NCBI GenBank assembly: GCA_963764165.1
Contig: CAVXRD010000001.1
Span: forward strand, 96,001 to 160,000
Length of the DNA: 64,000 nt
DNA from: an uncultured Verrucomicrobiae bacterium
Lineage (GTDB): Bacteria; Verrucomicrobiota; Verrucomicrobiia; Limisphaerales; Palsa-1400
Direction of reading: 5' to 3'
Shown here: positions 1 through 64,000 of the stretch, one piece after another
Numbering within the stretch: position 1 is the stretch's first letter
Layout of the letters: each line of letters begins with the position of its first letter
Notes under the pieces: model-generated
Told to the model about the DNA's origin: nothing
What the model saw: only the letters and a program-made list of their open reading frames with translations
Databases searched by the model: none
Made by a program: the position numbers and the translations under genes

Positions 1-1304
1 ACCATCTGATCGTGGGTGAAAAAGTCCGCCTCCGTGTCGCCCACAATGACAGCGTCGTAGCGAAAAAGCTCTTCGGCTGTCTTTGGAAAACCGCCGCGAA
101 GCTCAAGCTCATCCTTCGTGTTCAAACGCATGATGACTGGCTGGTCGTATCGCGCCGTCTCGTCGTCGGTGCCACCGAAGCCGCGGTAAAGCGGATTGCT
201 GGATTCACCAGCGCGGCCCATGAAAGCAAATTTTGGCTCGCGCTTGGCGATGCGGATGACGGCAGGCATGTGGACTTGCGGGTCGTCTTCAATGGCGCGG
301 TTCAGGAATTTGAATTCCCAATTTGGACGGCCGCCCACGTAAAGAACGCGAAACGGCTCTTCACCGCGATCCACTGCGACGATTTGCTGATTGTTGGCCA
401 GCGTCGCCTCGCGCGATTCCGCCGAGCCGCCCAATTCGTCGCGGACGCGGGTTTCCACTTTGTAAAAATGCAATCCCGGTTTGTCAGGTTGAATTTGAAA
501 ACGAAAGCTCAGCGCGCTTTCCTCCCCGCTGGCTGATTTGTCCTGCTGCGTGACGACATTGGACATGCCGCTCGTTACTTCGACCAGGCGAGCCACGACA
601 TCGGAGCCGGAAAAGCCGTGCGCATTCACTTCTGCCTGGACTGTCACTGGCGCGTCTTCGAAAGCGGTTTGGCTGACGCTGACTTTATCAAGCGCAATGT
701 CGCGCAAACCGGACGCGCTGCCGACCACCACCGGATAAACGGGCGGGACATTTTCCAATCCAGCCAAGGCGGCGGTCGCGTCCGTGGCGTTGCCGTCTGT
801 AAATAACAAAACTCCCGCCACCGGCTGGCCGCGCCACCGGTCCGCCGCGCTGCGCAAGGCGTGTTCGAGGGCGGTGGCGTTGCCGTCAAATTCGAGACCG
901 GCGAAATCGTGGACGTCCTGGACGTTTGCGTCGAAGGTGTAACGGCGCACCTGGAAATTGTCTTCGAGAGTTTTCTGCCAGCCGCTGGAATCGTTGGTCA
1001 ATTGGCGGCGCAGCCAATCGCCGCGAGATTCACTTTCGCCGTTGTCTTTAACGCGCAGGCTTTGGCTTTGGTCGGCCAGCACCGCGAAGATGTTCGCCCC
1101 GGGCCGCGCGCGCTGGCCAACGCGCATGGGTTCAAGCAGGCAAAGCGCCAGGGTCAACAAACCGGCGAGTTTGAGCAGCCCGCAACCGAGGCGCACATTG
1201 CGTCCGGCAGCGCCACGGCTGCCCGCCCAAACAAGCGCCAAGGCAAGCACCATCATCACCGCCAAAACTGGAAACATCCACCCGCGGGCGGAAAAGACAA
1301 TCAC
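1..1304 (-). CDS. Membrane-anchored vWA-like protein of the MoxR operon (partial; 3' end runs off the left edge)
   Basis: Absent from the ORF track because it has no stop in the window. Manual translation from GTG at 1304, which overlaps the upstream TGA: MIVFSARGWMFPVLAVMMVLALALVWAG...LLEPMRVGQRARPGANIFAVLADQSQSL...VAGVLLFTDGNAT. It has two N-terminal TM segments and MIDAS-like DxSxS and TDG motifs. Confidence 0.75.
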   Translation of the reverse strand, partial: MIVFSARGWMFPVLAVMMVLALALVWAGSRGAAGRNVRLGCGLLKLAGLLTLALCLLEPMRVGQRARPGANIFAVLADQSQSLRVKDNGESESRGDWLRRQLTNDSSGWQKTLEDNFQVRRYTFDANVQDVHDFAGLEFDGNATALEHALRSAADRWRGQPVAGVLLFTDGNATDATAALAGLENVPPVYPVVVGSASGLRDIALDKVSVSQTAFEDAPVTVQAEVNAHGFSGSDVVARLVEVTSGMSNVVTQQDKSASGEESALSFRFQIQPDKPGLHFYKVETRVRDELGGSAESREATLANNQQIVAVDRGEEPFRVLYVGGRPNWEFKFLNRAIEDDPQVHMPAVIRIAKREPKFAFMGRAGESSNPLYRGFGGTDDETARYDQPVIMRLNTKDELELRGGFPKTAEELFRYDAVIVGDTEADFFTHDQM

Positions 1305-3442
1305 TGACCTCCTCCCAATTTTTCGTAATACTTGCGCACCAGCTCTGCGTAATTATCAGGCACCGGGTCATGGTCGAGGGGCACGAGGCTGTGCGAGTTT
1401 TCGATGCGGGCCAAAGCTTCCTGAATCTCCGCGCGGGCCTGAATCATCGGCTGCACCACGTTTTCTTTCACCGCGGAAAATGTGGGCTTGCGGTCATGCA
1501 AACGGTAATCGGCGCGATAGGCCGCAACGCGCTCCCGCAGGGTCGCGAGACGGTTGCGCAATTCCGTCGAGTCAACAACTTGCTCCACGTCGCGCATGCG
1601 ATCCGCCCAATTGGCAAAATCACCACCGGTGATCGGGCCTCTCGCGTCGACGCCATTCGCGCCACCGCCGGCGTTTGCGTTGCGATTTCCGGCGCGGCTT
1701 TGTTGAACCAACTTGCTTAGAGTATCTTTGCCCCCTTGGCCACCCTCTGCATTTCCCTCGGTGTTGGCGTTCTCTGATTGGCCTTCGCCCGATTGGGGCT
1801 GGCCATCCTGTCCCTGCTGCCCTTGTCCGCTTTGTCCAGGTTGCCGCTGTCCGTCTTTTCCTTGGCGAGATTGCGACCCATTGCGGGCGGCTGTTTCGCC
1901 GGGCTGGCCGTTGCGAGAATTTGCGTTTTCTTTTGCGTTCGCCGCGCCCGCCAAATTTGTTTGGCCCGTCCGGCCCGCGCCGGGCACCGCATTCGTTCGT
2001 GTCGCCAACGAATTGGTGCTTGGGCCGCCGCCACTCGCTTCCGAACCGGAAAGATTTGTTTCTCCTCCAAGCCCCTGCCCCACTTCCTTGGTCAGTTTAT
2101 CCAATTCCGATTGCGCATACCGCAACGCATCCGCCTGGCTTCCCAGAACACTTTCGGCCGCCCTTTCGATGCGCTGGCTGAGATCGTTAATGTTCGTGCG
2201 GGCGGAATTTTCCACTTGGGCCGCTTTGTCGAGAAATCCGCGATCCACGAGCTGGCGCGTCGTATCCAATGCGCTATCAATGTGCATCGGACCGGAGTGG
2301 CGCAACGTGTCGTAAAGCTGTTCGGACAAAAGCGGCTCGGTGCTCTCGGCTCTTTCAGTCAGATCCTGCATGGTAGAAAGAAGATTCGTCAGGGCGCTCT
2401 CCTGTTGGCTCATTCGCTTTACAAGATCCTGCCGCTGCTTTTCGTCATCGAGCGTTTGATGGTCGGGGCCTTGCATATTTTGAAGCGTCTGGCCAATTTT
2501 CTCCTCTTCCTGCGACAAGTCTCTCGCCTGATTTTGCAGTTGACGCATCTGCTGGGTGAATTGGCTGGAGGTCTGGCCGCGCAATCCTTCGCGCAAATTC
2601 TGCATGCTCTGCTGCGCCCGCGAACCGGAGGCCAGCGCCTGCGAAACGGATTCGTTGGCCAAATCCTGGGCCGCTTTCTCCGTCTCGGAACGCGCCTGGT
2701 CCAAGCCCTTGGCCGTCTGCGAAAGCGCGCTGGAATCCTGCGCCTGGTCGAGTTTTTGATGCAACTCGTCCAGGTCATTCAACATCTGCTTTTCTTCGTC
2801 GGCGAGATGCTTCAATTCGCGTTTGATTTCCTCTTTTTCTTTCTCATCGCGAGCCTGCTGCAGCGCGGTTTGCAATTCGCGCAGGCGATCATTCAAATCC
2901 TGCTGGCGCTGGGCCAATTCCTTCAAACGGTTGGCGGTTTCAAGCTGTTCCTTTTGCGCGGGAGTCTGCGGGGCGCTGGCCTGTTTCTCCGTCTCGTAAC
3001 GATTTTCCTCGCTGGTCAATTCGAGTTGGTCCATCTGCTTCTGATTAGGCTGGCCTGAACTGTTGCCGCCCTTGCTTTTTTTGCGGTTGCGCGTGACTCG
3101 AAATTCGCGCGGCGTCAATTGCAGCACTGCCTGATAGGCAGCCTGTTCCGCTTCGATGGCGGCTGATAAATCGGCCGGGTTTTTCTGGGCGGCCTGTAGC
3201 GCTTTGTCCGCCTTTTCCATGTTTTCCATGGCAAGTTGCAAACGGCTGCGCTCGGTCGGATCCTGCGATCTTGAGAAGAGTTCCTTCGCCTGATCGAGCG
3301 CCTGCTTTTGCGATTCATCCACTGTCGCGATGTCATTGGCGGCGGCATTTTCCCCTCCCGCTGGAGTCGTCGCGGGCTGGGCGGCAGCCAGTTGAGCGCA
3401 AAACCAACCGCTCATGCAGTAAAGTGTCCAACGTGTTTTCAT
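1301..3442 (-). CDS. Coiled-coil Q/E/G-rich exported protein (C-terminal half of a DUF4175-like protein)
   Basis: 713-aa ORF with a signal-like N-terminus, long helical Q/E/L-rich runs and a Q/G low-complexity linker. The C-terminus DPVPDNYAELVRKYYEKL resembles the ends of DUF4175-like proteins. Confidence 0.7.
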   Translation of the reverse strand: MKTRWTLYCMSGWFCAQLAAAQPATTPAGGENAAANDIATVDESQKQALDQAKELFSRSQDPTERSRLQLAMENMEKADKALQAAQKNPADLSAAIEAEQAAYQAVLQLTPREFRVTRNRKKSKGGNSSGQPNQKQMDQLELTSEENRYETEKQASAPQTPAQKEQLETANRLKELAQRQQDLNDRLRELQTALQQARDEKEKEEIKRELKHLADEEKQMLNDLDELHQKLDQAQDSSALSQTAKGLDQARSETEKAAQDLANESVSQALASGSRAQQSMQNLREGLRGQTSSQFTQQMRQLQNQARDLSQEEEKIGQTLQNMQGPDHQTLDDEKQRQDLVKRMSQQESALTNLLSTMQDLTERAESTEPLLSEQLYDTLRHSGPMHIDSALDTTRQLVDRGFLDKAAQVENSARTNINDLSQRIERAAESVLGSQADALRYAQSELDKLTKEVGQGLGGETNLSGSEASGGGPSTNSLATRTNAVPGAGRTGQTNLAGAANAKENANSRNGQPGETAARNGSQSRQGKDGQRQPGQSGQGQQGQDGQPQSGEGQSENANTEGNAEGGQGGKDTLSKLVQQSRAGNRNANAGGGANGVDARGPITGGDFANWADRMRDVEQVVDSTELRNRLATLRERVAAYRADYRLHDRKPTFSAVKENVVQPMIQARAEIQEALARIENSHSLVPLDHDPVPDNYAELVRKYYEKLGGGQ

Positions 3443-5049
3443 GGTGCTCCGTTCTGTTGCAGTTTCCAGGTGGCGACGACTATGTCCCTTTGCAATTCCA
3501 CCAATTTGACGTCCTCATTCCCCTGCCCGCCCTTCTGACCCTGGCTGCCTTGATCCGAATCGTCGCCTGCGCCGGATTGGTCCTGGCGGAAAATTTCGTC
3601 AAAGGGCCGAATCTCGGCAAAATAAATGTCGCTCATCGTGCGGCGGGTTCTTCCATCCGGCCAAATGTCATCTGCCCAAACGAAATAGCCGACAACTTGG
3701 TCTTCATCCAAATTCATGTTTTCGAGCGGTATCATGTAATTAAAGGCCGCCTTCTGCTTGGACGCTGCGCCTCCACCCAGTTCCACAAGCTTGGGATTTT
3801 GCCCGGCGATTCCAAACCCGATGCCATACTTGACCAAACCGAATTCCCCCGAAGCTTCACCGCGCAGTTGAAGCTCCTCCAATCGCGAGACCCGCTGATC
3901 GCCACGCGGTGAAACCACTTTGACGATTGGACGGCGATTGGTCTGCACTTGAAAGATAAAGTCGGACGGAAATTTATTCGTGCGGCCCTCCGCATCTTCC
4001 AGCGCGAGGAGGAATTTGCCGCTGTTCGTCAGCGTGTAGGCATTGAGCAGCGCGGTCGCGTTGCTGACGATCGTCAAGTCGATATTGGTCGCGCCGCTGA
4101 CGAGACGGGCGTGTTTGACTGGTTTGTTCAATTGAAAATTGTAGGTCAGTTGCGTCCCGGTAATGGCGCTGATGCGGCGGGTGTCAGGGATGGTCTTGTT
4201 GGTAAGGCCGGTATATGTCGGATACACGAGCGAGGCATCCGCCCGCACCAGAGACGGATAATCGAAAACGTGGATTTTATATTCCGGCGTTTTTCCGCCG
4301 GGATATTCGACGTGATATTGTCCGTCCTCGCGAACCTCGACGAGGCTTGCGCCGTAAACAGGATCCGCCAAATGCCGTTCCAGCGGAAGGCGCTGAGTTT
4401 TTCCCGCCGCCGAAACGACGACGAGCGCCGCCTCCGATGGCGGCTCGCTGCCGAACCGCGCAGCTACGACGAGGCTTGAGCCGCGCTCGATGGTCGCATC
4501 CCCGGGAGTCACCGTCACGCCACCGGGCAGCACGGCTCCGAAAACGGAGTGCGCTTTTCTCGCAGTGTGCGCGAGCATGACCATCGCAAACACGCCAACC
4601 GCCATCGCCGCCAATCCGCCGGACTTTGCGACAGCGAGCTTGCGCTCCGTTTGCCGCTTCCAAAGCGCGCGCTGTGGATGGGCCAGCACTTCGTCCACCA
4701 CCCGCAATTGGAGAAATCCGAAGCCGTTTTCACCTGGCCGCTGTTCGGCGGCGGCGGAAAGAAGATGACGCAATTCCGGAAAATCATGCTCCATCGCGGC
4801 AACGAGCGCCTTGAAATCAGCAACGCGTTTTTCGTGCCGAGTGAAGATGACGACGGTCGCCACTAATCCGCCCACCAGCGGCAAAAGCCACATCGCGCGG
4901 GAAGTCCAGCCGGTGACCCATTGCGCAAGCCAGCCGAGCAACACCACCGCCGCGATCACGAGCCAGCACAAACTCAAGTCGCGCCAAAGGCGGGCGCGCC
5001 GAAGCGTCAGTTCAGCCGTCGCGAGTTCGAGTTGCAGGCGCGGTTCCAT
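3439..5049 (-). CDS. Membrane protein with Ig-like extracytoplasmic domains (N-terminal half of a DUF4175-like protein)
   Basis: Likely start is ATG 5049 (MEPRLQ), in a TAATG overlap with the upstream stop. Three TM segments are followed by beta-rich domains (VTVTPGDATIERG, YPTYTGL). Confidence 0.7.
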   Translation of the reverse strand: MEPRLQLELATAELTLRRARLWRDLSLCWLVIAAVVLLGWLAQWVTGWTSRAMWLLPLVGGLVATVVIFTRHEKRVADFKALVAAMEHDFPELRHLLSAAAEQRPGENGFGFLQLRVVDEVLAHPQRALWKRQTERKLAVAKSGGLAAMAVGVFAMVMLAHTARKAHSVFGAVLPGGVTVTPGDATIERGSSLVVAARFGSEPPSEAALVVVSAAGKTQRLPLERHLADPVYGASLVEVREDGQYHVEYPGGKTPEYKIHVFDYPSLVRADASLVYPTYTGLTNKTIPDTRRISAITGTQLTYNFQLNKPVKHARLVSGATNIDLTIVSNATALLNAYTLTNSGKFLLALEDAEGRTNKFPSDFIFQVQTNRRPIVKVVSPRGDQRVSRLEELQLRGEASGEFGLVKYGIGFGIAGQNPKLVELGGGAASKQKAAFNYMIPLENMNLDEDQVVGYFVWADDIWPDGRTRRTMSDIYFAEIRPFDEIFRQDQSGAGDDSDQGSQGQKGGQGNEDVKLVELQRDIVVATWKLQQNGAP

Positions 5050-7082
5050 TATGTTGCTGCCTCCATTGTGACAGCGCGCCGGGCCAGCCAGCCGCCGAGC
5101 GCGATTTCCCCCAACGTAACCGCGAGTGCGCCGACGATCAACCAGCGCCACAGCTTTTGCCGGTTTTCCAATTCCGAGTTTTGCAGATGTCGCTGGCGGA
5201 CTTGAACAGCCTGCGCGGAAAGTTGGGGTTCCAAACCAAGCGGCACGCCGAGGCGCGCCAATTCATCAAGAGAGATCACAGCCGTCCGGCTTTCTTCGAG
5301 CGGAACGTTGACCGCGAAATAACGCTCGTGGCCCGTCCACGCCGCTTTGTAAAGACCGGGTTTGTCAGTGGCGGTAAATGCAACTCCGGCTGGCAAATTC
5401 GTCGTAAGATTGTCGTGCGTCCACGCAACGATCTGCCCAGCCGAAGCGGGAGCGGGAATGGCGTCGCCCGTGCGAAACTGCGTGCGAACGGGCGCGCTGG
5501 CTCCGCTCCAATCGAGCATTGTTTCAAGCAGAGGCGGGAATTTGCTGGAGACGGCCAATTGGCTGTCCGACGGACTCCATCCAGAAGCCAGCACCAGCAA
5601 ATGGCCCTTCCCCACCGGCACGTCAGCCAGCGCTGGATCGCCGTCGTCAAATCTCGCCAGCACGCGCGCGTTCACCGCGGCGGGGATATTCCAGTGGCGA
5701 TGCTTCCAAAAATGAATATGGGTGAAATCGCTGAAGCGCGGATCGTCGAATGGTTTGAAAAGCGGATGTTGAAAATCAACCGAACCCAGCAGTGCAAATT
5801 CCCCCGGAGCTTCTGACAACTGAACGCTGGGCAGGTTCAGCAGCGCGGCCAGTGTCGGCCCCATGTTGCCGCTCGTCAAAACGAGCAAAGCAGTTTTTCC
5901 GTCTTCCAGCCATGTGCGCATCGCCGGGAGCTGCGAATTTGGCAAATCTTCCGCCACCACGCCGAAGACAGTTTGCTCTGTCAACTCGGGCGAGAGCTGG
6001 GCCTGCCACCGTGGCGACGACGGCAGGGCGCGCTGCATATAGTAGGCAAGTCCGCTCGTGTCGTTGGTGAGGCCAACGCCCGCAACGTAAATCGCGACAC
6101 GTTGAACATCGGGCGCGGCGTAGTAAGACAAACTCCCGTATTCGAGATCGCCGCCAGTGAGTTTCAGCGCGCCCGAGGCCGTCGCGGCGACTGGATTGGG
6201 CGCGGTAAATGTTCTCGTCTGGCCTGGCGTCAAATAAACATCCATTGGCTCTCCGCCACCCTGCCAGCCAAGCTGGAATTTTTCCATTTTTGAGTCGCTG
6301 GAATTCGCGATGCGGACGTGAATGGCGTCCTCGACCCCGGAGACAGCCGCGGGCGGTTCGAGAATTTCCAACCCCGCGTTCGACCGCTTTTTTGCGGCGA
6401 TGATTTTCGGAATGACACGCGTTCCTTCCGGCCATTGATAGCCTTGCAGCCCGTTGAGTTTTGCGCCTTCCTGCAAATCGGTGATGAGAACAAGTTCGCG
6501 GCGGTCGGCTGTATTTTGGCGGAACAAATTGGCCGCTTCCGTCAGAGCAAGGCCGAGTTGCGTTCCCTTCCAACCGGGCGTCACCGTTTCTAAACGCTGA
6601 CGGGCCAGCGCCGCGCGATTGCCGGAGGGCCAACTTGCCCAGTCGGAGAAACTGACAATCGTCTGCGGTTGGATGTCAAACGTCATCACGGTGACTTGGT
6701 CGTTCAACTCGGTCTTGTCCAGATATTCGGCGGCTGCGGCGCGCGCCTTATCCCACATTCCTTCCCGCCGCATGCTGGCGCTCGTGTCGACGAGCAAGAT
6801 CATGCGGCGTTCGCCCGCTGAAGCGCCGGGCGGCGTGATGTCATGGGCAAAGAACGGCCGGGCAAATCCAATAGCCAGCAATAGCAGGCAAAGACAGCGC
6901 AACAGCAGCAGCCAGAAATGCTCGATTTTGCGGCGGCGCACCGCTTTCGGCGGCGTGGGACGCAGAAACATCAGCGAACTGAAATCGATGCGATCTTTTG
7001 CCGCCCGCCGGATGAGATGAAATAAAATCGGCCCGGCAATCGCCGCTCCACCGAGCAAAAACCATGGAGAGAGAAAGTTCAC
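5049..7082 (-). CDS. BatA-like N-terminal TM domain plus vWA domain protein
   Basis: GTG 7082 overlaps the upstream TGA. N-terminus NFLSPWFLLG...PILFHLIRR...FSSLMFL is BatA-like. MIDAS motifs VDTSASM and LITDLQ, and a C-terminal TM helix. Confidence 0.85.
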   Translation of the reverse strand: MNFLSPWFLLGGAAIAGPILFHLIRRAAKDRIDFSSLMFLRPTPPKAVRRRKIEHFWLLLLRCLCLLLLAIGFARPFFAHDITPPGASAGERRMILLVDTSASMRREGMWDKARAAAAEYLDKTELNDQVTVMTFDIQPQTIVSFSDWASWPSGNRAALARQRLETVTPGWKGTQLGLALTEAANLFRQNTADRRELVLITDLQEGAKLNGLQGYQWPEGTRVIPKIIAAKKRSNAGLEILEPPAAVSGVEDAIHVRIANSSDSKMEKFQLGWQGGGEPMDVYLTPGQTRTFTAPNPVAATASGALKLTGGDLEYGSLSYYAAPDVQRVAIYVAGVGLTNDTSGLAYYMQRALPSSPRWQAQLSPELTEQTVFGVVAEDLPNSQLPAMRTWLEDGKTALLVLTSGNMGPTLAALLNLPSVQLSEAPGEFALLGSVDFQHPLFKPFDDPRFSDFTHIHFWKHRHWNIPAAVNARVLARFDDGDPALADVPVGKGHLLVLASGWSPSDSQLAVSSKFPPLLETMLDWSGASAPVRTQFRTGDAIPAPASAGQIVAWTHDNLTTNLPAGVAFTATDKPGLYKAAWTGHERYFAVNVPLEESRTAVISLDELARLGVPLGLEPQLSAQAVQVRQRHLQNSELENRQKLWRWLIVGALAVTLGEIALGGWLARRAVTMEAAT

Positions 7083-8023
7083 GCGGCGGTGGTTTGCCGG
7101 CGGCGGCGAACGAGTTTGCCCCGGCTGGCCCGGCTGCGCAGAAAATCCAGCAGCGCCAGGTCCATCGCGCGATCCGTCAGCAGCCGATGGAAAGCAGCGC
7201 CAAGTTTGCTGCACATCGCCTCGACGCGTTCGCCGTGTTCTTGCAAACGCTTTTGATACGTCTCGCGAATCGCGGCAGGATCGAGGTAAATATCGCGCTC
7301 GCTCTCCATGTCGTGGAATAGCAGTGCGTTCTCGAACTTGAAGGCGAGTTCATTTGGATCGAGCAACTGAAAGACCACTAATTCGTGGCCCACCGCGGTC
7401 AGGTGCGCCAGGTGCCGCTCCAGTTCATCCACGGGTGCGAGCAAATCGGAAATCAGGACGACCAATCCGCGTTTGCGCGACAACTCAGCGATGCGGCGCA
7501 GAGGTTCCGTCAGATTGGTGGAGCGCCCCTCGGGCTCGCGTTCCAGCGCGAGCATGAGCTGTCGCAAGTGTCCGTGCCGATGTCGGGCGGGCAAGTAATC
7601 GCGAACACGTTCATCAAAGGAATACAACCCAACTGCGTCGCCCTGCGAATAAAGAAACCATGCGAGCGTCGCCGCGAAGGTTCGGGCGTAATCCGATTTG
7701 GTGTAGTCAAGGGAACGGTATGTCATCGACCGGCTGTAATCGACGAGCAAGTGGCAGCGAAGATTCGTTTCGTCCTCGAATTTTTTGAGATAGTAGCGAT
7801 CCGACCTCGCGTAAAGCCGCCAATCAAGATAACGCGTATCGTCGCCCTGCGTGTAAGAACGATATTCGGTGAACTCGACCGAAAAACCGTGATACGGGCT
7901 GCGATGAAGCCCGTTCCAAAAGCCTTCCACCACGACGCGGGCGCGCAGTTCCAAGTTGCGAATCGCCATCAGCGCCTTCGGCTCGACAAACCCTTTTTCC
8001 CGTCCTGGAAGTGTCTCCGGCAT
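7079..8023 (-). CDS. DUF58 family protein (vWA-like MoxR partner)
   Basis: Motif GLHRSPYHGFSVEFTEYRSYTQGDDTRYLDWRLYARSD...KKFEDETN. Likely start ATG 8023. Confidence 0.92.
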   Translation of the reverse strand: MPETLPGREKGFVEPKALMAIRNLELRARVVVEGFWNGLHRSPYHGFSVEFTEYRSYTQGDDTRYLDWRLYARSDRYYLKKFEDETNLRCHLLVDYSRSMTYRSLDYTKSDYARTFAATLAWFLYSQGDAVGLYSFDERVRDYLPARHRHGHLRQLMLALEREPEGRSTNLTEPLRRIAELSRKRGLVVLISDLLAPVDELERHLAHLTAVGHELVVFQLLDPNELAFKFENALLFHDMESERDIYLDPAAIRETYQKRLQEHGERVEAMCSKLGAAFHRLLTDRAMDLALLDFLRSRASRGKLVRRRRQTTAA

Positions 8024-8028
8024 AAATC

Positions 8029-9066
8029 TTAAGACGCACCCGGCTCGGCCACGGTTTCGATCAGACGGCGAATGACGGTATCCACATTGACGCCTTCCGC
8101 CTCCGCGCGGTAATTCACAAGAATCCGGTGGCGCAATACCGGAGTGGCCAATGCGCGAATGTCCTCGCCTGTTGCGTGCGAGCGGCCTTGCAGCAAGGCG
8201 CGGGCTTTGGCCCCGAGCGTGAGAAATTGCGCGGCGCGCGTGCCGGCGCCCCAGCTTACCCAATCATTCACGAACGCGGGGGCGCCCGGTTGCTGCGGCC
8301 GTGAGGAAGCCGCCAGGCGGACGGCGTAACGGACGAGAGTTTGCGAAATGGGAACCTGCCGCACCAGTTCGTTGAATTCTAAAATGTCTTTGCCGGTAAA
8401 AATCGGTTCAATGGGCGCAGCGCGGCGGGCGGTGGTTTGCTCCACCACGGCGACCTCGTCGGACTCAGGCAGGTAGTTGATCACCACGTTGAACATGAAG
8501 CGGTCCAACTGCGCCTCGGGCAGCGGATAGGTGCCTTCCATTTCAATTGGATTTTGCGTCGCGAGCACATAAAACGGCTCTGGCAGCGAGTGGCGAATTC
8601 CAGCGGCTGTGACCTGATGCTCCTGCATCGCTTCGAGCAGCGCGGCTTGCGTCTTGGGAGGTGTGCGGTTGATTTCGTCGGCCAACACCATATTGGCGAA
8701 GATCGGTCCTTGCACGAATGTCATTTTGCGGCCGTCGCTCCCCTCCTGCAAAATTTCCGTGCCGGTAATATCCGCGGGCATGAGGTCGGGCGTGAATTGG
8801 ATGCGCTGGAATTTCAGATGGAAAATCTGGGCGATGGATTTGACGAGAAGCGTCTTGGCCAATCCCGGCGCCCCGGTAATCAAACAATGCCCGCCGGAAA
8901 AGAGCGCGAGCATGATTTGTTCGATCACCTCCTTTTGACCAACGATGGCTTTGGCCAACTCGGCTTCAATGCGGGTTTTACCTGCGGCGAGACGCTCGAC
9001 GGCGGCGCGTTGTTCCTCGACGGGATTTATTAGTGGTGGAGCGGAAGCGATGTCAGTGGCGTTCAT
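8029..9066 (-). CDS. moxR: MoxR-family AAA+ ATPase
   Basis: Walker A GAPGLAKT, RIQFTPDLMPADITG, Walker B LADEINRTPPKTQAALLEAMQE, ATQNPIEMEGTYPLPEAQLDRF. Confidence 0.95.
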   Translation of the reverse strand: MNATDIASAPPLINPVEEQRAAVERLAAGKTRIEAELAKAIVGQKEVIEQIMLALFSGGHCLITGAPGLAKTLLVKSIAQIFHLKFQRIQFTPDLMPADITGTEILQEGSDGRKMTFVQGPIFANMVLADEINRTPPKTQAALLEAMQEHQVTAAGIRHSLPEPFYVLATQNPIEMEGTYPLPEAQLDRFMFNVVINYLPESDEVAVVEQTTARRAAPIEPIFTGKDILEFNELVRQVPISQTLVRYAVRLAASSRPQQPGAPAFVNDWVSWGAGTRAAQFLTLGAKARALLQGRSHATGEDIRALATPVLRHRILVNYRAEAEGVNVDTVIRRLIETVAEPGAS

Positions 9067-10014
9067 TTAATGCGTCATTAGGTAAACAATAATATTGATC
9101 CCGAGCGGATAAGCGCGAGTTTCCGAAAATGTCTTAAAATATTCCTCGTTTTCGCCTTCGCGCTCCCAGCCGTCGCCATTGTCGGAATTATGGGTGGCGA
9201 TGATCATGATGCGCTGCCTGTCATCGAGCCAGGCGCGGACGTGCATTTCGTGGGTGTCAGGTCCCCCGCGATATGAGTGGCCACTGCGTTCCCAAACGTG
9301 GATGGATGGCACCTGCAAATCCTGCACGGACGACTTTTCGTTCAAAGGAAACACGGTTTTGAAAACCGGATGCGTCAATGGAAGCTCGATCCAATTCCGA
9401 TCCGGCAAAACGCGTTTGATCTGCGTTTCAAATCGATCCCAATCGTCGTTGCCCCAGAAATCATCCGCCATCAACGCGCCGCCGCTCATCAGGTAGCGCC
9501 GCAAAATGGGGACTTCTTCGTCGCGCAATTCCATGCGGCCCGCCTTGACCATGTAGATGAATGGGTAGTTTGGAAGATCGTCGTTGGTGAGTTTGATCGT
9601 GCGGCCGTTTGGATCGACTTTTATCGCGGTCAATTGCTGCAAACGGTAGGAGAGATTCAAATCGCTGTCAGGATAATCGTTGATCCAGCCGAACATGCTG
9701 GGAACCTGCGTCTTGTCGTATTTATATATGACGCGCGCGAAAGTAAAAACATCCCTCTCAAAACCCGGTTCGTTTGTCCAATCGGGAGTGCCGGTGCTGT
9801 GGGATGCCGTTTCACGCGCGGTGCGAACAGTGTCCTCGTTTACGTCGTCCCCGCCTTCAGTGCGGACGATTGGCCCCGTGGAAAACCGGCCGCCCCGATG
9901 TCCGCCGCCGCCCCATCCATCGCCTCTTCCCCCACCGAATCGCTCCTGCGCGGCGCACAGACCCGCAAGCACAAGGACAGCGGTGAACAGCGGCCATTTT
10001 GAAATCGGCCTCAA
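9067..10014 (-). CDS. DUF4159 family exported protein
   Basis: Signal peptide; motifs DYPDSDLNLSYRLQQLT, YPFIYM, DDFWG, DGWERE, LGINIIVYLMTH. TTG start overlaps the upstream TGA. Confidence 0.85.
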   Translation of the reverse strand: MRPISKWPLFTAVLVLAGLCAAQERFGGGRGDGWGGGGHRGGRFSTGPIVRTEGGDDVNEDTVRTARETASHSTGTPDWTNEPGFERDVFTFARVIYKYDKTQVPSMFGWINDYPDSDLNLSYRLQQLTAIKVDPNGRTIKLTNDDLPNYPFIYMVKAGRMELRDEEVPILRRYLMSGGALMADDFWGNDDWDRFETQIKRVLPDRNWIELPLTHPVFKTVFPLNEKSSVQDLQVPSIHVWERSGHSYRGGPDTHEMHVRAWLDDRQRIMIIATHNSDNGDGWEREGENEEYFKTFSETRAYPLGINIIVYLMTH

Positions 10015-12623
10015 GAGCGTCCCTCAATTTCAAGGAGAAGCAATTGCGCCTCGCGAAAACGCGGCGTGTCTTCAAGCGCTTGCAAAACATGCCGTTTCGC
10101 CTCGGCTTCCGCGCCCCCCCGGGCGTGAAGAAGGCGGGCAAGTTGGAAATGAACTTCCGCCGGATCGGGCGGGTCGAGCAGCAGCATTTTTTGATATGCG
10201 GCAATTGAAAGATCGCGCTGTCCCATTGCGTCACCGGCTTTGCCCAACGCTTCATACGGGGCCGGAATCAGCGGGTCGACTTGAAGCAGCAACTGGGCAT
10301 ATTTCGCGACGGATTGCCAATCCTTGCGGTCAACACCAATGTCAATTAAACGGCGATAGAGATCGACGAAATCCGATTCGTGCTCGGCCAATCTTTGGAG
10401 TGTGGCATATTCGGCGTTGGTCTCGAAAAGATTTCGCTCGGTCACGGCCAGAAGCCAGAGAGGATTTTCGGCGCGACGTTCGCCAGAATATGCATCGGCT
10501 GCCGCAGCCAGCAATGGTTTCGCAGCAGCCCAATTCTTATCCTCGATAAAGCCACGGGCGCGGGACATCAGCGAATAATAATTATTGGCATGCGCCATGT
10601 TCCATGTGTCAGCCGAACCATTTGTACGCGGATCGGATCCTGCCGGTGCCGGCCCGCCGGTACGCCGACGAAACAGCGTGTCTTCATCGATTGGAGACGG
10701 TTCCCCTGCCGCCCCCATTTCGGCGGGCGGCTTTTGCAGATCCGCCTTCGGGGCGAGCGCATTGGCTTTCTCGCGGGCGAATTCGGAAAACTTCAATTCC
10801 AAATTCGCCATTGGCATCGTGCGGGCCGCGATGCTTTCGTTGATTTCCTTTCCGTCGCGCAAGTCTTGCAGGATCGATTTGAGCGTGTCGAAGCCGTGTT
10901 GCTGCACTAAAAATTCCACCACCAGCGAGCACTCATAATAGGCGAACAGCAAATCTTCGGAACTTTTCGGCGACAAAAACGCGCCGCTCAATCTGCTGAT
11001 CGGAGTCAATTTGCCTTCGCGAATCATCTCGCGGTATGCAAGATTCATCCGCTCGCCCCACGTCGGATTTGCCTGGCGCTCTTCGTAAACGGAAATCCCC
11101 TCGCTCAACCAGCGCGGCATGCGATTGCGCGTGTCGGTCAGCGTGATGACGTGGCAGAATTCGTGCCACAAAACGTCCTCCCAATTGGCGGGATTCGGCT
11201 CCTGCGAGGCCGGGCTGTTGGCCGTGATGACAGAACCAAAACACACGCCGAGATAACCGGGGTTGCCCGGCATGCCAAATGTGCGCACGGCAAAATCCTT
11301 CTGCTCGGGGAAAATTTCGACCTGTGTCACGTTGGTCAGCGTCACTCCATATTTGGCGGACAGAGTTGCCTTGGCGCGGTTCAACAAATCCAACACGCGA
11401 TCTCCGTAAAGCGCGGCTTCGTGGGCTGTCATGCGAACGGCGAAATCCGCGTTGGTCAGCGTTTGATACTTGGTCATCTGGTCGTGGAGCTTGACCAAAT
11501 TGTAGAGCGTGACGTCGTAACTGTCTTGATTGTGAGCATCCTGCGCCAAGTCCCAGCCCTCGGATTCGCGGCCGAGGCGCAGCAAATCTTCCGAAAGTTC
11601 ACGGCGCGCCGGGAGATAAGTGGGACTGAATTCCAATGCATGTTTTTGCTCGGCCGCAGCTTCGTCGAATCGATATTTCCGCGCGAGCTTTTGGCCAATT
11701 AGGTAATCCACTTCCGGATTGCTCCGCCAAAACTCAAGCGCTGCCTGCCGATCCTTTTCGAATTCGACTGTGTCATTCCTCAACTTGGCCAACACCGCGC
11801 GATACGCCCAAGCCTCTGGACAATGAGGGTTCACCTTGAGCGCGGCGGCGAGTTGCTCTTCGGCCTGCTCGTATTCCTCAGCGTCGATCATGCGGCTGGC
11901 GATCATCAAGAGGCTGGAGACCTGGTGCGGATTACCCTCCAGCGAGGCCTCGAGGTGCTGGAGCATTTCCTTCTGGTCGCCGGATTCGAAAGCTTTGGCC
12001 AGCCCGGATTCCATGTCGGGATCGTTCGGGAATTTCTTCAAGCCGAGCTGGAAGGCATCGGCTGCCATCGCGTAATCATGCTTTTCCAGGGCGAGATTTC
12101 CGGTGTCCAGGAACGCGTCACGCGGCGGGTTTTCCACTCGTTCGGCGGGGCGGAAACAATTATCGAGCACCAAACGAGGTTCGACACCGAGCAGCAGCAA
12201 TGCCTGGCCAAGCGCAGGGGCGTCGTCATTTTGGAAATCAGCAAATCGGCGCTCGATCATCATTTTCATGCGGCTCAGCTCGCGTTGAACCCCGGCGGAA
12301 TCGTTTTGATACATGGCCGTTTCGCGGGCGAGCAAATGCAGGGAAAGATTGTAGGAATCAGCCGCCACGGCGGCAGCATTGGTGTGAGCCTCCGCGTAAC
12401 GGCCAGTGGCCATCAGCGACTTGATGAGCATGATGCGCCACGCGTCCTGGTAGGCGCCTTGGGCGACTTTTTTCCGGGTGATTTCGATGACTTTGTCGTA
12501 ATCGCCGTGGAGAAGTTGCTTCTCCGTTTCGTCCACGGTTTGTGCCGATGCGGCAAGCGCCAGGAAGAAAAAAATGCTCCCCAGTCCAAGCCATTTCGAC
12601 AACGAGACGACGCGGTTCGGCAT
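10011..12623 (-). CDS. Exported TPR-repeat protein with a central gluzincin (HExxH...E) metallopeptidase-like domain
   Basis: Signal peptide after ATG 12623, multiple TPR-like helices, and WEDVLWHEFCHVIT...PRWLSEGISVYEE. Confidence 0.8.
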   Translation of the reverse strand: MPNRVVSLSKWLGLGSIFFFLALAASAQTVDETEKQLLHGDYDKVIEITRKKVAQGAYQDAWRIMLIKSLMATGRYAEAHTNAAAVAADSYNLSLHLLARETAMYQNDSAGVQRELSRMKMMIERRFADFQNDDAPALGQALLLLGVEPRLVLDNCFRPAERVENPPRDAFLDTGNLALEKHDYAMAADAFQLGLKKFPNDPDMESGLAKAFESGDQKEMLQHLEASLEGNPHQVSSLLMIASRMIDAEEYEQAEEQLAAALKVNPHCPEAWAYRAVLAKLRNDTVEFEKDRQAALEFWRSNPEVDYLIGQKLARKYRFDEAAAEQKHALEFSPTYLPARRELSEDLLRLGRESEGWDLAQDAHNQDSYDVTLYNLVKLHDQMTKYQTLTNADFAVRMTAHEAALYGDRVLDLLNRAKATLSAKYGVTLTNVTQVEIFPEQKDFAVRTFGMPGNPGYLGVCFGSVITANSPASQEPNPANWEDVLWHEFCHVITLTDTRNRMPRWLSEGISVYEERQANPTWGERMNLAYREMIREGKLTPISRLSGAFLSPKSSEDLLFAYYECSLVVEFLVQQHGFDTLKSILQDLRDGKEINESIAARTMPMANLELKFSEFAREKANALAPKADLQKPPAEMGAAGEPSPIDEDTLFRRRTGGPAPAGSDPRTNGSADTWNMAHANNYYSLMSRARGFIEDKNWAAAKPLLAAAADAYSGERRAENPLWLLAVTERNLFETNAEYATLQRLAEHESDFVDLYRRLIDIGVDRKDWQSVAKYAQLLLQVDPLIPAPYEALGKAGDAMGQRDLSIAAYQKMLLLDPPDPAEVHFQLARLLHARGGAEAEAKRHVLQALEDTPRFREAQLLLLEIEGRS

Positions 12624-12764
12624 GTCGTAAGACAGATACGCCCGAATTGGGGCTTTATCAATGCGCAATCAAACGCGAAGTTTTATGAGACGCATGCAAC
12701 TTATAGGACGCATGGGGCTGCGCGCGAATTTTACCGCAGCGTGGCATGGACAGCGCCTCAACCC

Positions 12765-12790
12765 GGACGCCTCGGCGGGGCGTCCCTGCC
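12765..12790. repeat. GTAG-family REP-like hairpin (single copy)
   Basis: GGACGCCTCGGCGGGGCGTCCCTGCC is near-identical to the arms at 32201-32229 and 32274-32302. It lies just after the GH16 stop. Confidence 0.65.
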
Positions 12791-12795
12791 TAAAT

Positions 12796-14364
12796 TCAGG
12801 GCGAAACCAGCCGGTAAAACGCCTCCGTCGGAGAAAGCGGCACTGAATACGGCGAAGCGGCTCCCGGCACATTTGCCCAAACCGCCGACGAATCGAGGCC
12901 GTTGGAAGATTCAAGATGGCATACGATGTTTGTCGGCCATGTTAACGAAAGCTGTCCAGATTTGACGGTTGCGCTCAATTGCAAGGGCGCGGTCAAATTG
13001 TAGAGCCGGACATAATCCACCTGCATTTCGGCGGGGAAAGTATTGGAATTAATGGAGGCAGTCGAAGGATTCCCCACATAATTTCCTCCGACGGCAAGAT
13101 TCATGATTATAAAGAATGGCTGGTTAAACGGCGTGGGGTATGAGCCGACAGAGCTGGACCAATTGGTTTGCGTTTCGTAGCGAATTCCGTCCACAAACCA
13201 GCTCACCGCGTTGGTGGTCCACTCCAACAGATAACGATGAAAACTGGTCACCGATCCGCTGGGGAGCGTGTAAATTTGAGTTTCGTCACTGCCCGAATGC
13301 AGGCTGCCCTGAACGTTGACGGGCGTGCTGCCGTTGTTCTCGACGACATCGATTTCACCGCAGCCAGGCCACGAAACTGAATTAATATTCGCGCCGAGCA
13401 TCCATAGGGCCGGCCAGAAACCGGTGCCGGCTGGAAAGCTGGCGCGCCATTCAAAGCGGCCATATTCCGCCGAGAAGAGGCCTTCGGTCTTCATCCGGGC
13501 CGAGGTGTAATTGAAACCGTTGGTGGATTGCTTTAGCGCTCGAATGTGAAGCAACCCATTCGACACGTAGGCGTTTTGCGTTGAACCGGTGTAGTATTCC
13601 AGCTCGCTATTTCCCCAGCCATTGTTGTTGCCCAAATCGTAGGTCCAGACAGAGGTGTCAACGGAAGTGCCGTTAAATTCGTCGCTCCAGACCAGGTTCC
13701 AATTCCCCTGTGGCTCGCCAGAAATTTGGGTCAACGTCATATCATCGAAATAAACGGAACCCGCGCTGTTGGCCGCGTCTCCCTGGAACGTGATCTGAAA
13801 TCGAACAAAGCTGGTGCCCGCCGGCGCGATCAGGAGATTTGTGGTTCCGATCAGCGCATACGAGTTCGGATTGTATTGGTTCGTGACAGCCAAGTTCACC
13901 CATGCGTTTGTGGCGAAACTTCGTGATTTGATGGCGTTGGTGGTGATGGCGGATGAACGATAGACGGCGATGACGTTCTGACTCGCGTCCCGAAATGAAA
14001 CCTCCAACCACGCCGCATTCTGGCCCGCCAGGGCATCGCTGCTCAGGGTATATGCCCACCCGTTGGCCGAGTAAACAACACCGGGACCGGAAACGTTGTC
14101 TTGATAAACCCCACTGTAATTCGCTGAGGCGATGAACTGCTGATATACCTTCAGGTAATTGGTTCCGCTGTGGGCAACGGCGGCAGAACTTTGAACCGAG
14201 ACATTCCCAATGGTATTGCCGTAAGAATCCCACGGTGACACATTCGGCCCCAATTCAAAGCCTTGATTGGTCAGAACGTTGCTGGCGCAGGCCAAAGGGC
14301 CAACGCCGAAAACTGCGGCCAAAAGAATCGTCCTCAACAAAGAAAAAAACAGACTCTCACGCAT
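12796..14364 (-). CDS. Secreted GH16 glycoside hydrolase (beta-1,3-glucanase/laminarinase-like) with an N-terminal CBM-like domain and a C-terminal beta domain
   Basis: WSDEFNG, GWGNSELEYYT, YTSARMKT, FWPALWMLG, catalytic GEIDVVE, MQVDYVRLY. Signal peptide from ATG 14364. Confidence 0.9.
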   Translation of the reverse strand: MRESLFFSLLRTILLAAVFGVGPLACASNVLTNQGFELGPNVSPWDSYGNTIGNVSVQSSAAVAHSGTNYLKVYQQFIASANYSGVYQDNVSGPGVVYSANGWAYTLSSDALAGQNAAWLEVSFRDASQNVIAVYRSSAITTNAIKSRSFATNAWVNLAVTNQYNPNSYALIGTTNLLIAPAGTSFVRFQITFQGDAANSAGSVYFDDMTLTQISGEPQGNWNLVWSDEFNGTSVDTSVWTYDLGNNNGWGNSELEYYTGSTQNAYVSNGLLHIRALKQSTNGFNYTSARMKTEGLFSAEYGRFEWRASFPAGTGFWPALWMLGANINSVSWPGCGEIDVVENNGSTPVNVQGSLHSGSDETQIYTLPSGSVTSFHRYLLEWTTNAVSWFVDGIRYETQTNWSSSVGSYPTPFNQPFFIIMNLAVGGNYVGNPSTASINSNTFPAEMQVDYVRLYNLTAPLQLSATVKSGQLSLTWPTNIVCHLESSNGLDSSAVWANVPGAASPYSVPLSPTEAFYRLVSP

Positions 14365-14372
14365 GAATACCC

Positions 14373-15284
14373 TTAAGGATCGACGGCAGGGTTCCATTTA
14401 AGGGCGTTGATTTGCGCAAGCTCGTACGGAGTCGTAATTTCAGTCAAACTTTGGTAAAACCAGAGTTCGTTGCCCGCAGTCCAAGTTGTAAACCGATACA
14501 TCGTCTCCACCTTGCACCACCTCGCTGAACCATCCGCAAAGACTTCATTGCCGCCATCGGGAGCCGGAGTGCTTCCCCGGCGATGCGGTGGCCAGTACTT
14601 GTAGGAGGCATCAATGTCTGGAGAAGTAATAAGGGCCTCAGAACCACCCCACTTGCCGCCAATCTTGGCCACCAAATCCGCCGCCAGGCACCAGTACGGC
14701 ATGGATTGGCTCTGTTTGACAGGGCTATGTGTGCCCGTAATGACGTTGGCTGTGGCATTGGGCGTCCATTCGGTGAAGCCGCCCATATATTGGTAGCCAA
14801 TGATCCACTGTGGATAGTCACCTGTGTCTGAGTATGGCAGCCCTGGAATTTCAGGACACGACCAAACACAGGGGCCGTTCGTCACGAACGGGACGCCAGC
14901 CATTTTCACCGCATTGGTCCACATCGAATCAATGGCGTACTGCACGAAGGGAGGGTTGCCTGGCGTGTTGTTATCGTTGTCGCCGGGTTTGGCCGGCACG
15001 TAGTAATCCCGGCTGTCTTGGGCATAGCCCGTCATGCCGACAGCCAACTGGCGCAGATTGCTGAGGCACTTGGTCCGCTGGCCGGCTTCCTTGGCCTTGG
15101 CCAAGGCGGGCAGCAGCATCGCGGCCAAGATGGCGATGATGGCAATCACCACCAGCAATTCGATCAACGTGAATCCGCCAGCGCTGGCGCGCTTCCCTCC
15201 AATCTCAGCCGTCTGCCGTGTTTGGCTCCGCCTCCGTGTGCGGGAAGCGAAGCTTTGGTTCAACTCCATCATGTTAGCTTTCAT
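14373..15284 (-). CDS. Prepilin-type N-terminal cleavage/methylation domain protein (DUF1559-like, H-Xn-DG C-terminal motif)
   Basis: [29 protein letters not shown]...CLSNLRQL, and C-terminal H...[16 protein letters not shown] lies upstream of ATG 15284. Confidence 0.9.
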
Positions 15285-15308
15285 TTTGGCGGCCTCCACC
15301 CGGCTTCT

Positions 15309-18300
15309 TTACTGCACTACAACCGAATAATAACCTTGCGTGCCGGTCAATGGTTTTGTGACGGTTACGGTCGATCCAGTCCCTGCAATGGCTGATCCCA
15401 CTGGAGTCCAATTAGGAGGACTGGTCAGGCTGCTCTCATACATGAGCGTATAGTTGTGACCTGCCTCAGTAGGAAATGCAAGACTGAGCTGGCCCGCCAC
15501 AATCGAGGCCGTCACCGTGAATGCGGGCGGCGCTGGAGCCAGCATGAAGAACTCGATGTTCTGGCCGTCGAGCGCTGTTGATTTAAATGTGGTGGCCTGC
15601 CCCGTCGTGTAAACAACAGCCGGGCTGCCATTGCTGTTCAGGAGAGGAATCCAGTGCCAAGCTTGGTAGCCGGTGGCATTGTTGTCCGTGAAGGTGCCCA
15701 ACACGCTGCTGCTCTGGACTGGCGTCCCGACCCCGTTGGTAACAACGCTAAAGCTGTTGGAATAGTTGGCGCTGTTGGCCATGCGAGCCCAGACATACCA
15801 ACCGCCCGCGGGATAGTGGCGCGTGTAATTGAGCCAATCGCCGGCTGAGACATAGCAAAGGTTAAACAGTCCGATGTTGGCGTCGCCCAAAGCCTGTTGC
15901 GCGGCCAGGAATTTGGGACGCAGATAATCCGTCGACACTTGGGCGCCCACTCCGTCTGCCCACCGGTATTGCTCATAACCACCGGGCGAAGTTCCAACGG
16001 TCTGTCCCGCGGCGGCAAAGTTAACGTCAATTCCCTGTTGGGCAATGGCTCCAGCGCCATAGGGATCGATGCTGCTTGTCCAGCCTCCGGGGTAGCCAAA
16101 GTAACTGTTCGTAGCCTCCGTCCCTGCAGGCCCAGGTGAAGTGCCAACCACATCGGCTGTCGGGATCGGATTATCAATGAACAGCCCGCTGTACCAGCCG
16201 GGGCCCGATTCGGCTCCCTGTTGTGGAGGGGTGGAATTGTTGTCGTTCGTGCTGAAGTCGTAGTCAATCGCTTCCCATTGGTAATTATTGACATTGAAGG
16301 TGTCAAAATTAACAACAAGGGAGTTGAACAGCCCAGCCGTGTTCGTAGCCGTGATCACGGCAGAATAAACCGCATTCGACTTGACCGGATAACTGCCAAC
16401 CCATCCACTGCTATTCTGCACCAGGGTCAATCCCGATGTGACATTGGTGCCGTTCAGCGTCAAACCGATGCCACTGCTGAGAATGGTGGAGCCGTTAGTC
16501 GCGTCCACTGTAAAGGTGAAGTGGTTGGTCGCCTCGAACGGATGCACGCCATCCGGATACAAGGATGAAAAAGCCGGCGGACGGACCGTAGCCGCTGGCA
16601 GAAACATCAAAAAGCCAAGGTTGGGATTCTCATTCGGCCCTTGAGAGAGCTGAAAGGTTTGCACACCGCTGCCAATGGTTACCGACAATAGATTCCCATA
16701 GCTGTCCGTCAGGGGAACATATTCAAAGCCGTTCCAGTCATTCTCCGCGAAACTGACAGTGCCAAACTGACCAAGGGGCGTCAGGGTTTGATCTGAGGTG
16801 GTAGCCGGGCTCGGAGAGACCAAGGATAGCTTGGCCTCTGCGCCGCTGCCTTGAACGGCCATGAAGAGCCAAACATTATAGGTGCCAGCCGGTGCCGAAT
16901 CAGTGGGATATCCGCTAGAGCCGAATGTCCTCGTGTAGTTAAACCAATCACCCACGGTGGTGTATCCGATGGCCAGCTCTGGAAAATCATTGACCCCATT
17001 CGTTGTGCCTGTCGATGCCACTGTGTTCTTTTGCTCGCTGACAGTGTCCGGATTGGCTTCAGTTACGTAAGGGGCGCCGGAGAACTGGTCCCTGTAAAAA
17101 AGAGCATTAGGACCTTCACCGCCGCTCTTGTAGAAGTCAACGCCCGAAACCGCGTAGTACGACAGAGTGTTGTAGAGCCATACTCCTCCGTTGGCCGGCG
17201 TATCAAGATATTGACCGCCGTTGTAATTGTAATCAGAAGCTTCAATGACCAAGGCGGGCGCGTAAGTGTCGAAGGCGAGAGCGGCTTTTATGGATTGGCC
17301 CTTGTTATCCAAGGCCGTGACACTAATGCTGTAATGCAGGTTTGTCGTCAGCGGCAAGGTGAGCGTGGCCGATCCCGAGTTCAAGCCCACGACGTTGGTG
17401 CCGCCAAACGCGCCGTTCGCATTGAAGGTCGCGTTGTTGGTCGTGACAAGAGGGGAAGTGAGCTGAGATGTTACAACGGTGACACTAAAACCAGCGATAT
17501 TGTTGGCGGCGGATTGAGCAGTGAACTCGACACTGGTGTTGGTGCACATGGTAAGCGCATTCAGGTTGCTCGTGTAGCTCATGGTTGGAGGAAGTCCCAG
17601 AGGGGGTGGAGGCGGCGTGCCGCTCACGAATTGAAGTTGAAAACCGTCCAAATCACATTCAGAGTTACCGTTGCCAAAAGTAACATCCAGATTCCCGTTG
17701 GCGTCCGCAGTGACTCCGGCAAACTCAACATAGTCCACGCCACTGACAAGGTTGGTGGTGACGTCGTCATAAGTGGAGGTCTGGGTGTTCCCGCCCACCG
17801 TGAAAGTGCTCGTTCTTCCGGCGGCATTGCCCGCACTGTAAAGGTAGAGATTGTAAGTCCCATTGGGCGAAAGGCCGCCGAAATTGAGGGATCCGTATCC
17901 ATCAGCAGCGTTGTTGTAGCTGCTCAAAGCAACCGCCATCAAGGCTGCATACGGTGTGTTTGGGTAGCCCGTGCCAGCGTCTTCCGCGGCAAGGCTGGAC
18001 CATGAAAACGGGCTGGTGCTGCCCCAATTGATCGCATTATTATCAAAGGTTCCACCTGGACCATAAACACTCAACGTAACCGGCGACAAATTGCCATCAG
18101 AATAAGACAAGGTCCCACTGGCATTGGTGTAATGGGCGTCGTTAGGATAACCCCCGTAGCTGGAAGCGGTCAAGCCGTTCCATTTATCACCCGCTGCGCC
18201 AATGGCCGCCGCGCCTGACATTGCGGAAGGCGCAGGGGCATTGCCGCCGCCATAATCCGTATTGATGGAGTCGTCAATAAAATTGCCACTGAGTATGATG

Positions 18301-19247
18301 CCTGGGCTGGACTCGCGAACGCTTTCCAGGTAGTTTGTGGGATTCGCCGGAACACCTGTATCAATGCGAAAATTCTGTATCCAGCCGTCAAAACCGCGGG
18401 CGCCCTCATAGTTTCGGTTGCCGATGACAAGATACGGGGCGGAGCCCAAGGCAACCTTGAGGCCTGGCGCCGATACTTGATTTACCAGCACGGTTGGCGA
18501 CGTGGCTGAGCCGGTATATTGAGATATGTTGGTGCCGTCATACGCCCAAGCCACAAAGTACCATGTGTTGGTTGTAAAATCGCCGGCGGGGTAATTCGTC
18601 GGGGGCGAGCCGGGTCCAAAGGCCGTTGTCAGCGTCGTGGCGCCAATGGAAAAAATGAACTCGTTTTCCTGTTGGAACTTAACGCCGATGGAATTGGCGC
18701 TGCCATCGTTTCCACCGGAGGGGCTAAGAACAAAAAGGCGGGGCAGGACGAACCCGCCGCCACTTGGCGCCTTGACGGGCTGGTTAAACCACATCGATAC
18801 GATAAAGTTGGTAATGGTATTGGCCAGCAACGGATCAGCGAGGTCCGCAACGCAGTTCGCGGCGCTTGCCCCGGTGGGCGGTGTAGTCGCGTTGCCCGGC
18901 TGAGTTCCCCCCTCGCCATTGGTGAGACACAAGGCCCGGGCGCCGTCAAATGCGCCATTGACACCTGAACCGACGGCTCCATGAAAGTCAGACGGCACGC
19001 CTGTGGCGCTATAACCAGTCAGCACGACACCGCCGAGCCCGCCCAAGCTGGTGGAACTGACCGTCGTGTTGCTGCCAGGTGGGTCAGTAAACGGGAAATA
19101 AAGCCAATTGGACGCTTGACCCTGAGTCTGCCCGGGCAAAAGAACAGCCGCTGCGGCGACGATCGCAATCTGGCACAAAGCTTTGGCGCAATTCAATTTG
19201 GAACGAAATAGACGGATCTTGGAAGGACAAGAGTAGGATTTATTCAT
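15309..19247 (-). CDS. Large secreted multidomain protein (LamG-like domain, two Ig+CBM6/35-like modules, C-terminal beta domain)
   Basis: 1312 aa with a signal peptide. LamG-like motifs TWYFVAWAYDG and FDGWIQNFRI. A repeated module has EAxDY...GDW(F/L)NYTR...PAG. No catalytic motif recognised. Confidence 0.65.
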   Translation of the reverse strand: MNKSYSCPSKIRLFRSKLNCAKALCQIAIVAAAAVLLPGQTQGQASNWLYFPFTDPPGSNTTVSSTSLGGLGGVVLTGYSATGVPSDFHGAVGSGVNGAFDGARALCLTNGEGGTQPGNATTPPTGASAANCVADLADPLLANTITNFIVSMWFNQPVKAPSGGGFVLPRLFVLSPSGGNDGSANSIGVKFQQENEFIFSIGATTLTTAFGPGSPPTNYPAGDFTTNTWYFVAWAYDGTNISQYTGSATSPTVLVNQVSAPGLKVALGSAPYLVIGNRNYEGARGFDGWIQNFRIDTGVPANPTNYLESVRESSPGIILSGNFIDDSINTDYGGGNAPAPSAMSGAAAIGAAGDKWNGLTASSYGGYPNDAHYTNASGTLSYSDGNLSPVTLSVYGPGGTFDNNAINWGSTSPFSWSSLAAEDAGTGYPNTPYAALMAVALSSYNNAADGYGSLNFGGLSPNGTYNLYLYSAGNAAGRTSTFTVGGNTQTSTYDDVTTNLVSGVDYVEFAGVTADANGNLDVTFGNGNSECDLDGFQLQFVSGTPPPPPLGLPPTMSYTSNLNALTMCTNTSVEFTAQSAANNIAGFSVTVVTSQLTSPLVTTNNATFNANGAFGGTNVVGLNSGSATLTLPLTTNLHYSISVTALDNKGQSIKAALAFDTYAPALVIEASDYNYNGGQYLDTPANGGVWLYNTLSYYAVSGVDFYKSGGEGPNALFYRDQFSGAPYVTEANPDTVSEQKNTVASTGTTNGVNDFPELAIGYTTVGDWFNYTRTFGSSGYPTDSAPAGTYNVWLFMAVQGSGAEAKLSLVSPSPATTSDQTLTPLGQFGTVSFAENDWNGFEYVPLTDSYGNLLSVTIGSGVQTFQLSQGPNENPNLGFLMFLPAATVRPPAFSSLYPDGVHPFEATNHFTFTVDATNGSTILSSGIGLTLNGTNVTSGLTLVQNSSGWVGSYPVKSNAVYSAVITATNTAGLFNSLVVNFDTFNVNNYQWEAIDYDFSTNDNNSTPPQQGAESGPGWYSGLFIDNPIPTADVVGTSPGPAGTEATNSYFGYPGGWTSSIDPYGAGAIAQQGIDVNFAAAGQTVGTSPGGYEQYRWADGVGAQVSTDYLRPKFLAAQQALGDANIGLFNLCYVSAGDWLNYTRHYPAGGWYVWARMANSANYSNSFSVVTNGVGTPVQSSSVLGTFTDNNATGYQAWHWIPLLNSNGSPAVVYTTGQATTFKSTALDGQNIEFFMLAPAPPAFTVTASIVAGQLSLAFPTEAGHNYTLMYESSLTSPPNWTPVGSAIAGTGSTVTVTKPLTGTQGYYSVVVQ

Positions 19248-19401
19248 ATTTCTCGCTGATTGGGTTAATCTTTGTGCATGACACGCAAGGCAAGGGCGAA
19301 CGCATCTTGCGGGCGACGGCTTTGCTCGTGAATGTATGACGTGTTCATCATGCTTGACGGGTGCTGATGCTGGCTATTGAACCTGAATTCTCAACCTGCG
19401 C

Positions 19402-19421
19402 CATCCCTCTTTCGAGGGATG
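19402..19421. promoter_or_regulatory. Palindromic operator candidate CATCCCTCTTTCGAGGGATG
   Basis: 8-bp perfect inverted arms in the divergent intergenic region; 19/20 identical to 25127-25146. Confidence 0.65.
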
Positions 19422-19498
19422 CGATAGGCTTGACTGGCTACTAGTCTCTGCTTAACCATTGAGTACCTGACACGTCGCAGTCGGCCTTTGGCAATAAA

Positions 19499-21742
19499 AT
19501 GAGTTCGGGTCATCAGTTTCGGGTTGCGGCCGGGGCTTTCCTGGCTTGGGGATGCCTTCTGTTCGGCTCCTCCGCCGCGGCCCAAGACAGGAACCACGCT
19601 CTCACCAATATGTCCGAGGTGATTTCCCTGCCGGCCAACCTCGCCGCGCGCCAGCTCAAAGTCGATGTGACGGGAACGGTCACGGCGACAGTTCCCACCC
19701 TGGGAGGGAGTTTTTTTGTCCAGGATGCGGGATGTGGCGTGTTCGTGGATAATCGCGACGGGCCCCTTCCCCAGCCCGGTGACATTGTGCGGCTTACCGG
19801 CGTCACTGAAAAGGGCGCCTATGCTCCCGTCATCACCGGGCCAAAGTATGTGAAGCTCGGCACGGGGCCACTTCCCCCCGCGCGGGCCGTTTCAGTTGAC
19901 AGGTTCATGTGCGGCGCGGAAGACAGCCAGCGGGTGGAGGTTTCTGGAATTGTTCGGTCCATCGAGATGAGCCTTACTGAATCGAACATCGACTTGGGGA
20001 TCGCCGCGGGCGGTTACAGGTTTCATGCCTTTCCCAAGATGCCGCTCGGGTCTGATCCCCAGCGGTTGATCGGCGCGCGCGTGCGCCTGCGCGGCACTTC
20101 CGGGGCGTTCTTCAACCAGGAACAGCGCCGCCTTACAGCGTTGAAACTTTTCATGACTGCGGAGCCGGAAGACTTTGTTGTCGAGGCGATGGAGGCGGTT
20201 GATCCCTTCACCGAACCGGTCTTGTCCATGAATAATATTGCGCAATACCGCCGCAACAAACGGCCGGGTGAACGCATTCATTTGAAAGGAACGATCACCT
20301 ACCGGAGACCGGGTGAGGAATTCTTCCTGCAGGACCAGTCCGGCGGTCTGCGAATCAAGACTCATCAAATGGATCCGGTCTCCGTGGGCGACGTCGTTGA
20401 AGTGGCAGGATTCGCGGATATCGAGAATTTTCTGCCGGTGGTTGAGGACGCCGTTTTTCGGCGGACAAGCGACCCGCATGCCGAACTAGCTCCGAAGGTT
20501 GTCACCCTTCAAGAGGTGCAGGATGGCCTTTGCCACGCGAGTTTGATAACGCTGCAGGGGAAATTGCTCGACCGCTTCATCCGCCGCGATCATCAGCCGG
20601 GAACCTGGAAACCTTCGCCGCAAATCGTGCTCATGATGCAAAGCAAGAATCTCACCTTTACCGCGGAAACAGACGCGTCGGAATCCAACTCAGACCTCAA
20701 CGCCATTCCGTTTGGAAGCACCATCGAAGTCAGCGGCGTTTGTTTCACCGAGAGCGGCGAGGACGGAAAGGCGCGGTCGTTCCAAATTCTCGTGCCCCCG
20801 GGAAAATCTGTCCAGGTGCTGGCCGAGCCAAGCTGGCTGACGCCCCAGCGCCTGCTGGGCGGGCTGGCCATTCTTTTTGCGGTCTCGATTGTCGCGCTGG
20901 GTTTGACGGTGGTTGTTTCCAGGAAGAACGCGACGCTGAGAACGCTGATCCGGGAAAAGGAAAAGGCGCAGCTGGAACTTTGGCAGGCGCATGACCAATT
21001 GGAGGAACGGGTCAAGGAGCGCACCGCTCAGCTCAAACTTCAAATCACGGCCCGCAAGGAGTTGGAATTGCAGTCCAAGGCCACGCTCGCTGAACGAACG
21101 CGCCTGGCCCAGGAATTGCACGACACGCTCGAACAATCGTTGACCGGCGTCGCCCTGCAATTGGACGCCACCACGCGCCTTTTTGAGAAGGAATCCGACA
21201 ACGCCAAGAGCCACCTTGAGATGGCCCGCACTCTGGTTTCGGAAAGCCAGATGGAAGTTCACCGCTCCGTCTGGAACCTTCGCTGCCGGGCGCTTGAGCA
21301 ATTTGATTTGCCGGAAGCGCTGCAAATGAGCATCCGGCAGATCACCGGCGGCTCCAATTTGCGCGCGGACATGAAGGCGCGCGGCCGCGTCCGCCCCCTG
21401 CCGGAAACGGTCGAGGAAAATTTGCTGCGCATCGCCCAGGAGGCTTTGACAAACATCATCAAACACTCTGGCGCAACGCAGGCGGAAATTGATCTGGATT
21501 ACGGGCCGAAGAACGTCATTCTGCAAATCAAGGACAATGGCAAAGGATTTGAGCGGGACGAATGCGCCGGGCCGCGCGAAGGCCATTTTGGCCTTTTAGG
21601 AATCACCGAGCGCGTGAAGCGACTCGAGGGGGAAATTCATTTTGCCAGCGCACCCAATGGCGGCGCCGCGATCCGCGTGAAAATTCCGATTCCGCACGAA
21701 TCCATGGCTGTCGAGGATCCCCAACCGCAGTTAACAACATGA
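19499..21742 (+). CDS. Sensor histidine kinase, HisKA_3 (NarX/ComP-like) family
   Basis: Signal peptide, a duplicated periplasmic module, one TM helix, H-box ERTRLAQELHDTLEQ, QEALTNIIKHS, DNGKGF, GHFGLLGITER. Confidence 0.93.
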   Translation: MSSGHQFRVAAGAFLAWGCLLFGSSAAAQDRNHALTNMSEVISLPANLAARQLKVDVTGTVTATVPTLGGSFFVQDAGCGVFVDNRDGPLPQPGDIVRLTGVTEKGAYAPVITGPKYVKLGTGPLPPARAVSVDRFMCGAEDSQRVEVSGIVRSIEMSLTESNIDLGIAAGGYRFHAFPKMPLGSDPQRLIGARVRLRGTSGAFFNQEQRRLTALKLFMTAEPEDFVVEAMEAVDPFTEPVLSMNNIAQYRRNKRPGERIHLKGTITYRRPGEEFFLQDQSGGLRIKTHQMDPVSVGDVVEVAGFADIENFLPVVEDAVFRRTSDPHAELAPKVVTLQEVQDGLCHASLITLQGKLLDRFIRRDHQPGTWKPSPQIVLMMQSKNLTFTAETDASESNSDLNAIPFGSTIEVSGVCFTESGEDGKARSFQILVPPGKSVQVLAEPSWLTPQRLLGGLAILFAVSIVALGLTVVVSRKNATLRTLIREKEKAQLELWQAHDQLEERVKERTAQLKLQITARKELELQSKATLAERTRLAQELHDTLEQSLTGVALQLDATTRLFEKESDNAKSHLEMARTLVSESQMEVHRSVWNLRCRALEQFDLPEALQMSIRQITGGSNLRADMKARGRVRPLPETVEENLLRIAQEALTNIIKHSGATQAEIDLDYGPKNVILQIKDNGKGFERDECAGPREGHFGLLGITERVKRLEGEIHFASAPNGGAAIRVKIPIPHESMAVEDPQPQLTT

Positions 21743-22368
21743 GAAGAGACGGAAAAATTGGAATCCTGCTGGCCGACGATCATTTCATCGTCCGCATGGG
21801 CCTGACGGCCCTCGTCAATACCGAACCCAACATGGTCGTCGTCGGCGAGGCCGCGGATGGCAATCAGGCGGTGGAGCTTTACGGCAAGTGCAAGCCTGAC
21901 TTGGTCCTGATGGACTTGCGCATGCCCGGCAAGGACGGCATTGACGCCACCGTCGAAATTCGCAGCCGCGATTCCAACGCGCGCGTCCTGATGCTGACAA
22001 CATTCGACGGCGACACGGACATCCACCGGGCGCTGCAAGCGGGCGCGCAGGGCTACGTTCTCAAGAGCGCGACGGGGCAGGAATTAATTCCCGCCATTCA
22101 AGCGGTGGCTGCCGGCCATCGTTGGATTCCGAAGGAAATCGCCAAGCGCCTGGCCTCGCGGAAGTTATTTGAGGAACTCACTCCGCGCGAAGTGCAAGTG
22201 TTGCAATTGCTGGGCAAGGGACTCGCGAATAAACAGATCGGCGACGTGCTCAGCATCACCGAACACACCGTGAAAGATCACCTCAAGAGCGTGTTCGGCA
22301 AATTGCAGGTTGTTGACCGCACAGAGGCCGTCACCGCAGCCGTTCATCGCGGCATCATTCGGCTGTGA
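21739..22368 (+). CDS. NarL/LuxR-family response regulator
   Basis: ATG 21739 overlaps the kinase stop (ATGA). Receiver motifs LADDH, DLVLMDLRMP, GYVLKS; HTH LTPREVQVL...NKQIG...TVKDHL. Confidence 0.95.
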   Translation: MRRDGKIGILLADDHFIVRMGLTALVNTEPNMVVVGEAADGNQAVELYGKCKPDLVLMDLRMPGKDGIDATVEIRSRDSNARVLMLTTFDGDTDIHRALQAGAQGYVLKSATGQELIPAIQAVAAGHRWIPKEIAKRLASRKLFEELTPREVQVLQLLGKGLANKQIGDVLSITEHTVKDHLKSVFGKLQVVDRTEAVTAAVHRGIIRL

Positions 22369-22463
22369 AAGCGAACCACAACGCTCTTGAGCAGCTGACC
22401 CCGGCAAGCATGTACTTCCTGACTGAATTGTTAAAACTAAACTCAAAGGCCGACATGCTCTCC

Positions 22464-22492
22464 TTGACCAGCTAGACTATGGAGCGTATTTT
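22464..22492 (+). promoter_or_regulatory. sigma70-type promoter, probably giving a leaderless mRNA
   Basis: TTGACC, 17-bp spacer, TATTTT, then 6 nt to ATG 22499; no Shine-Dalgarno sequence. Confidence 0.55.
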
Positions 22493-22498
22493 CCCAAG

Positions 22499-22771
22499 AT
22501 GAGTCTAACTGCGGTGGAACAGCCTTTGGTGGATCGCTTGCTGGAGCCGTTGAGCCGTTGCATTCGCGGCGTTAGCGAAGCGGAGCTTTTGAATCTGCGC
22601 GCGGATGCCACGCTGCAGGCGCGAATTGACGAATTGGCCGACAAGTGCGATGAAGGCGCGTTGACGCCTGAGGAGCGAGTCGAGTACCAGACTTACGTTC
22701 GATTTGGCAACTTTGTCGCCATCTTGCAGGCAAAGGCTCGTCTCCGGCAAAGCCGATCATCAGCGGATTGA
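22499..22771 (+). CDS. Small hypothetical protein (antitoxin-like partner of the HNH gene)
   Basis: 90 aa, helical (LQARIDELADKCDEGALTPEERVEY); TGATG overlap with the HNH gene. Confidence 0.65.
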   Translation: MSLTAVEQPLVDRLLEPLSRCIRGVSEAELLNLRADATLQARIDELADKCDEGALTPEERVEYQTYVRFGNFVAILQAKARLRQSRSSAD

Positions 22772-23168
22772 TGAACGCGGCGGGCCGCCAGGAAGTTCGG
22801 CAACAGGCGGGCTTCCGCTGCGAATATTGTCACGTTCACGAACGGCATTTGCCGTTCTCTGCTTTCCATCTTGATCATGTCGTCGCTCGCCAGCATGGCG
22901 GGACCGAGGACGCCCAAATCTGGCGTGGAGTTGCCAGAAATGCAATTTGCTGAAAGGAACCAATCTGAGCGCGGTCGATCCGGACACGGGAACCGTGGTC
23001 CGGCTATTTCATCCCAGATCAGATCAATGGGCCGAACACTTTTCGGTGATTGGCGGACGCGTCCTTGGCTTGACGCCTACGGGACGAGCGTCGGCTTGGC
23101 TGCTGCAAATGAATGCACCTTATCGCATTGAGCTTCGCGCAATATTAGCGGCTCCGGGTAACGATTGA
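22771..23168 (+). pseudogene. HNH endonuclease, frameshifted
   Basis: RCEYCH...HLDHVVARQHGG in one frame continues as NLAWSCQKCNLLKGTNL in the -1 frame; a 1-nt loss near 22912-22920. Confidence 0.8.
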
Positions 23169-23177
23169 GACACCATG

Positions 23178-25082
23178 CTATTTTAGCGACACGACACTCG
23201 CCGTCGCGCGACGGTCGTTGGACCGGTTATAGGTTAATCCGAAACCAGTTGGGAAAAGCGGCTTATCTTCCGTGCTGACCCGCGAGGACAAGGGCTCGTT
23301 GCTCACTGGCCATGCGCGTGGAAGCTTTCCAGTGGGTTTAAATTTGCCCAGCAAAACATCCGCCACCCCCTGCCCTTCGCTGCCAGGCAGCCACGCTGCG
23401 ACGAACGCATCGCTCATCGTCAGCGCTTTATCCAAAATCAGGGGTCGCCCGGAAATCAGCACCGAGATGACAGGCACCCCGCTCTCTTTTGCCTTTGCCA
23501 CCAGCGCAATATCTTCGCTCGAAATTTTCAAATCTTTGCGGTCGCCTTTTCCTTCTGCGTAAGGCTTTTCGCCGAGGACAACAATGACGGCATCCGCGCC
23601 CGGAGCGCCGGCATTCGGCGAGAAAGTCACTTCCACTCCCGCGCCAACGGTCTGGCGAATGGCTTCCAAAATGGTGGTGCCGCCATGCAATGTCTGCCCG
23701 GCATCTCCCTGCCAGCTAATGGTCCAGCCGCCGCATTGGGTGCCAATGTCATCCGCGGCCGCACCCATGATGTGGATATGTTTGACACTCTTGGCGATTG
23801 GCAATGCGTGTTCTGAATTCTTCAGCAAAACCAGTGATTCCCGGACGCATTGACGCGCAACTTTTCGGTGCTCAGCCGACCCAATGGCGGCGGTCAATGC
23901 GCTGTCCGTTTGGTTGCGGTCGAATAATCCCATTTGATATTTGACCCTCAAAATTCGCGTCACGGCGTCGTCGATTCGTGACATCGGCACTTTTCCCTCG
24001 TTTACCAATGACTTCAAATTGTTAATGAAATCGATGTAATTATTCCCCTCGCCCGGCCCATGAGGCACCATGACCATGTCCAGGCCGGCATTGATTGAGG
24101 CAGCGACATCTTCCTTGAAATCCGGCGAAATTTGGTCGATGGCAGCCCAATCTGAAATCAAAAATCCCTTGAAGCCAAGTTCGCCTTTGAGAACACCTGT
24201 CAACAATTCCTTATTGGCGTGCATTTTCGTGCCGTTCCAACTGCTGTAGGAAACCATGATGGAGCCAACTCCATCGCGCACGGCTTCCTGGTAGGGTTTG
24301 AGGAAAACACTGCGCAAGGTCGCTTCATCGCAAACCGTGTTGCCCTGATCCACTCCATCCGTCGTGCCGCCGTCCGCCAGAAAATGTTTGGCACACGCAA
24401 GGACAGGGCTGGAGGCGGAAAGATGATTGCCTTGCAGCCCGCGAATGACGGCCGCGCCCATCTCAGAGACCAAAGCCGGTGATTCGCCGAAGCTTTCGTA
24501 GGTGCGCCCCCAGCGTTCGTTTTGGGCGATGGCCACGCACGGCGCGAACGCCCACTGAATTCCCGTCCCCTCCACTTCCGCTCCGACCACTCTTGCAGCC
24601 TTCTCCACCAGCGCGGGGTCGTGCGTTGCGCCGAGTCCAATATTATGAGGGAAGATCACCGCACCATCGACGTTGTTGTGCCCGTGAACGGCATCGATTC
24701 CGTAAAGGAGTGGAATCTTCAAACGCGTTTTCAGACCGTATGAACGAAAATCGTCGCACGATTGCAGCCAGCCTTTGGGCGAATTGTCGCGGGGCGCATG
24801 GCCGCCGCCGCTGAGAATGGATCCCAGAAAATATTTTTCGATGTCCGCCTTGTTATTGGTCAGAGCCTCGGAATCCGTCTGGGTCATCTGGCCAATCTTT
24901 TCATCGAGACTCATCTGCGACAGCAGCGCGGCCACTTTTTTCTCGACCTCGCCTGAATTGCCCCGGGCCTGCGTCCAAAACGGAGCGGAAAGGACGACGC
25001 ATCCAGCCAGCAAACGAGTGGCCAAACCTGTTTTGCGTTGGACGGCGAAGGACAGAGTGCTACCCGATTGTGTTGTTCTCAT
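23178..25082 (-). CDS. Periplasmic GH3 beta-glucosidase / exo-beta-glucanase
   Basis: EKIGQMTQ, YGIDAVHGHNN, RWGRTYESF, ACAKHF, nucleophile motif ISDW, AAWLPGSEG. Confidence 0.93.
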   Translation of the reverse strand: MRTTQSGSTLSFAVQRKTGLATRLLAGCVVLSAPFWTQARGNSGEVEKKVAALLSQMSLDEKIGQMTQTDSEALTNNKADIEKYFLGSILSGGGHAPRDNSPKGWLQSCDDFRSYGLKTRLKIPLLYGIDAVHGHNNVDGAVIFPHNIGLGATHDPALVEKAARVVGAEVEGTGIQWAFAPCVAIAQNERWGRTYESFGESPALVSEMGAAVIRGLQGNHLSASSPVLACAKHFLADGGTTDGVDQGNTVCDEATLRSVFLKPYQEAVRDGVGSIMVSYSSWNGTKMHANKELLTGVLKGELGFKGFLISDWAAIDQISPDFKEDVAASINAGLDMVMVPHGPGEGNNYIDFINNLKSLVNEGKVPMSRIDDAVTRILRVKYQMGLFDRNQTDSALTAAIGSAEHRKVARQCVRESLVLLKNSEHALPIAKSVKHIHIMGAAADDIGTQCGGWTISWQGDAGQTLHGGTTILEAIRQTVGAGVEVTFSPNAGAPGADAVIVVLGEKPYAEGKGDRKDLKISSEDIALVAKAKESGVPVISVLISGRPLILDKALTMSDAFVAAWLPGSEGQGVADVLLGKFKPTGKLPRAWPVSNEPLSSRVSTEDKPLFPTGFGLTYNRSNDRRATASVVSLK

Positions 25083-25126
25083 AGTCTTACTTGCCTGCTA
25101 TTGTAAATTCAGATGGCAATGCCCTT

Positions 25127-25146
25127 CATCCCTCTTTGGAGGGATG
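25127..25146. promoter_or_regulatory. Palindromic operator candidate CATCCCTCTTTGGAGGGATG
   Basis: Lies between the divergent GH3 and GH30 genes; 19/20 identical to 19402-19421. Confidence 0.65.
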
Positions 25147-25178
25147 CCCAGCAACGGCGATTCCCCTGATTATTTGGG

Positions 25179-26615
25179 ATGCGTTTTTCCCAGCCCGCTC
25201 GCACGATTTGCGGCATAGGCCATCGCCGCCGCGCTGCGAATATCCTCGCACTCTTCGCTGTTCTTGCGTCCGCGAGTTGTTTCGCGCAGGTGCGCCTATG
25301 GCTCACAGACATCGATCACGGCGCGTATTTCCAGCAGCAATCCGCCCTGCTTTCCTTTGGCGGCTCTGTCAATAACAATCCCACCATCACCGTCGATGAA
25401 TCGGAAGCCTTTCAAACCATCGACGGCTTTGGCTGCTGCCTTACCGGCGGCAGCGCTTTGCATTTGATGAAGATGGAACCGGCGCTTCGGGCGGCGTTGT
25501 TGAATGAATTGTTCGCCGACGATGGCACAAACATTGGCATCAGCTATCTTCGACTCAGCATCGGCTCGTCGGATTTGGACGCCAAACCATTTTCGTATGA
25601 CGATCTGCCTGCGGGTGAAACCGATCCCAGCCTCTCAAAATTCAGCGTCGCGCCCGACCAAACCGCCGTAATCCCTGTCTTGAAGAAAATTCTGGCGATA
25701 GCGCCAAATCTCAAGATCCTCGGCTCGCCTTGGTCCGCGCCCGCATGGATGAAGGACAACGGCGACACGCGCGGAGGCAGTCTAAAACCGGAATGCTTCG
25801 GCGCCTACGCCAAATATTTTGTCAAATACATCGAGGCGATGAAGGCGGAAGGCATTGTGATTGGCGCGATCACGGTCCAAAACGAGCCGCTCAATGCCGG
25901 AAATAACCCGAGCATGTCTATGTCTGCGCAGCAACAGGCCGATTTCATCAAGGGTCATCTCGGCCCGGCCTTTCGCGCGGCGGGATTAAAAACGAAAATT
26001 ATACTCTACGACCACAATTGCGATCACCCGGAGTATCCGATCTCGATCTTGAACGACCCCGGGGCAAAGGAGTTCGTCGACGGCTCGGCTTTTCATTTGT
26101 ATGCCGGCAAAATCAGCGCGCTCTCCAAAGTGCATCAGGCGCATCCCGGCAAAGCGCTCTATTTCACGGAACAATGGATGGGCGCCCACTCCGATCCCAA
26201 GCGAAGCCTCGACGATCACGTCCGGGATTTGACTATTGGCGCGACTCGAAATTGGAGCCGAAACGCGCTGGAGTGGAATCTGGCCGCCAACTCAAAATAC
26301 GAACCGCACACCGACCGCGGCGGCTGCGACCGGTGCCAGGGCGCGGTGACGATTGACGAAAACACCGTGCAGCGGAACGCCGCCTATTACGTGATGGCCC
26401 ACGCCGCGAAATTTGTCCGCCCCGGCTCGGCGCGCATCGCGTCCAACTATTTGACTGCCCTGCCGAATGTCGCTTTCAAGAGTCCTGACGGGCACAAAGT
26501 GCTGATTGTTCTCAACGACACTCCGGCAGCCGAGGCATTCAACATTCGGTGCGGCGGACGTGTGGCGCAAACATCGCTTAACAGCGGTGCTGTGGGAACG
26601 TTCGTCTGGCCTTGA
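25179..26615 (+). CDS. Secreted GH30 glycoside hydrolase (endo-beta-1,6-glucanase / glucosylceramidase-like)
   Basis: FQTIDGFG, RLSIGSSD, SPWSAPAWMK, acid/base TVQNEP, nucleophile YFTEQW. Confidence 0.9.
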   Translation: MRFSQPARTICGIGHRRRAANILALFAVLASASCFAQVRLWLTDIDHGAYFQQQSALLSFGGSVNNNPTITVDESEAFQTIDGFGCCLTGGSALHLMKMEPALRAALLNELFADDGTNIGISYLRLSIGSSDLDAKPFSYDDLPAGETDPSLSKFSVAPDQTAVIPVLKKILAIAPNLKILGSPWSAPAWMKDNGDTRGGSLKPECFGAYAKYFVKYIEAMKAEGIVIGAITVQNEPLNAGNNPSMSMSAQQQADFIKGHLGPAFRAAGLKTKIILYDHNCDHPEYPISILNDPGAKEFVDGSAFHLYAGKISALSKVHQAHPGKALYFTEQWMGAHSDPKRSLDDHVRDLTIGATRNWSRNALEWNLAANSKYEPHTDRGGCDRCQGAVTIDENTVQRNAAYYVMAHAAKFVRPGSARIASNYLTALPNVAFKSPDGHKVLIVLNDTPAAEAFNIRCGGRVAQTSLNSGAVGTFVWP

Positions 26616-26670
26616 CTCGTTCCCCCATAAAAACAGGACGAATAAGTCGAATACGACTTATAGGACAGCC

Positions 26671-28824
26671 TCACCGGGCGATAGCCGCCAACATCTCCCT
26701 GGCCACTGAGTTGTTCGGATCAAGACGCATTACTTCCTCGAATTGCTGGCGGGCTTCGTCGCGCGCTCCTTGCAGCGCCAGCGCTTTCCCCAATTCCATA
26801 TGGGCGTCTGCCAATTCCGGCCGCATTCGGATCGCCTCGCGAAACTGCCCGACGGCGTCGGCTGGCTGATTCATTTTTCCAAACAGCTTGCCCTTGCACA
26901 AAATGAAAGCCGCCTCGGAAGGCTCCAATTTCGCCGCGCGATCGCACTCTCCGAGCGCCTCCTTGAATTTGCCCTTGCTCGCGTCAATGTTGCTCAATTC
27001 AAACCACGCCACCGCGCTTCGCGGACGAAGTTTCAAGCACTGGCGAAAAGCGGCCGCCGCTTCGTCCAAGCGTCCCGCCTTTTCCAGCATTCGGCCCTCT
27101 TGCGAAAAACAAAGATAATAGCCGGGCAAAATGGATTCCGTCTCATGCCAGACGGATGCGGCGTCAGCCCATTTTCGCGTGGCTTCGAGGAAATCGGCGT
27201 AGTTGAATCGCAAGAGGTGGTCGTCCGGTTTTCGTTGGATGTCTTGCAAATAGATCGTCCGCGCGCGTTCCGCCGCCGCCGCACTCAGCCGCGCACGCAC
27301 AATGCCGCTGGCATTGGTCAAGGCCGACAGCTCCTCCGCATTGTTGACCTGGCTGTCAAGTGGAGGGCGGTGGCGCCGGCGAAAAATCTCGCCCAGAGTC
27401 ATCATCCGGTTCCAATCCGTCAAGGCCAGCGCCGCCTCGCAATCGACCTGCGAAGCCCAAGCCCCGTTGGAGTTCCAATGCTCTGCTGACGCAACTGCGG
27501 CAGCCCAAAGACGGCCCAGGCGATAGTTGCCATCAAAATTGAAATGCACATGCTCGAAAAACGTTTCATCGCCGCAGACCCCCGCCGGAGTGTTGCTGGC
27601 CAGGATCGCCGCCGCATCGACAAAAACGAAATTGCTGCGTGAATTCAGCCGGGCCGTCTGCCGAATCAAATCGTTCAGAATAGAATCGGTGCGAAACGGC
27701 AGCTCATCGAAATCGCAGGCGAGTTGAAAGTGCTGCCTGGCGGCGCCGCCATTGGTCAGGCGCAACAAGCACTGCGCCAAACTATAGTGCAAATCCGCCG
27801 CTGCCGGCTGGATCTTCAGCGCCTCCGAGAGCTTGGAGGCAGCCTCTCGAAAATCCCCCATGCGCCGCGCTTCCTCCGCATCCGTCACGAGCGACTCGCA
27901 TCGCGCGCGGGAGCCTGCCTCCAAAGCGCTTCGAGGAGTGGAGGCGAACGGTGGGCAATCCTTCAAATTGACAGCAACAGTGTTCAATAAAATAGTCGCT
28001 CCAGAATTTAATCCCGCATCAACAAGGTCTTGCAGGTTCCTTTGAAAATTTCGGTAGACGGCCTCCTTTCGCGGGTCGTCCGGCGGCAATTGGCGGCCGA
28101 GAAACATCTCCATCCCCGCCCACGCGTGGGGATCCGCTGACTTCGACTGGATGCCGCGCATCGCGCTCATCAGCAATTGGCCAACACGCGCCGTTTGCAG
28201 CGCAAGCCCCATGCGCACCGACCAAATCGGCGGCGCTTGCGAACCAAAAACCGTCGCCGCGCCAAACGGCCCCACCATTTCGTTGTTGCCCATGTAGATG
28301 ATCCACACATCCCCCTCGTGCTTGGCGCATTCGCGGGCGATGGGCAAAATCACATGGGAATTGATGGCGGTAACGGAAACATTGACTACCTCGAACTTTT
28401 GTTCTGGAAATTTCTTCTCCAGCAGCGTCTGCAAATATCTTCCCGCGCCGTAAGGCGGGCTTGGGTCGCCCAATGCCGCGGACTCGCCCAGAATGAAAAT
28501 GCGGCGAGTGCCCGGCTCCTTCCGCGCCGCCATCCGCAACGCGCCCGGCAGCCGCGCCAAATCCGGCGGGAAAAAGCGAAGGACAAAATCATCATTATTG
28601 ACAAGATAATCGCGGCCGTCGATGCGCGCCTTTTTGAAGAACGCCGTGTCAAAACCGTAGCCTGCCAAGCGCAGCACGGCCTCAGCCAAAGCGAACACGA
28701 ACGAAGGAACAAGCACCAGTGCCAGCGCCGCAAAAATCCACCGCCTCCCCTTTGGCAAGGGCTTGCCAGGGCGGCCTGGATCAGGTCTTTCAGCCGATCG
28801 AGAAACAGGACGCTGCCTCTTCAT
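26671..28824 (-). CDS. Membrane-anchored SGNH-like plus TPR protein
   Basis: N-terminal TM helix, RIFILGESAA, YMGNNE, FEHVHF and C-terminal TPR repeats. Confidence 0.7.
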   Translation of the reverse strand: MKRQRPVSRSAERPDPGRPGKPLPKGRRWIFAALALVLVPSFVFALAEAVLRLAGYGFDTAFFKKARIDGRDYLVNNDDFVLRFFPPDLARLPGALRMAARKEPGTRRIFILGESAALGDPSPPYGAGRYLQTLLEKKFPEQKFEVVNVSVTAINSHVILPIARECAKHEGDVWIIYMGNNEMVGPFGAATVFGSQAPPIWSVRMGLALQTARVGQLLMSAMRGIQSKSADPHAWAGMEMFLGRQLPPDDPRKEAVYRNFQRNLQDLVDAGLNSGATILLNTVAVNLKDCPPFASTPRSALEAGSRARCESLVTDAEEARRMGDFREAASKLSEALKIQPAAADLHYSLAQCLLRLTNGGAARQHFQLACDFDELPFRTDSILNDLIRQTARLNSRSNFVFVDAAAILASNTPAGVCGDETFFEHVHFNFDGNYRLGRLWAAAVASAEHWNSNGAWASQVDCEAALALTDWNRMMTLGEIFRRRHRPPLDSQVNNAEELSALTNASGIVRARLSAAAAERARTIYLQDIQRKPDDHLLRFNYADFLEATRKWADAASVWHETESILPGYYLCFSQEGRMLEKAGRLDEAAAAFRQCLKLRPRSAVAWFELSNIDASKGKFKEALGECDRAAKLEPSEAAFILCKGKLFGKMNQPADAVGQFREAIRMRPELADAHMELGKALALQGARDEARQQFEEVMRLDPNNSVAREMLAAIAR

Positions 28825-28879
28825 GCGCGGATTCCACGGGTGTTCATCAGCGTATTTTAGCGTGAGGGCGTGAAATTGG

Positions 28880-29530
28880 CTATCCCGTTATTGACACGCA
28901 GGCATTGCGGCCGCGCGGAATTCGTTCGAGATGGTAAATGATAAATCCGTGCAGGAACAAGCGAAGCTCCCGCGCCTGCTCTTCGCTGAGGCGCAGTTGA
29001 AAAATCCCGGGCCAGTCCATTTCAAAGAGTCTTTCGACAATCGCTTTCGCACCCGGCGTTAAAGTGCTGGCCGACAAATTGGGTTTAAGGCCGAGTTCGT
29101 GAAGCCATTTTAATTCGAACGCAAAAATCGTCTGCGGTTTGGCCGGATGCTCGGGCAATATTTTCAGCATGCCCGAAAAGCTGTCGAAAACCGAGGGCAT
29201 CGCTGCGTCAGGTTCAGCGGTCTGCTCAATGAGAGCCGCGCAATACGACGCCTGCTGCACGTAAATCAAATCGCGCCGCAGTCCCGGATGGCTGTTCACT
29301 AAATGCGCCTCCCGCAGGGTGTGAAGTTCCGAACGGCGCGAGCGCGCAAAGCTGATGTCTGACAAGTAGAATAGATCCAGTTGCCCGCGAAATGGCGATT
29401 TCGTGCGGCGCGCGCCTCTGGCGACGGTCGCAACGCGCCCGAAATCCTTCGTGAGCCAGCTCACGATAAGACTCGAGTCCGTCAACGGACGGACGCGCAG
29501 GACCAGGCCGGTCGTGCGCGAAAGGTTCAT
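28880..29530 (-). CDS. recO: DNA repair protein RecO
   Basis: TTGLVLRVRPLTDSSLIVSWLTKDFGRVATVARGARRTKSPFRGQLDLF. Confidence 0.9.
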   Translation of the reverse strand: MNLSRTTGLVLRVRPLTDSSLIVSWLTKDFGRVATVARGARRTKSPFRGQLDLFYLSDISFARSRRSELHTLREAHLVNSHPGLRRDLIYVQQASYCAALIEQTAEPDAAMPSVFDSFSGMLKILPEHPAKPQTIFAFELKWLHELGLKPNLSASTLTPGAKAIVERLFEMDWPGIFQLRLSEEQARELRLFLHGFIIYHLERIPRGRNACVSITG

Positions 29531-30204
29531 GGCGCCTGAATCTGCGCCGCGGTCAAGCGATGGCTGTGGTCCGGAGAAATGGCGCCGAGGCTGATAATGA
29601 ACTTGATCCCATCCGCCACGGACATATCCAAAACCGTGACCTCACTCTGCGGCACCATCACCAGAAAACCGGAGGTGGGATTCGGCGTCGTTGGAATGAA
29701 AACGCTGACCAGTTTCTGCCCATCCGCGCCAACTTGCTCTCCCGTGACAAACCCGACGGATTTGGATTTCCCGTGCGGAAATGTCACCAGCACCACTTGC
29801 TTAAAGGACGACTTGTTGCTGCTGAACGATTCGTTGACCTGCTTGATCGTGCCGTAAATCTTGTTCATCAACGGCACGCGCATCATCACCCTATCCAGCA
29901 TTTCGAGCATTTTCCGCCCGAGGTAATTTCGCGCGTAGCGGCCAATCAAGCACACCAGAAACACCGCCCACAGCAGCGCAATCCAGCTCCAATACCATTG
30001 CTTGTCGCCAAAACCGCCGTCGCGGGTTCGCGGATAAATCCACGTCTTCGGGAGGAAGAAGAGCATCTTGTCGGTGACGTTGGAGACGTTTTGAAAAATC
30101 CAAACCACCACCGCCACCGAGATCACGACGGGCATGACGATGGCCAGACCCGCGAAGAAATTGGCTCGCCAGCGCTTAAGAAAGTTGCTTTCAGCTATCG
30201 GCAC
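29527..30204 (-). CDS. DUF502 family membrane protein
   Basis: FFAGLAIVMP, RVPLMNKIYGTIKQ, VFIPTTPNPTSGFL. Confidence 0.9.
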   Translation of the reverse strand: MPIAESNFLKRWRANFFAGLAIVMPVVISVAVVVWIFQNVSNVTDKMLFFLPKTWIYPRTRDGGFGDKQWYWSWIALLWAVFLVCLIGRYARNYLGRKMLEMLDRVMMRVPLMNKIYGTIKQVNESFSSNKSSFKQVVLVTFPHGKSKSVGFVTGEQVGADGQKLVSVFIPTTPNPTSGFLVMVPQSEVTVLDMSVADGIKFIISLGAISPDHSHRLTAAQIQAP

Positions 30205-30662
30205 GACCGGGCCAGTTTGCTCAAATCAAACCGCCCTGACAATTCCTTTACGAGGCGGTTTTCCTCCCGCTTCATCACGCGCCTCAGACCGGGCTCCGTG
30301 TCATCGTAGCCTCGCAGATGCAGAACGCCATGCACGACGTAGCGGGCTAATTCATCCGTCCAAGGAACGCGAAACTGCCGCGCGTAGGCCATTGCGTCCG
30401 GAACCGAAATGTAAATCTCGCCTTGGATTTTGGACGCGGCTGCCGGCTCCTGGTAATCGAAGGTAATGACATCGGTCGAGCCTTGATGGCCCAGGAACGT
30501 TTCGTTGACAGCTGCCATTTCGCCGGCTTCCACAAAGTGGATCCCTAATTCGTATTCCGCGTAACCCGATAGATCCTCCAAAACGCATCGCGTAACGCAA
30601 CGCCACGCGACTCGATCTATAATGATCTTTTTTTGCCGGCTGAAAAACTGAACCAGCTTCAT
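30195..30662 (-). CDS. ybeY: rRNA maturation endoribonuclease YbeY
   Basis: TDVITF and HGVLHLRGYDD zinc motif. Confidence 0.93.
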   Translation of the reverse strand: MKLVQFFSRQKKIIIDRVAWRCVTRCVLEDLSGYAEYELGIHFVEAGEMAAVNETFLGHQGSTDVITFDYQEPAAASKIQGEIYISVPDAMAYARQFRVPWTDELARYVVHGVLHLRGYDDTEPGLRRVMKREENRLVKELSGRFDLSKLARSCR

Positions 30663-31618
30663 TTCGGCGGATGGCGGTGATCTTCGTAAGCCGCAATGAT
30701 CCGCTGCACCAGGGGATGCCGCACGACGTCGCGCTTGGAAAATTCCACGATCGCAACCCCCTCCGTCTTGCGCAGCGCCACTGCCGCCTCAATCAATCCG
30801 GAATGCTTGTGGGCCGGCAAATCGATTTGCGTCGGGTCGCCGGTGATGACGGCCTTGGAGCCAAGCCCCAGGCGGGTGAGGAACATGAACATTTGCTCCT
30901 TGGTCGAGTTCTGCGACTCGTCAAGAATAATGAAAGCGTGGTTCAGCGTGCGCCCGCGCATGTAGGCCAGCGGCGCAATTTCCACCACGCCGCGCTCCAT
31001 GTGCTTCTGCAAATCCTCCGCCGGAAGCATGTCGTGCAAAGCGTCGTAAAGCGGGCGCAGGTACGGATTAATCTTCTCGTAGAGATCGCCCGGCAAAAAT
31101 CCCAGCGCCTCGCCCGCCTCCACCGCCGGACGCGTCAAAATAATTCGCGCCACCTGTTCCTCGCGCAAGGCCGAAAGCGCCATCGCCATCGCGAGATACG
31201 TTTTGCCCGTTCCCGCGGGGCCCAGGCCGAAGGTCACGTCATGCGTCCGAATCGCGTCGACGTATTTTTTCTGCCCAACAGTCTTGGGGCCGACCGGCCC
31301 TTTCTTGGACGATGTCGTGATTCGCTCGGAAGCTAGCGCGCGCAACGCGGTCACGCCTTCCGTTTTGACCACGTTGAGGGCGTGGGTAAATTCTCGTTGG
31401 CGCACTGATCCACCGCCCTTGATCGCATTCTCAAGCGATTGAAACAACTCTCGCGCCTTCTCCACACCCTCTTCCGGGCCGTCAAGCTTGATCCAATTTT
31501 CCCGCGAGACAGCCTTGACGCCCAAATGCTCTTCCAGCGTTTGCAGGTTGCGGGTGTCGTTGTTGAACAATTGCTGCGCGAGGCGCGCGTTCTCGAATTG
31601 AAGCGTTTCGGTGGACAT
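30659..31618 (-). CDS. phoH: PhoH-family ATPase
   Basis: GPAGTGKTYLA, LTRPAVEAGEALGFLPGD, LAYMRGRTL. Confidence 0.95.
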   Translation of the reverse strand: MSTETLQFENARLAQQLFNNDTRNLQTLEEHLGVKAVSRENWIKLDGPEEGVEKARELFQSLENAIKGGGSVRQREFTHALNVVKTEGVTALRALASERITTSSKKGPVGPKTVGQKKYVDAIRTHDVTFGLGPAGTGKTYLAMAMALSALREEQVARIILTRPAVEAGEALGFLPGDLYEKINPYLRPLYDALHDMLPAEDLQKHMERGVVEIAPLAYMRGRTLNHAFIILDESQNSTKEQMFMFLTRLGLGSKAVITGDPTQIDLPAHKHSGLIEAAVALRKTEGVAIVEFSKRDVVRHPLVQRIIAAYEDHRHPPK

Positions 31619-31622
31619 TAAA

Positions 31623-32111
31623 TTAGAGTGCGAGCGCCGCGCGCATTCGGGCGGCGACGTCGGCCAGCGCTTCCGGCAGGACGGTGGTGTTGGCTATCAC
31701 TGGCATGAAGTTGACGTCGCCGTTCCAGCGCGGCACGACGTGGACATGCAGATGCTCGGCGATGCCAGCGCCCGCCGCCCGCCCGATGTTGATGCCGATG
31801 TTGAAGCCGTTCGGATTCATGACTTTCGTGAGAGCATTCTGGCACCGGCGCACCAATTTGAAAACATCAGAAAGCTCCTCGTCCGTTAAGCCATTGAAAT
31901 CCGCCACCTGCTTGTAGGGCACCACCATCAAGTGGCCGCCGATGTAAGGAAACGAATTGAGAACCGCATAACAGGTGCGGTCGCGCGCAATCACGTAATT
32001 GGCTTCGTCATCGCTTGAATCGGCGATGGTTTTGAAAATAGAGGCATCCGCGGGCGCCGGTTTCGGCCCGCGAATGTAAGCAATGCGCCAGGGCGCGTAC
32101 AACGGTTCCAT
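31623..32111 (-). CDS. HIT-family hydrolase
   Basis: Start MEPLYAPWR at ATG 32111; LNSFPY..GHLMVVP; AGAGIAEHLHVHVVPRW. Confidence 0.92.
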   Translation of the reverse strand: MEPLYAPWRIAYIRGPKPAPADASIFKTIADSSDDEANYVIARDRTCYAVLNSFPYIGGHLMVVPYKQVADFNGLTDEELSDVFKLVRRCQNALTKVMNPNGFNIGINIGRAAGAGIAEHLHVHVVPRWNGDVNFMPVIANTTVLPEALADVAARMRAALAL

Positions 32112-32200
32112 GATGAATGCGTAATTGCGTAATCGCGAATGATACTTCGGCCAATTCCACCGCAAACGCAAGGAGAATTGAGATTCGCGCGTCGGCAAGA

Positions 32201-32302
32201 AAGGTAGCAACGCCTCGCCGAGGCGCCCGGGGACTCTCACAAGGCCGAACGCGCTCGAAAAATGCCACAGCCTCGGACGCCTCGGCGAGGCGTTGCTACC
32301 TT
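32201..32302. repeat. Inverted pair of GTAG-family REP elements (REPIN-like)
   Basis: AAGGTAGCAACGCCTCGCCGAGGCGCCCG (32201-32229) and its reverse complement at 32274-32302; 28/29 match. Confidence 0.8.
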
Positions 32303-32402
32303 GCCGGAAGTTTGACACATCCATGTTCCAAATTGCGGCGTTTCTTGTAATTGATTGGAAATCGGCCCGGAATTACCGTTCCATCATTATTGACACGGCA
32401 TC

Positions 32403-32792
32403 ATGAAACGGACCAGGCGCAGCAAACGCATCCGGTTGTATTTGATCGGCGGGCTTTCCCTTGGCGCGCTGGCGGGATGCTCGCCGGGTTCCGGGCCGCA
32501 GCGCATCAGTTCGGAATGCGTCTACGCGAACAATTATTACCTGCCAGGGGCCGGTTACTATCACGCCCCGTTCGGCGCATGGTATCCTCATCCGTATAAT
32601 TATCTGGACCCGCAAACGCATCTTTATTACTACGGCGGGCAATGGGGATCTGCGCCGTTTGTGAGCATTATCAATGTGTCTTCACCCACCGCCCAGATTG
32701 CGCAAAACGTGGAGGCCGCGCGCACGGATATTCCGCGCGGCGGCTTCGGCTGCACGGGCGGGCACGGCGGCTACTTTCACACTTATAGCTGA
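32403..32792 (+). CDS. Lipoprotein, DUF1190/YgiB-like partner of Gsp synthase
   Basis: Lipobox LAGC, C-terminal RGGFG motif, located directly upstream of a Gsp-synthase-like gene. Confidence 0.65.
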   Translation: MKRTRRSKRIRLYLIGGLSLGALAGCSPGSGPQRISSECVYANNYYLPGAGYYHAPFGAWYPHPYNYLDPQTHLYYYGGQWGSAPFVSIINVSSPTAQIAQNVEAARTDIPRGGFGCTGGHGGYFHTYS

Positions 32793-32795
32793 CGC

Positions 32796-33830
32796 ATGCA
32801 GCGCCACGTCATCGAGCCAAGGCCGGATTGGATCTCCAAAGTCGAAAGCATTGGCCTCACTTATCATTCGCACGACAACGGGCCATATTGGGACGAATCG
32901 GCCTGCTACGAACTCACGGCTCGCGAAGTCGATGTCCTTGAGGCCGCCGCCAACACACTTCATTTTCTTTGCATCGATGCTGCCGAAGCGGTCATCAAAA
33001 ATGATTGGTGGGCGCGGCTGGGAATTCCGAAGGTGGCTGTCCCCGCCATTTTGCGCTCGTGGGAACGTGATGATTTCAGCCTCTACGGACGATTCGATTT
33101 AAGCTTCGACGGCACAAATCCACCGAAGCTGCTCGAATACAACGCCGATACACCGACTGCCCTCGTTGAAGCCTCAGTGGCACAGTGGTTCTGGCTGCAG
33201 GAAACACATCGCGGCGAGGATCAGTTCAATTCCCTTCACGAGCGCCTGATCGCCGCGTGGAAAAAATGGAGCGGCAAGACTATCCACTTCGCGAGCGTCA
33301 AGGAGCATGCCGAGGATGAAATGACGGTGCTCTATTTGCGTGACACCTGCGAGCAGGCGGGCATCCGCACCCGTCCGGTTTGGGTGGAAGACATTGGCTG
33401 GGACGCGGCTCGCCAACAATTTGTCGATCTCGATTTCGGGCCAATTCAGAACTGTTTCAAACTCTATCCCTGGGAATGGCTGTGGCGGGAGGATTTCGGC
33501 GTTCATCTGCTGGGCGATTCCGCAAAATGGATCGAGCCCGCGTGGAAAATGCTCGTTAGCAACAAGGGCCTTCTGCCGATTTTATGGGAACTTTTCCCAA
33601 ACCATCCAAATTTGCTTCCGGCTTATGAACTGGCGGAGCCGTTGCGGGGCCGCTACGTGCAAAAGCCAATTCTGAGCCGCGAAGGCAGCAACGTCACCTG
33701 GGTCGAAGGCGGCGCAATTGTCGAACAAACAGAAGGCGGATACGGACAGGAAGGATTCGTGTATCAAGCCGTCGCGGACACGCCGGAATTTGGCGGACAG
33801 CATCCGGTTTTCGGAGTTTGGGTGGTCGGA
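32796..33830 (+). pseudogene. Glutathionylspermidine synthase family (YgiC-like) ATP-grasp protein, C-terminally truncated
   Basis: YWDESACY, LYGRFDL, LLEYNADTPT, FKLYPWEW, KPILSREGSNV. Family-like sequence stops at PVFGVWVVG, after which the frame reads out-of-frame DNA of the next gene to 34022. Confidence 0.8.
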
Positions 33831-34921
33831 CGTTTTTTGCCAAAACGTATCGCATCATCGGCCGTGCGGTGCTCGGGATTTCGGATTTTGACGCAACCTA
33901 TTACTGGAACGAATTTTATCTTGAGAGCGCTGGCGGCAAACCGGCGATCCTCGTCTTCGAGGAAGCCGAAACCGGGCCGTCGTGGAAGCTATTCATGCTG
34001 TTTGAACCCGAGCAGCCGATGACCGCGGAAGAGGCGGCGGCCAAAAGAGTGGACGACATCATTGAATTCGAGGGACGGAGCCTCCGCATTACGCGCGTCG
34101 ACCAATCGAAGGTCTATTACACAGAGGGAAGGACGCCCGAGGGCATATTGACCGGAAGAACCGCCTCATACTTCAACGCCGATGCAGGCGAACACGAACT
34201 CGTCGTAAGCTGGACGGGTGGCGAAGTTGAAATTTATTCGGGCAACACAACTTCGGCCATGATGGTTGCGTCCGCCTTCAGGCTTGAAGGGTTGAGCGCG
34301 CAACGATTTGTCTCCAGCAGCGGGCGGAGTTGGATTAGCGGGAAAATTTTGCGAATCGCCCTGACTTGCATTCTTGTGGCGGTCCTTATTTTCTCGTGCG
34401 TCGCCATCGGATCGCGGCCTCGAACCGCGCCGCCGTCTGAGGTTGTCGCAGCGCCCTCGTCTGATCTCAAAATCGGCCATGCCTGCACTGTCAATCAGAC
34501 GAGTTACAGAATTGTGGGCCGCCGCCTGGTTGAAATGGCGGAAACTGGCCGCCGCTGGCAGCGCCAGGAATTTGACTTGCAAGGGGCGGGCGACGAAATC
34601 GCCTTTCTCGCGCACGAAAAGGGCACGAACGGACCGGAGTGGATATTGTATCGCCAGACTGAAGCGCAAGAGGACCTGACGCCGGCCAAAGCTGCCGCCC
34701 TGCCTGCCGGCGCCGGGATCAAAATCGAAAACCAGACCGCCCATGTCCGGGAGCTTTTCCGCCGCACCGTCAAATCGGCAGATGGCGCGCCGTCCGAAAA
34801 TGCGGGCGACGTCACGTACGGCTTTGTCGCCAGCCTGGATTCAAACACCCCGATATTTGTGTGCTGGAACCAGACCAACGTCGGCTACTGGCAGGGCCGT
34901 CGAAACGCCGTCGTGAAATAG
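33828..34921 (+). pseudogene. DUF4178-like two-domain membrane protein lacking its N-terminus
   Basis: TFFAKTYRIIGRAVLG...YYWNEFYL, a central TM helix and a second similar domain (SYRIVGR...WQRQEFDL). No credible start or RBS. Confidence 0.6.
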
Positions 34922-35008
34922 CCTTGCCCCGGCCAATCCGGGCCGCCACGATTGTGTGGCAATTTCTGTGACGCCAACGTAGATTGGCCAAAACAAGTCG
35001 CCCCAATT

Positions 35009-36646
35009 ATGCGCGCATTCGTGAGAGCCTTTTTGCAAACGGCGAAATTTCTCGCCGTTCTATTATTCCTCTTTTGCACCGTCCGTCCGGCGCGCGCGCA
35101 AAGCAACCTGTGGGCGCTGGCCAAGGAGTTCTCGTCGGTGCATCGCTATTCCACGCTCTTCACCGCGCAGGACACGCTGCATTGCCTGGCGACCGACGCC
35201 GGCATCGACACAGCGATCGAATGGTGCAGGCAATCGGGCATCACGCACGTTTTCATCGAGGAGTTTCGCGATGGATATATTGCGGAACGGGCCACTTTGA
35301 CTCATGCGCGCGATCGTTTTCGCGATGCGGGCTTCGCCGTTTCCGGGTGTGTCACTACGACGATGATCGGCAAACCGTCCAGCGGCTGGGGGCCATCGGT
35401 GGCGTGTTACACGGACATGCCGACGCAGGCGCGATTGCAGGGAGTGTTTGAGTATGCGGCGAGCATGTTCGACGAGATTATTATTGACGATTTTTATTTC
35501 GAGGATTGCAAATGCGCCGCCTGCGACAGCGCCCGCCTGGCCAAGCGCGTCGTCATCGCGGATAAAACCTATCCGGTGCCGAGCGAAAGCTGGGAGGATT
35601 ATCATTGCTCTTTGATGGTGCATCTCTCGGAAGACCGCGTGCTGGGCGCGGCGCGCAAAGTGAATCCGAAGGTGAAGCTCATCATCAAATACCCGCAATG
35701 GTACGATATGTTCCAAGTGCGCGGCTACGACGTTGCCCGCGAGTCGGCGGACTTCGACAAAATCTGGGTCGGAACCGAGACGCGCGATTACACCAATGAA
35801 TTGCATTGGGGCGGCACGGTGCAATACGAAGGTTATTTTCTCATGCGCTGGCTCGGGACGGTGGGCGGCGAAAAAACGGGCGGCGGCTGGTTCGATTGGC
35901 TGGGCACGAGTCCGCCGTATTACATCGAGCAGGCGCGGCAGACCATCCTGGCGGGCGCGAAGGAATCGATGCTCTTCTGCTACGGCGGTTTGAACCCATC
36001 GGCGCACAGCGATTTGCCTGGCTCCATTCCATGGCCGACACCGACGGGCGCGGACGATACGACTGCTCTTCGCGCCAATCTGCCCGAACTTCTCGCCACT
36101 GCGCGCGAAGTTCAGAAGCGCCAGCCTTATGGCGTCGCCATCTACAAGCCCATGAGCAGCAGTGGCGGAACCGAGAACCGAGTTTTCGATTACCTCGGCA
36201 TGATGGGTCTGCCTCTGGTGCCGTGCCACGATTTTCCATCGAATGCTCCCGCCGCCATTTTCACAGTCCACACGTTTGACGACACAAACGCCGCAAACAA
36301 AATCAACGATTACATCAAAGCCGGCCACCAGGTCGTCCTCACGGACAACCTGGCGAAACTGCTCTCTCCGCGGCTCGCCCTTCCCGCACCCAATGTCCGC
36401 GTGACTGGGCTTCCGGAGTATCTGGATTATTTGCTGATGCAGCCGCAAGATCATTTGGACCAGTGGCGCGATTTTTTGTTGAAGGGTCTGAACGTCACCT
36501 TGAAAGCGCCGGACAAGGTCGCGCTGTATCTCTTCAAGCCCAACGGCTGGGTTATCGAAAATTTCAACAACGACGCCGTCACCGTCGAGTTCAATGGGCA
36601 ATCCATGAAAATCGCCGGGCGTGGCTGGGTTTGCCATTGGGAATAA
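35009..36646 (+). CDS. Secreted hypothetical protein, probable glycoside-hydrolase-like TIM barrel
   Basis: Signal peptide ending ARA|Q; FDEIIIDDFYF, CKCAAC, IIKYPQWYD, WVGTETRD. Confidence 0.55.
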   Translation: MRAFVRAFLQTAKFLAVLLFLFCTVRPARAQSNLWALAKEFSSVHRYSTLFTAQDTLHCLATDAGIDTAIEWCRQSGITHVFIEEFRDGYIAERATLTHARDRFRDAGFAVSGCVTTTMIGKPSSGWGPSVACYTDMPTQARLQGVFEYAASMFDEIIIDDFYFEDCKCAACDSARLAKRVVIADKTYPVPSESWEDYHCSLMVHLSEDRVLGAARKVNPKVKLIIKYPQWYDMFQVRGYDVARESADFDKIWVGTETRDYTNELHWGGTVQYEGYFLMRWLGTVGGEKTGGGWFDWLGTSPPYYIEQARQTILAGAKESMLFCYGGLNPSAHSDLPGSIPWPTPTGADDTTALRANLPELLATAREVQKRQPYGVAIYKPMSSSGGTENRVFDYLGMMGLPLVPCHDFPSNAPAAIFTVHTFDDTNAANKINDYIKAGHQVVLTDNLAKLLSPRLALPAPNVRVTGLPEYLDYLLMQPQDHLDQWRDFLLKGLNVTLKAPDKVALYLFKPNGWVIENFNNDAVTVEFNGQSMKIAGRGWVCHWE

Positions 36647-36654
36647 ATTTTTAT

Positions 36655-39600
36655 TTACAGCACTTCGGCGCGTGGTTCGCTGGCACGGACACCAAGATTT
36701 CCGTAACGGTGGTAATCGGTGCTGATGCTCTGTTCGTGCAAATACCACAACATCTCCAGCCTGCCTTCAGCGGAAACCGGGACGCGAATCACGCACCCGC
36801 CCGCCTCGGCGCCAGCGCGCACTATGATTTCGCCAATGCCATCGTCCGAAGCGTAGCGAACGCGGTCCGCCTGCCCTTCGCGAATGGCGATTGCCAGTTG
36901 CTCGTCCGATTCCTCGACGAACTCAATCGCCGCAGCCCATGTTTCCGTCACCTGCTCCAGCAACCGCACGGCTGACGACTTGGTATCCGGAGGCACGCTG
37001 ACCGTCACACGCGAACCCGCGACATGCGCGGCGCAGGCGCGGACGAAAATATCGAATGCGGTGTCATCAGGAGCGATGCGCACGCGAACATTCTCCAATG
37101 GAACGTAACGCCGCACGTTGTCCTGGCCGACGAGTCTAAAGTGGTCGTGCTCCTTGCCGAATTCTTCGCGCGCCGCCGTTTCACAGCTCAGAATCGCGGC
37201 AATTATTCGGTCGCTCTCGGCGTGCTTTGCCGCGCGCAATCCGTCATGGATTGCCCTCAGCGCGGGAGTCGACGGGGCACCGGGAATTTTTGCCGGGGGC
37301 ACATCGGTGAAGTTCATCAATTGCGCGACGTAATTCGGCCCGCCCGCCTTCATCCCCGCACCGAAACAGGATTTGCCCATTCCGCCGAATGGCTGGCGCA
37401 AAACAACGGCGCCAGTGGTGACGCGGTTGATATACAAATTGCCCGCGCGGATGTGGCGCTTCCAGTAATCCCATTCGCGCTCGTCCAGACTTTCGAGACC
37501 GCTGGTGAGCCCGAAGCCCGTTTGATTGACAATCGCCACCGCCTGGCGGAGATCTGAGAAACGCATCACCGCCAGCACCGGCCCGAAAAACTCCGTCAGG
37601 TGGGTGAAGCTGCCAGGGCGCGCGCCGTACTTGATGCCGGGAGTCCAAAGGCACGGATTTCCGTCAATCGGCTGCGGCATCAAAGCCCATTCTTCGCCCG
37701 GCTCCAGGACTTTAAGCGCAATCGCCAGATCACCGGCAGGCGGACGGATCAGCGGGCCCATTTTCGTATCCAGCTCCCACGCGGAGCCGACCTTCAAACT
37801 TTGCGCCGCCTCGCACAGCCCGCGGCGAAATTCGCGGTCTTCGTAAACTTCGTCCTGCAAGAGCAGCAGCGACGTCGCGGAGCATTTTTGCCCCGCATGG
37901 CTGAAGGCGGAATGCAAAATGTGTTTGACGGCTTGGTCGCGATCGGAGACGGCGGTCACGATGGTGGCGTTCTTGCCGCCGGTTTCGGCCAGGAGATGGA
38001 GACGAGGATTGTCGCGCAGCATTGCCAGCGCCGTTTCCGTTCCGCCTGTCAAAATAACGGTGGAAACTTTCGGATGGCTGACCAGCGTTTTCCCCTCGGT
38101 CGCCCCCGCGCAGGGCACGAATTGGAGAGTGTTCCTTGAGACGCCCGCATTCCAGAAGCATTGGCAGAATTGCCACGCGGTCAGCACAGTATCGGAGGCC
38201 GGTTTCAGTATGACGGTATTGCCCGCCGCCAGCGCCGCTGCAACGCCGCCGCACGGGATCGCGATGGGAAAATTCCATGGCGACACCACCACCACCACGC
38301 CTTTGCCGCTGGCTTTGAGCGTCGGCCGCTCCTGCCACCAACGCGCTGTATCGCGATAGAATTCCAGAAAATCGATGGCTTCGGAAACTTCCGGATCGGA
38401 TTCGGGCAGCGTTTTGCCGCCCTCTCCCAGGGCCGCGCCCATAAGATCGCCGCGACTCTCCCGCAGCTCTTGCGCAACGCGTCCTAAAATTTCCCATCGC
38501 TCGGCGGGCGCTTTTGCGCGCCATCCGTCCGGATCGGCATTGGCCACTTCGACAGCGCGGGCGATGTCCTCCGCGTTCGCCTGCCGGTATTTCGCCACCA
38601 CCACCCCGGCGCGCGACGGGTCAATCCGTGAACGCAGATCGCGACCGCGAAAAATTTCCTCCCCTGCGATAACCAGCGGAATTTCCGGGGCTTTGTCGCC
38701 GCAAAGCGGCTCCCACTTGTCAATGATTTGACGCGCCCATTCTCCATTGGCGCGAAGCGCGAAATCCGTGTCGGCCTCGTTTTCCAAATGCTGCCAGCCC
38801 CCGGCCACCGCGTTGATTTGGGCGGGCGGATTCTGGCGGTTTTGCGTCCGGCGCGGCGCGGCGCTTGTGTTCGGAATGGCGTCGAAGGCCGCGAGAAAGC
38901 CCTGTTCAAGCTTTTCCCATTCGGGCGTGCCAGCTTTGATTTTGAAAGCGTAGCGGAGGAAATTTTCCGGCCCCGTGTTCTCGTCGAGCCGCCGGATGAG
39001 ATAGCCGATGGCGTTGAGAAAATGCTCCTTTTTGCACGCGGGCGCGTAAAGAAGCAGGTTGCGCGACAATTCAAAAAGCGCGCGGCGCTGATGATTCGCC
39101 ATGCCCTCGAGCATTTCAAATTGGACGCGCTCAAAAGCATCGCGCTCGTGCGTCAAGACGAGTCCGTAGGCTAGGTCAAATAAATTGTGGGACGCAATGC
39201 CAACATATGCGGCCGCCAGATTCTCGGGCAGCAACAACTCATGCACCATGCGTTTGTAATTCGCGTCCGTCTCGATCTTCGTCCGATAAGGCGCTTGCGG
39301 CCATCCGTGCAGCGATGAGTCCACCCGTTCGCTTTCCATGTTCGCGCCCTTGACGAGCCGGATGGTGATCGGCGCCCCACCCGCCGCCACGCGCGCGCGG
39401 GCCCACTTCAGGATTTCCTGCATCGTGCCAAACGAATCGGGAATGTAAGCCTGCAGCGCGATGCCCGCGCGAACCTGCTTCAAACCCGGCCGTCCCAGGC
39501 AGCGCATGAAGGCTTCCGCCGTCAGATCCTTGTCGCGATACTCCTCCATGTCGAGGTAGACGAATTTGGAAACGACCGTGCCGTCTGAGCGGGTGAATCG

Positions 39601-40293
39601 CGCCCGCTCTGCTGTCAAGAACAATCTTTCCAGCCGGTCGCACAGAGTGGCGACCGTGTGCTCGCGAGAGAGCGCCGAGATTTGCGAGTAAACCGTCGAA
39701 ATCTTAATTGAGACAACTTCTGTTTCCGGCCATTGCAATCCGAGGAGGTATTGCTGCAAGCGGCGTTCGGCCTCGGGCTCGCTCAAAATGGTTTCGCCGA
39801 GAAAATTGACGTTCATGCGAACGCCTTCGCGCGTGCGCTCGGAAAGATGCTGCACGAGCAGTTCCTTTTCGCCGGGAAGGATGACATTCGCGGTCTCTTT
39901 CTGCATGTGCTCCTTGACCATCGGCAGCGCCACGCCCGGCATGAAATTGCCGAACGATTGAAAGCCCTTCATGAGCGTGCGATCCACCGGCCCGAAAAAC
40001 CTCGGCACACCCTGGACATCCAGAATGTGAATCAAATGCTCGACCGCGCGATGCGGATCGCTGGCGCGAAAAGCCTGGTCGGTCATCTGCGCGAGGGTCG
40101 CCTTGTCAGACGGCGTTTGCAGCATGCGGTCCAGCTCGGCCTGCTGGCGTTTTTCCGGAGCGGTTTGCAGAGCGGTAGCGCGCTCCTGCAAGTGGGTGGC
40201 CAAGTACAAAGCTTTCTGAACCGAAACGGGGTGTTTCGATTTCTTGTCCGGCACGAAGTCTGCGAACAACTGATCCAAAGGCAGGGCATTCAT
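36655..40293 (-). CDS. putA: Bifunctional proline dehydrogenase / P5C dehydrogenase
   Basis: PRODH motifs LDMEEY, IRLVKGAN, ASHN, YLIRRLDEN; ALDH motifs SPWNFPIAI, AETGGKN, GQKCSA, EFFGPVL. Confidence 0.95.
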   Translation of the reverse strand: MNALPLDQLFADFVPDKKSKHPVSVQKALYLATHLQERATALQTAPEKRQQAELDRMLQTPSDKATLAQMTDQAFRASDPHRAVEHLIHILDVQGVPRFFGPVDRTLMKGFQSFGNFMPGVALPMVKEHMQKETANVILPGEKELLVQHLSERTREGVRMNVNFLGETILSEPEAERRLQQYLLGLQWPETEVVSIKISTVYSQISALSREHTVATLCDRLERLFLTAERARFTRSDGTVVSKFVYLDMEEYRDKDLTAEAFMRCLGRPGLKQVRAGIALQAYIPDSFGTMQEILKWARARVAAGGAPITIRLVKGANMESERVDSSLHGWPQAPYRTKIETDANYKRMVHELLLPENLAAAYVGIASHNLFDLAYGLVLTHERDAFERVQFEMLEGMANHQRRALFELSRNLLLYAPACKKEHFLNAIGYLIRRLDENTGPENFLRYAFKIKAGTPEWEKLEQGFLAAFDAIPNTSAAPRRTQNRQNPPAQINAVAGGWQHLENEADTDFALRANGEWARQIIDKWEPLCGDKAPEIPLVIAGEEIFRGRDLRSRIDPSRAGVVVAKYRQANAEDIARAVEVANADPDGWRAKAPAERWEILGRVAQELRESRGDLMGAALGEGGKTLPESDPEVSEAIDFLEFYRDTARWWQERPTLKASGKGVVVVVSPWNFPIAIPCGGVAAALAAGNTVILKPASDTVLTAWQFCQCFWNAGVSRNTLQFVPCAGATEGKTLVSHPKVSTVILTGGTETALAMLRDNPRLHLLAETGGKNATIVTAVSDRDQAVKHILHSAFSHAGQKCSATSLLLLQDEVYEDREFRRGLCEAAQSLKVGSAWELDTKMGPLIRPPAGDLAIALKVLEPGEEWALMPQPIDGNPCLWTPGIKYGARPGSFTHLTEFFGPVLAVMRFSDLRQAVAIVNQTGFGLTSGLESLDEREWDYWKRHIRAGNLYINRVTTGAVVLRQPFGGMGKSCFGAGMKAGGPNYVAQLMNFTDVPPAKIPGAPSTPALRAIHDGLRAAKHAESDRIIAAILSCETAAREEFGKEHDHFRLVGQDNVRRYVPLENVRVRIAPDDTAFDIFVRACAAHVAGSRVTVSVPPDTKSSAVRLLEQVTETWAAAIEFVEESDEQLAIAIREGQADRVRYASDDGIGEIIVRAGAEAGGCVIRVPVSAEGRLEMLWYLHEQSISTDYHRYGNLGVRASEPRAEVL

Positions 40294-40354
40294 AATTTCC
40301 TTCCAACCTTTTCGATGCCGCCGTTCGCCTCCAAGGTCAATGGCAAATGTATTG

Positions 40355-40685
40355 AATCTGGAACGACCGAACTCAGGAACGGAGGGTCAAATTCCAGCAA
40401 GTGCGAATCGGGTTTCTTGAATTGCGGTCTGCTTATAGGACCATTAAACCCAACCGAGAGGCCAATCGGCATATCCGCCTCTTGTCCGGTTCCCCGACGA
40501 TTTCGGTCGACTAGCAGTGGCCTTGGCCTGAGCGGATCAAAGTCGCTGTCACACGCATCGTCAATGGCCTGCCAAAGGGAAATGACTCTCGCGCAGAGAA
40601 GATGAGCGTGCGGAGAAACAAAAGACAAATCCGCACTCTGGAAACACCGAGGAACCTCTTTTCCTGAGTTCGCTCATTCCAGATT
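40355..40685. repeat. MITE/REPIN-like element with 25-bp terminal inverted repeats
   Basis: AATCTGGAACGACCGAACTCAGGAA (40355-40379) matches the reverse complement of 40661-40685 at 23/25; no credible gene inside. Confidence 0.55.
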
Positions 40686-40745
40686 ATAAATCGCCCCCCT
40701 GAGTTTTCTTTTTTCCAAAATCTCGTATCTTTGGAGACTCGTTGC

Positions 40746-43256
40746 ATGGAAGTCGCCGAGGCCATTGACCCGCCGAAGAAATCCACGCGGTCTTCCGCGA
40801 TGGAACAGTTGCTTCGCTGGTTTGCGAAGAATCGTTGGAAGCCTTTTCCGTTTCAGCGCCAGGCATGGGATGACTGCCTCGATGGAAAGAGCGGACTGAT
40901 CCATGCGCCAACCGGCACCGGCAAAACTTACGCAGTCGCCCTCCCGCCAATGATCGGCTGGCTGGCGAAGAATCCGGAACGCCCGGGGTGGCCCGAAACG
41001 GTTCCGTTGACGGTTCTCTGGATTACTCCGTTGCGAGCGCTGGCCAATGACACGGCGCAATCCATTTTGAAACCCATCACCGATCTCAGCTTGCCGTGGA
41101 CAGTTGAATTGCGGACGGGCGATACATCGGCGGCATTGCGAGCCAGACATCGCGAGCGTTTTCCAACCGTGTTTATCACCACGCCGGAAAGCCTTTCGCT
41201 GTTGCTTTCCTATGCGGACAGCTACGAGAAACTGGCCTCGCTGCAATTCATTATCGTTGACGAATGGCATGATCTTCTCGGGACGAAACGCGGCGTGCAG
41301 ACGGAGCTTTGCCTGGCTCGCTTGCGGCATTGGATGCCCCATCTTCGCACTTGGGGGCTTTCCGCGACGCTTGGCAACTTGGACCAGGCGTTGCGCGTGT
41401 TGACCGGCGATGCGGCGGCAAACGCTTCGCTCATTTCCGGCGATTTGAAAAAGAAGGTGGAAATCGAAGTCGTCATTCCAGAAAAGGTGGAGTCGTTTCC
41501 GTGGGCCGGGCATCTTGGCCTCGATCTCCTGCCGGAGGTTGTCAAACGCCTCGAGAAACATCCAACCACCCTGCTCTTCACCAACACGCGTTCGCAGACT
41601 GAAATCTGGTTTCAAGAATTGCGCAAGGCGCGGCCAGATTGGGAATCAGAAATTGGTGTCCATCACGGTTCGATAAGCCGCGATGCGCGTGAAAACGTGG
41701 AGGCGCGGTTGCGAGCGGGCACAATCCGCTGCGTCGTTTGCACGGCGAGCCTCGATCTCGGCGTCGATTTTTCGCCGGTGTCGCAAGTCATTCAAATCGG
41801 CGCGCCGAAAGGCGTCGCGCGCATGTTGCAACGGGCGGGCCGCAGCGGGCACCGGCCGGGCGCGGTCAGCAAAATTGTGTGCGTGCCAGCGCACGCCTTG
41901 GAATTGGTGGAATTCGCGGCCGTGCGCGAAGCCATCGCCGGCGGGGAATTGGAGGCGCGCCCGCCGTTGGAACATCCGCTGGACGTTCTCGCGCAGCATA
42001 TGGTGACGGTGGCGCTGGGCAGCGGTTTCATCGAGGCGGATTTTTTTGAGGAAGTGCGCAAGAGCCACGCTTATCGCGACCTCACGCGCGAGGAATGGCA
42101 ATGGTGCCTTGATTTCGTCGTGCGCGGCGGAGCGGCGTTGCGGGCCTATCCGCAATATGCGCGCGTCGTCGAGGAGAATGGAGTTTATGTGGTTCAGGAT
42201 TTGGAAATCGGCCGGCTGCATCGAATGTCCGTGGGCACCATCACCAGCGATAGCGCGATGGCGGTGCGCGTGATGCGCGGACCAATGCTCGGCACAATTG
42301 AGGAATCCTTTATCGGACGTCTCAAACCCGGCTCGAAATTCTCATTCGCAGGATTCACTTTGGAATTGGTGCGGGTGCGCGACATGACAGCGTATGTCCG
42401 CAAAGTAAGAAAATTGAGCGGCACCGTTCCGCAATGGATGGGAGGCAAAATGCCGCTCTCCACGCAATTAGCCGCTGTTGTTCGCCGCAAGCTGGCCGAA
42501 GCGCGATGCGGGAAGTTCACTGGCGCAGAAATGCGGGCCGCCGCTCCCATTCTAAAAATCCAAAACAAATGGTCGCGCCTTCCCAATCCAGACGAACTCC
42601 TCGTCGAGCGTTGGGAAATGAAGGGCGGCACTCATCATTTCATCTTCCCGTTTGCGGGGCGGCTCGTGCATGAAGGGCTGGCCGCGCTGGCGGCTTATCG
42701 CGTCTCGCAAATTCTCCCCGTCTCCATTGCGATGACGCTCAACGATTACGGCATTGGCCTTCTGTCCGGCTCAACCTTCAAATTAACCGATGACCAATGG
42801 CGGAAGGTCTTTCGTTCCGAAAATCTATTCGACGATCTGGCAGCCTGCTTGAACTCCGCCGAACTCGCCCGCCGCCAATTTCGCGAGGTCGCGCGAATCG
42901 CCGGTCTCATCTTTCAAGGCTACCCCGGGCAAAGCAAATCCGCGCGCCAGCTTCAAGCCTCCAGCGGTTTGTTCTATGATGTCTTTGTGCGTTACGATCC
43001 AAAAAATCTGCTGCTGCAACAAGCCCAGCGCGAAGTGTGGGAAAAACAATTGGAAACCAGCCGCCTCGCCGCGACCCTTCGCGACATCTGCGGAATGAAG
43101 CTGGTTTGCTGCGAGATTCCGCGCTTGAGCCCCCTTTCATTTCCGTTGTGGGCTTCGTTTGTCCAGGCCAACATCACTTCCGAGCAATGGTCCGAGCGCG
43201 TCAAGCGCATGGCGCTGCAACTCCAGAACGCCGCGGCTTCCGACCTCGCCAAATGA
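40746..43256 (+). CDS. Ligase-associated DNA damage response Lhr-like DExH helicase
   Basis: APTGTGKT, TPLRALAND, DEWH, LSATLGN, HHGS, QRAGRSGH; coupled to the downstream metallophosphoesterase. Confidence 0.92.
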   Translation: MEVAEAIDPPKKSTRSSAMEQLLRWFAKNRWKPFPFQRQAWDDCLDGKSGLIHAPTGTGKTYAVALPPMIGWLAKNPERPGWPETVPLTVLWITPLRALANDTAQSILKPITDLSLPWTVELRTGDTSAALRARHRERFPTVFITTPESLSLLLSYADSYEKLASLQFIIVDEWHDLLGTKRGVQTELCLARLRHWMPHLRTWGLSATLGNLDQALRVLTGDAAANASLISGDLKKKVEIEVVIPEKVESFPWAGHLGLDLLPEVVKRLEKHPTTLLFTNTRSQTEIWFQELRKARPDWESEIGVHHGSISRDARENVEARLRAGTIRCVVCTASLDLGVDFSPVSQVIQIGAPKGVARMLQRAGRSGHRPGAVSKIVCVPAHALELVEFAAVREAIAGGELEARPPLEHPLDVLAQHMVTVALGSGFIEADFFEEVRKSHAYRDLTREEWQWCLDFVVRGGAALRAYPQYARVVEENGVYVVQDLEIGRLHRMSVGTITSDSAMAVRVMRGPMLGTIEESFIGRLKPGSKFSFAGFTLELVRVRDMTAYVRKVRKLSGTVPQWMGGKMPLSTQLAAVVRRKLAEARCGKFTGAEMRAAAPILKIQNKWSRLPNPDELLVERWEMKGGTHHFIFPFAGRLVHEGLAALAAYRVSQILPVSIAMTLNDYGIGLLSGSTFKLTDDQWRKVFRSENLFDDLAACLNSAELARRQFREVARIAGLIFQGYPGQSKSARQLQASSGLFYDVFVRYDPKNLLLQQAQREVWEKQLETSRLAATLRDICGMKLVCCEIPRLSPLSFPLWASFVQANITSEQWSERVKRMALQLQNAAASDLAK

Positions 43257-43924
43257 CGAGCATCGAAATTGATTGCGCCGGCGAAAAACTCCGCCTGCTT
43301 CCCGAGAAAGCGGTTCACTGGCCCGCCGCGGACACGCTTATCGTGGCCGACTTGCATTTCGGCAAACCCGCCGCCTTTCGCGCCTCGGGAATCGGAGTTC
43401 CAGAGGCAACCACTGCAACGGATTTGGAGCGACTGACAAAGCTTCTCCACGAGACAAAAGCAAGCCGCCTTGTCATCTGCGGCGACTTCACGCATGCCGC
43501 GAAAGGGATGCAGGCTGTGATGATGGGGGCGCTTGAAAAATGGCGCGGCGAGCATTCGCCAATCGAGATGATTCTCGTCGCTGGAAACCATGACCGGCGT
43601 TGCGATCCATTGCCGCAGCATTGGAATATTGTTGACGCTGGTCTGAGTTGGAATTGCAAACCGTTCGTGTTCACGCACGCACCCGGAAAAAGCAAATCCG
43701 GCTACGTCATTGCCGGGCACCTTCATCCCGCCATCGTGCTGTGGGAGAAGTTTGGCCCCTCCGTGCGCGCGCCGGCGTTTTGGTTCGGGGAGCGCGAGGC
43801 TGTTCTGCCCGCCTTCGGCAGCTTCACCGGCATGAGCCCGATTCGCCCTGAGCGCGGCGATCGCGTTTTCGCGGTGGGCAATGGTGAAATCATCCAGGTG
43901 TGCCCGGGGAGACGTAATTCTTGA
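43253..43924 (+). CDS. pdeM: Ligase-associated DNA damage response metallophosphoesterase/endonuclease
   Basis: ATG 43253 overlaps the helicase stop; ADLHFGK, GDFTH, GNHD, GHLHP, LPAFGSFTG. Confidence 0.9.
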   Translation: MTSIEIDCAGEKLRLLPEKAVHWPAADTLIVADLHFGKPAAFRASGIGVPEATTATDLERLTKLLHETKASRLVICGDFTHAAKGMQAVMMGALEKWRGEHSPIEMILVAGNHDRRCDPLPQHWNIVDAGLSWNCKPFVFTHAPGKSKSGYVIAGHLHPAIVLWEKFGPSVRAPAFWFGEREAVLPAFGSFTGMSPIRPERGDRVFAVGNGEIIQVCPGRRNS

Positions 43925-44099
43925 CACCCTGCTCTCGCGGCCCGGTGTGAGACAGAATTCTTCTTTAAGAATTAGATTGCGTCAGAATGTCCAGGCATTC
44001 AGCAGGCATGCGCGCGCTTCCGTGCGCGAGGGAAAATCTCCGGGCCGCCGAAGCGCCGTAGGCGCGGCACGTTTGTAGAAAACAATCCGAAAACATGCC

Positions 44100-44142
44100 C
44101 AGAGAACATGAGTGCGCAGAGGGATACAAAGGCAAATCCGCA
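44100..44142 (+). repeat. Dispersed 43-bp repeat (other copies at 40594-40635 and 46431-46473)
   Basis: CAGAGAACATGAGTGCGCAGAGGGATACAAAGGCAAATCCGCA; 42/43 identical to 46431-46473. Confidence 0.85.
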
Positions 44143-44275
44143 CTGATGAACCCGTATTCAGGGAAATGCCCAAAGGCGTAGCGCAGACTTCCAAGCCTGC
44201 TGGCCGCGACCTGCGACCGGCACCTTAGAATAGCCGATGCGAATCGCACCAATAGTGTGCCAAGCGGATTAAAAG

Positions 44276-44349
44276 AAAAACGTCGCGGAGAACCGCGCCG
44301 TTGGTGTGCATAGCCACCATATTACCCAGCATAGTGGCTAAGCAGCCCC
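44276..44349 (-). repeat. Diverged duplicate of the ahcY 3'UTR/terminator
   Basis: Aligns without gaps to 46722-46795 at roughly 80-85% identity (by eye). Confidence 0.8.
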
Positions 44350-44466
44350 CTTGGGGTAGGCGGTCTGGTTTGGGTTGCCGACTGCATCGTGCGCATGGCC
44401 GTTGCCGGGCGAATCCGGAATGGCAAGAAAATTGAACAACAAGCACCGTTTATTCACGCCAATCAA

Positions 44467-45123
44467 TCAAGTCGCGTCATTTGAAAGAACCCGGTGAATG
44501 TTCGGATAAAATTCCACTGGAAACCCTTCTATCAATGGCTTGCCGTCGTAATCATTGATATTGCCTGACGCGCCGTGCGCGATAAGAATTTCTGCCACCC
44601 GGGCATAGCGCCGTTCATCTTCGCCCCGTTCTATCTTATAGTCGGTAATATCCATCGCACCCAGTTGTCCAAGCGCGTCAGCCGGCACGGGAAATCCTGC
44701 GGCAACCATGATCTCGACAATGTCCGCCCTGCCGTGGAAAGTGGCCAGTTCAAGAGGGGAAGATGCGCCATATTTGAAATCGCTGTTTGCCCCATGCGAA
44801 ATGGCTTTGCGCGCAAGTTCGGCGTCTTCGCAAAAAATTGCGGCAATCAACTCGGCGTCACCACGCCGGGAAGTGTTTGCCCCCGCTTCTTCCAAAATCT
44901 GTGCTGCGTCGTGCAAGCCGCTGCGAAGCGCCACCATGAAAGCAGTCCATCCGTCTGTCTCCGCATCCTCCAACCCCGCTCCTTGAGCGATCAGCCGGCG
45001 AAGCTCAGCTAAATCGGTTGGATCCTGGGGTTGACGATTCGCCACCCATGACTCGCCCTTTGTTGCCATTGAATAGACTAGGTGCAAGATCTCATGCATA
45101 GCGTGGTGCGTCATCATATCCAT
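44467..45123 (-). CDS. Ankyrin-repeat protein (start codon uncertain)
   Basis: DGWTAFMVALRSGLHDAAQILEEAGAN and SPLELATFHGRADIVEIMVAAG. Confidence 0.75.
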   Translation of the reverse strand: MDMMTHHAMHEILHLVYSMATKGESWVANRQPQDPTDLAELRRLIAQGAGLEDAETDGWTAFMVALRSGLHDAAQILEEAGANTSRRGDAELIAAIFCEDAELARKAISHGANSDFKYGASSPLELATFHGRADIVEIMVAAGFPVPADALGQLGAMDITDYKIERGEDERRYARVAEILIAHGASGNINDYDGKPLIEGFPVEFYPNIHRVLSNDAT

Positions 45124-45581
45124 CTCAAATTTCGCCTCATTTTAAGCAATCCAACAAATAATCCGACCGAAACAGTAAGACAGACACAAAAAAGCCCCAA
45201 AAACAAAAAATACCCCAATGTGGACGTAACGGTTCCAGCATTCGCCCTATCGCGCAATACTTCGGCGTTGGGCCAAAACCACTCTCTAAATGCGCTAACA
45301 ATAACCGATGCAAAGCACGCTCCCGCTGACAAGATGCCAGATAAGCTGCCGAACCAAGCAAGCCGGCTCCGGAAGAAAAGAAAGATCGCCGAGACGAACC
45401 AAATGTAAACCAACCAAGTAAACACAACGCCATAAATCGGCATTGGTCCTGCAGGAGCGGGCGGAGGCGGAGCCGAGGTAACAAAACGCCAATTATCGGG
45501 CCAGATGGTCATCAAGAAGAACCATGCGGCCAAAATCAAATTACCGACACGCGTAGTCATATTGCGGATCGGAGTGAGCAT
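45114..45581 (-). CDS. Hypothetical membrane protein (about 4 TM)
   Basis: Four hydrophobic segments, lower GC than flanking genes, overlap with the ankyrin gene start. Confidence 0.6.
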   Translation of the reverse strand: MLTPIRNMTTRVGNLILAAWFFLMTIWPDNWRFVTSAPPPPAPAGPMPIYGVVFTWLVYIWFVSAIFLFFRSRLAWFGSLSGILSAGACFASVIVSAFREWFWPNAEVLRDRANAGTVTSTLGYFLFLGLFCVCLTVSVGLFVGLLKMRRNLRWI

Positions 45582-45676
45582 ACGATGCCGAATTGTGATT
45601 ATGCAACTCCAGTCGCAGATGTTGGCACATTATGGAAAACGCTCGATTTCCACCGCAAACCGGCCAGTCTGTCCGC

Positions 45677-46219
45677 ATGGTTGCGAAGCCCAAACTCGTC
45701 CTCTGCCTCGGCCTGGTTTTGAGCGGTGGTTTGCTTGGCTGCTCCACAACAAATCAGCGTGATAACTGGCCCGTGTTCTATGATAGCGAGAAGGGGCCAA
45801 CCCAACTTTCAATTTCGCGCGAGGCACAATCCATCGATTTTTACACAAATGGAATCCCGGCTTGGAATTATGATTTGCCTGTCCCGGCGGCAAAAATCAA
45901 CTCGCCTGTGATGAAGGATTTAGGTGACGTGGGCGGATTGCGGGTCATCGAGGTGCGGCTTGCTTTGACAGACACGTATTATACCGACGCGGTGATGATT
46001 TTGGAGGAAGTCGATTCCGGGCGCTTTTTACCGGTTTATGTTCAGGACTACAACCGTCAAGTCCGCTGGCCAACCGCCAACAGCATTACCAAAGAAAAGA
46101 AGCAACTTACGGTCAATGCAGGCATGGAGTACGCAGGAACCGGCCATTTCCACAATCATTACAAAATTGCCATTATGCCGGACCGTAATCCGGCTGTCGC
46201 AAATGAAAACAGCCGGTAG
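45677..46219 (+). CDS. Hypothetical lipoprotein
   Basis: ATG 45677 gives MVAKPKLVLCLGLVLSGGLLGC (lipobox LLGC). Confidence 0.65.
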   Translation: MVAKPKLVLCLGLVLSGGLLGCSTTNQRDNWPVFYDSEKGPTQLSISREAQSIDFYTNGIPAWNYDLPVPAAKINSPVMKDLGDVGGLRVIEVRLALTDTYYTDAVMILEEVDSGRFLPVYVQDYNRQVRWPTANSITKEKKQLTVNAGMEYAGTGHFHNHYKIAIMPDRNPAVANENSR

Positions 46220-46224
46220 CGGCT

Positions 46225-46319
46225 AATACCACGTAACAGTGTAATTGCAATATTAATTGACATTTCAGCATTGCCGCCCTATTTTTCCCTGTCGCCGTCA
46301 GGCGTGTTCTTTGACATTT
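46225..46319 (+). promoter_or_regulatory. Promoter + boxA-like cassette, copy 1
   Basis: TTGACA(46257-62), 17 bp, TATTTT(46280-85), then TGTTCTTTGACATTT(46305-19); homologous to 57468-57564 on the minus strand. Confidence 0.7.
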
Positions 46320-46521
46320 TGCGTTCGTTTCAAGTGGCGAGGAACCTCTGCTCTGCGTCTCCGCGCGAGATTTCGTTTCATGCCACAATGGAACCAAACC
46401 GCGTTCACAGAGGGAAAGAGATCTCTCGCGCAGAGAAGATGAGTGCGCAGAGGGATACAAAGGCAAATCCGCATCCCACTGAAAATGGGGGGACTATCAA
46501 AACTGGGTGGGATTCCGAGTG

Positions 46522-46594
46522 AATATTTGGGCCGACACGCCGGTCTGCCCTACCAAATTGGGGTAGGGCGGTGCTGCGCCGCCGCCCCAATATT
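46522..46594. repeat. Back-to-back GTAG-family REP-like elements
   Basis: ...GGTCTGCCCTACC aaattgg GGTAGGGCGG..., flanked by AATATT on both sides. Confidence 0.55.
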
Positions 46595-46641
46595 GCTGGA
46601 GCCTCACCCAATTTCAATTGCGCCCCTTAAATCGTGGTCAA

Positions 46642-46706
46642 GGCGTTGCACGCTATTGCACCCTATTGCACCCTTGGCTTTTTCGCGCCAAAAACCTCAT
46701 TGTGCC
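46642..46706 (+). repeat. 10-bp tandem tail (TTGCACCCTA-like x3), copy 1
   Basis: TTGCACGCTATTGCACCCTATTGCACCCTTGG...TTTTCGCG; inverted copy at 57344-57407. Confidence 0.85.
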
Positions 46707-46721
46707 CCCACCAAGTTAAGC

Positions 46722-46748
46722 AAAAACGGCGCGGAAAACCGCGCCGTT
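46722..46748 (-). terminator. Intrinsic terminator of metK-ahcY
   Basis: Minus-strand AACGGCGCGG-TTTT-CCGCGCCGTT hairpin ending in a T run, about 50 nt after the ahcY stop. Confidence 0.75.
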
Positions 46749-46797
46749 GATGTGCATAGTAACTATACTGCCCAGCATCGTGGCTGAGCCGCACCGC

Positions 46798-48270
46798 TTA
46801 ATAGCGATAATGGTCGGGCTTGTAGGGGCCTTCGGGCGAAACGCCGAGGTACTTGGCCTGTTTCGTGGTCAGCTTCGTGAGCTTGACGCCGATTTTTTCC
46901 AAGTGCAGGCGGGCCACTTCTTCGTCCAATTTCTTGGGCAGGCGGTAAACGTCCGGCTTGTAAGTTGCCTTGTTCGCCCACAGGTCAAGCTGGGCCAGCA
47001 CCTGGTTGGAGAACGAGTTCGACATCACGAAGCTCGGATGGCCGGTGGCGCAACCAAGGTTCACCAAACGTCCCTCGGCCAGCAAATAGATGCTGTTGCC
47101 TTTCGGGAAGGTGTATTTGTCCACCTGCGGTTTGATGTTCAGTTTCTTGACACCGGGAGCGGCGTTCAAGCGGTCGACTTGGATTTCGTTGTCGAAGTGG
47201 CCGATGTTGCAGACGATGGCCTGATCTTTCATCTTGGCCAAATGCTCAACCGTGATGACGTCGCAATTGCCGGTGCAGGTGACGTAAATGTCCGCCGTGC
47301 CGAGCGTGTCTTCGATGGGCGCGACTTCAAAACCTTCCATCGCCGCCTGCAAGGCGTTGATGGGATCGATTTCTGTGACAATCACGCGGGCGCCGAAACC
47401 GCGCAATGAGTGCGCCGAACCTTTGCCGACGTCGCCATAACCGCAGACGCAAGCGACTTTGCCGGCGACCATGACATCGGTCGCGCGCTTGATGCCGTCC
47501 GCCAGCGATTCGCGGCAGCCGTAAAGGTTGTCGAACTTCGATTTGGTGACAGAGTCGTTGACGTTGATGGCCGGGACAAGGAGCTTGCCGACTTCCTTCA
47601 TCTGGTAGAGGCGATGGACGCCGGTGGTCGTTTCTTCGCTGACGCCCTTCCAATCCTTCACCACGGTATGCCAGAACTTCGGTTGTTCCTTGGCCACGCG
47701 CTTGAGGAGGTTCTTGATGACGTCTTCTTCGTGCGAAGCGCTGGGCGTGTTGACCCAATTGTCGCCGTTTTCCAATTCATAACCCTTATGGATGAGCAAC
47801 GTGGCGTCGCCGCCGTCGTCAACGATCAATTCCGGGCCGAGGCCCTTCGGGAAAGCCAGCGCGCGGAAGGTGCAATCCCAATATTCTTCCAGCGATTCAC
47901 CCTTCCAGGCGAAGACCGGGATGCCAGCTTTGGCAATCGCCGCGGCGGCGTGGTCTTGCGTCGAGAAAATGTTGCAACTGGCCCAGCGCACATTGGCGCC
48001 GAGGGCCGCGAGGCTTTCAATCAGCACCGCCGTCTCGATGGTCATGTGCAGCGAACCGGTGATTCGGACGCCTTTCAGCGGCTTGCTGGCGGCGTATTTC
48101 CGGCGGATCGACATAAGGCCGGGCATCTCGTGCTCGGAAATGTCGATGGCTTTGCGGCCCCATTCAGCGAGGCTGATGTCGGCGACTTTGTAATCGGCGG
48201 TGGTTCCATTTTTAACCGCCGGCGCGGCCAGCGATTTTGCGCGGCGCGAAGGAGTAAGTTTTACAGGCAT
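46798..48270 (-). CDS. ahcY: Adenosylhomocysteinase
   Basis: [58 protein letters not shown]. Confidence 0.98.
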
Positions 48271-48293
48271 AATATAGTTTTTAGTGGCGTTGG

Positions 48294-49472
48294 TTATTTG
48301 GCGGCTTTTTTCAAGGCAGCGGCCTTGTCCGTTTTTTCCCAGGTGATGCTGGCCAGATCGTCGATTTTGCCAAAATGGCCGTAATTGGTGGTCTTGGAAT
48401 AAATGGGGCGCAGCAAATTCAATTGCTTGATGATCGCGGCCGGCTTGAAGCTGAAGACCTGTTTGACTGCCTCCTCGATTTTCTCATCGCTGACGACGCC
48501 GGTGCCGAACGTATCGACACACACGGATACTGGGTCAGGATAGCCGATGGCGTAGGCGAATTGGATTTCCGCCCGCGTGGCCAATCCCGCCGCGACGATG
48601 TTCTTGGCGACGTAACGGCCCATGTAAGCCGCGCTGCGATCCACCTTGGACGGATCCTTGCCGCTGAACGCGCCGCCGCCATGCCGGCCCATGCCGCCGT
48701 AGCTGTCGACGATGATCTTGCGGCCGGTCAAACCGGTGTCACCCTGCGGGCCGCCGACGACGAAACGACCGGTCGGATTGATGAGGAACTGTGTTTTCTT
48801 GTCAAACAGTTCCGCTGGGAGAACCTTGTGAATGATTTCCTTGACGATGAAATCCACGATTTCCTTGTGCTTTACCTCCTCAGCGTGCTGCGTGGAGACG
48901 ACAACATTGACGATGCGGACGGGCTTTCCGTTTTCGTATTGCACCGAAACCTGCGTCTTGGAGTCCGGGCGGAGCCAGGCCACTTTGCCGGACTTGCGCA
49001 CGCGGGTTAATTCGCGACCGAGGCGATGGGCGAACATGACCGGCGCGGGCATCAATTCCGGCGTTTCATTGCAGGCGAAACCGAACATCAAACCCTGGTC
49101 ACCGGCGCCCTGCTCCGCCGTGTCCTTGCCTTCTGCCGCGCGGGCATCGACGCCCTGCGCGATATCCGGGCTCTGGCGCGTCAAAAGATTGGTGATGAAC
49201 ACCTTTTCCGCATGAAAAACGTCGTCATCATTGACGTAGCCGATCTCCGCAATGCATTCGCGGACGATGTCGTTGATGTTGACCTTGGCTTTGCTGGTAA
49301 TTTCTCCGCCGACCACCACCATGTTGCTCTTGGCATAGGTTTCGCAAGCCACGCGGCTGCGCGGATCCTGCTTCAGATATGCGTCCAGGACGGCATCAGA
49401 GATTGTGTCGCAGACTTTGTCCGGGTGGCCTTCCCCGACAGATTCGGATGAAAAAATGAAGTTCTTGTTCAT
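48294..49472 (-). CDS. metK: S-adenosylmethionine synthetase
   Basis: [33 protein letters not shown]. Confidence 0.98.
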
Positions 49473-49491
49473 GTTAAAAGTTGACAGATAC

Positions 49492-49515
49492 TCGTATTAA
49501 CGTATCTTGATACGA
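49492..49515. promoter_or_regulatory. Candidate SahR-type operator
   Basis: TCGTATTAA-CGTATC-TTGATACGA is an imperfect palindrome between divergent metK and the ArsR-methyltransferase gene. It overlaps TTGACA(49481)-16 bp-TATCTT. Confidence 0.65.
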
Positions 49516-49557
49516 AGATATATACAGTAAACCAAGCGACGGTCAAATTATATTTTC

Positions 49558-50487
49558 ATGTCCGGCACATTAAAAGCATTGCGCGCCCTTTCCGATCCCA
49601 CCCGACTCCGAATCGTGTCGCTTTTGGAGCGCTCTGAACTTTCCGTGAACGAGCTCCAAGAGATAACACATTTGGGGCAATCGCGCATCTCCACTCACTT
49701 GGGTTTATTGCAGGAATCAGGCTTGCTCGAATCACGCCGCGAGGGCAAGCGGACATTTTACCGCATCAAATCGCGCGCGGACCAAACCGCCAGTGAATTT
49801 GTCCAACTGGCCGTTCGCGGGGCAAAGGAGCTTCCCGAGCACGGCGCCGACGAATTAAATCTGAAACGCACCCTTATTCGCCGCACCGAGCAAGCGCAAG
49901 TCTACTTCAATCAAGTGGCGGGCCGGTTTGATCGCAGTTACGGCCCGGGCCGCTCATGGCAGGCGTTTGGGCAGCTCTTGTTGCGCGTGCTTCCCCCGCT
50001 CGTCATCGCCGACCTGGGTTCCGGCGAAGGGTTGCTCAGCGAACTCCTCGCCCGCCGGGCCAAGAAAGTCATCGCCGTCGACAACTCCGAAAAAATGGTC
50101 GCCTTCGGCGCGGAGAAGGCAAAGAAGAACAAGCTCAAGAACCTGGAATTTCGCCTCGGCGATTTGGAAAATCCGCCAATCCCACCCGACAGCGTCGACT
50201 TGGTCGTCCTCAGCCAGGCCCTGCACCACGCCGCCGTCCCGAAGACCGCGATGGCCAGCGCCCACAAAATCCTGCGCCCCGGCGGCCAGGTCATGATCTT
50301 GGACTTGCACCGCCACAACTTCGAGCAAGCCCATGAACTCTACGGCGACCGCTGGCTGGGATTCACCGAAACGGATTTGCATGGCTGGCTGGAAGAAGTC
50401 GGCTTCAAGCATGTGGAAGTTAGCATCGTCGCCAGAGAAGAAGACGAACCCCACTTTCAGACGCTCCTGGCCACCGGGGAGAAGTGA
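49558..50487 (+). CDS. sahR: ArsR-family regulator fused to a SAM-binding methyltransferase domain (SahR-like)
   Basis: N-terminal ALSDPTRLRIV...QSRISTHL HTH, C-terminal ADLGSGEG SAM-binding motif, adjacent to metK-ahcY. Confidence 0.8.
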   Translation: MSGTLKALRALSDPTRLRIVSLLERSELSVNELQEITHLGQSRISTHLGLLQESGLLESRREGKRTFYRIKSRADQTASEFVQLAVRGAKELPEHGADELNLKRTLIRRTEQAQVYFNQVAGRFDRSYGPGRSWQAFGQLLLRVLPPLVIADLGSGEGLLSELLARRAKKVIAVDNSEKMVAFGAEKAKKNKLKNLEFRLGDLENPPIPPDSVDLVVLSQALHHAAVPKTAMASAHKILRPGGQVMILDLHRHNFEQAHELYGDRWLGFTETDLHGWLEEVGFKHVEVSIVAREEDEPHFQTLLATGEK

Positions 50488-50543
50488 CTTCCTCGCCACA
50501 AATCGGTTTGCACCATGCGACCATTTCTGGCAGCTCTTCCAAC

Positions 50544-50748
50544 ATGACCATGGGCCGAGATAATGCGGGAAGTGGCTGAGTGGCCCTCGGATCGCCAGAA
50601 CGAATTGGCACCCTTCCTGTCGCATCTTCGACTTGAAAAAGACAGCGCTTGGCGGGCAGAAATGACGCGGCGCATTGACGACAAGAATCCCGCCAATTGG
50701 GTTTCCTTCCCAGAATGCAAGAAGGCTCTAACATCGCTCGGCTCCTGA
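50544..50748 (+). pseudogene. Small antitoxin-like ORF with a probable +1 frameshift near the start
   Basis: ATG ACC ATG G|GCC GAG ATA ATG CGG: removing one G joins MTM to AEIMREVAEW...RRIDDKNPANWVS. Confidence 0.4.
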
Positions 50749-50764
50749 CCTGAAGCGGGGTGAA

Positions 50765-53700
50765 TTAGGGAGCGGAAAGGCGGAAGAATTGGGCTTGATT
50801 GGAAATGGACGCGGGCAATGTAACAGACGACGCTCCGTTTTGATTGACAACGGCGAGATTGACGGCGGACCACACAACAGGCGGGGTCAGGTTCGTTGTG
50901 GCGAAAAGCGAGAACGGCGAGGCGGAGGATGGCCATGAGAGGGTCAAGCTATTATTGGCCGCCGTGTAAACACCGGCGAGCGCAGGCAGCGGGATGGCGG
51001 CGCTGGCCTGATTGGAGGGCGGGCTTTCTCCGCTGGGGTCCGCGGCGGTCACGACGTAGTAATAGGTCGCCCCACTGGCGATGCTCGTGTCAACATAATT
51101 CGTGGCAGTAACCGCGGCAATGGTGGTGTAAGGTCCGCCGTTTGTTGCCGAGCGCTTGATGTTGTAGCTGGCGGCAGAGGAGGAAGCGGTCCAGCTCAAT
51201 GAAACTTGCGCGGTTCCGGACGCGGCGGTCAGGCCGGTGGGCGCGGGCGGAATCGTCACCTTGACTGAGACGTTGTCTAACCTAGCCGTGTTCGTCAGGG
51301 TATTGTTGTGAGCTGTCACCGCGAGGCCGAGAAGGACGTTTGAGGCCATCGGCACAGTCACGCTGCCGACTTGCTGCCATGTGCTGCCATCACTGGAGAC
51401 AGAGCCCGCAAAGGAGTTTCCGGTGCGCGCGAGCTTCACCCAATACGGCGCGGCGCCTGATCCGCTGACGCTGGTGCTGACTGCGCCGGTGACGGGCCGG
51501 TCGGACAACAGCGAGCCATTTTGGGCGCTGATGAGCATCGCCACGTTGATCGAGTCCTGGTTGAGCGATTCGCGTATCATCACTCCGGCTTTGGCCCATG
51601 GGTCGGTGATCTGCAAACTCGCCACGCGGCTGATAATGGTGCAATCGCCGGAGACGGCGCGATAAACATAGTGAAACGAATCGGCGGAATTCCATATATC
51701 CAAACCGGAGCCAGTCACTGTGTAGACGGCGTTGGCATAGCTGGCGCCTCCCGGCCAACCGACATCGCCGGCATCTCCGTCCCACTCAGCGGATACGCCG
51801 ACATCCTGATCCATCCAGGGCGCAGGAAGGGTGGTGGGTTGCGGGGTGGCATTGACTTCGCTGGAATTCGCGCTTTCTCCATTCCCATTAACCGCAGTGA
51901 CAACATAATAGCAAGTCATGCCATTGGAGAGACCCGTGTCAATATAACTCAACGCCACGCAGGAAGCGATGGTGGTGTAGGGGCCGCCGGTATTGGTCGC
52001 GCGCTTCACGTTGTAGCTGATCGCGCTCTCAGCGGCGACCCAATTCAACGATGTCTCCATGTTGCCGCCTGCCGCCTGAATTCCCGCTGTGAGCCCCGCC
52101 GGGATGGCCAATCCGGCTCCGATGACTTTTTCGCCGATGGGCGGCAAAGGCGGGCCGTTGACGGGCACGAACTCGATCCACCCCAAATCGCAGCCCGGCG
52201 AAATGACGTTGATTTGAAGGGTGGTCTTGCCCGAATTGGTCACGGTTATATTGTTGACAACGTAATTAGTGTAGACCGTGTAACTGCCGGTGTTGCCGAG
52301 GCTGACGACGCCTGAAATCACGTTGCTGTTGAGCATGACGGAGATTTGGCCGCCGGCGGCGCCGCCCGCATAGCGGATGTAGAGATTGTAAGTTCCCGGT
52401 GTGCATGCCACCGTGTGCCGCTCCCATTCGCCGGCGGCATTCCAGCCCACTTTCAGCAACGTTCCAGGATCGTCACACGAGGTTTCATCCACTCCGTCGC
52501 ACCGCCCGAAAAAGCCGTTGTTCCACGCGGTGCCAGCCGGACCATTATTGGCTTCGTCATCCGAGACTGTGTTGGAATAGGCGAGGTTGGTATCGCCCAT
52601 ATCGTAATCGACGGCGAAAATCTTGCCGGGAATGGTCACGCCGCTTTTGTAAGACAGCGCTGCCTGGCAAAAGCCCGCGCCAGAATTGGTGCTGGGACGC
52701 ATGAGGCTGTCCACAATTTCCGGATGCACCAGGCAATTGCGGAAATTAGCTGCCATGGCGAAACCCATCAGCCAGTTGTAAGCATTGGTGACGGAGGGTT
52801 TGGCCAGCGTATTACTGGAGGCCCAGTAAGCCATGAGCGTCTTCCAGCCCTGAGTCTCCGGGAATTGAGCGATCGTGTAGAATTCCCCGCACGCTTTGTA
52901 GGCCCAAAAACAGTGGCCTTGCTTGATGGTGGCCGTCTTGCCGTTGGAGGTGAGAGTGACTGGATTGTTGTAGGTCGTGCCGAGGATTCTATTGCACCAA
53001 TGCGTGGAATTGATGCCGAATTCCCCGCCCCAATCCGGGACGTTGGCTCCGACGGCGGTCGCCCGGTTTCCCGTGTCTAGAGGAAGGGGGCTGCCGTAAT
53101 CATGATCGGAAAAGTTCCAGTTGCCATCCGTCCAGCCTTCATTGACATCGTACAACGTGCTGGCATAAGCGTCTCCCTCGCAAAATAGCGTGTGATTGGC
53201 ATCCACTAGACGAATGGTGTGAATGAGATTGGAATACGTATTGCTCAAATACGGCGGCCCTACTTGATGATCGCTGACAGCCGTGTTGACGGGTTCATTG
53301 AGGAGGTCGTAACCGCCGATCCACGCATTGGTCGAGTAATGCGACGCGATGCGCGACCAGATATGCTCTGCCAGCGCGAGATTGGCGGCGTTGGCAAACA
53401 CGCTGGCGGTGTTGGTATTGAGCGTGCCGCCATAGTTGACGACTGCAAAGTTGTTCGGGCCTCCCGGGGCGCAGTGCATGTCCGGTATGACGTAAATGCC
53501 ATTGGTAGAACACCAGCCCACCAGGTTATCCAGGTGTTTGAAACCCGTGCTTATATCGAAACCGTTGCTGGGATAGTTATTGGCCCAGTTTGTGACCTGA
53601 AAAAACTCTTCGAAGGTATACGGCACGCGAACGCTGTTGAAGCCTTGTTGGTGCAAATAGACAACGTCGGCCGCGCTGATAAAGTTAGTCCAGTAAGCAT

Positions 53701-54064
53701 CCATGACTTCCGCCGTCAGGTTTGTGTCTCCGCCCAGCACATCCCGGATGGCGGCGACCAGCCCGTCGTAATAGTTAGCGATGTTGCCTGAGCCAGTGCC
53801 GGCGCTGGAGTAGGCAGGCAGGCTCACATTTCCCAGCATGTAATATTCCGGCCACAACCAGCACCCCAAGTTCACGCCGTTCAAAATGATTGGCTGATTG
53901 TTGATGTCCAGATTCGTAACACCAGAAGTGTGCAAATAACCGGCCCGCGCCAGCCCGGCCCAGAGCGCACAGAGGAGAACAAGGGCGCTGCGCAACGCGA
54001 AGCCTCGAGCGAGGTGCAGCGCCCTCTGCGCAATGGCCCTAAAATTTCCTTCGACCGGATTCAT
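50765..54064 (-). CDS. Secreted GH5 glycoside hydrolase with CBM6-like, FN3 and C-terminal beta domains
   Basis: True start is likely ATG 54064. GFNSVRVP, DMHCAPG, YDLLNEP (acid/base), GGEFG (nucleophile); two FN3 repeats (SYNxKR...GGPYTTIA). Confidence 0.88.
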   Translation of the reverse strand: MNPVEGNFRAIAQRALHLARGFALRSALVLLCALWAGLARAGYLHTSGVTNLDINNQPIILNGVNLGCWLWPEYYMLGNVSLPAYSSAGTGSGNIANYYDGLVAAIRDVLGGDTNLTAEVMDAYWTNFISAADVVYLHQQGFNSVRVPYTFEEFFQVTNWANNYPSNGFDISTGFKHLDNLVGWCSTNGIYVIPDMHCAPGGPNNFAVVNYGGTLNTNTASVFANAANLALAEHIWSRIASHYSTNAWIGGYDLLNEPVNTAVSDHQVGPPYLSNTYSNLIHTIRLVDANHTLFCEGDAYASTLYDVNEGWTDGNWNFSDHDYGSPLPLDTGNRATAVGANVPDWGGEFGINSTHWCNRILGTTYNNPVTLTSNGKTATIKQGHCFWAYKACGEFYTIAQFPETQGWKTLMAYWASSNTLAKPSVTNAYNWLMGFAMAANFRNCLVHPEIVDSLMRPSTNSGAGFCQAALSYKSGVTIPGKIFAVDYDMGDTNLAYSNTVSDDEANNGPAGTAWNNGFFGRCDGVDETSCDDPGTLLKVGWNAAGEWERHTVACTPGTYNLYIRYAGGAAGGQISVMLNSNVISGVVSLGNTGSYTVYTNYVVNNITVTNSGKTTLQINVISPGCDLGWIEFVPVNGPPLPPIGEKVIGAGLAIPAGLTAGIQAAGGNMETSLNWVAAESAISYNVKRATNTGGPYTTIASCVALSYIDTGLSNGMTCYYVVTAVNGNGESANSSEVNATPQPTTLPAPWMDQDVGVSAEWDGDAGDVGWPGGASYANAVYTVTGSGLDIWNSADSFHYVYRAVSGDCTIISRVASLQITDPWAKAGVMIRESLNQDSINVAMLISAQNGSLLSDRPVTGAVSTSVSGSGAAPYWVKLARTGNSFAGSVSSDGSTWQQVGSVTVPMASNVLLGLAVTAHNNTLTNTARLDNVSVKVTIPPAPTGLTAASGTAQVSLSWTASSSAASYNIKRSATNGGPYTTIAAVTATNYVDTSIASGATYYYVVTAADPSGESPPSNQASAAIPLPALAGVYTAANNSLTLSWPSSASPFSLFATTNLTPPVVWSAVNLAVVNQNGASSVTLPASISNQAQFFRLSAP

Positions 54065-54169
54065 TAACCTTCTTGCGGGTATTGCTTGATTGTGGCAGAC
54101 CAAGGCTCGCCAAGGCAACACCAACGTTGGCCATCTCGAAACTAAATTAAAATACCCATCACACAACCT

Positions 54170-56026
54170 ATGAAGTTGATTCTCCGCGGGTTGATGATTT
54201 CCACCCTCCTGTTTTGCAGCGCGGCCCGCGCGCTGGAACCTGCCAACCCGCAGGCCAACGCCAAAGCCAGGGCGATCCTCAACTATTTCCAGAGCCTCAG
54301 CGCTCGCCAGGAAAAGCGTTTGGTGTCCGGTCAATTTACAGATTTCGGCCGACCAGCCAGCCTGCGGCTCATGAATGAGATTCACGACCAGACCGGCCAG
54401 TGGCCAGCCCTTATGGGAGTCGATTACGCCGATTTCTCCACCGGCAGCCTGGCTTGCAAGGCTCCGAACCAAGCCGCCATCGAATATTGGAATCAGGGAG
54501 GCATGGTCACGATCAGCGCTCACCTTTTCAATCCAGCAAACCCCAAGGGCGGCGGATTGCGTGACAAGGGTGTTGACTTGGAAGCCTTGCTCGCACCCGG
54601 CACCGATACGCATACGCGGTGGATGCAGGAACTGGATCTCATCGCCGCCGGATTGCAGGAACTCAAGGATGCCGGTGTCGTGGTGTTGTGGAGGCCCTTC
54701 CACGAGATGAATGGCGATTGGTTCTGGTGGGGCGCAAAAGACCCGGCCAGTTTCATCAAAATCTGGCGGCACATGTTTGATTATTTCAGCAAGACGAAGG
54801 GGCTGGATAACCTGATCTGGGTCTACAGTCCGAACCACGGGAATAAAACCGCCGCCTATTATGCAGGTGACCCATACGTTGATCTTGTGGGCCTGGATGC
54901 TTACACGGATTTCGTGGACACGGAACACATCAAGGGCTACGCCGAACTGGCGAAGATGGAAAAGCCATTCGGCTTCACCGAATACGGCCCGCATGGCTCG
55001 CAAAACCCGCCGGGCGATTACGATTACCGGCGGTTTCTCGAAGGCGTGAAAAAGGACTTTCCCAAAGCTGTGTTTTTCATGAGTTGGAACTGGAAATGGA
55101 GCTTGGCCAAGAATAATAACGTCAAGGAGATGATGGCTGACCCTTGGATCGTCAATCGGAACGACCTTCCCACAGGACTAGCGGATATGCGCATACGCTT
55201 CCTGTCAAACAAACGAATTGTTTTTCTGGGCGACAGCATCACACAAGCCGGGCAATACGTGTCGTTCACCGACTATTACCTGGAACGATTGTTTCCCGAA
55301 ACGGATTTCGATGTCTACGGGCTGGGTCTCGCGAGCGAAACGCTTTCTGGTTTAAGCGAAAAGGGCCATGCTGGCGGGGCCTTCCCGCGTCCGTGCCTTT
55401 TCGAGCGGCTCGGACGCTTGCTGGAAAAGTTGAAGCCCGGAGTCGTATTCGCTTGTTATGGAATTAACGACGGCATCTACATGCCTCTGGACGACCAACG
55501 ATTCGCGTCCTTCAAGGGCGGCGTCCAGAAGCTTATCGCGCAATGCAAAGAGGCTGGGGTAAAAGCCATTTTCCTCATCACACCGCCGATCTTCGACGCC
55601 GCCGAGAAACCAGGGGAATTTAACTACGACAGCGTGATGACTGCCTACGCCGCCTGGAAGGTGACGTTGAAAGACCCGGGAGTTCATGTGATTGATCTGC
55701 ACACCGCGATGCGCAAGGCGCGTGACGCCAGGTCGGAAGCTTTTTCCAAAGACAGCATTCATCCAGGCGACGATGGCCACTTGCTGATGTCGAAAACGAT
55801 TCTGGGCGCATTTGGTATTCAAGTCCCCGATGAGCCGCTGGCCGCCATCCAGGACGACCCTCTCTTCAAGGAGGTGGATCTTTTGCGCAGGCAGCGCTCG
55901 ACGCACTGGCTGGAGCACATCGGCTACACGCGCGAAAAGACGGTGGCGCCCCAGCCGCTCGGAGATTCAGAGGCGGAGGAGCGAAAAATGCGGCTGGTAA
56001 TTGATGATCTGCGGCGGCGCCGATAA
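54170..56026 (+). CDS. Secreted GH26 (mannanase-like) fused to an SGNH/GDSL esterase
   Basis: WRPFHEMNGDWFWWG and FTEYG (GH26); FLGDSIT, YGINDG and DSIHP (SGNH). Confidence 0.9.
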   Translation: MKLILRGLMISTLLFCSAARALEPANPQANAKARAILNYFQSLSARQEKRLVSGQFTDFGRPASLRLMNEIHDQTGQWPALMGVDYADFSTGSLACKAPNQAAIEYWNQGGMVTISAHLFNPANPKGGGLRDKGVDLEALLAPGTDTHTRWMQELDLIAAGLQELKDAGVVVLWRPFHEMNGDWFWWGAKDPASFIKIWRHMFDYFSKTKGLDNLIWVYSPNHGNKTAAYYAGDPYVDLVGLDAYTDFVDTEHIKGYAELAKMEKPFGFTEYGPHGSQNPPGDYDYRRFLEGVKKDFPKAVFFMSWNWKWSLAKNNNVKEMMADPWIVNRNDLPTGLADMRIRFLSNKRIVFLGDSITQAGQYVSFTDYYLERLFPETDFDVYGLGLASETLSGLSEKGHAGGAFPRPCLFERLGRLLEKLKPGVVFACYGINDGIYMPLDDQRFASFKGGVQKLIAQCKEAGVKAIFLITPPIFDAAEKPGEFNYDSVMTAYAAWKVTLKDPGVHVIDLHTAMRKARDARSEAFSKDSIHPGDDGHLLMSKTILGAFGIQVPDEPLAAIQDDPLFKEVDLLRRQRSTHWLEHIGYTREKTVAPQPLGDSEAEERKMRLVIDDLRRRR

Positions 56027-56226
56027 GGTGTGCAGGACAAAATTCTTCATCAACAGAGTCGCTGGGAGTCCCGCCGCTGAATCAGCCCGTCCGAGGCGAG
56101 ATGCCTGCCATCATCAACATCTGGTGGCTTCAGGCTTCAGGCTTCAGCGAGGTGTGAGCGCTGCCAGAGGCGCAAATCCCGGTTTCAACGGTTTGTCATA
56201 GCGCCGCTTCAGCCGGTTATCTGCGC

Positions 56227-57102
56227 TCAGGCCTCTCGCACAATTCGTCCATTCTGGCTCAGCCGCCATTGGCCGAGCAGCGGCGGTCCCAGGAGGTCCA
56301 TTCCGTGCGCACGGTACAACTGAGCAAACTGATCGGCTGACAAAACCTCGTATATGTTTGGTTTGCCGTCGAACTTGCCAACCGCCCGGAAGAACTCCTC
56401 CATCTTGCCCGCCGGTTGGTACATGTTAATAATTTTGCCCGGCGTTTCGTTGATGCACGCCCAAACATGAGCCACTTTGCGCGGGAGGAAGACGGATTCG
56501 CCGGGGCCGGCTCGAAATTGCTTTTCACCCACCTGAAAATCAAACTCGCCGGCAAGCACATAGATCCATTCATCTTGCTCGGCGTGAAGATGGCGAGGCC
56601 CACCGCTCCTGCCGGTGATCTCGAATATACACGCCGCGCCCTCGGTGTCCTGCGCCGACACCTTGCAGTCGCTGGACGAATGGCCGTTGAGTTTGATGCG
56701 CTCGCCCGACCGGTCGTCTCCCGCGGCTACGCTGAACCCGGCAAACATTTCCTGGCTCTTCATTTTCTTCTTTCCTTTCAAGTGCTGGATGGTCTTGTCG
56801 ACGGTTTCAATCAGCCTTCGTGTCCGCGCCAGGTCCTTTTCCATTACCTTGCGATGCGATTGGAGGGCGGCGAGTTTTCCAAAATCGGCCCGGGCCAGAA
56901 TCCGTTGAATCTGCCTCAACTCAAAACCCAGCTCCCGATAAAAGAGGATTTGCTGCAAAACCAAAAGCTGCGGTTCTTCATAGAACCGATAGCCATTGGC
57001 GCCATAATAGGCGGGCTTGAGCAGGCCCGATTCATCGTAAAAATGAAGCGTGCGCACGCTCACCCTCGACATCGCGGCCACTTGTTTGACTGTATAAGCC
57101 AT
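56227..57102 (-). CDS. MerR-family regulator with a C-terminal cupin domain
   Basis: MAYTVKQVAAMSRVSVRTLHFYDESGLLKP...NGYRFY; cupin motif PRHLHAEQDEWIYVLAG...GESVFLPRKVAH. Confidence 0.9.
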   Translation of the reverse strand: MAYTVKQVAAMSRVSVRTLHFYDESGLLKPAYYGANGYRFYEEPQLLVLQQILFYRELGFELRQIQRILARADFGKLAALQSHRKVMEKDLARTRRLIETVDKTIQHLKGKKKMKSQEMFAGFSVAAGDDRSGERIKLNGHSSSDCKVSAQDTEGAACIFEITGRSGGPRHLHAEQDEWIYVLAGEFDFQVGEKQFRAGPGESVFLPRKVAHVWACINETPGKIINMYQPAGKMEEFFRAVGKFDGKPNIYEVLSADQFAQLYRAHGMDLLGPPLLGQWRLSQNGRIVREA

Positions 57103-57144
57103 CGTTTTTCCGCCCAAGCCACACGACCCAGGCGCTTGTCCCGC

Positions 57145-57175
57145 ACTTTCGGGCCTAACGTAACGTGAGGGTCAA
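57145..57175 (-). promoter_or_regulatory. MerR-type promoter with 19-bp spacer and dyad operator
   Basis: Minus-strand TTGACC(57175-70), 19 bp, GAAAGT; dyad CCTAACGT-A-ACGTGAGG at 57154-57170. Confidence 0.75.
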
Positions 57176-57343
57176 GGGATTTTTGTTGTTGTGCAAGAAT
57201 TCAGTCGCTCCAGCCGGTGCCGGCGAAATCAACCGGACGACATTCTTCAAGCAGATGGAAGCCCGGCTGGATTCCCAGCGGAAAACACATCCCGCCTGGA
57301 CGGCTGCGCGTCCAGAGGTGAATATGGAGCGATGGCGGGCCCC

Positions 57344-57407
57344 GGCGCAACGAGCTTTTTTTCGCGAAAAACCAAGGGTGCAATAGGGTGCAATAGCATG
57401 CAATGCC
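57344..57407 (-). repeat. 10-bp tandem tail, copy 2
   Basis: The reverse complement TTGCATGCTATTGCACCCTATTGCACCCTTGG matches 46642-46706. Confidence 0.85.
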
Positions 57408-57467
57408 CCGAGCCCTCGCGGAACACATCCAAGGGCGGGTGGCATCTCCTGAAATGCGGGATCGGCC

Positions 57468-57564
57468 AAATGTCAAAGAACATGCCCTGGCGGCAACAGG
57501 GGGAAAATAAGGCCAAAAGTCAGTTTTGTCAATTACTATTGCACTTACACTGTTCCGTGGTATT
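57468..57564 (-). promoter_or_regulatory. Promoter + boxA-like cassette, copy 2
   Basis: TTGACA(57532-27), 17 bp, TATTTT(57509-04), then TGTTCTTTGACATTT(57482-68). Confidence 0.7.
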
Positions 57565-58828
57565 TAGAGAACTGGCGGTTCTCCGCGTCATATTGGTATT
57601 GCGTGACAATCGGCGTATTCGGAACGCCATTGACCGTCGCCAACGTCGTTTCGGAAGTCCGGTTGCCGTTGGCGTCGTAAGTGTAACTCGTGGTTGAGAC
57701 AGGCATCCCGCTGCCGGACGGCCATTGCTGGGTCATGGACGCGACTTCGCCGGAACTGTTCGGCTGCGGCCGGCCGCTGCCGGGATAATAGGTGTAGGAG
57801 GTCGTCACCGGATATGACACGCCTGGCGATTGCTGCGTCGAGCTGGCCACCAAGGCAATGGCGCTCACGATCTTCTGAAGATGGCTGTCCGCCGTCCAGG
57901 TGTAATTCAACGCCCCTTCCGGGCCGATTTTCGACGCCAACCGGTTGAGGCTGTCGTAGGTGTAACTCACCGTCCGCGCCGTCGTGCCGCCCCCCGTCGT
58001 CACAACGCTGCTCCTTTGGCCCCCGGGCTTGTAACTGTAAGTCTCAACCGTGTTGCTCTCTCCCGCGTTGATGGCGGGAAGGAGCCTCGTGGCCATTCTC
58101 CCCATCACGTCCTCCGTCGTGACGATGGTTTTGCCGCGGAAGTCCGTCACTGAGGTTTGCTGGACGTTGATGCTCGAATTGGTGGCCACCGGGACATCGG
58201 CGTAGGCGGTGATTTCAGCGGAGCCATCCGGCAATATGCGCCTGGTGCGGCGGCCCAGGGCGTCGTATTGGTATTGTGTGAGGTTGCCGTTGGCGTCGCT
58301 CTGCGAGAGTTGGTTGCCGCGCTCGTCGTAGGTGTATTCGTAGGTCAAGAGTCCCGAGTCTAAGAGGACGGAGGTCAATAATCCTCGGTAATCGTAGGTG
58401 TAAAACGTGTGAACTCCCGCCTCGTCGGTTGTCTCCACCTTGTTCCCCGATCCGTCGTAGGCAATGGCCGTCTGATGCCGCGTCCCGTCGGCCAGCACCG
58501 GATACGTCGTCAACACCAGCCGGTTAGCCGTGTCATATAAATAATCCGTTTCGTGGCCATTGGCATCGATCATCGAAATCTGGTTGCCGTTGGGGTCGTA
58601 AAAATACTGCGTCGAGTTCGTGCCGCCGGTGGGCGCGATGGTTTGATTGATGCTCGACAAGCTCACCGTGTAATTGGTGTAAACCAGCACGTTGGTGCGG
58701 CGTCCGGCGGCATCATAACTGTATTGCGTGACGTTGCCATTGGCGGCCATGGAATATCGCACACGGCCGGCCAGATCATAGACCGTCCGCGTGAAGGAGA
58801 CAAGCGTTCCCGCGCCCGTGTTGGTCAT
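57545..58828 (-). pseudogene. Orphan Rhs/YD-repeat core fragment with no toxin tip
   Basis: Many YDxxGR repeats but no PxxxxDPxG motif; Rhs-like sequence ends at about 57575, where the cassette begins. Confidence 0.8.
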
Positions 58829-58899
58829 TCCGTAAATGGTGTCTCGATCCTGTCAAAATATGTAAATATGCTGGTCTGACCCCTTTTGTGCGACATATG

Positions 58900-59412
58900 C
58901 TACATATAACTCGTGTAGCCCGTTTGGAACAAATGTCGATTATTCAGGATATAATCCGAAAGGTGCATTGCGATTGTTTTCGGTACCTTGCAAAAGGCCT
59001 CATCCAAGTTAGCCATACGCTTCTCCTTATACGCCTCTGTGAATGCCTCCCATGAATTGCCGGAATCAATCTTCTCCCCACGGTAGTCGTGGCGCAGATA
59101 TTGGTCAAATGCTTCCTCAAAAAGCAGGACAAATGGCTGAGCCGCAATTAAGCGAAGATCCTCAAGGGTCTCCTTACTAAGCGTTTCGCCGCTATTCCAG
59201 AAAAACTGATGGTATCCGCCGTTGTTAACCTCGTTTTGTAATCGAAAGCCTGTATAAACGGCCCGCCAGTGCTGGGGAAGACGCAGAATATACTCGGTAC
59301 GCCCATCCCCTTTGAGATCCTCGATATGCGCTAGCACTGCTTGCCACGCCGTATACGCAGGATTCTCTCCATTGATTTGCTGCTCGGTTAAAATTAACGG
59401 TTTTCGTTTCAA
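58900..59412 (-). CDS. DUF4375/DMP19-like protein, putative immunity protein for the AHH toxin
   Basis: EVNNGGYHQFFWNSG signature; TTG start 5 nt after the toxin stop; low GC. Confidence 0.75.
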   Translation of the reverse strand: MKRKPLILTEQQINGENPAYTAWQAVLAHIEDLKGDGRTEYILRLPQHWRAVYTGFRLQNEVNNGGYHQFFWNSGETLSKETLEDLRLIAAQPFVLLFEEAFDQYLRHDYRGEKIDSGNSWEAFTEAYKEKRMANLDEAFCKVPKTIAMHLSDYILNNRHLFQTGYTSYM

Positions 59413-59417
59413 TTTGA

Positions 59418-61646
59418 TTAATGCGGGTACGCTCCAGCCTTGAGCTCTTGTCCAATCACAAGAAGCCTGGCCCGGACGGTGCCTGGCAAAGCTCCCTCCA
59501 ACTCGTGGCATAGAGTTTCGTAATAGAGATCTGTATGCAAGCCGTCGTGTGCCGATGAATCCAGAAAAGCCCCATTAGCAGCATCGTCGAGGTCAATTTG
59601 CTCCCTCAGCAAAATCGCCCGAGCCCTGGTGGCGCGCACATCATTACGCGCAACAATATGATGGGCGTCAGTGCCTGGCGGCCTGGGTTCACCCACGGCT
59701 TCGAGGTTACCGGCGAGATCCCTGGCACAAGCGTTATGCGTAAGAATATTATCATCACCGACAAAGTAAGTATGTGTGTCCTTAACCTCAAAGTTAAATA
59801 CGACATTTGATGACAATTCGATCGTCATCGACGATAGCTCTAAATTGTTACCATCCAATGTCTTTAAGACGTCTCCAGAACACAGATTGGCTGCCTCTCG
59901 CCATCCCGACCCATTTACCCAAAATCGGTGTTGCGGCGTTGTTTCCAAGAGGTTTGTGCCGAAACGAAGGATGGCAAGCTCACCTACAGAACGACGGAAT
60001 AATCTCCGCACTGGCTCCACAATAATTTCACCCTTTTCTACGTCCCATGACCATACACTGTCCCCAATTCTTACATCTTCTATCTTTTTGTAGCCGTCCA
60101 CTTCCATAATTAATGTTCCGGAGACAAAACAGTTATTCGCAGTTCCGTTTTCCGATATCTCACCATATTTCATTCCAGCAGTGGCCCCGTAAATGCTCGC
60201 AAAAATCAAGACGGCACTCGCTTCCCTTTGCTCAAGTGTTGCATTTGGATCCAAGAGAGTCGGTCCGTAACTCAATCCGCTGTATACCGCTCCCCCGACT
60301 CCCAAGCCTACGCCAACGGCCGGAATGTAGCCGGCAAGCGGACCTAAAACCGCTCCGAGAGCCGCCCCCTCAAAGACCGACCTTGCAGTTATCGCTCTTC
60401 CCTCTGCCACATTGGCAACAGCGCTGCTAAGTCCTCCAATCGTGGCTCCAATTCCCATGGAGATCATCAAGTCTCCCATATCGTGCCCGCTCGGGTCGAT
60501 GTGATTGGCCGGATTTGCTTCGCAATATAGATATTTATGAAGGGACAGAGGATCGGTTTGGTCGCCATCATAAGTATCTATTGTCCAAAACCGCCCCAAT
60601 TTTGGGTCATAATAGCGGGCGCGGAGGTAGTATTGCTGCAAGTCCGGGTCCCATTGCTGACCGGTGTAGCGGTAGTTGCTTGTCGTGCTGTTGGTGCTGT
60701 TGAGCAGGTTGCCGTAGCCGTCGTAGTCGAAGCTGGCTGCGACGGTGTTGCCGTCCAGCAGCATGCGCGTGCTGCCTTGGCCATCGGAGGCGAAATACAG
60801 GATGTCGTCGCCGTCGGTGCATTGGCTGATGAGCGACAGGCCGTAGGCGTAGGATATGGATGTCCCGTTGTACGGCGAGAGGGATGTCCATTCCACCAGC
60901 ACTTGCGGGTAGCCGGTTGGGTTTTGATCATCCACCAAATATGTGGTCGTGATGCCGCCCACGGTCTTGCTGATGCGGTTGCCGTCGGTGTCATAGGTAA
61001 TCTGGATGTTGGTTCCGCGGGAGATCAGGCGGTTCTCGGCGTCGTACTTGGCGCCGTCGGGCACGCCATTGGTTGTCACCGAGTTGCCGTTGAGGTCGTA
61101 ATTGGGGTTCGCATTGTTCGCCCAGCCGTCTGAGTCAATCTGGTCTCGGTGGTCGAAGACGAATGCCTGATTGGTCAGGTTGTCGTACGGCGTGAAACCA
61201 AAACTGACGGTTCGGTTTGTCCGGTTGCCCACCGGGTCGTAAGCGTAGGTCTGGCTGCCGTCGTTGGTGCCAGTATTGCTGTAGTACGTCTCCGAGGTCA
61301 GGCGGCTGACGCGCGGAAGGTTTCCGCCGTCGTAGCCGTATATGATCTGGCGAACGACACTGGTGCCCAATGATTCGGTCACATTTGTCCGCGCGCCGGT
61401 GGCGTTGAGGCCGTAGGCGTAGGTTTGCAGTTGCGTTCCGGCGTTGTTGGTCAGGGCCACCTGCAACAAACGATTCTGCGGGTTGTAGCTGTAGGTGTGC
61501 GACATACCGCCGGGATAAACGCACTTGGCCTCGTTCCCCACCGCGTCATACGTGTAACTGGTCACGTTCGGCGAAGAAATCGTGCTGTTGGTCACGAACG
61601 CCAAGCGGCCAAAATTATTGTAGCCGTATATATTTCTCAAGGCCAA
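59418..61646 (-). CDS. Orphan Rhs module: core tip, HINT domain and AHH (HNH-fold) nuclease
   Basis: YRYTGQQWD...YYLRARYYDPKLGRFW, PANHIDPSG, HINT from CFVSGT to LTHN (60131-59733), DAHHIV...NG...H. Only a TTG start inside the upstream gene. Confidence 0.88.
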   Translation of the reverse strand: MALRNIYGYNNFGRLAFVTNSTISSPNVTSYTYDAVGNEAKCVYPGGMSHTYSYNPQNRLLQVALTNNAGTQLQTYAYGLNATGARTNVTESLGTSVVRQIIYGYDGGNLPRVSRLTSETYYSNTGTNDGSQTYAYDPVGNRTNRTVSFGFTPYDNLTNQAFVFDHRDQIDSDGWANNANPNYDLNGNSVTTNGVPDGAKYDAENRLISRGTNIQITYDTDGNRISKTVGGITTTYLVDDQNPTGYPQVLVEWTSLSPYNGTSISYAYGLSLISQCTDGDDILYFASDGQGSTRMLLDGNTVAASFDYDGYGNLLNSTNSTTSNYRYTGQQWDPDLQQYYLRARYYDPKLGRFWTIDTYDGDQTDPLSLHKYLYCEANPANHIDPSGHDMGDLMISMGIGATIGGLSSAVANVAEGRAITARSVFEGAALGAVLGPLAGYIPAVGVGLGVGGAVYSGLSYGPTLLDPNATLEQREASAVLIFASIYGATAGMKYGEISENGTANNCFVSGTLIMEVDGYKKIEDVRIGDSVWSWDVEKGEIIVEPVRRLFRRSVGELAILRFGTNLLETTPQHRFWVNGSGWREAANLCSGDVLKTLDGNNLELSSMTIELSSNVVFNFEVKDTHTYFVGDDNILTHNACARDLAGNLEAVGEPRPPGTDAHHIVARNDVRATRARAILLREQIDLDDAANGAFLDSSAHDGLHTDLYYETLCHELEGALPGTVRARLLVIGQELKAGAYPH

Positions 61647-62253
61647 GCTTATTCACGGTTTCGGCCTTCCACGCTTCTAGTTGAGCCAGTGCCGTTTCTG
61701 GATTTTGCAAAAGCTTGCCTTCGATCAATTGCGTTCTTTGTAGCAACTCGGCAATCCACGGAGTGTCTGATTGTTCAAATCTTTGCTTAAATTCAGCCAA
61801 TACTTCCAGACCAGCGGCATAATCACCGTTTCTAACCAACGTATAGGCGAAGGCCTCCAGAGTGTGTGGATTTACGCGCTGTCTGTCAAACTCGACAGAC
61901 GCCTTCAGATACCTTAGAACTCCTTCCCGTGTGAGAACATTATTGAGAAACGGGATTGCCTCACTACGAATGACCGCGTTTAAGTCTGCTAGTAAATTCG
62001 GATTATCCAGACGCCAATTCAGAGCGTTCCCAATGCGATTCCCGTAATTGAAGTAAATATAATCTGTTGGAACATAGAGGGGAAGGAAAAAAACATGCAA
62101 ATGAAAGTAATTGGCGTCGGAGGTGTTTTCAAAATATAATGTGCGCAGAAAATCGTCCGCAGGCGACATAAGGATCATTTTTTTCTCCGATATGAAGCCG
62201 GGTAAATCAGGCAACAGCGCTTTTGCAATTTTTTGAGCTTGTTTCGTTGTCAT
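61615..62253 (-). CDS. Putative immunity protein
   Basis: ATGA overlap with the toxin stop; 212 aa; low GC. Confidence 0.7.
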   Translation of the reverse strand: MTTKQAQKIAKALLPDLPGFISEKKMILMSPADDFLRTLYFENTSDANYFHLHVFFLPLYVPTDYIYFNYGNRIGNALNWRLDNPNLLADLNAVIRSEAIPFLNNVLTREGVLRYLKASVEFDRQRVNPHTLEAFAYTLVRNGDYAAGLEVLAEFKQRFEQSDTPWIAELLQRTQLIEGKLLQNPETALAQLEAWKAETVNKLGLEKYIRLQ

Positions 62254-64000
62254 GGTCTAATTTCTTCAATCGGTATGTTTTGATAACCTTCCGGTAAATG
62301 CTTTCGGATTTGTTGGATTCGAGCGGCTTTAAGTTTAGCACTTCCTGTTTTCAAATCCCACACTGCTTGAGGTTGCAATTTGTCGCCCTTAACCACATCC
62401 AAGCGTACGGAACCGGGTGTGCCATAAGGGACTTCTTTTCCGTTAAGATATGACACCTCCGAATTCAGTCCCATCGCTTTTACTTCTTTTGCAAATGCCG
62501 TATGTGCCTTTGTGCCAAAACCCGGCATGCCCTCCGTTAGTCCAAACTCCTCTTCAACAGTTTTCGCCGCACGCCCAGCGGCTCCCATTAAATTTGCGGC
62601 AGTTGATTCCGTCAAGGCGAATTCCTGCGCACCTTGAACCGTATTCGCGCCATTTACTTCCAGACTCACGGCCTCCCCGCTGACATTAGCCCCAAACAAC
62701 AGGTCACCAGCCACGTCGACTGTCGCGCCAATCCCGTAACCCAATGCGAGTCCATTGGCAACGTCCAGAAGATAGCCGCCCAGTATCGCGTTTTCAGTCA
62801 GCCTGTTTTGAACGCCGATAAGCGTTGCCTGAAGCGCATTTCCGGCAGCTAATACTGCTCCATTGTACATTCCATCCAGGCCCGCAGCGATAGTGGTGCT
62901 CATCATCAAGCCACCAAGATCGCCATCATGCCCTGATGGGTCCCTCATGTTCACCGGATCCGCTTCGCAGTACAAGTATTTATGAAGCGACAACGGGTCT
63001 TCCTGATTCCCGTCATAACTATCGCTCGTAATGAAGCGGCCAAGGTTGGGCGCGTAATATCGCGGCCCAAGACTGTACATTTCAAGATATGGATCATAGA
63101 ACTCGCAGTCATACAGGTAGAAGTTTTGATCCGACCCTGTTTGATACAGCAGGTTTCCATAACCATCATAGTCATAGGTGTCCTGTACGCTTCCCGAGCC
63201 ATCTAAAAGCAGCCGCACGCTCCCTTGCCCGTCAAATCCCGTGTAACGAACGGGCGAATTGCTCCAGTTTTGGCTAATCAAGCTCAAGCCCCACACGTAA
63301 CTAACGGTGGCCGACATGGCTTCGGGCCAGTACTGCGCCACCACCTGCGGATACCCGCTCGGACTCATTTCATCCACAAGGTAAAGATTGATGCCGTAGG
63401 ATTCATTGACCCGGTTGCCAGAGTGATCATACTCCAACACATCGTCCCCTTGGTCGGTGATCAGCCGGTTCTGCGCGTCGTAATAATTTCCCGAAGCCGA
63501 GCTGGGCAGGGCCAGCGTGTTGCCGTTGGCGTCGTAGTTTGTGTTCGCATTGTTCGGAATATTATCGCTGTCAATCAAATCACGATGGTCGTAAGCATTC
63601 GTTTGCCCGGCCACCGGGGAACCGGCCCAAGTCCGGCGCGTCAAGCGGTTTCCCGCTGGGTCGTACGTATTTGTCACCGCCCCGATGAAACTTCCTGACG
63701 TCCCGTAAAACGCCTCGGACGTCAACCGGCTCACGCGGGCTAGGCCGGAGCCGTCATAACCCCACGCCACCTGGCCCAATGAGCCGTGGCCGCCGGATTC
63801 GACCACATTGGTCCGGCTCCCCACCATGCTCAACCCGTAAGCAAAGCTCTGCACCAGCACCCCACTACCATTGGTCAAGGCCAGCCACGTCAGACGGTTT
63901 TGCGCGTTGTAACTACAGCTATGCTGCACGCCGTTGGGATACGCGAATCCCGCGAGATTTCCGACATTATCGTAACGATATGTGGCAGCATTGGTGGCCA
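62250..64000 (-). CDS. Rhs protein C-terminal part with a restriction-endonuclease-fold (PD-(D/E)xK-like) toxin tip (partial; 5' end beyond the window)
   Basis: The frame stays open to the window edge. YD repeats, PVNMRDPSG, and tip motifs EVSY...VRLDVV...WDLKTG. Confidence 0.85.
   Translation of the reverse strand, partial: ATNAATYRYDNVGNLAGFAYPNGVQHSCSYNAQNRLTWLALTNGSGVLVQSFAYGLSMVGSRTNVVESGGHGSLGQVAWGYDGSGLARVSRLTSEAFYGTSGSFIGAVTNTYDPAGNRLTRRTWAGSPVAGQTNAYDHRDLIDSDNIPNNANTNYDANGNTLALPSSASGNYYDAQNRLITDQGDDVLEYDHSGNRVNESYGINLYLVDEMSPSGYPQVVAQYWPEAMSATVSYVWGLSLISQNWSNSPVRYTGFDGQGSVRLLLDGSGSVQDTYDYDGYGNLLYQTGSDQNFYLYDCEFYDPYLEMYSLGPRYYAPNLGRFITSDSYDGNQEDPLSLHKYLYCEADPVNMRDPSGHDGDLGGLMMSTTIAAGLDGMYNGAVLAAGNALQATLIGVQNRLTENAILGGYLLDVANGLALGYGIGATVDVAGDLLFGANVSGEAVSLEVNGANTVQGAQEFALTESTAANLMGAAGRAAKTVEEEFGLTEGMPGFGTKAHTAFAKEVKAMGLNSEVSYLNGKEVPYGTPGSVRLDVVKGDKLQPQAVWDLKTGSAKLKAARIQQIRKHLPEGYQNIPIEEIRP

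Follow-up and report, generated by a model that had tools for sequence, protein, structure and literature searches.

A dispersed boxA-bearing unit with a putative Mu gp27-like small-terminase gene in an uncultured member of the Verrucomicrobiota: a possible integrase-less, satellite-like element

Introduction

Known phage satellites bear an integrase and occupy one or a few sites, and the MITEs and the Correia elements of Neisseria are short, dispersed, non-autonomous and promoter-bearing sequences with internal-deletion derivatives. The unit that we describe here, from the genome of an uncultured bacterium of the Verrucomicrobiota, is like the MITEs and Correia elements in being short, dispersed and promoter-bearing and in having internally deleted forms, but differs from them in its strong polarity, in its phage-type parts, and in that neither terminal inverted repeats nor a target duplication were found at the copies inspected.

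The unit is also comparable to the PICIs and the PICI-like tycheposons, which combine a small terminase, a replication protein with an origin-like array, divergent promoters and dependence on the virion genes of a helper, much as the unit would (bioRxiv 10.1101/2020.12.28.424599). As those elements are portrayed in the accessible part of that source, the unit departs from them in lacking an integrase, in its size of about 2 kb, in its occurrence as 50 dispersed copies—most of them gene-less—in the location of the terminase and replication genes in separate modules, and in the possession of an rRNA-type boxA. The BaGTA of Bartonella offers a further parallel, since there a replication module of phage origin works together with packaging and capsid genes resident in the genome, and antitermination is involved; according to the available text of the sources, one region is amplified by run-off replication and the processive antiterminator, BrrG, is itself phage-derived (PMC2697382; bioRxiv 10.1101/2024.11.20.624540). 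In contrast, the origin-like and array sites of the genome studied here run to dozens, the boxA is that of the host Nus system, the genes are of Mu type and the host is from the Verrucomicrobiota.

Individual parts of the unit have their own counterparts. The orphan gene of the unit is similar, over residues 31-215, to gp27 of phage Mu, a presumed small terminase (PF11985, PHROG 426), and relatives of the orphan gene precede TerL and a Mu portal in viral contigs; the gene differs from that of Mu in standing alone in several copies, with its own promoter-like site and outside any prophage, and in having a Pfam score under the cut-off. Among the boxA and Nus-factor sites of rRNA operons (PMC5725501), the boxA of the host's 16S-23S spacer has the same sequence as that of the unit, which is located shortly after a promoter-like site and a hairpin, but in the unit no rRNA, tRNA or gene lies behind. 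DUF3631, for its part, is listed as RepAM, the replication initiator of pMEA300, and the genes found here resemble the RepAM replicons of actinomycete integrative elements in exceeding the Pfam cut-off and in having a repeat array at the 3' end; in comparison with those replicons, as far as they are covered by the text available in PMC3218068, the present genes have no integrase, FtsK/SpoIIIE or Prim-Pol beside them, and there are 67-88 occurrences of the array that lack the gene.

We found no description of the element in a literature search whose coverage was thin for subscription papers and supplements. The initial annotation of this DNA had likewise taken the unit to be undescribed; we regard it, within the literature searched, as an undescribed and strongly deviant variant of the phage satellites, dispersed in 50 copies.

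Results

Two copies in the window

The window—by which we mean the whole 64-kb stretch of DNA analysed—corresponds to C1:96001-160000 in a genome of 7.0 Mb and five contigs. Two copies of the unit, designated A and B, are present in opposite orientations, with the following features.

46225..46319, plus strand: head A, a member of the 50-copy family, comprising two promoter-like sites set back to back, then a hairpin and boxA
46223..46250, minus strand: outward promoter-like site of copy A (TTGCAA, 16 bp with a TGTGG-type extension, -10), a putative function
46257..46285, plus strand: inward sigma70-type promoter-like site of copy A (TTGACA at 46257-46262, a 17-bp spacer, TATTTT at 46280-46285)
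46293..46316, plus strand: 4-bp hairpin followed by boxA TGTTCTTTGACA (46305-46316), the same as the boxA of the host 16S-23S spacer
46320..46641, plus strand: interior A, a patchwork of other dispersed repeats, with no gene
46642..46706, plus strand: tail A, with three phased 10-bp units (46645-46674), a T-tract and a short conserved run-out
57468..57564, minus strand: head B (TTGACA at 57532-57527; end of boxA at 57471)
57408..57467, minus strand: interior B, about 60 bp, with no gene
57344..57407, minus strand: tail B, a run-out after three phased 10-bp units
45632..46219, plus strand: orphan lipoprotein ORF, a neighbour outside the unit that occupies the place of the gp27-like gene and stops 5 bp before head A
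57545..58828, minus strand: truncated Rhs-repeat ORF, a neighbour outside the unit, cut after an RHS repeat and with its stop codon within head B
46722..46795, no strand assigned: 74-bp region after the ahcY stop, with a second copy in direct repeat at 44276-44349 (84%)

No inverted-repeat pairs in the window are longer than those formed by the heads (46225-46289 / 57500-57564, at 78% identity) and by the tails (46642-46682 / 57367-57407, at 93%), and both the sequence and the inverted-pair search place the two heads and two tails where the initial annotation had located them. Counted by eye, the promoter spacers of the two copies have 7 of 17 letters in common, and pieces of interior A match 16, 69 and 43 genomic places. 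The ORF coordinates likewise agree with the lipoprotein end at 5 bp from head A and with the Rhs fragment broken at head B; the attendant view that the copies abut foreign DNA holds for these two, but not for the family, where in 28 of 50 copies that position holds the beginning of a common gene. That gene start is missing from both window copies: the outward site of copy A, which in complete copies faces the gp27-like gene, has lost it. Neither tail A nor tail B is followed by the origin-like array considered below.

The 74-bp repeat, together with a 46-bp direct repeat (44097-44142 / 46428-46473, 96% identity), brackets an ankyrin gene, a membrane protein, the lipoprotein and copy A. The Rhs locus (window 57545-63929, minus strand) comprises orphan fragments, a HINT-AHH nuclease tip and a DMP19-like neighbour, and its G+C content is lower (53%).

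A dispersed family of heads and tails

Searching the genome with nhmmer gave 50 heads—48 at E<1e-22 and two split by an insertion—the next match having an E of only 1e-3, which gap indicates that the recurrence of the head is not due to chance; the two copies first counted are thus a small part of the family. Every head is followed by a tail (50/50), at a distance of 46-2005 bp (median 159), and the tails contain from two to six ten-base units, three in 40 of the copies. Although the mean pairwise identity of the whole heads is 77%, TTGAC is retained in 47/48 and TGTTCTTTGA in 41/48, in keeping with the earlier suggestion that the promoter elements and the boxA are under conservation. A TAnnnT hexamer lies 16-18 bp after the -35, and a 4-bp hairpin precedes the boxA in a profile that includes 13 metagenome copies; these, having been chosen by pattern, inflate the conservation of the profile, and the conservation counts given here refer to this genome only.

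Exact boxA-type sites number 49 in the genome, 43 of them in heads and one between the 16S and 23S genes of the single rRNA operon that was located, whose boxA has the same sequence as that of the heads. By count of exact sites the unit family would be the cell's main boxA target, where few Nus targets are expected per species in the available text of PMC5725501. In the heads the boxA sits on the transcribed strand, after the promoter-like site, and by its sequence would be an antitermination site of the Nus type; the resemblance to Nus boxA that was pointed out at first sight has proved to be identity with the boxA of the host rRNA. Antitermination is nonetheless not assured, because the effect of a boxA depends on context and can be to promote termination, as stated in the text available from Baniulyte et al. 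(PMC5725501). An antiterminated RNA unit, one of the possibilities raised initially, is plausible from these sequence features.

No protein family is shared between interiors other than an IS-like transposase, in one copy, and no host-type gene is present in the interiors of the 50 copies. The interiors were rightly described as gene-less, but are made up of other dispersed repeats in a patchwork, and tolerate insertions of up to 2 kb. The proposal that head and tail are the two ends of a unit whose cargo was deleted does not hold, since the interiors share nothing beyond that transposase and the corresponding layout at a locus of another genus (L011, below) is equally gene-less. The gene that was lost lay outside the cassette, on the AATACCAC side, and the head is not an end but the middle of the unit, with the origin-like array beyond the tail and a further module, Z, beyond the gene.

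Several other identities for the head and its transcript were tried and rejected. The 16S leader is unlike the head, only the spacer boxA matching, and the head is thus not an rRNA leader; with a copy number above two and a tail behind every head as well, none of the refutations foreseen in the initial annotation applies. A known RNA family was discarded upon finding no match in the window with Rfam 15 at gathering score, and a conserved fold of the boxA transcript upon folding six copies, which had only a short hairpin in common. One RNA data set, which contained 0.05 of the sequence words and gave no contig at 99% identity, had negligible coverage over the element and carries no weight as to its transcription. 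Nor does the unit conform to a CRISPR array with a boxA leader, the interiors being patchworks of 46-2005 bp and the 10-mers of the tail contiguous, with no spacers. With regard to the replichores, heads agree with the local GC skew in 26/50 cases and the M2 boxes described below in 29/55, with no bias in either, and the origin-like arrays in 57/88 (p 0.007), the skew being weak in this assembly.

The gene on the outward side

In the outward direction the head presents TTGCAA and, after a 16-bp spacer that bears a TGTGG extension, a -10, with the gene start no more than about 12 bases further on. In 28/50 copies—those in which a gene start scores above threshold, set against a random-window null—the start of one gene family is present on this side, and between two and four further copies, below the threshold, look by eye like short remnants of the gene. 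The reading of this block as an outward promoter, offered tentatively at first, gains from the site's facing the gp27-like gene in those 28 copies. Three copies hold the complete gene of 369 aa, one of them at C4:77602-78711; in others it is broken or internally deleted.

The 369-aa protein matches PHROG 426 'terminase small subunit' with an E of 4.5e-8, and Pfam Phage_Mu_Gp27 (PF11985) with 25.4 bits (E 2.1e-5), without reaching the cut-off of 28 bits; phage-borne relatives likewise score under that cut-off, and in a viral contig (L041) one such relative precedes TerL and the Mu portal. The orphan gene is accordingly designated a putative Mu gp27-like small terminase. The predicted structure is helical with a confident core (pLDDT 73.6), a fold search with that model returning generic helical hairpins only (best Z 9.1). 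Over the core, the three whole copies differ with dN of 0.011-0.021 versus dS of 0.09-0.115: the intact gp27-like genes are under purifying selection.

The Z module, of about 100 bp, has 13 genomic copies; in every case (13/13) it is located 0.18-3.4 kb from a head, on the side of the gene, and it is retained also in copies whose gene is deleted. Repeated Z modules enclose short genes in the manner of a cassette array, among them toxin-antitoxin-like pairs and a Y1 transposase or remnant (C5:51760-53227; C2:2344274-2345459; C2:2570606-2571207).

The array beyond the tail

A second array, consisting of four to five direct repeats of 10-11 bp, a short inverted repeat and an AT-rich run, occurs in the genome 67 times by a strict pattern and 88 times by a loose one. 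It lies within 1.5 kb downstream and on the same strand in 26/50 heads, where 1000 random intergenic draws gave a mean of 1.6 and a maximum of 7; as to orientation, 30 arrays are downstream in the same sense as the head, one upstream in the same sense and one downstream in the opposite sense. The other 24 heads, both window copies among them, are without the array, and most such arrays are not behind a head. We presume that its form is akin to that of P4-type iterons, and from its position and form the second array is likely a replication origin. The full unit would then have the order Z, gp27-like gene, head, tail and origin-like array, in about 2 kb.

Two orphan DUF3631 genes have the same array immediately behind their stop codon, and it is found at the 3' end of DUF3631 homologues in relatives (e.g., L209, L212, L224 and L226), while several other homologues in relatives have the array upstream or not at all. 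The gene at C4:314824 scores 79.9 bits against RepAM (PF12307), above the cut-off of 24 bits. No DUF3631 gene adjoins any of the 50 heads, and no DUF3631 relative was confirmed in viral contigs. Three orphan DUF3631/RepAM genes (C4:314824-316167, C2:1440672-1442015 and C2:2985925-2987430) have an upstream palindrome of their own in addition to the origin-like array.

The M2 box and the resident Mu-like virion genes

Strict tail matches without a head amount to 17/64, and most of these are behind a second promoter-like box, M2, which by its position may be a late promoter. This box has 55 genomic copies, in 53 of which the next gene is on the same strand; 28 copies carry the same tail and many others carry related 10-bp arrays. 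M2 is composed of a dyad box, an extended -10-like motif and an ATG (e.g., C1:1272000, minus strand; C2:560074, plus strand; C2:1192737, minus strand). The box lies upstream of two further gp27-like genes and heads two virion operons, neither of which has a transposase: one at C1:1257311-1271835, with a Mu portal, a Mu-like protease, a capsid candidate, a gp36 adaptor and tail genes; the other at C2:560197-564279, with lysis-like genes and ending in TerL (C2:562768). Viral TerL and portal queries gave no tblastn match in the genome, and profile searches found both. The capsid position is held by a 352-aa gene that we consider a candidate major capsid protein on the basis of a language-model feature score of 0.98 to capsid-named clusters; it has no Pfam or PHROG match, and PF10124 is absent.

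Among 30 relatives the portal is present in 13, of which 11, belonging to four genera, have one copy of it at 65-76% identity; in three congeners the gene upstream of it is also the same; TerL is present in 25/30, at 62-77% identity in 15/30. By its sequence, this split Mu-like virion gene set is a candidate gene transfer agent. The corresponding TerL of L251 has a gp27-type gene immediately before it. The small gene before the TerL of this genome, 28% alike between congeners, shows no similarity to the orphan gp27-like family (hhalign probability 0.6%), and the resident terminase may therefore use another small subunit. The genome also contains a whole Mu-like prophage (C4, ~317000-352000) with transposition genes, a TerL of its own (C4:330535) and an HK97-type head; it has several tail genes in common with the resident operon, at 61-86% identity. 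In one relative (G006, C70:13374-15315 and C22:40630-42768) there are several TerL copies, two of which adjoin gp27-like genes, so that terminase pairs are multiplied in that genome.

Relatives

A BLAST of the head against relatives, as had been recommended at the outset, gave only weak matches of boxA size, in 2/40. The exact tail pattern was found in none of 300 genomes of the order (0/300), while the layout recurs, which combination indicates that the letters are lineage-specific and the layout shared. A pattern scan of metagenomes gave 31 matches, of which 13, in one assembly, were taken as true copies and 18 treated as chance.

Matches to the promoter-boxA pattern number 52 in the relative G004, 19 each in G002 and G014, 12 in G008 and 9 in G003, against 0-2 for a reversed-pattern control, and 14/30 relatives have none. 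Forty-six relative loci were examined and six dropped for short flanks; in the remaining 40, likely chance matches included, a 10-bp array is downstream in 15/40 and upstream in 2/40, versus 11/500 random windows, 25/40 having no array by the strict test. No gp27-like gene is near the boxA cassettes of the relatives, with the exception of L011, the only relative locus with the back-to-back layout plus a gp27-like gene; the interior between its head and tail is gene-less. The gp27-like genes themselves are dispersed, mostly in multiple copies, in 18/24 genomes of the family, often with a 10-bp array near their 3' end. Cassettes and portal do not coincide throughout: G002, G007 and G020 (89, 89 and 67% complete) have boxA cassettes but no portal match with this query, and G006 and G019 have the portal and no promoter-boxA pattern match. 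In G004, promoter-boxA cassettes form tandem runs (C2:114844-115220 and 153113-154709).

Discussion

The anatomy of the unit, its fixed order and polarity, the purifying selection on its gene and the presence of Mu-like virion genes in the genome are firm as read from the sequence. As to what the unit does, the copies would likely act as start points from which phage-derived machinery copies and packs chromosomal DNA. Our leading reading, to which we attach slightly less than an even chance, is that the unit is a non-autonomous, satellite-like element without an integrase, replicated and packaged in trans. Of the 22 matches to the tyrosine-recombinase family PF00589 in the genome, the nearest is about 10 kb from any head, and the proteins shared by the flanks of the heads include no integrase.

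According to this model, the products needed in trans would come from those few small-terminase-like and RepAM-like genes that are intact. The outward and inward promoters would both fire; the boxA would recruit Nus factors, and an untranslated RNA would run through the 10-bp array to the origin-like array, most likely opening the latter, in a transcription towards the array that we assume to be of the kind of the transcriptional activation of the lambda origin. The terminase-like protein would bind the phased array along with the related TGCAAT boxes of the head, the origin-like array would be where replication begins, and at the 10-bp array the DNA would pass to the Mu-like packaging machinery of the same cell. 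In the last and weakest step, the packaged DNA might carry the unit with its flanks to other cells and land there by recombination among the palindromic repeats of which these intergenic patches are full. A broader formulation, which we think rather improbable, would see in these parts a distributed gene-transfer system, made up of the split domesticated Mu-like virion set and some 100 chromosomal stations, where Nus-protected transcription opens a RepAM-type origin to amplify DNA locally and the phased array recruits the small terminase, with packaging from defined sites around the whole chromosome and not from random ones or from a single run-off origin.

Among the competing explanations, the one that survives best, though still rather unlikely, is domestication by the host: the units would be kept by selection, and not be selfish, as the many starts for a GTA-like particle formed from the split Mu-like operons. 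The splitting of the virion genes into operons without transposase, each behind M2, fits well with this notion, as do the conserved single-copy portal with its constant upstream neighbour and the near invariance of boxA and -35 in gene-less copies; the positions of the units, however, are not conserved. For the two metagenome copies with mappable flanks, from a close relative, both corresponding sites are headless in this genome and show no clean junction, and the ahcY site is without the unit in 4/4 congeners, each having different DNA there. Furthermore, the whole Mu-like prophage, with its transposition genes, could serve as a helper, and the available text of PMC6854486 gives no discrete packaging sites as known in the Rhodobacter GTA.

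The unit could alternatively be a plain selfish repeat whose movement depends on a transposase of the host, such as a REP-associated Y1 acting on the flanking palindromes, in which case the terminase-like gene and the arrays would be passengers or regulators and no packaging would occur. We hold this to be quite unlikely. The copies do sit in patches of palindromic repeats; of the ten matches to the Y1 transposase in this genome, two are no more than about 2.3 kb away from a head and one has a Z module on either side; and internally deleted copies retain both ends, as in MITEs. Terminal inverted repeats and target duplications, however, were not seen by inspection of related copies and of two relative-versus-host sites, without a clean empty site, and the selfish-repeat explanation would leave unaccounted for the purifying selection on a dispersed terminase-like gene, the constant orientation towards the origin-like array and the fact that the head has its tail in common with M2, the box of the virion operons.

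That the product is an antiterminated RNA, or that the DNA array is a decoy that titrates the small terminase of incoming Mu-like phages and thus acts in defence, is an explanation of low probability. In this genome as in the relatives, the arrays always follow the promoter in one sense; the boxA is exact, and cassettes without a gene predominate; moreover, by rough gene calls in the 50 copies the gene after the tail is on the same strand in 29 and facing in 21, so that the promoter does not serve the downstream host genes. An RNA or decoy would, on the other hand, sit poorly with the folding and Rfam results given above and with interiors that tolerate 2-kb insertions, and leaves the origin-like array without a role. 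Finally, the head as a portable promoter co-opted for neighbouring host genes is very improbable: strong consensus promoter-like sites do point both ways, and in 32/50 copies the gene called upstream is directed away from the head—a count that includes the gp27-like genes—but the downstream orientation is near random (29/50), the neighbours are unrelated and the positions differ between close relatives.

If the preferred reading of a satellite-like element packaged in trans is true, integrase-less units in tens of copies, which unite terminase, origin-like and rRNA-type antitermination signals, would represent a new way of choosing DNA for transfer, in an abundant and mostly uncultured group. 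The unit offers a candidate binding site for the Mu gp27 family, and the model would explain the orphan gp27-like and DUF3631 genes along with the scattered 10-bp arrays.

The 10-bp arrays of the relatives, for their part, are often translated within the C-terminus of the gp27-like protein, where they yield a recurring peptide repeat of 10 residues (L098, L110, L118 and others).
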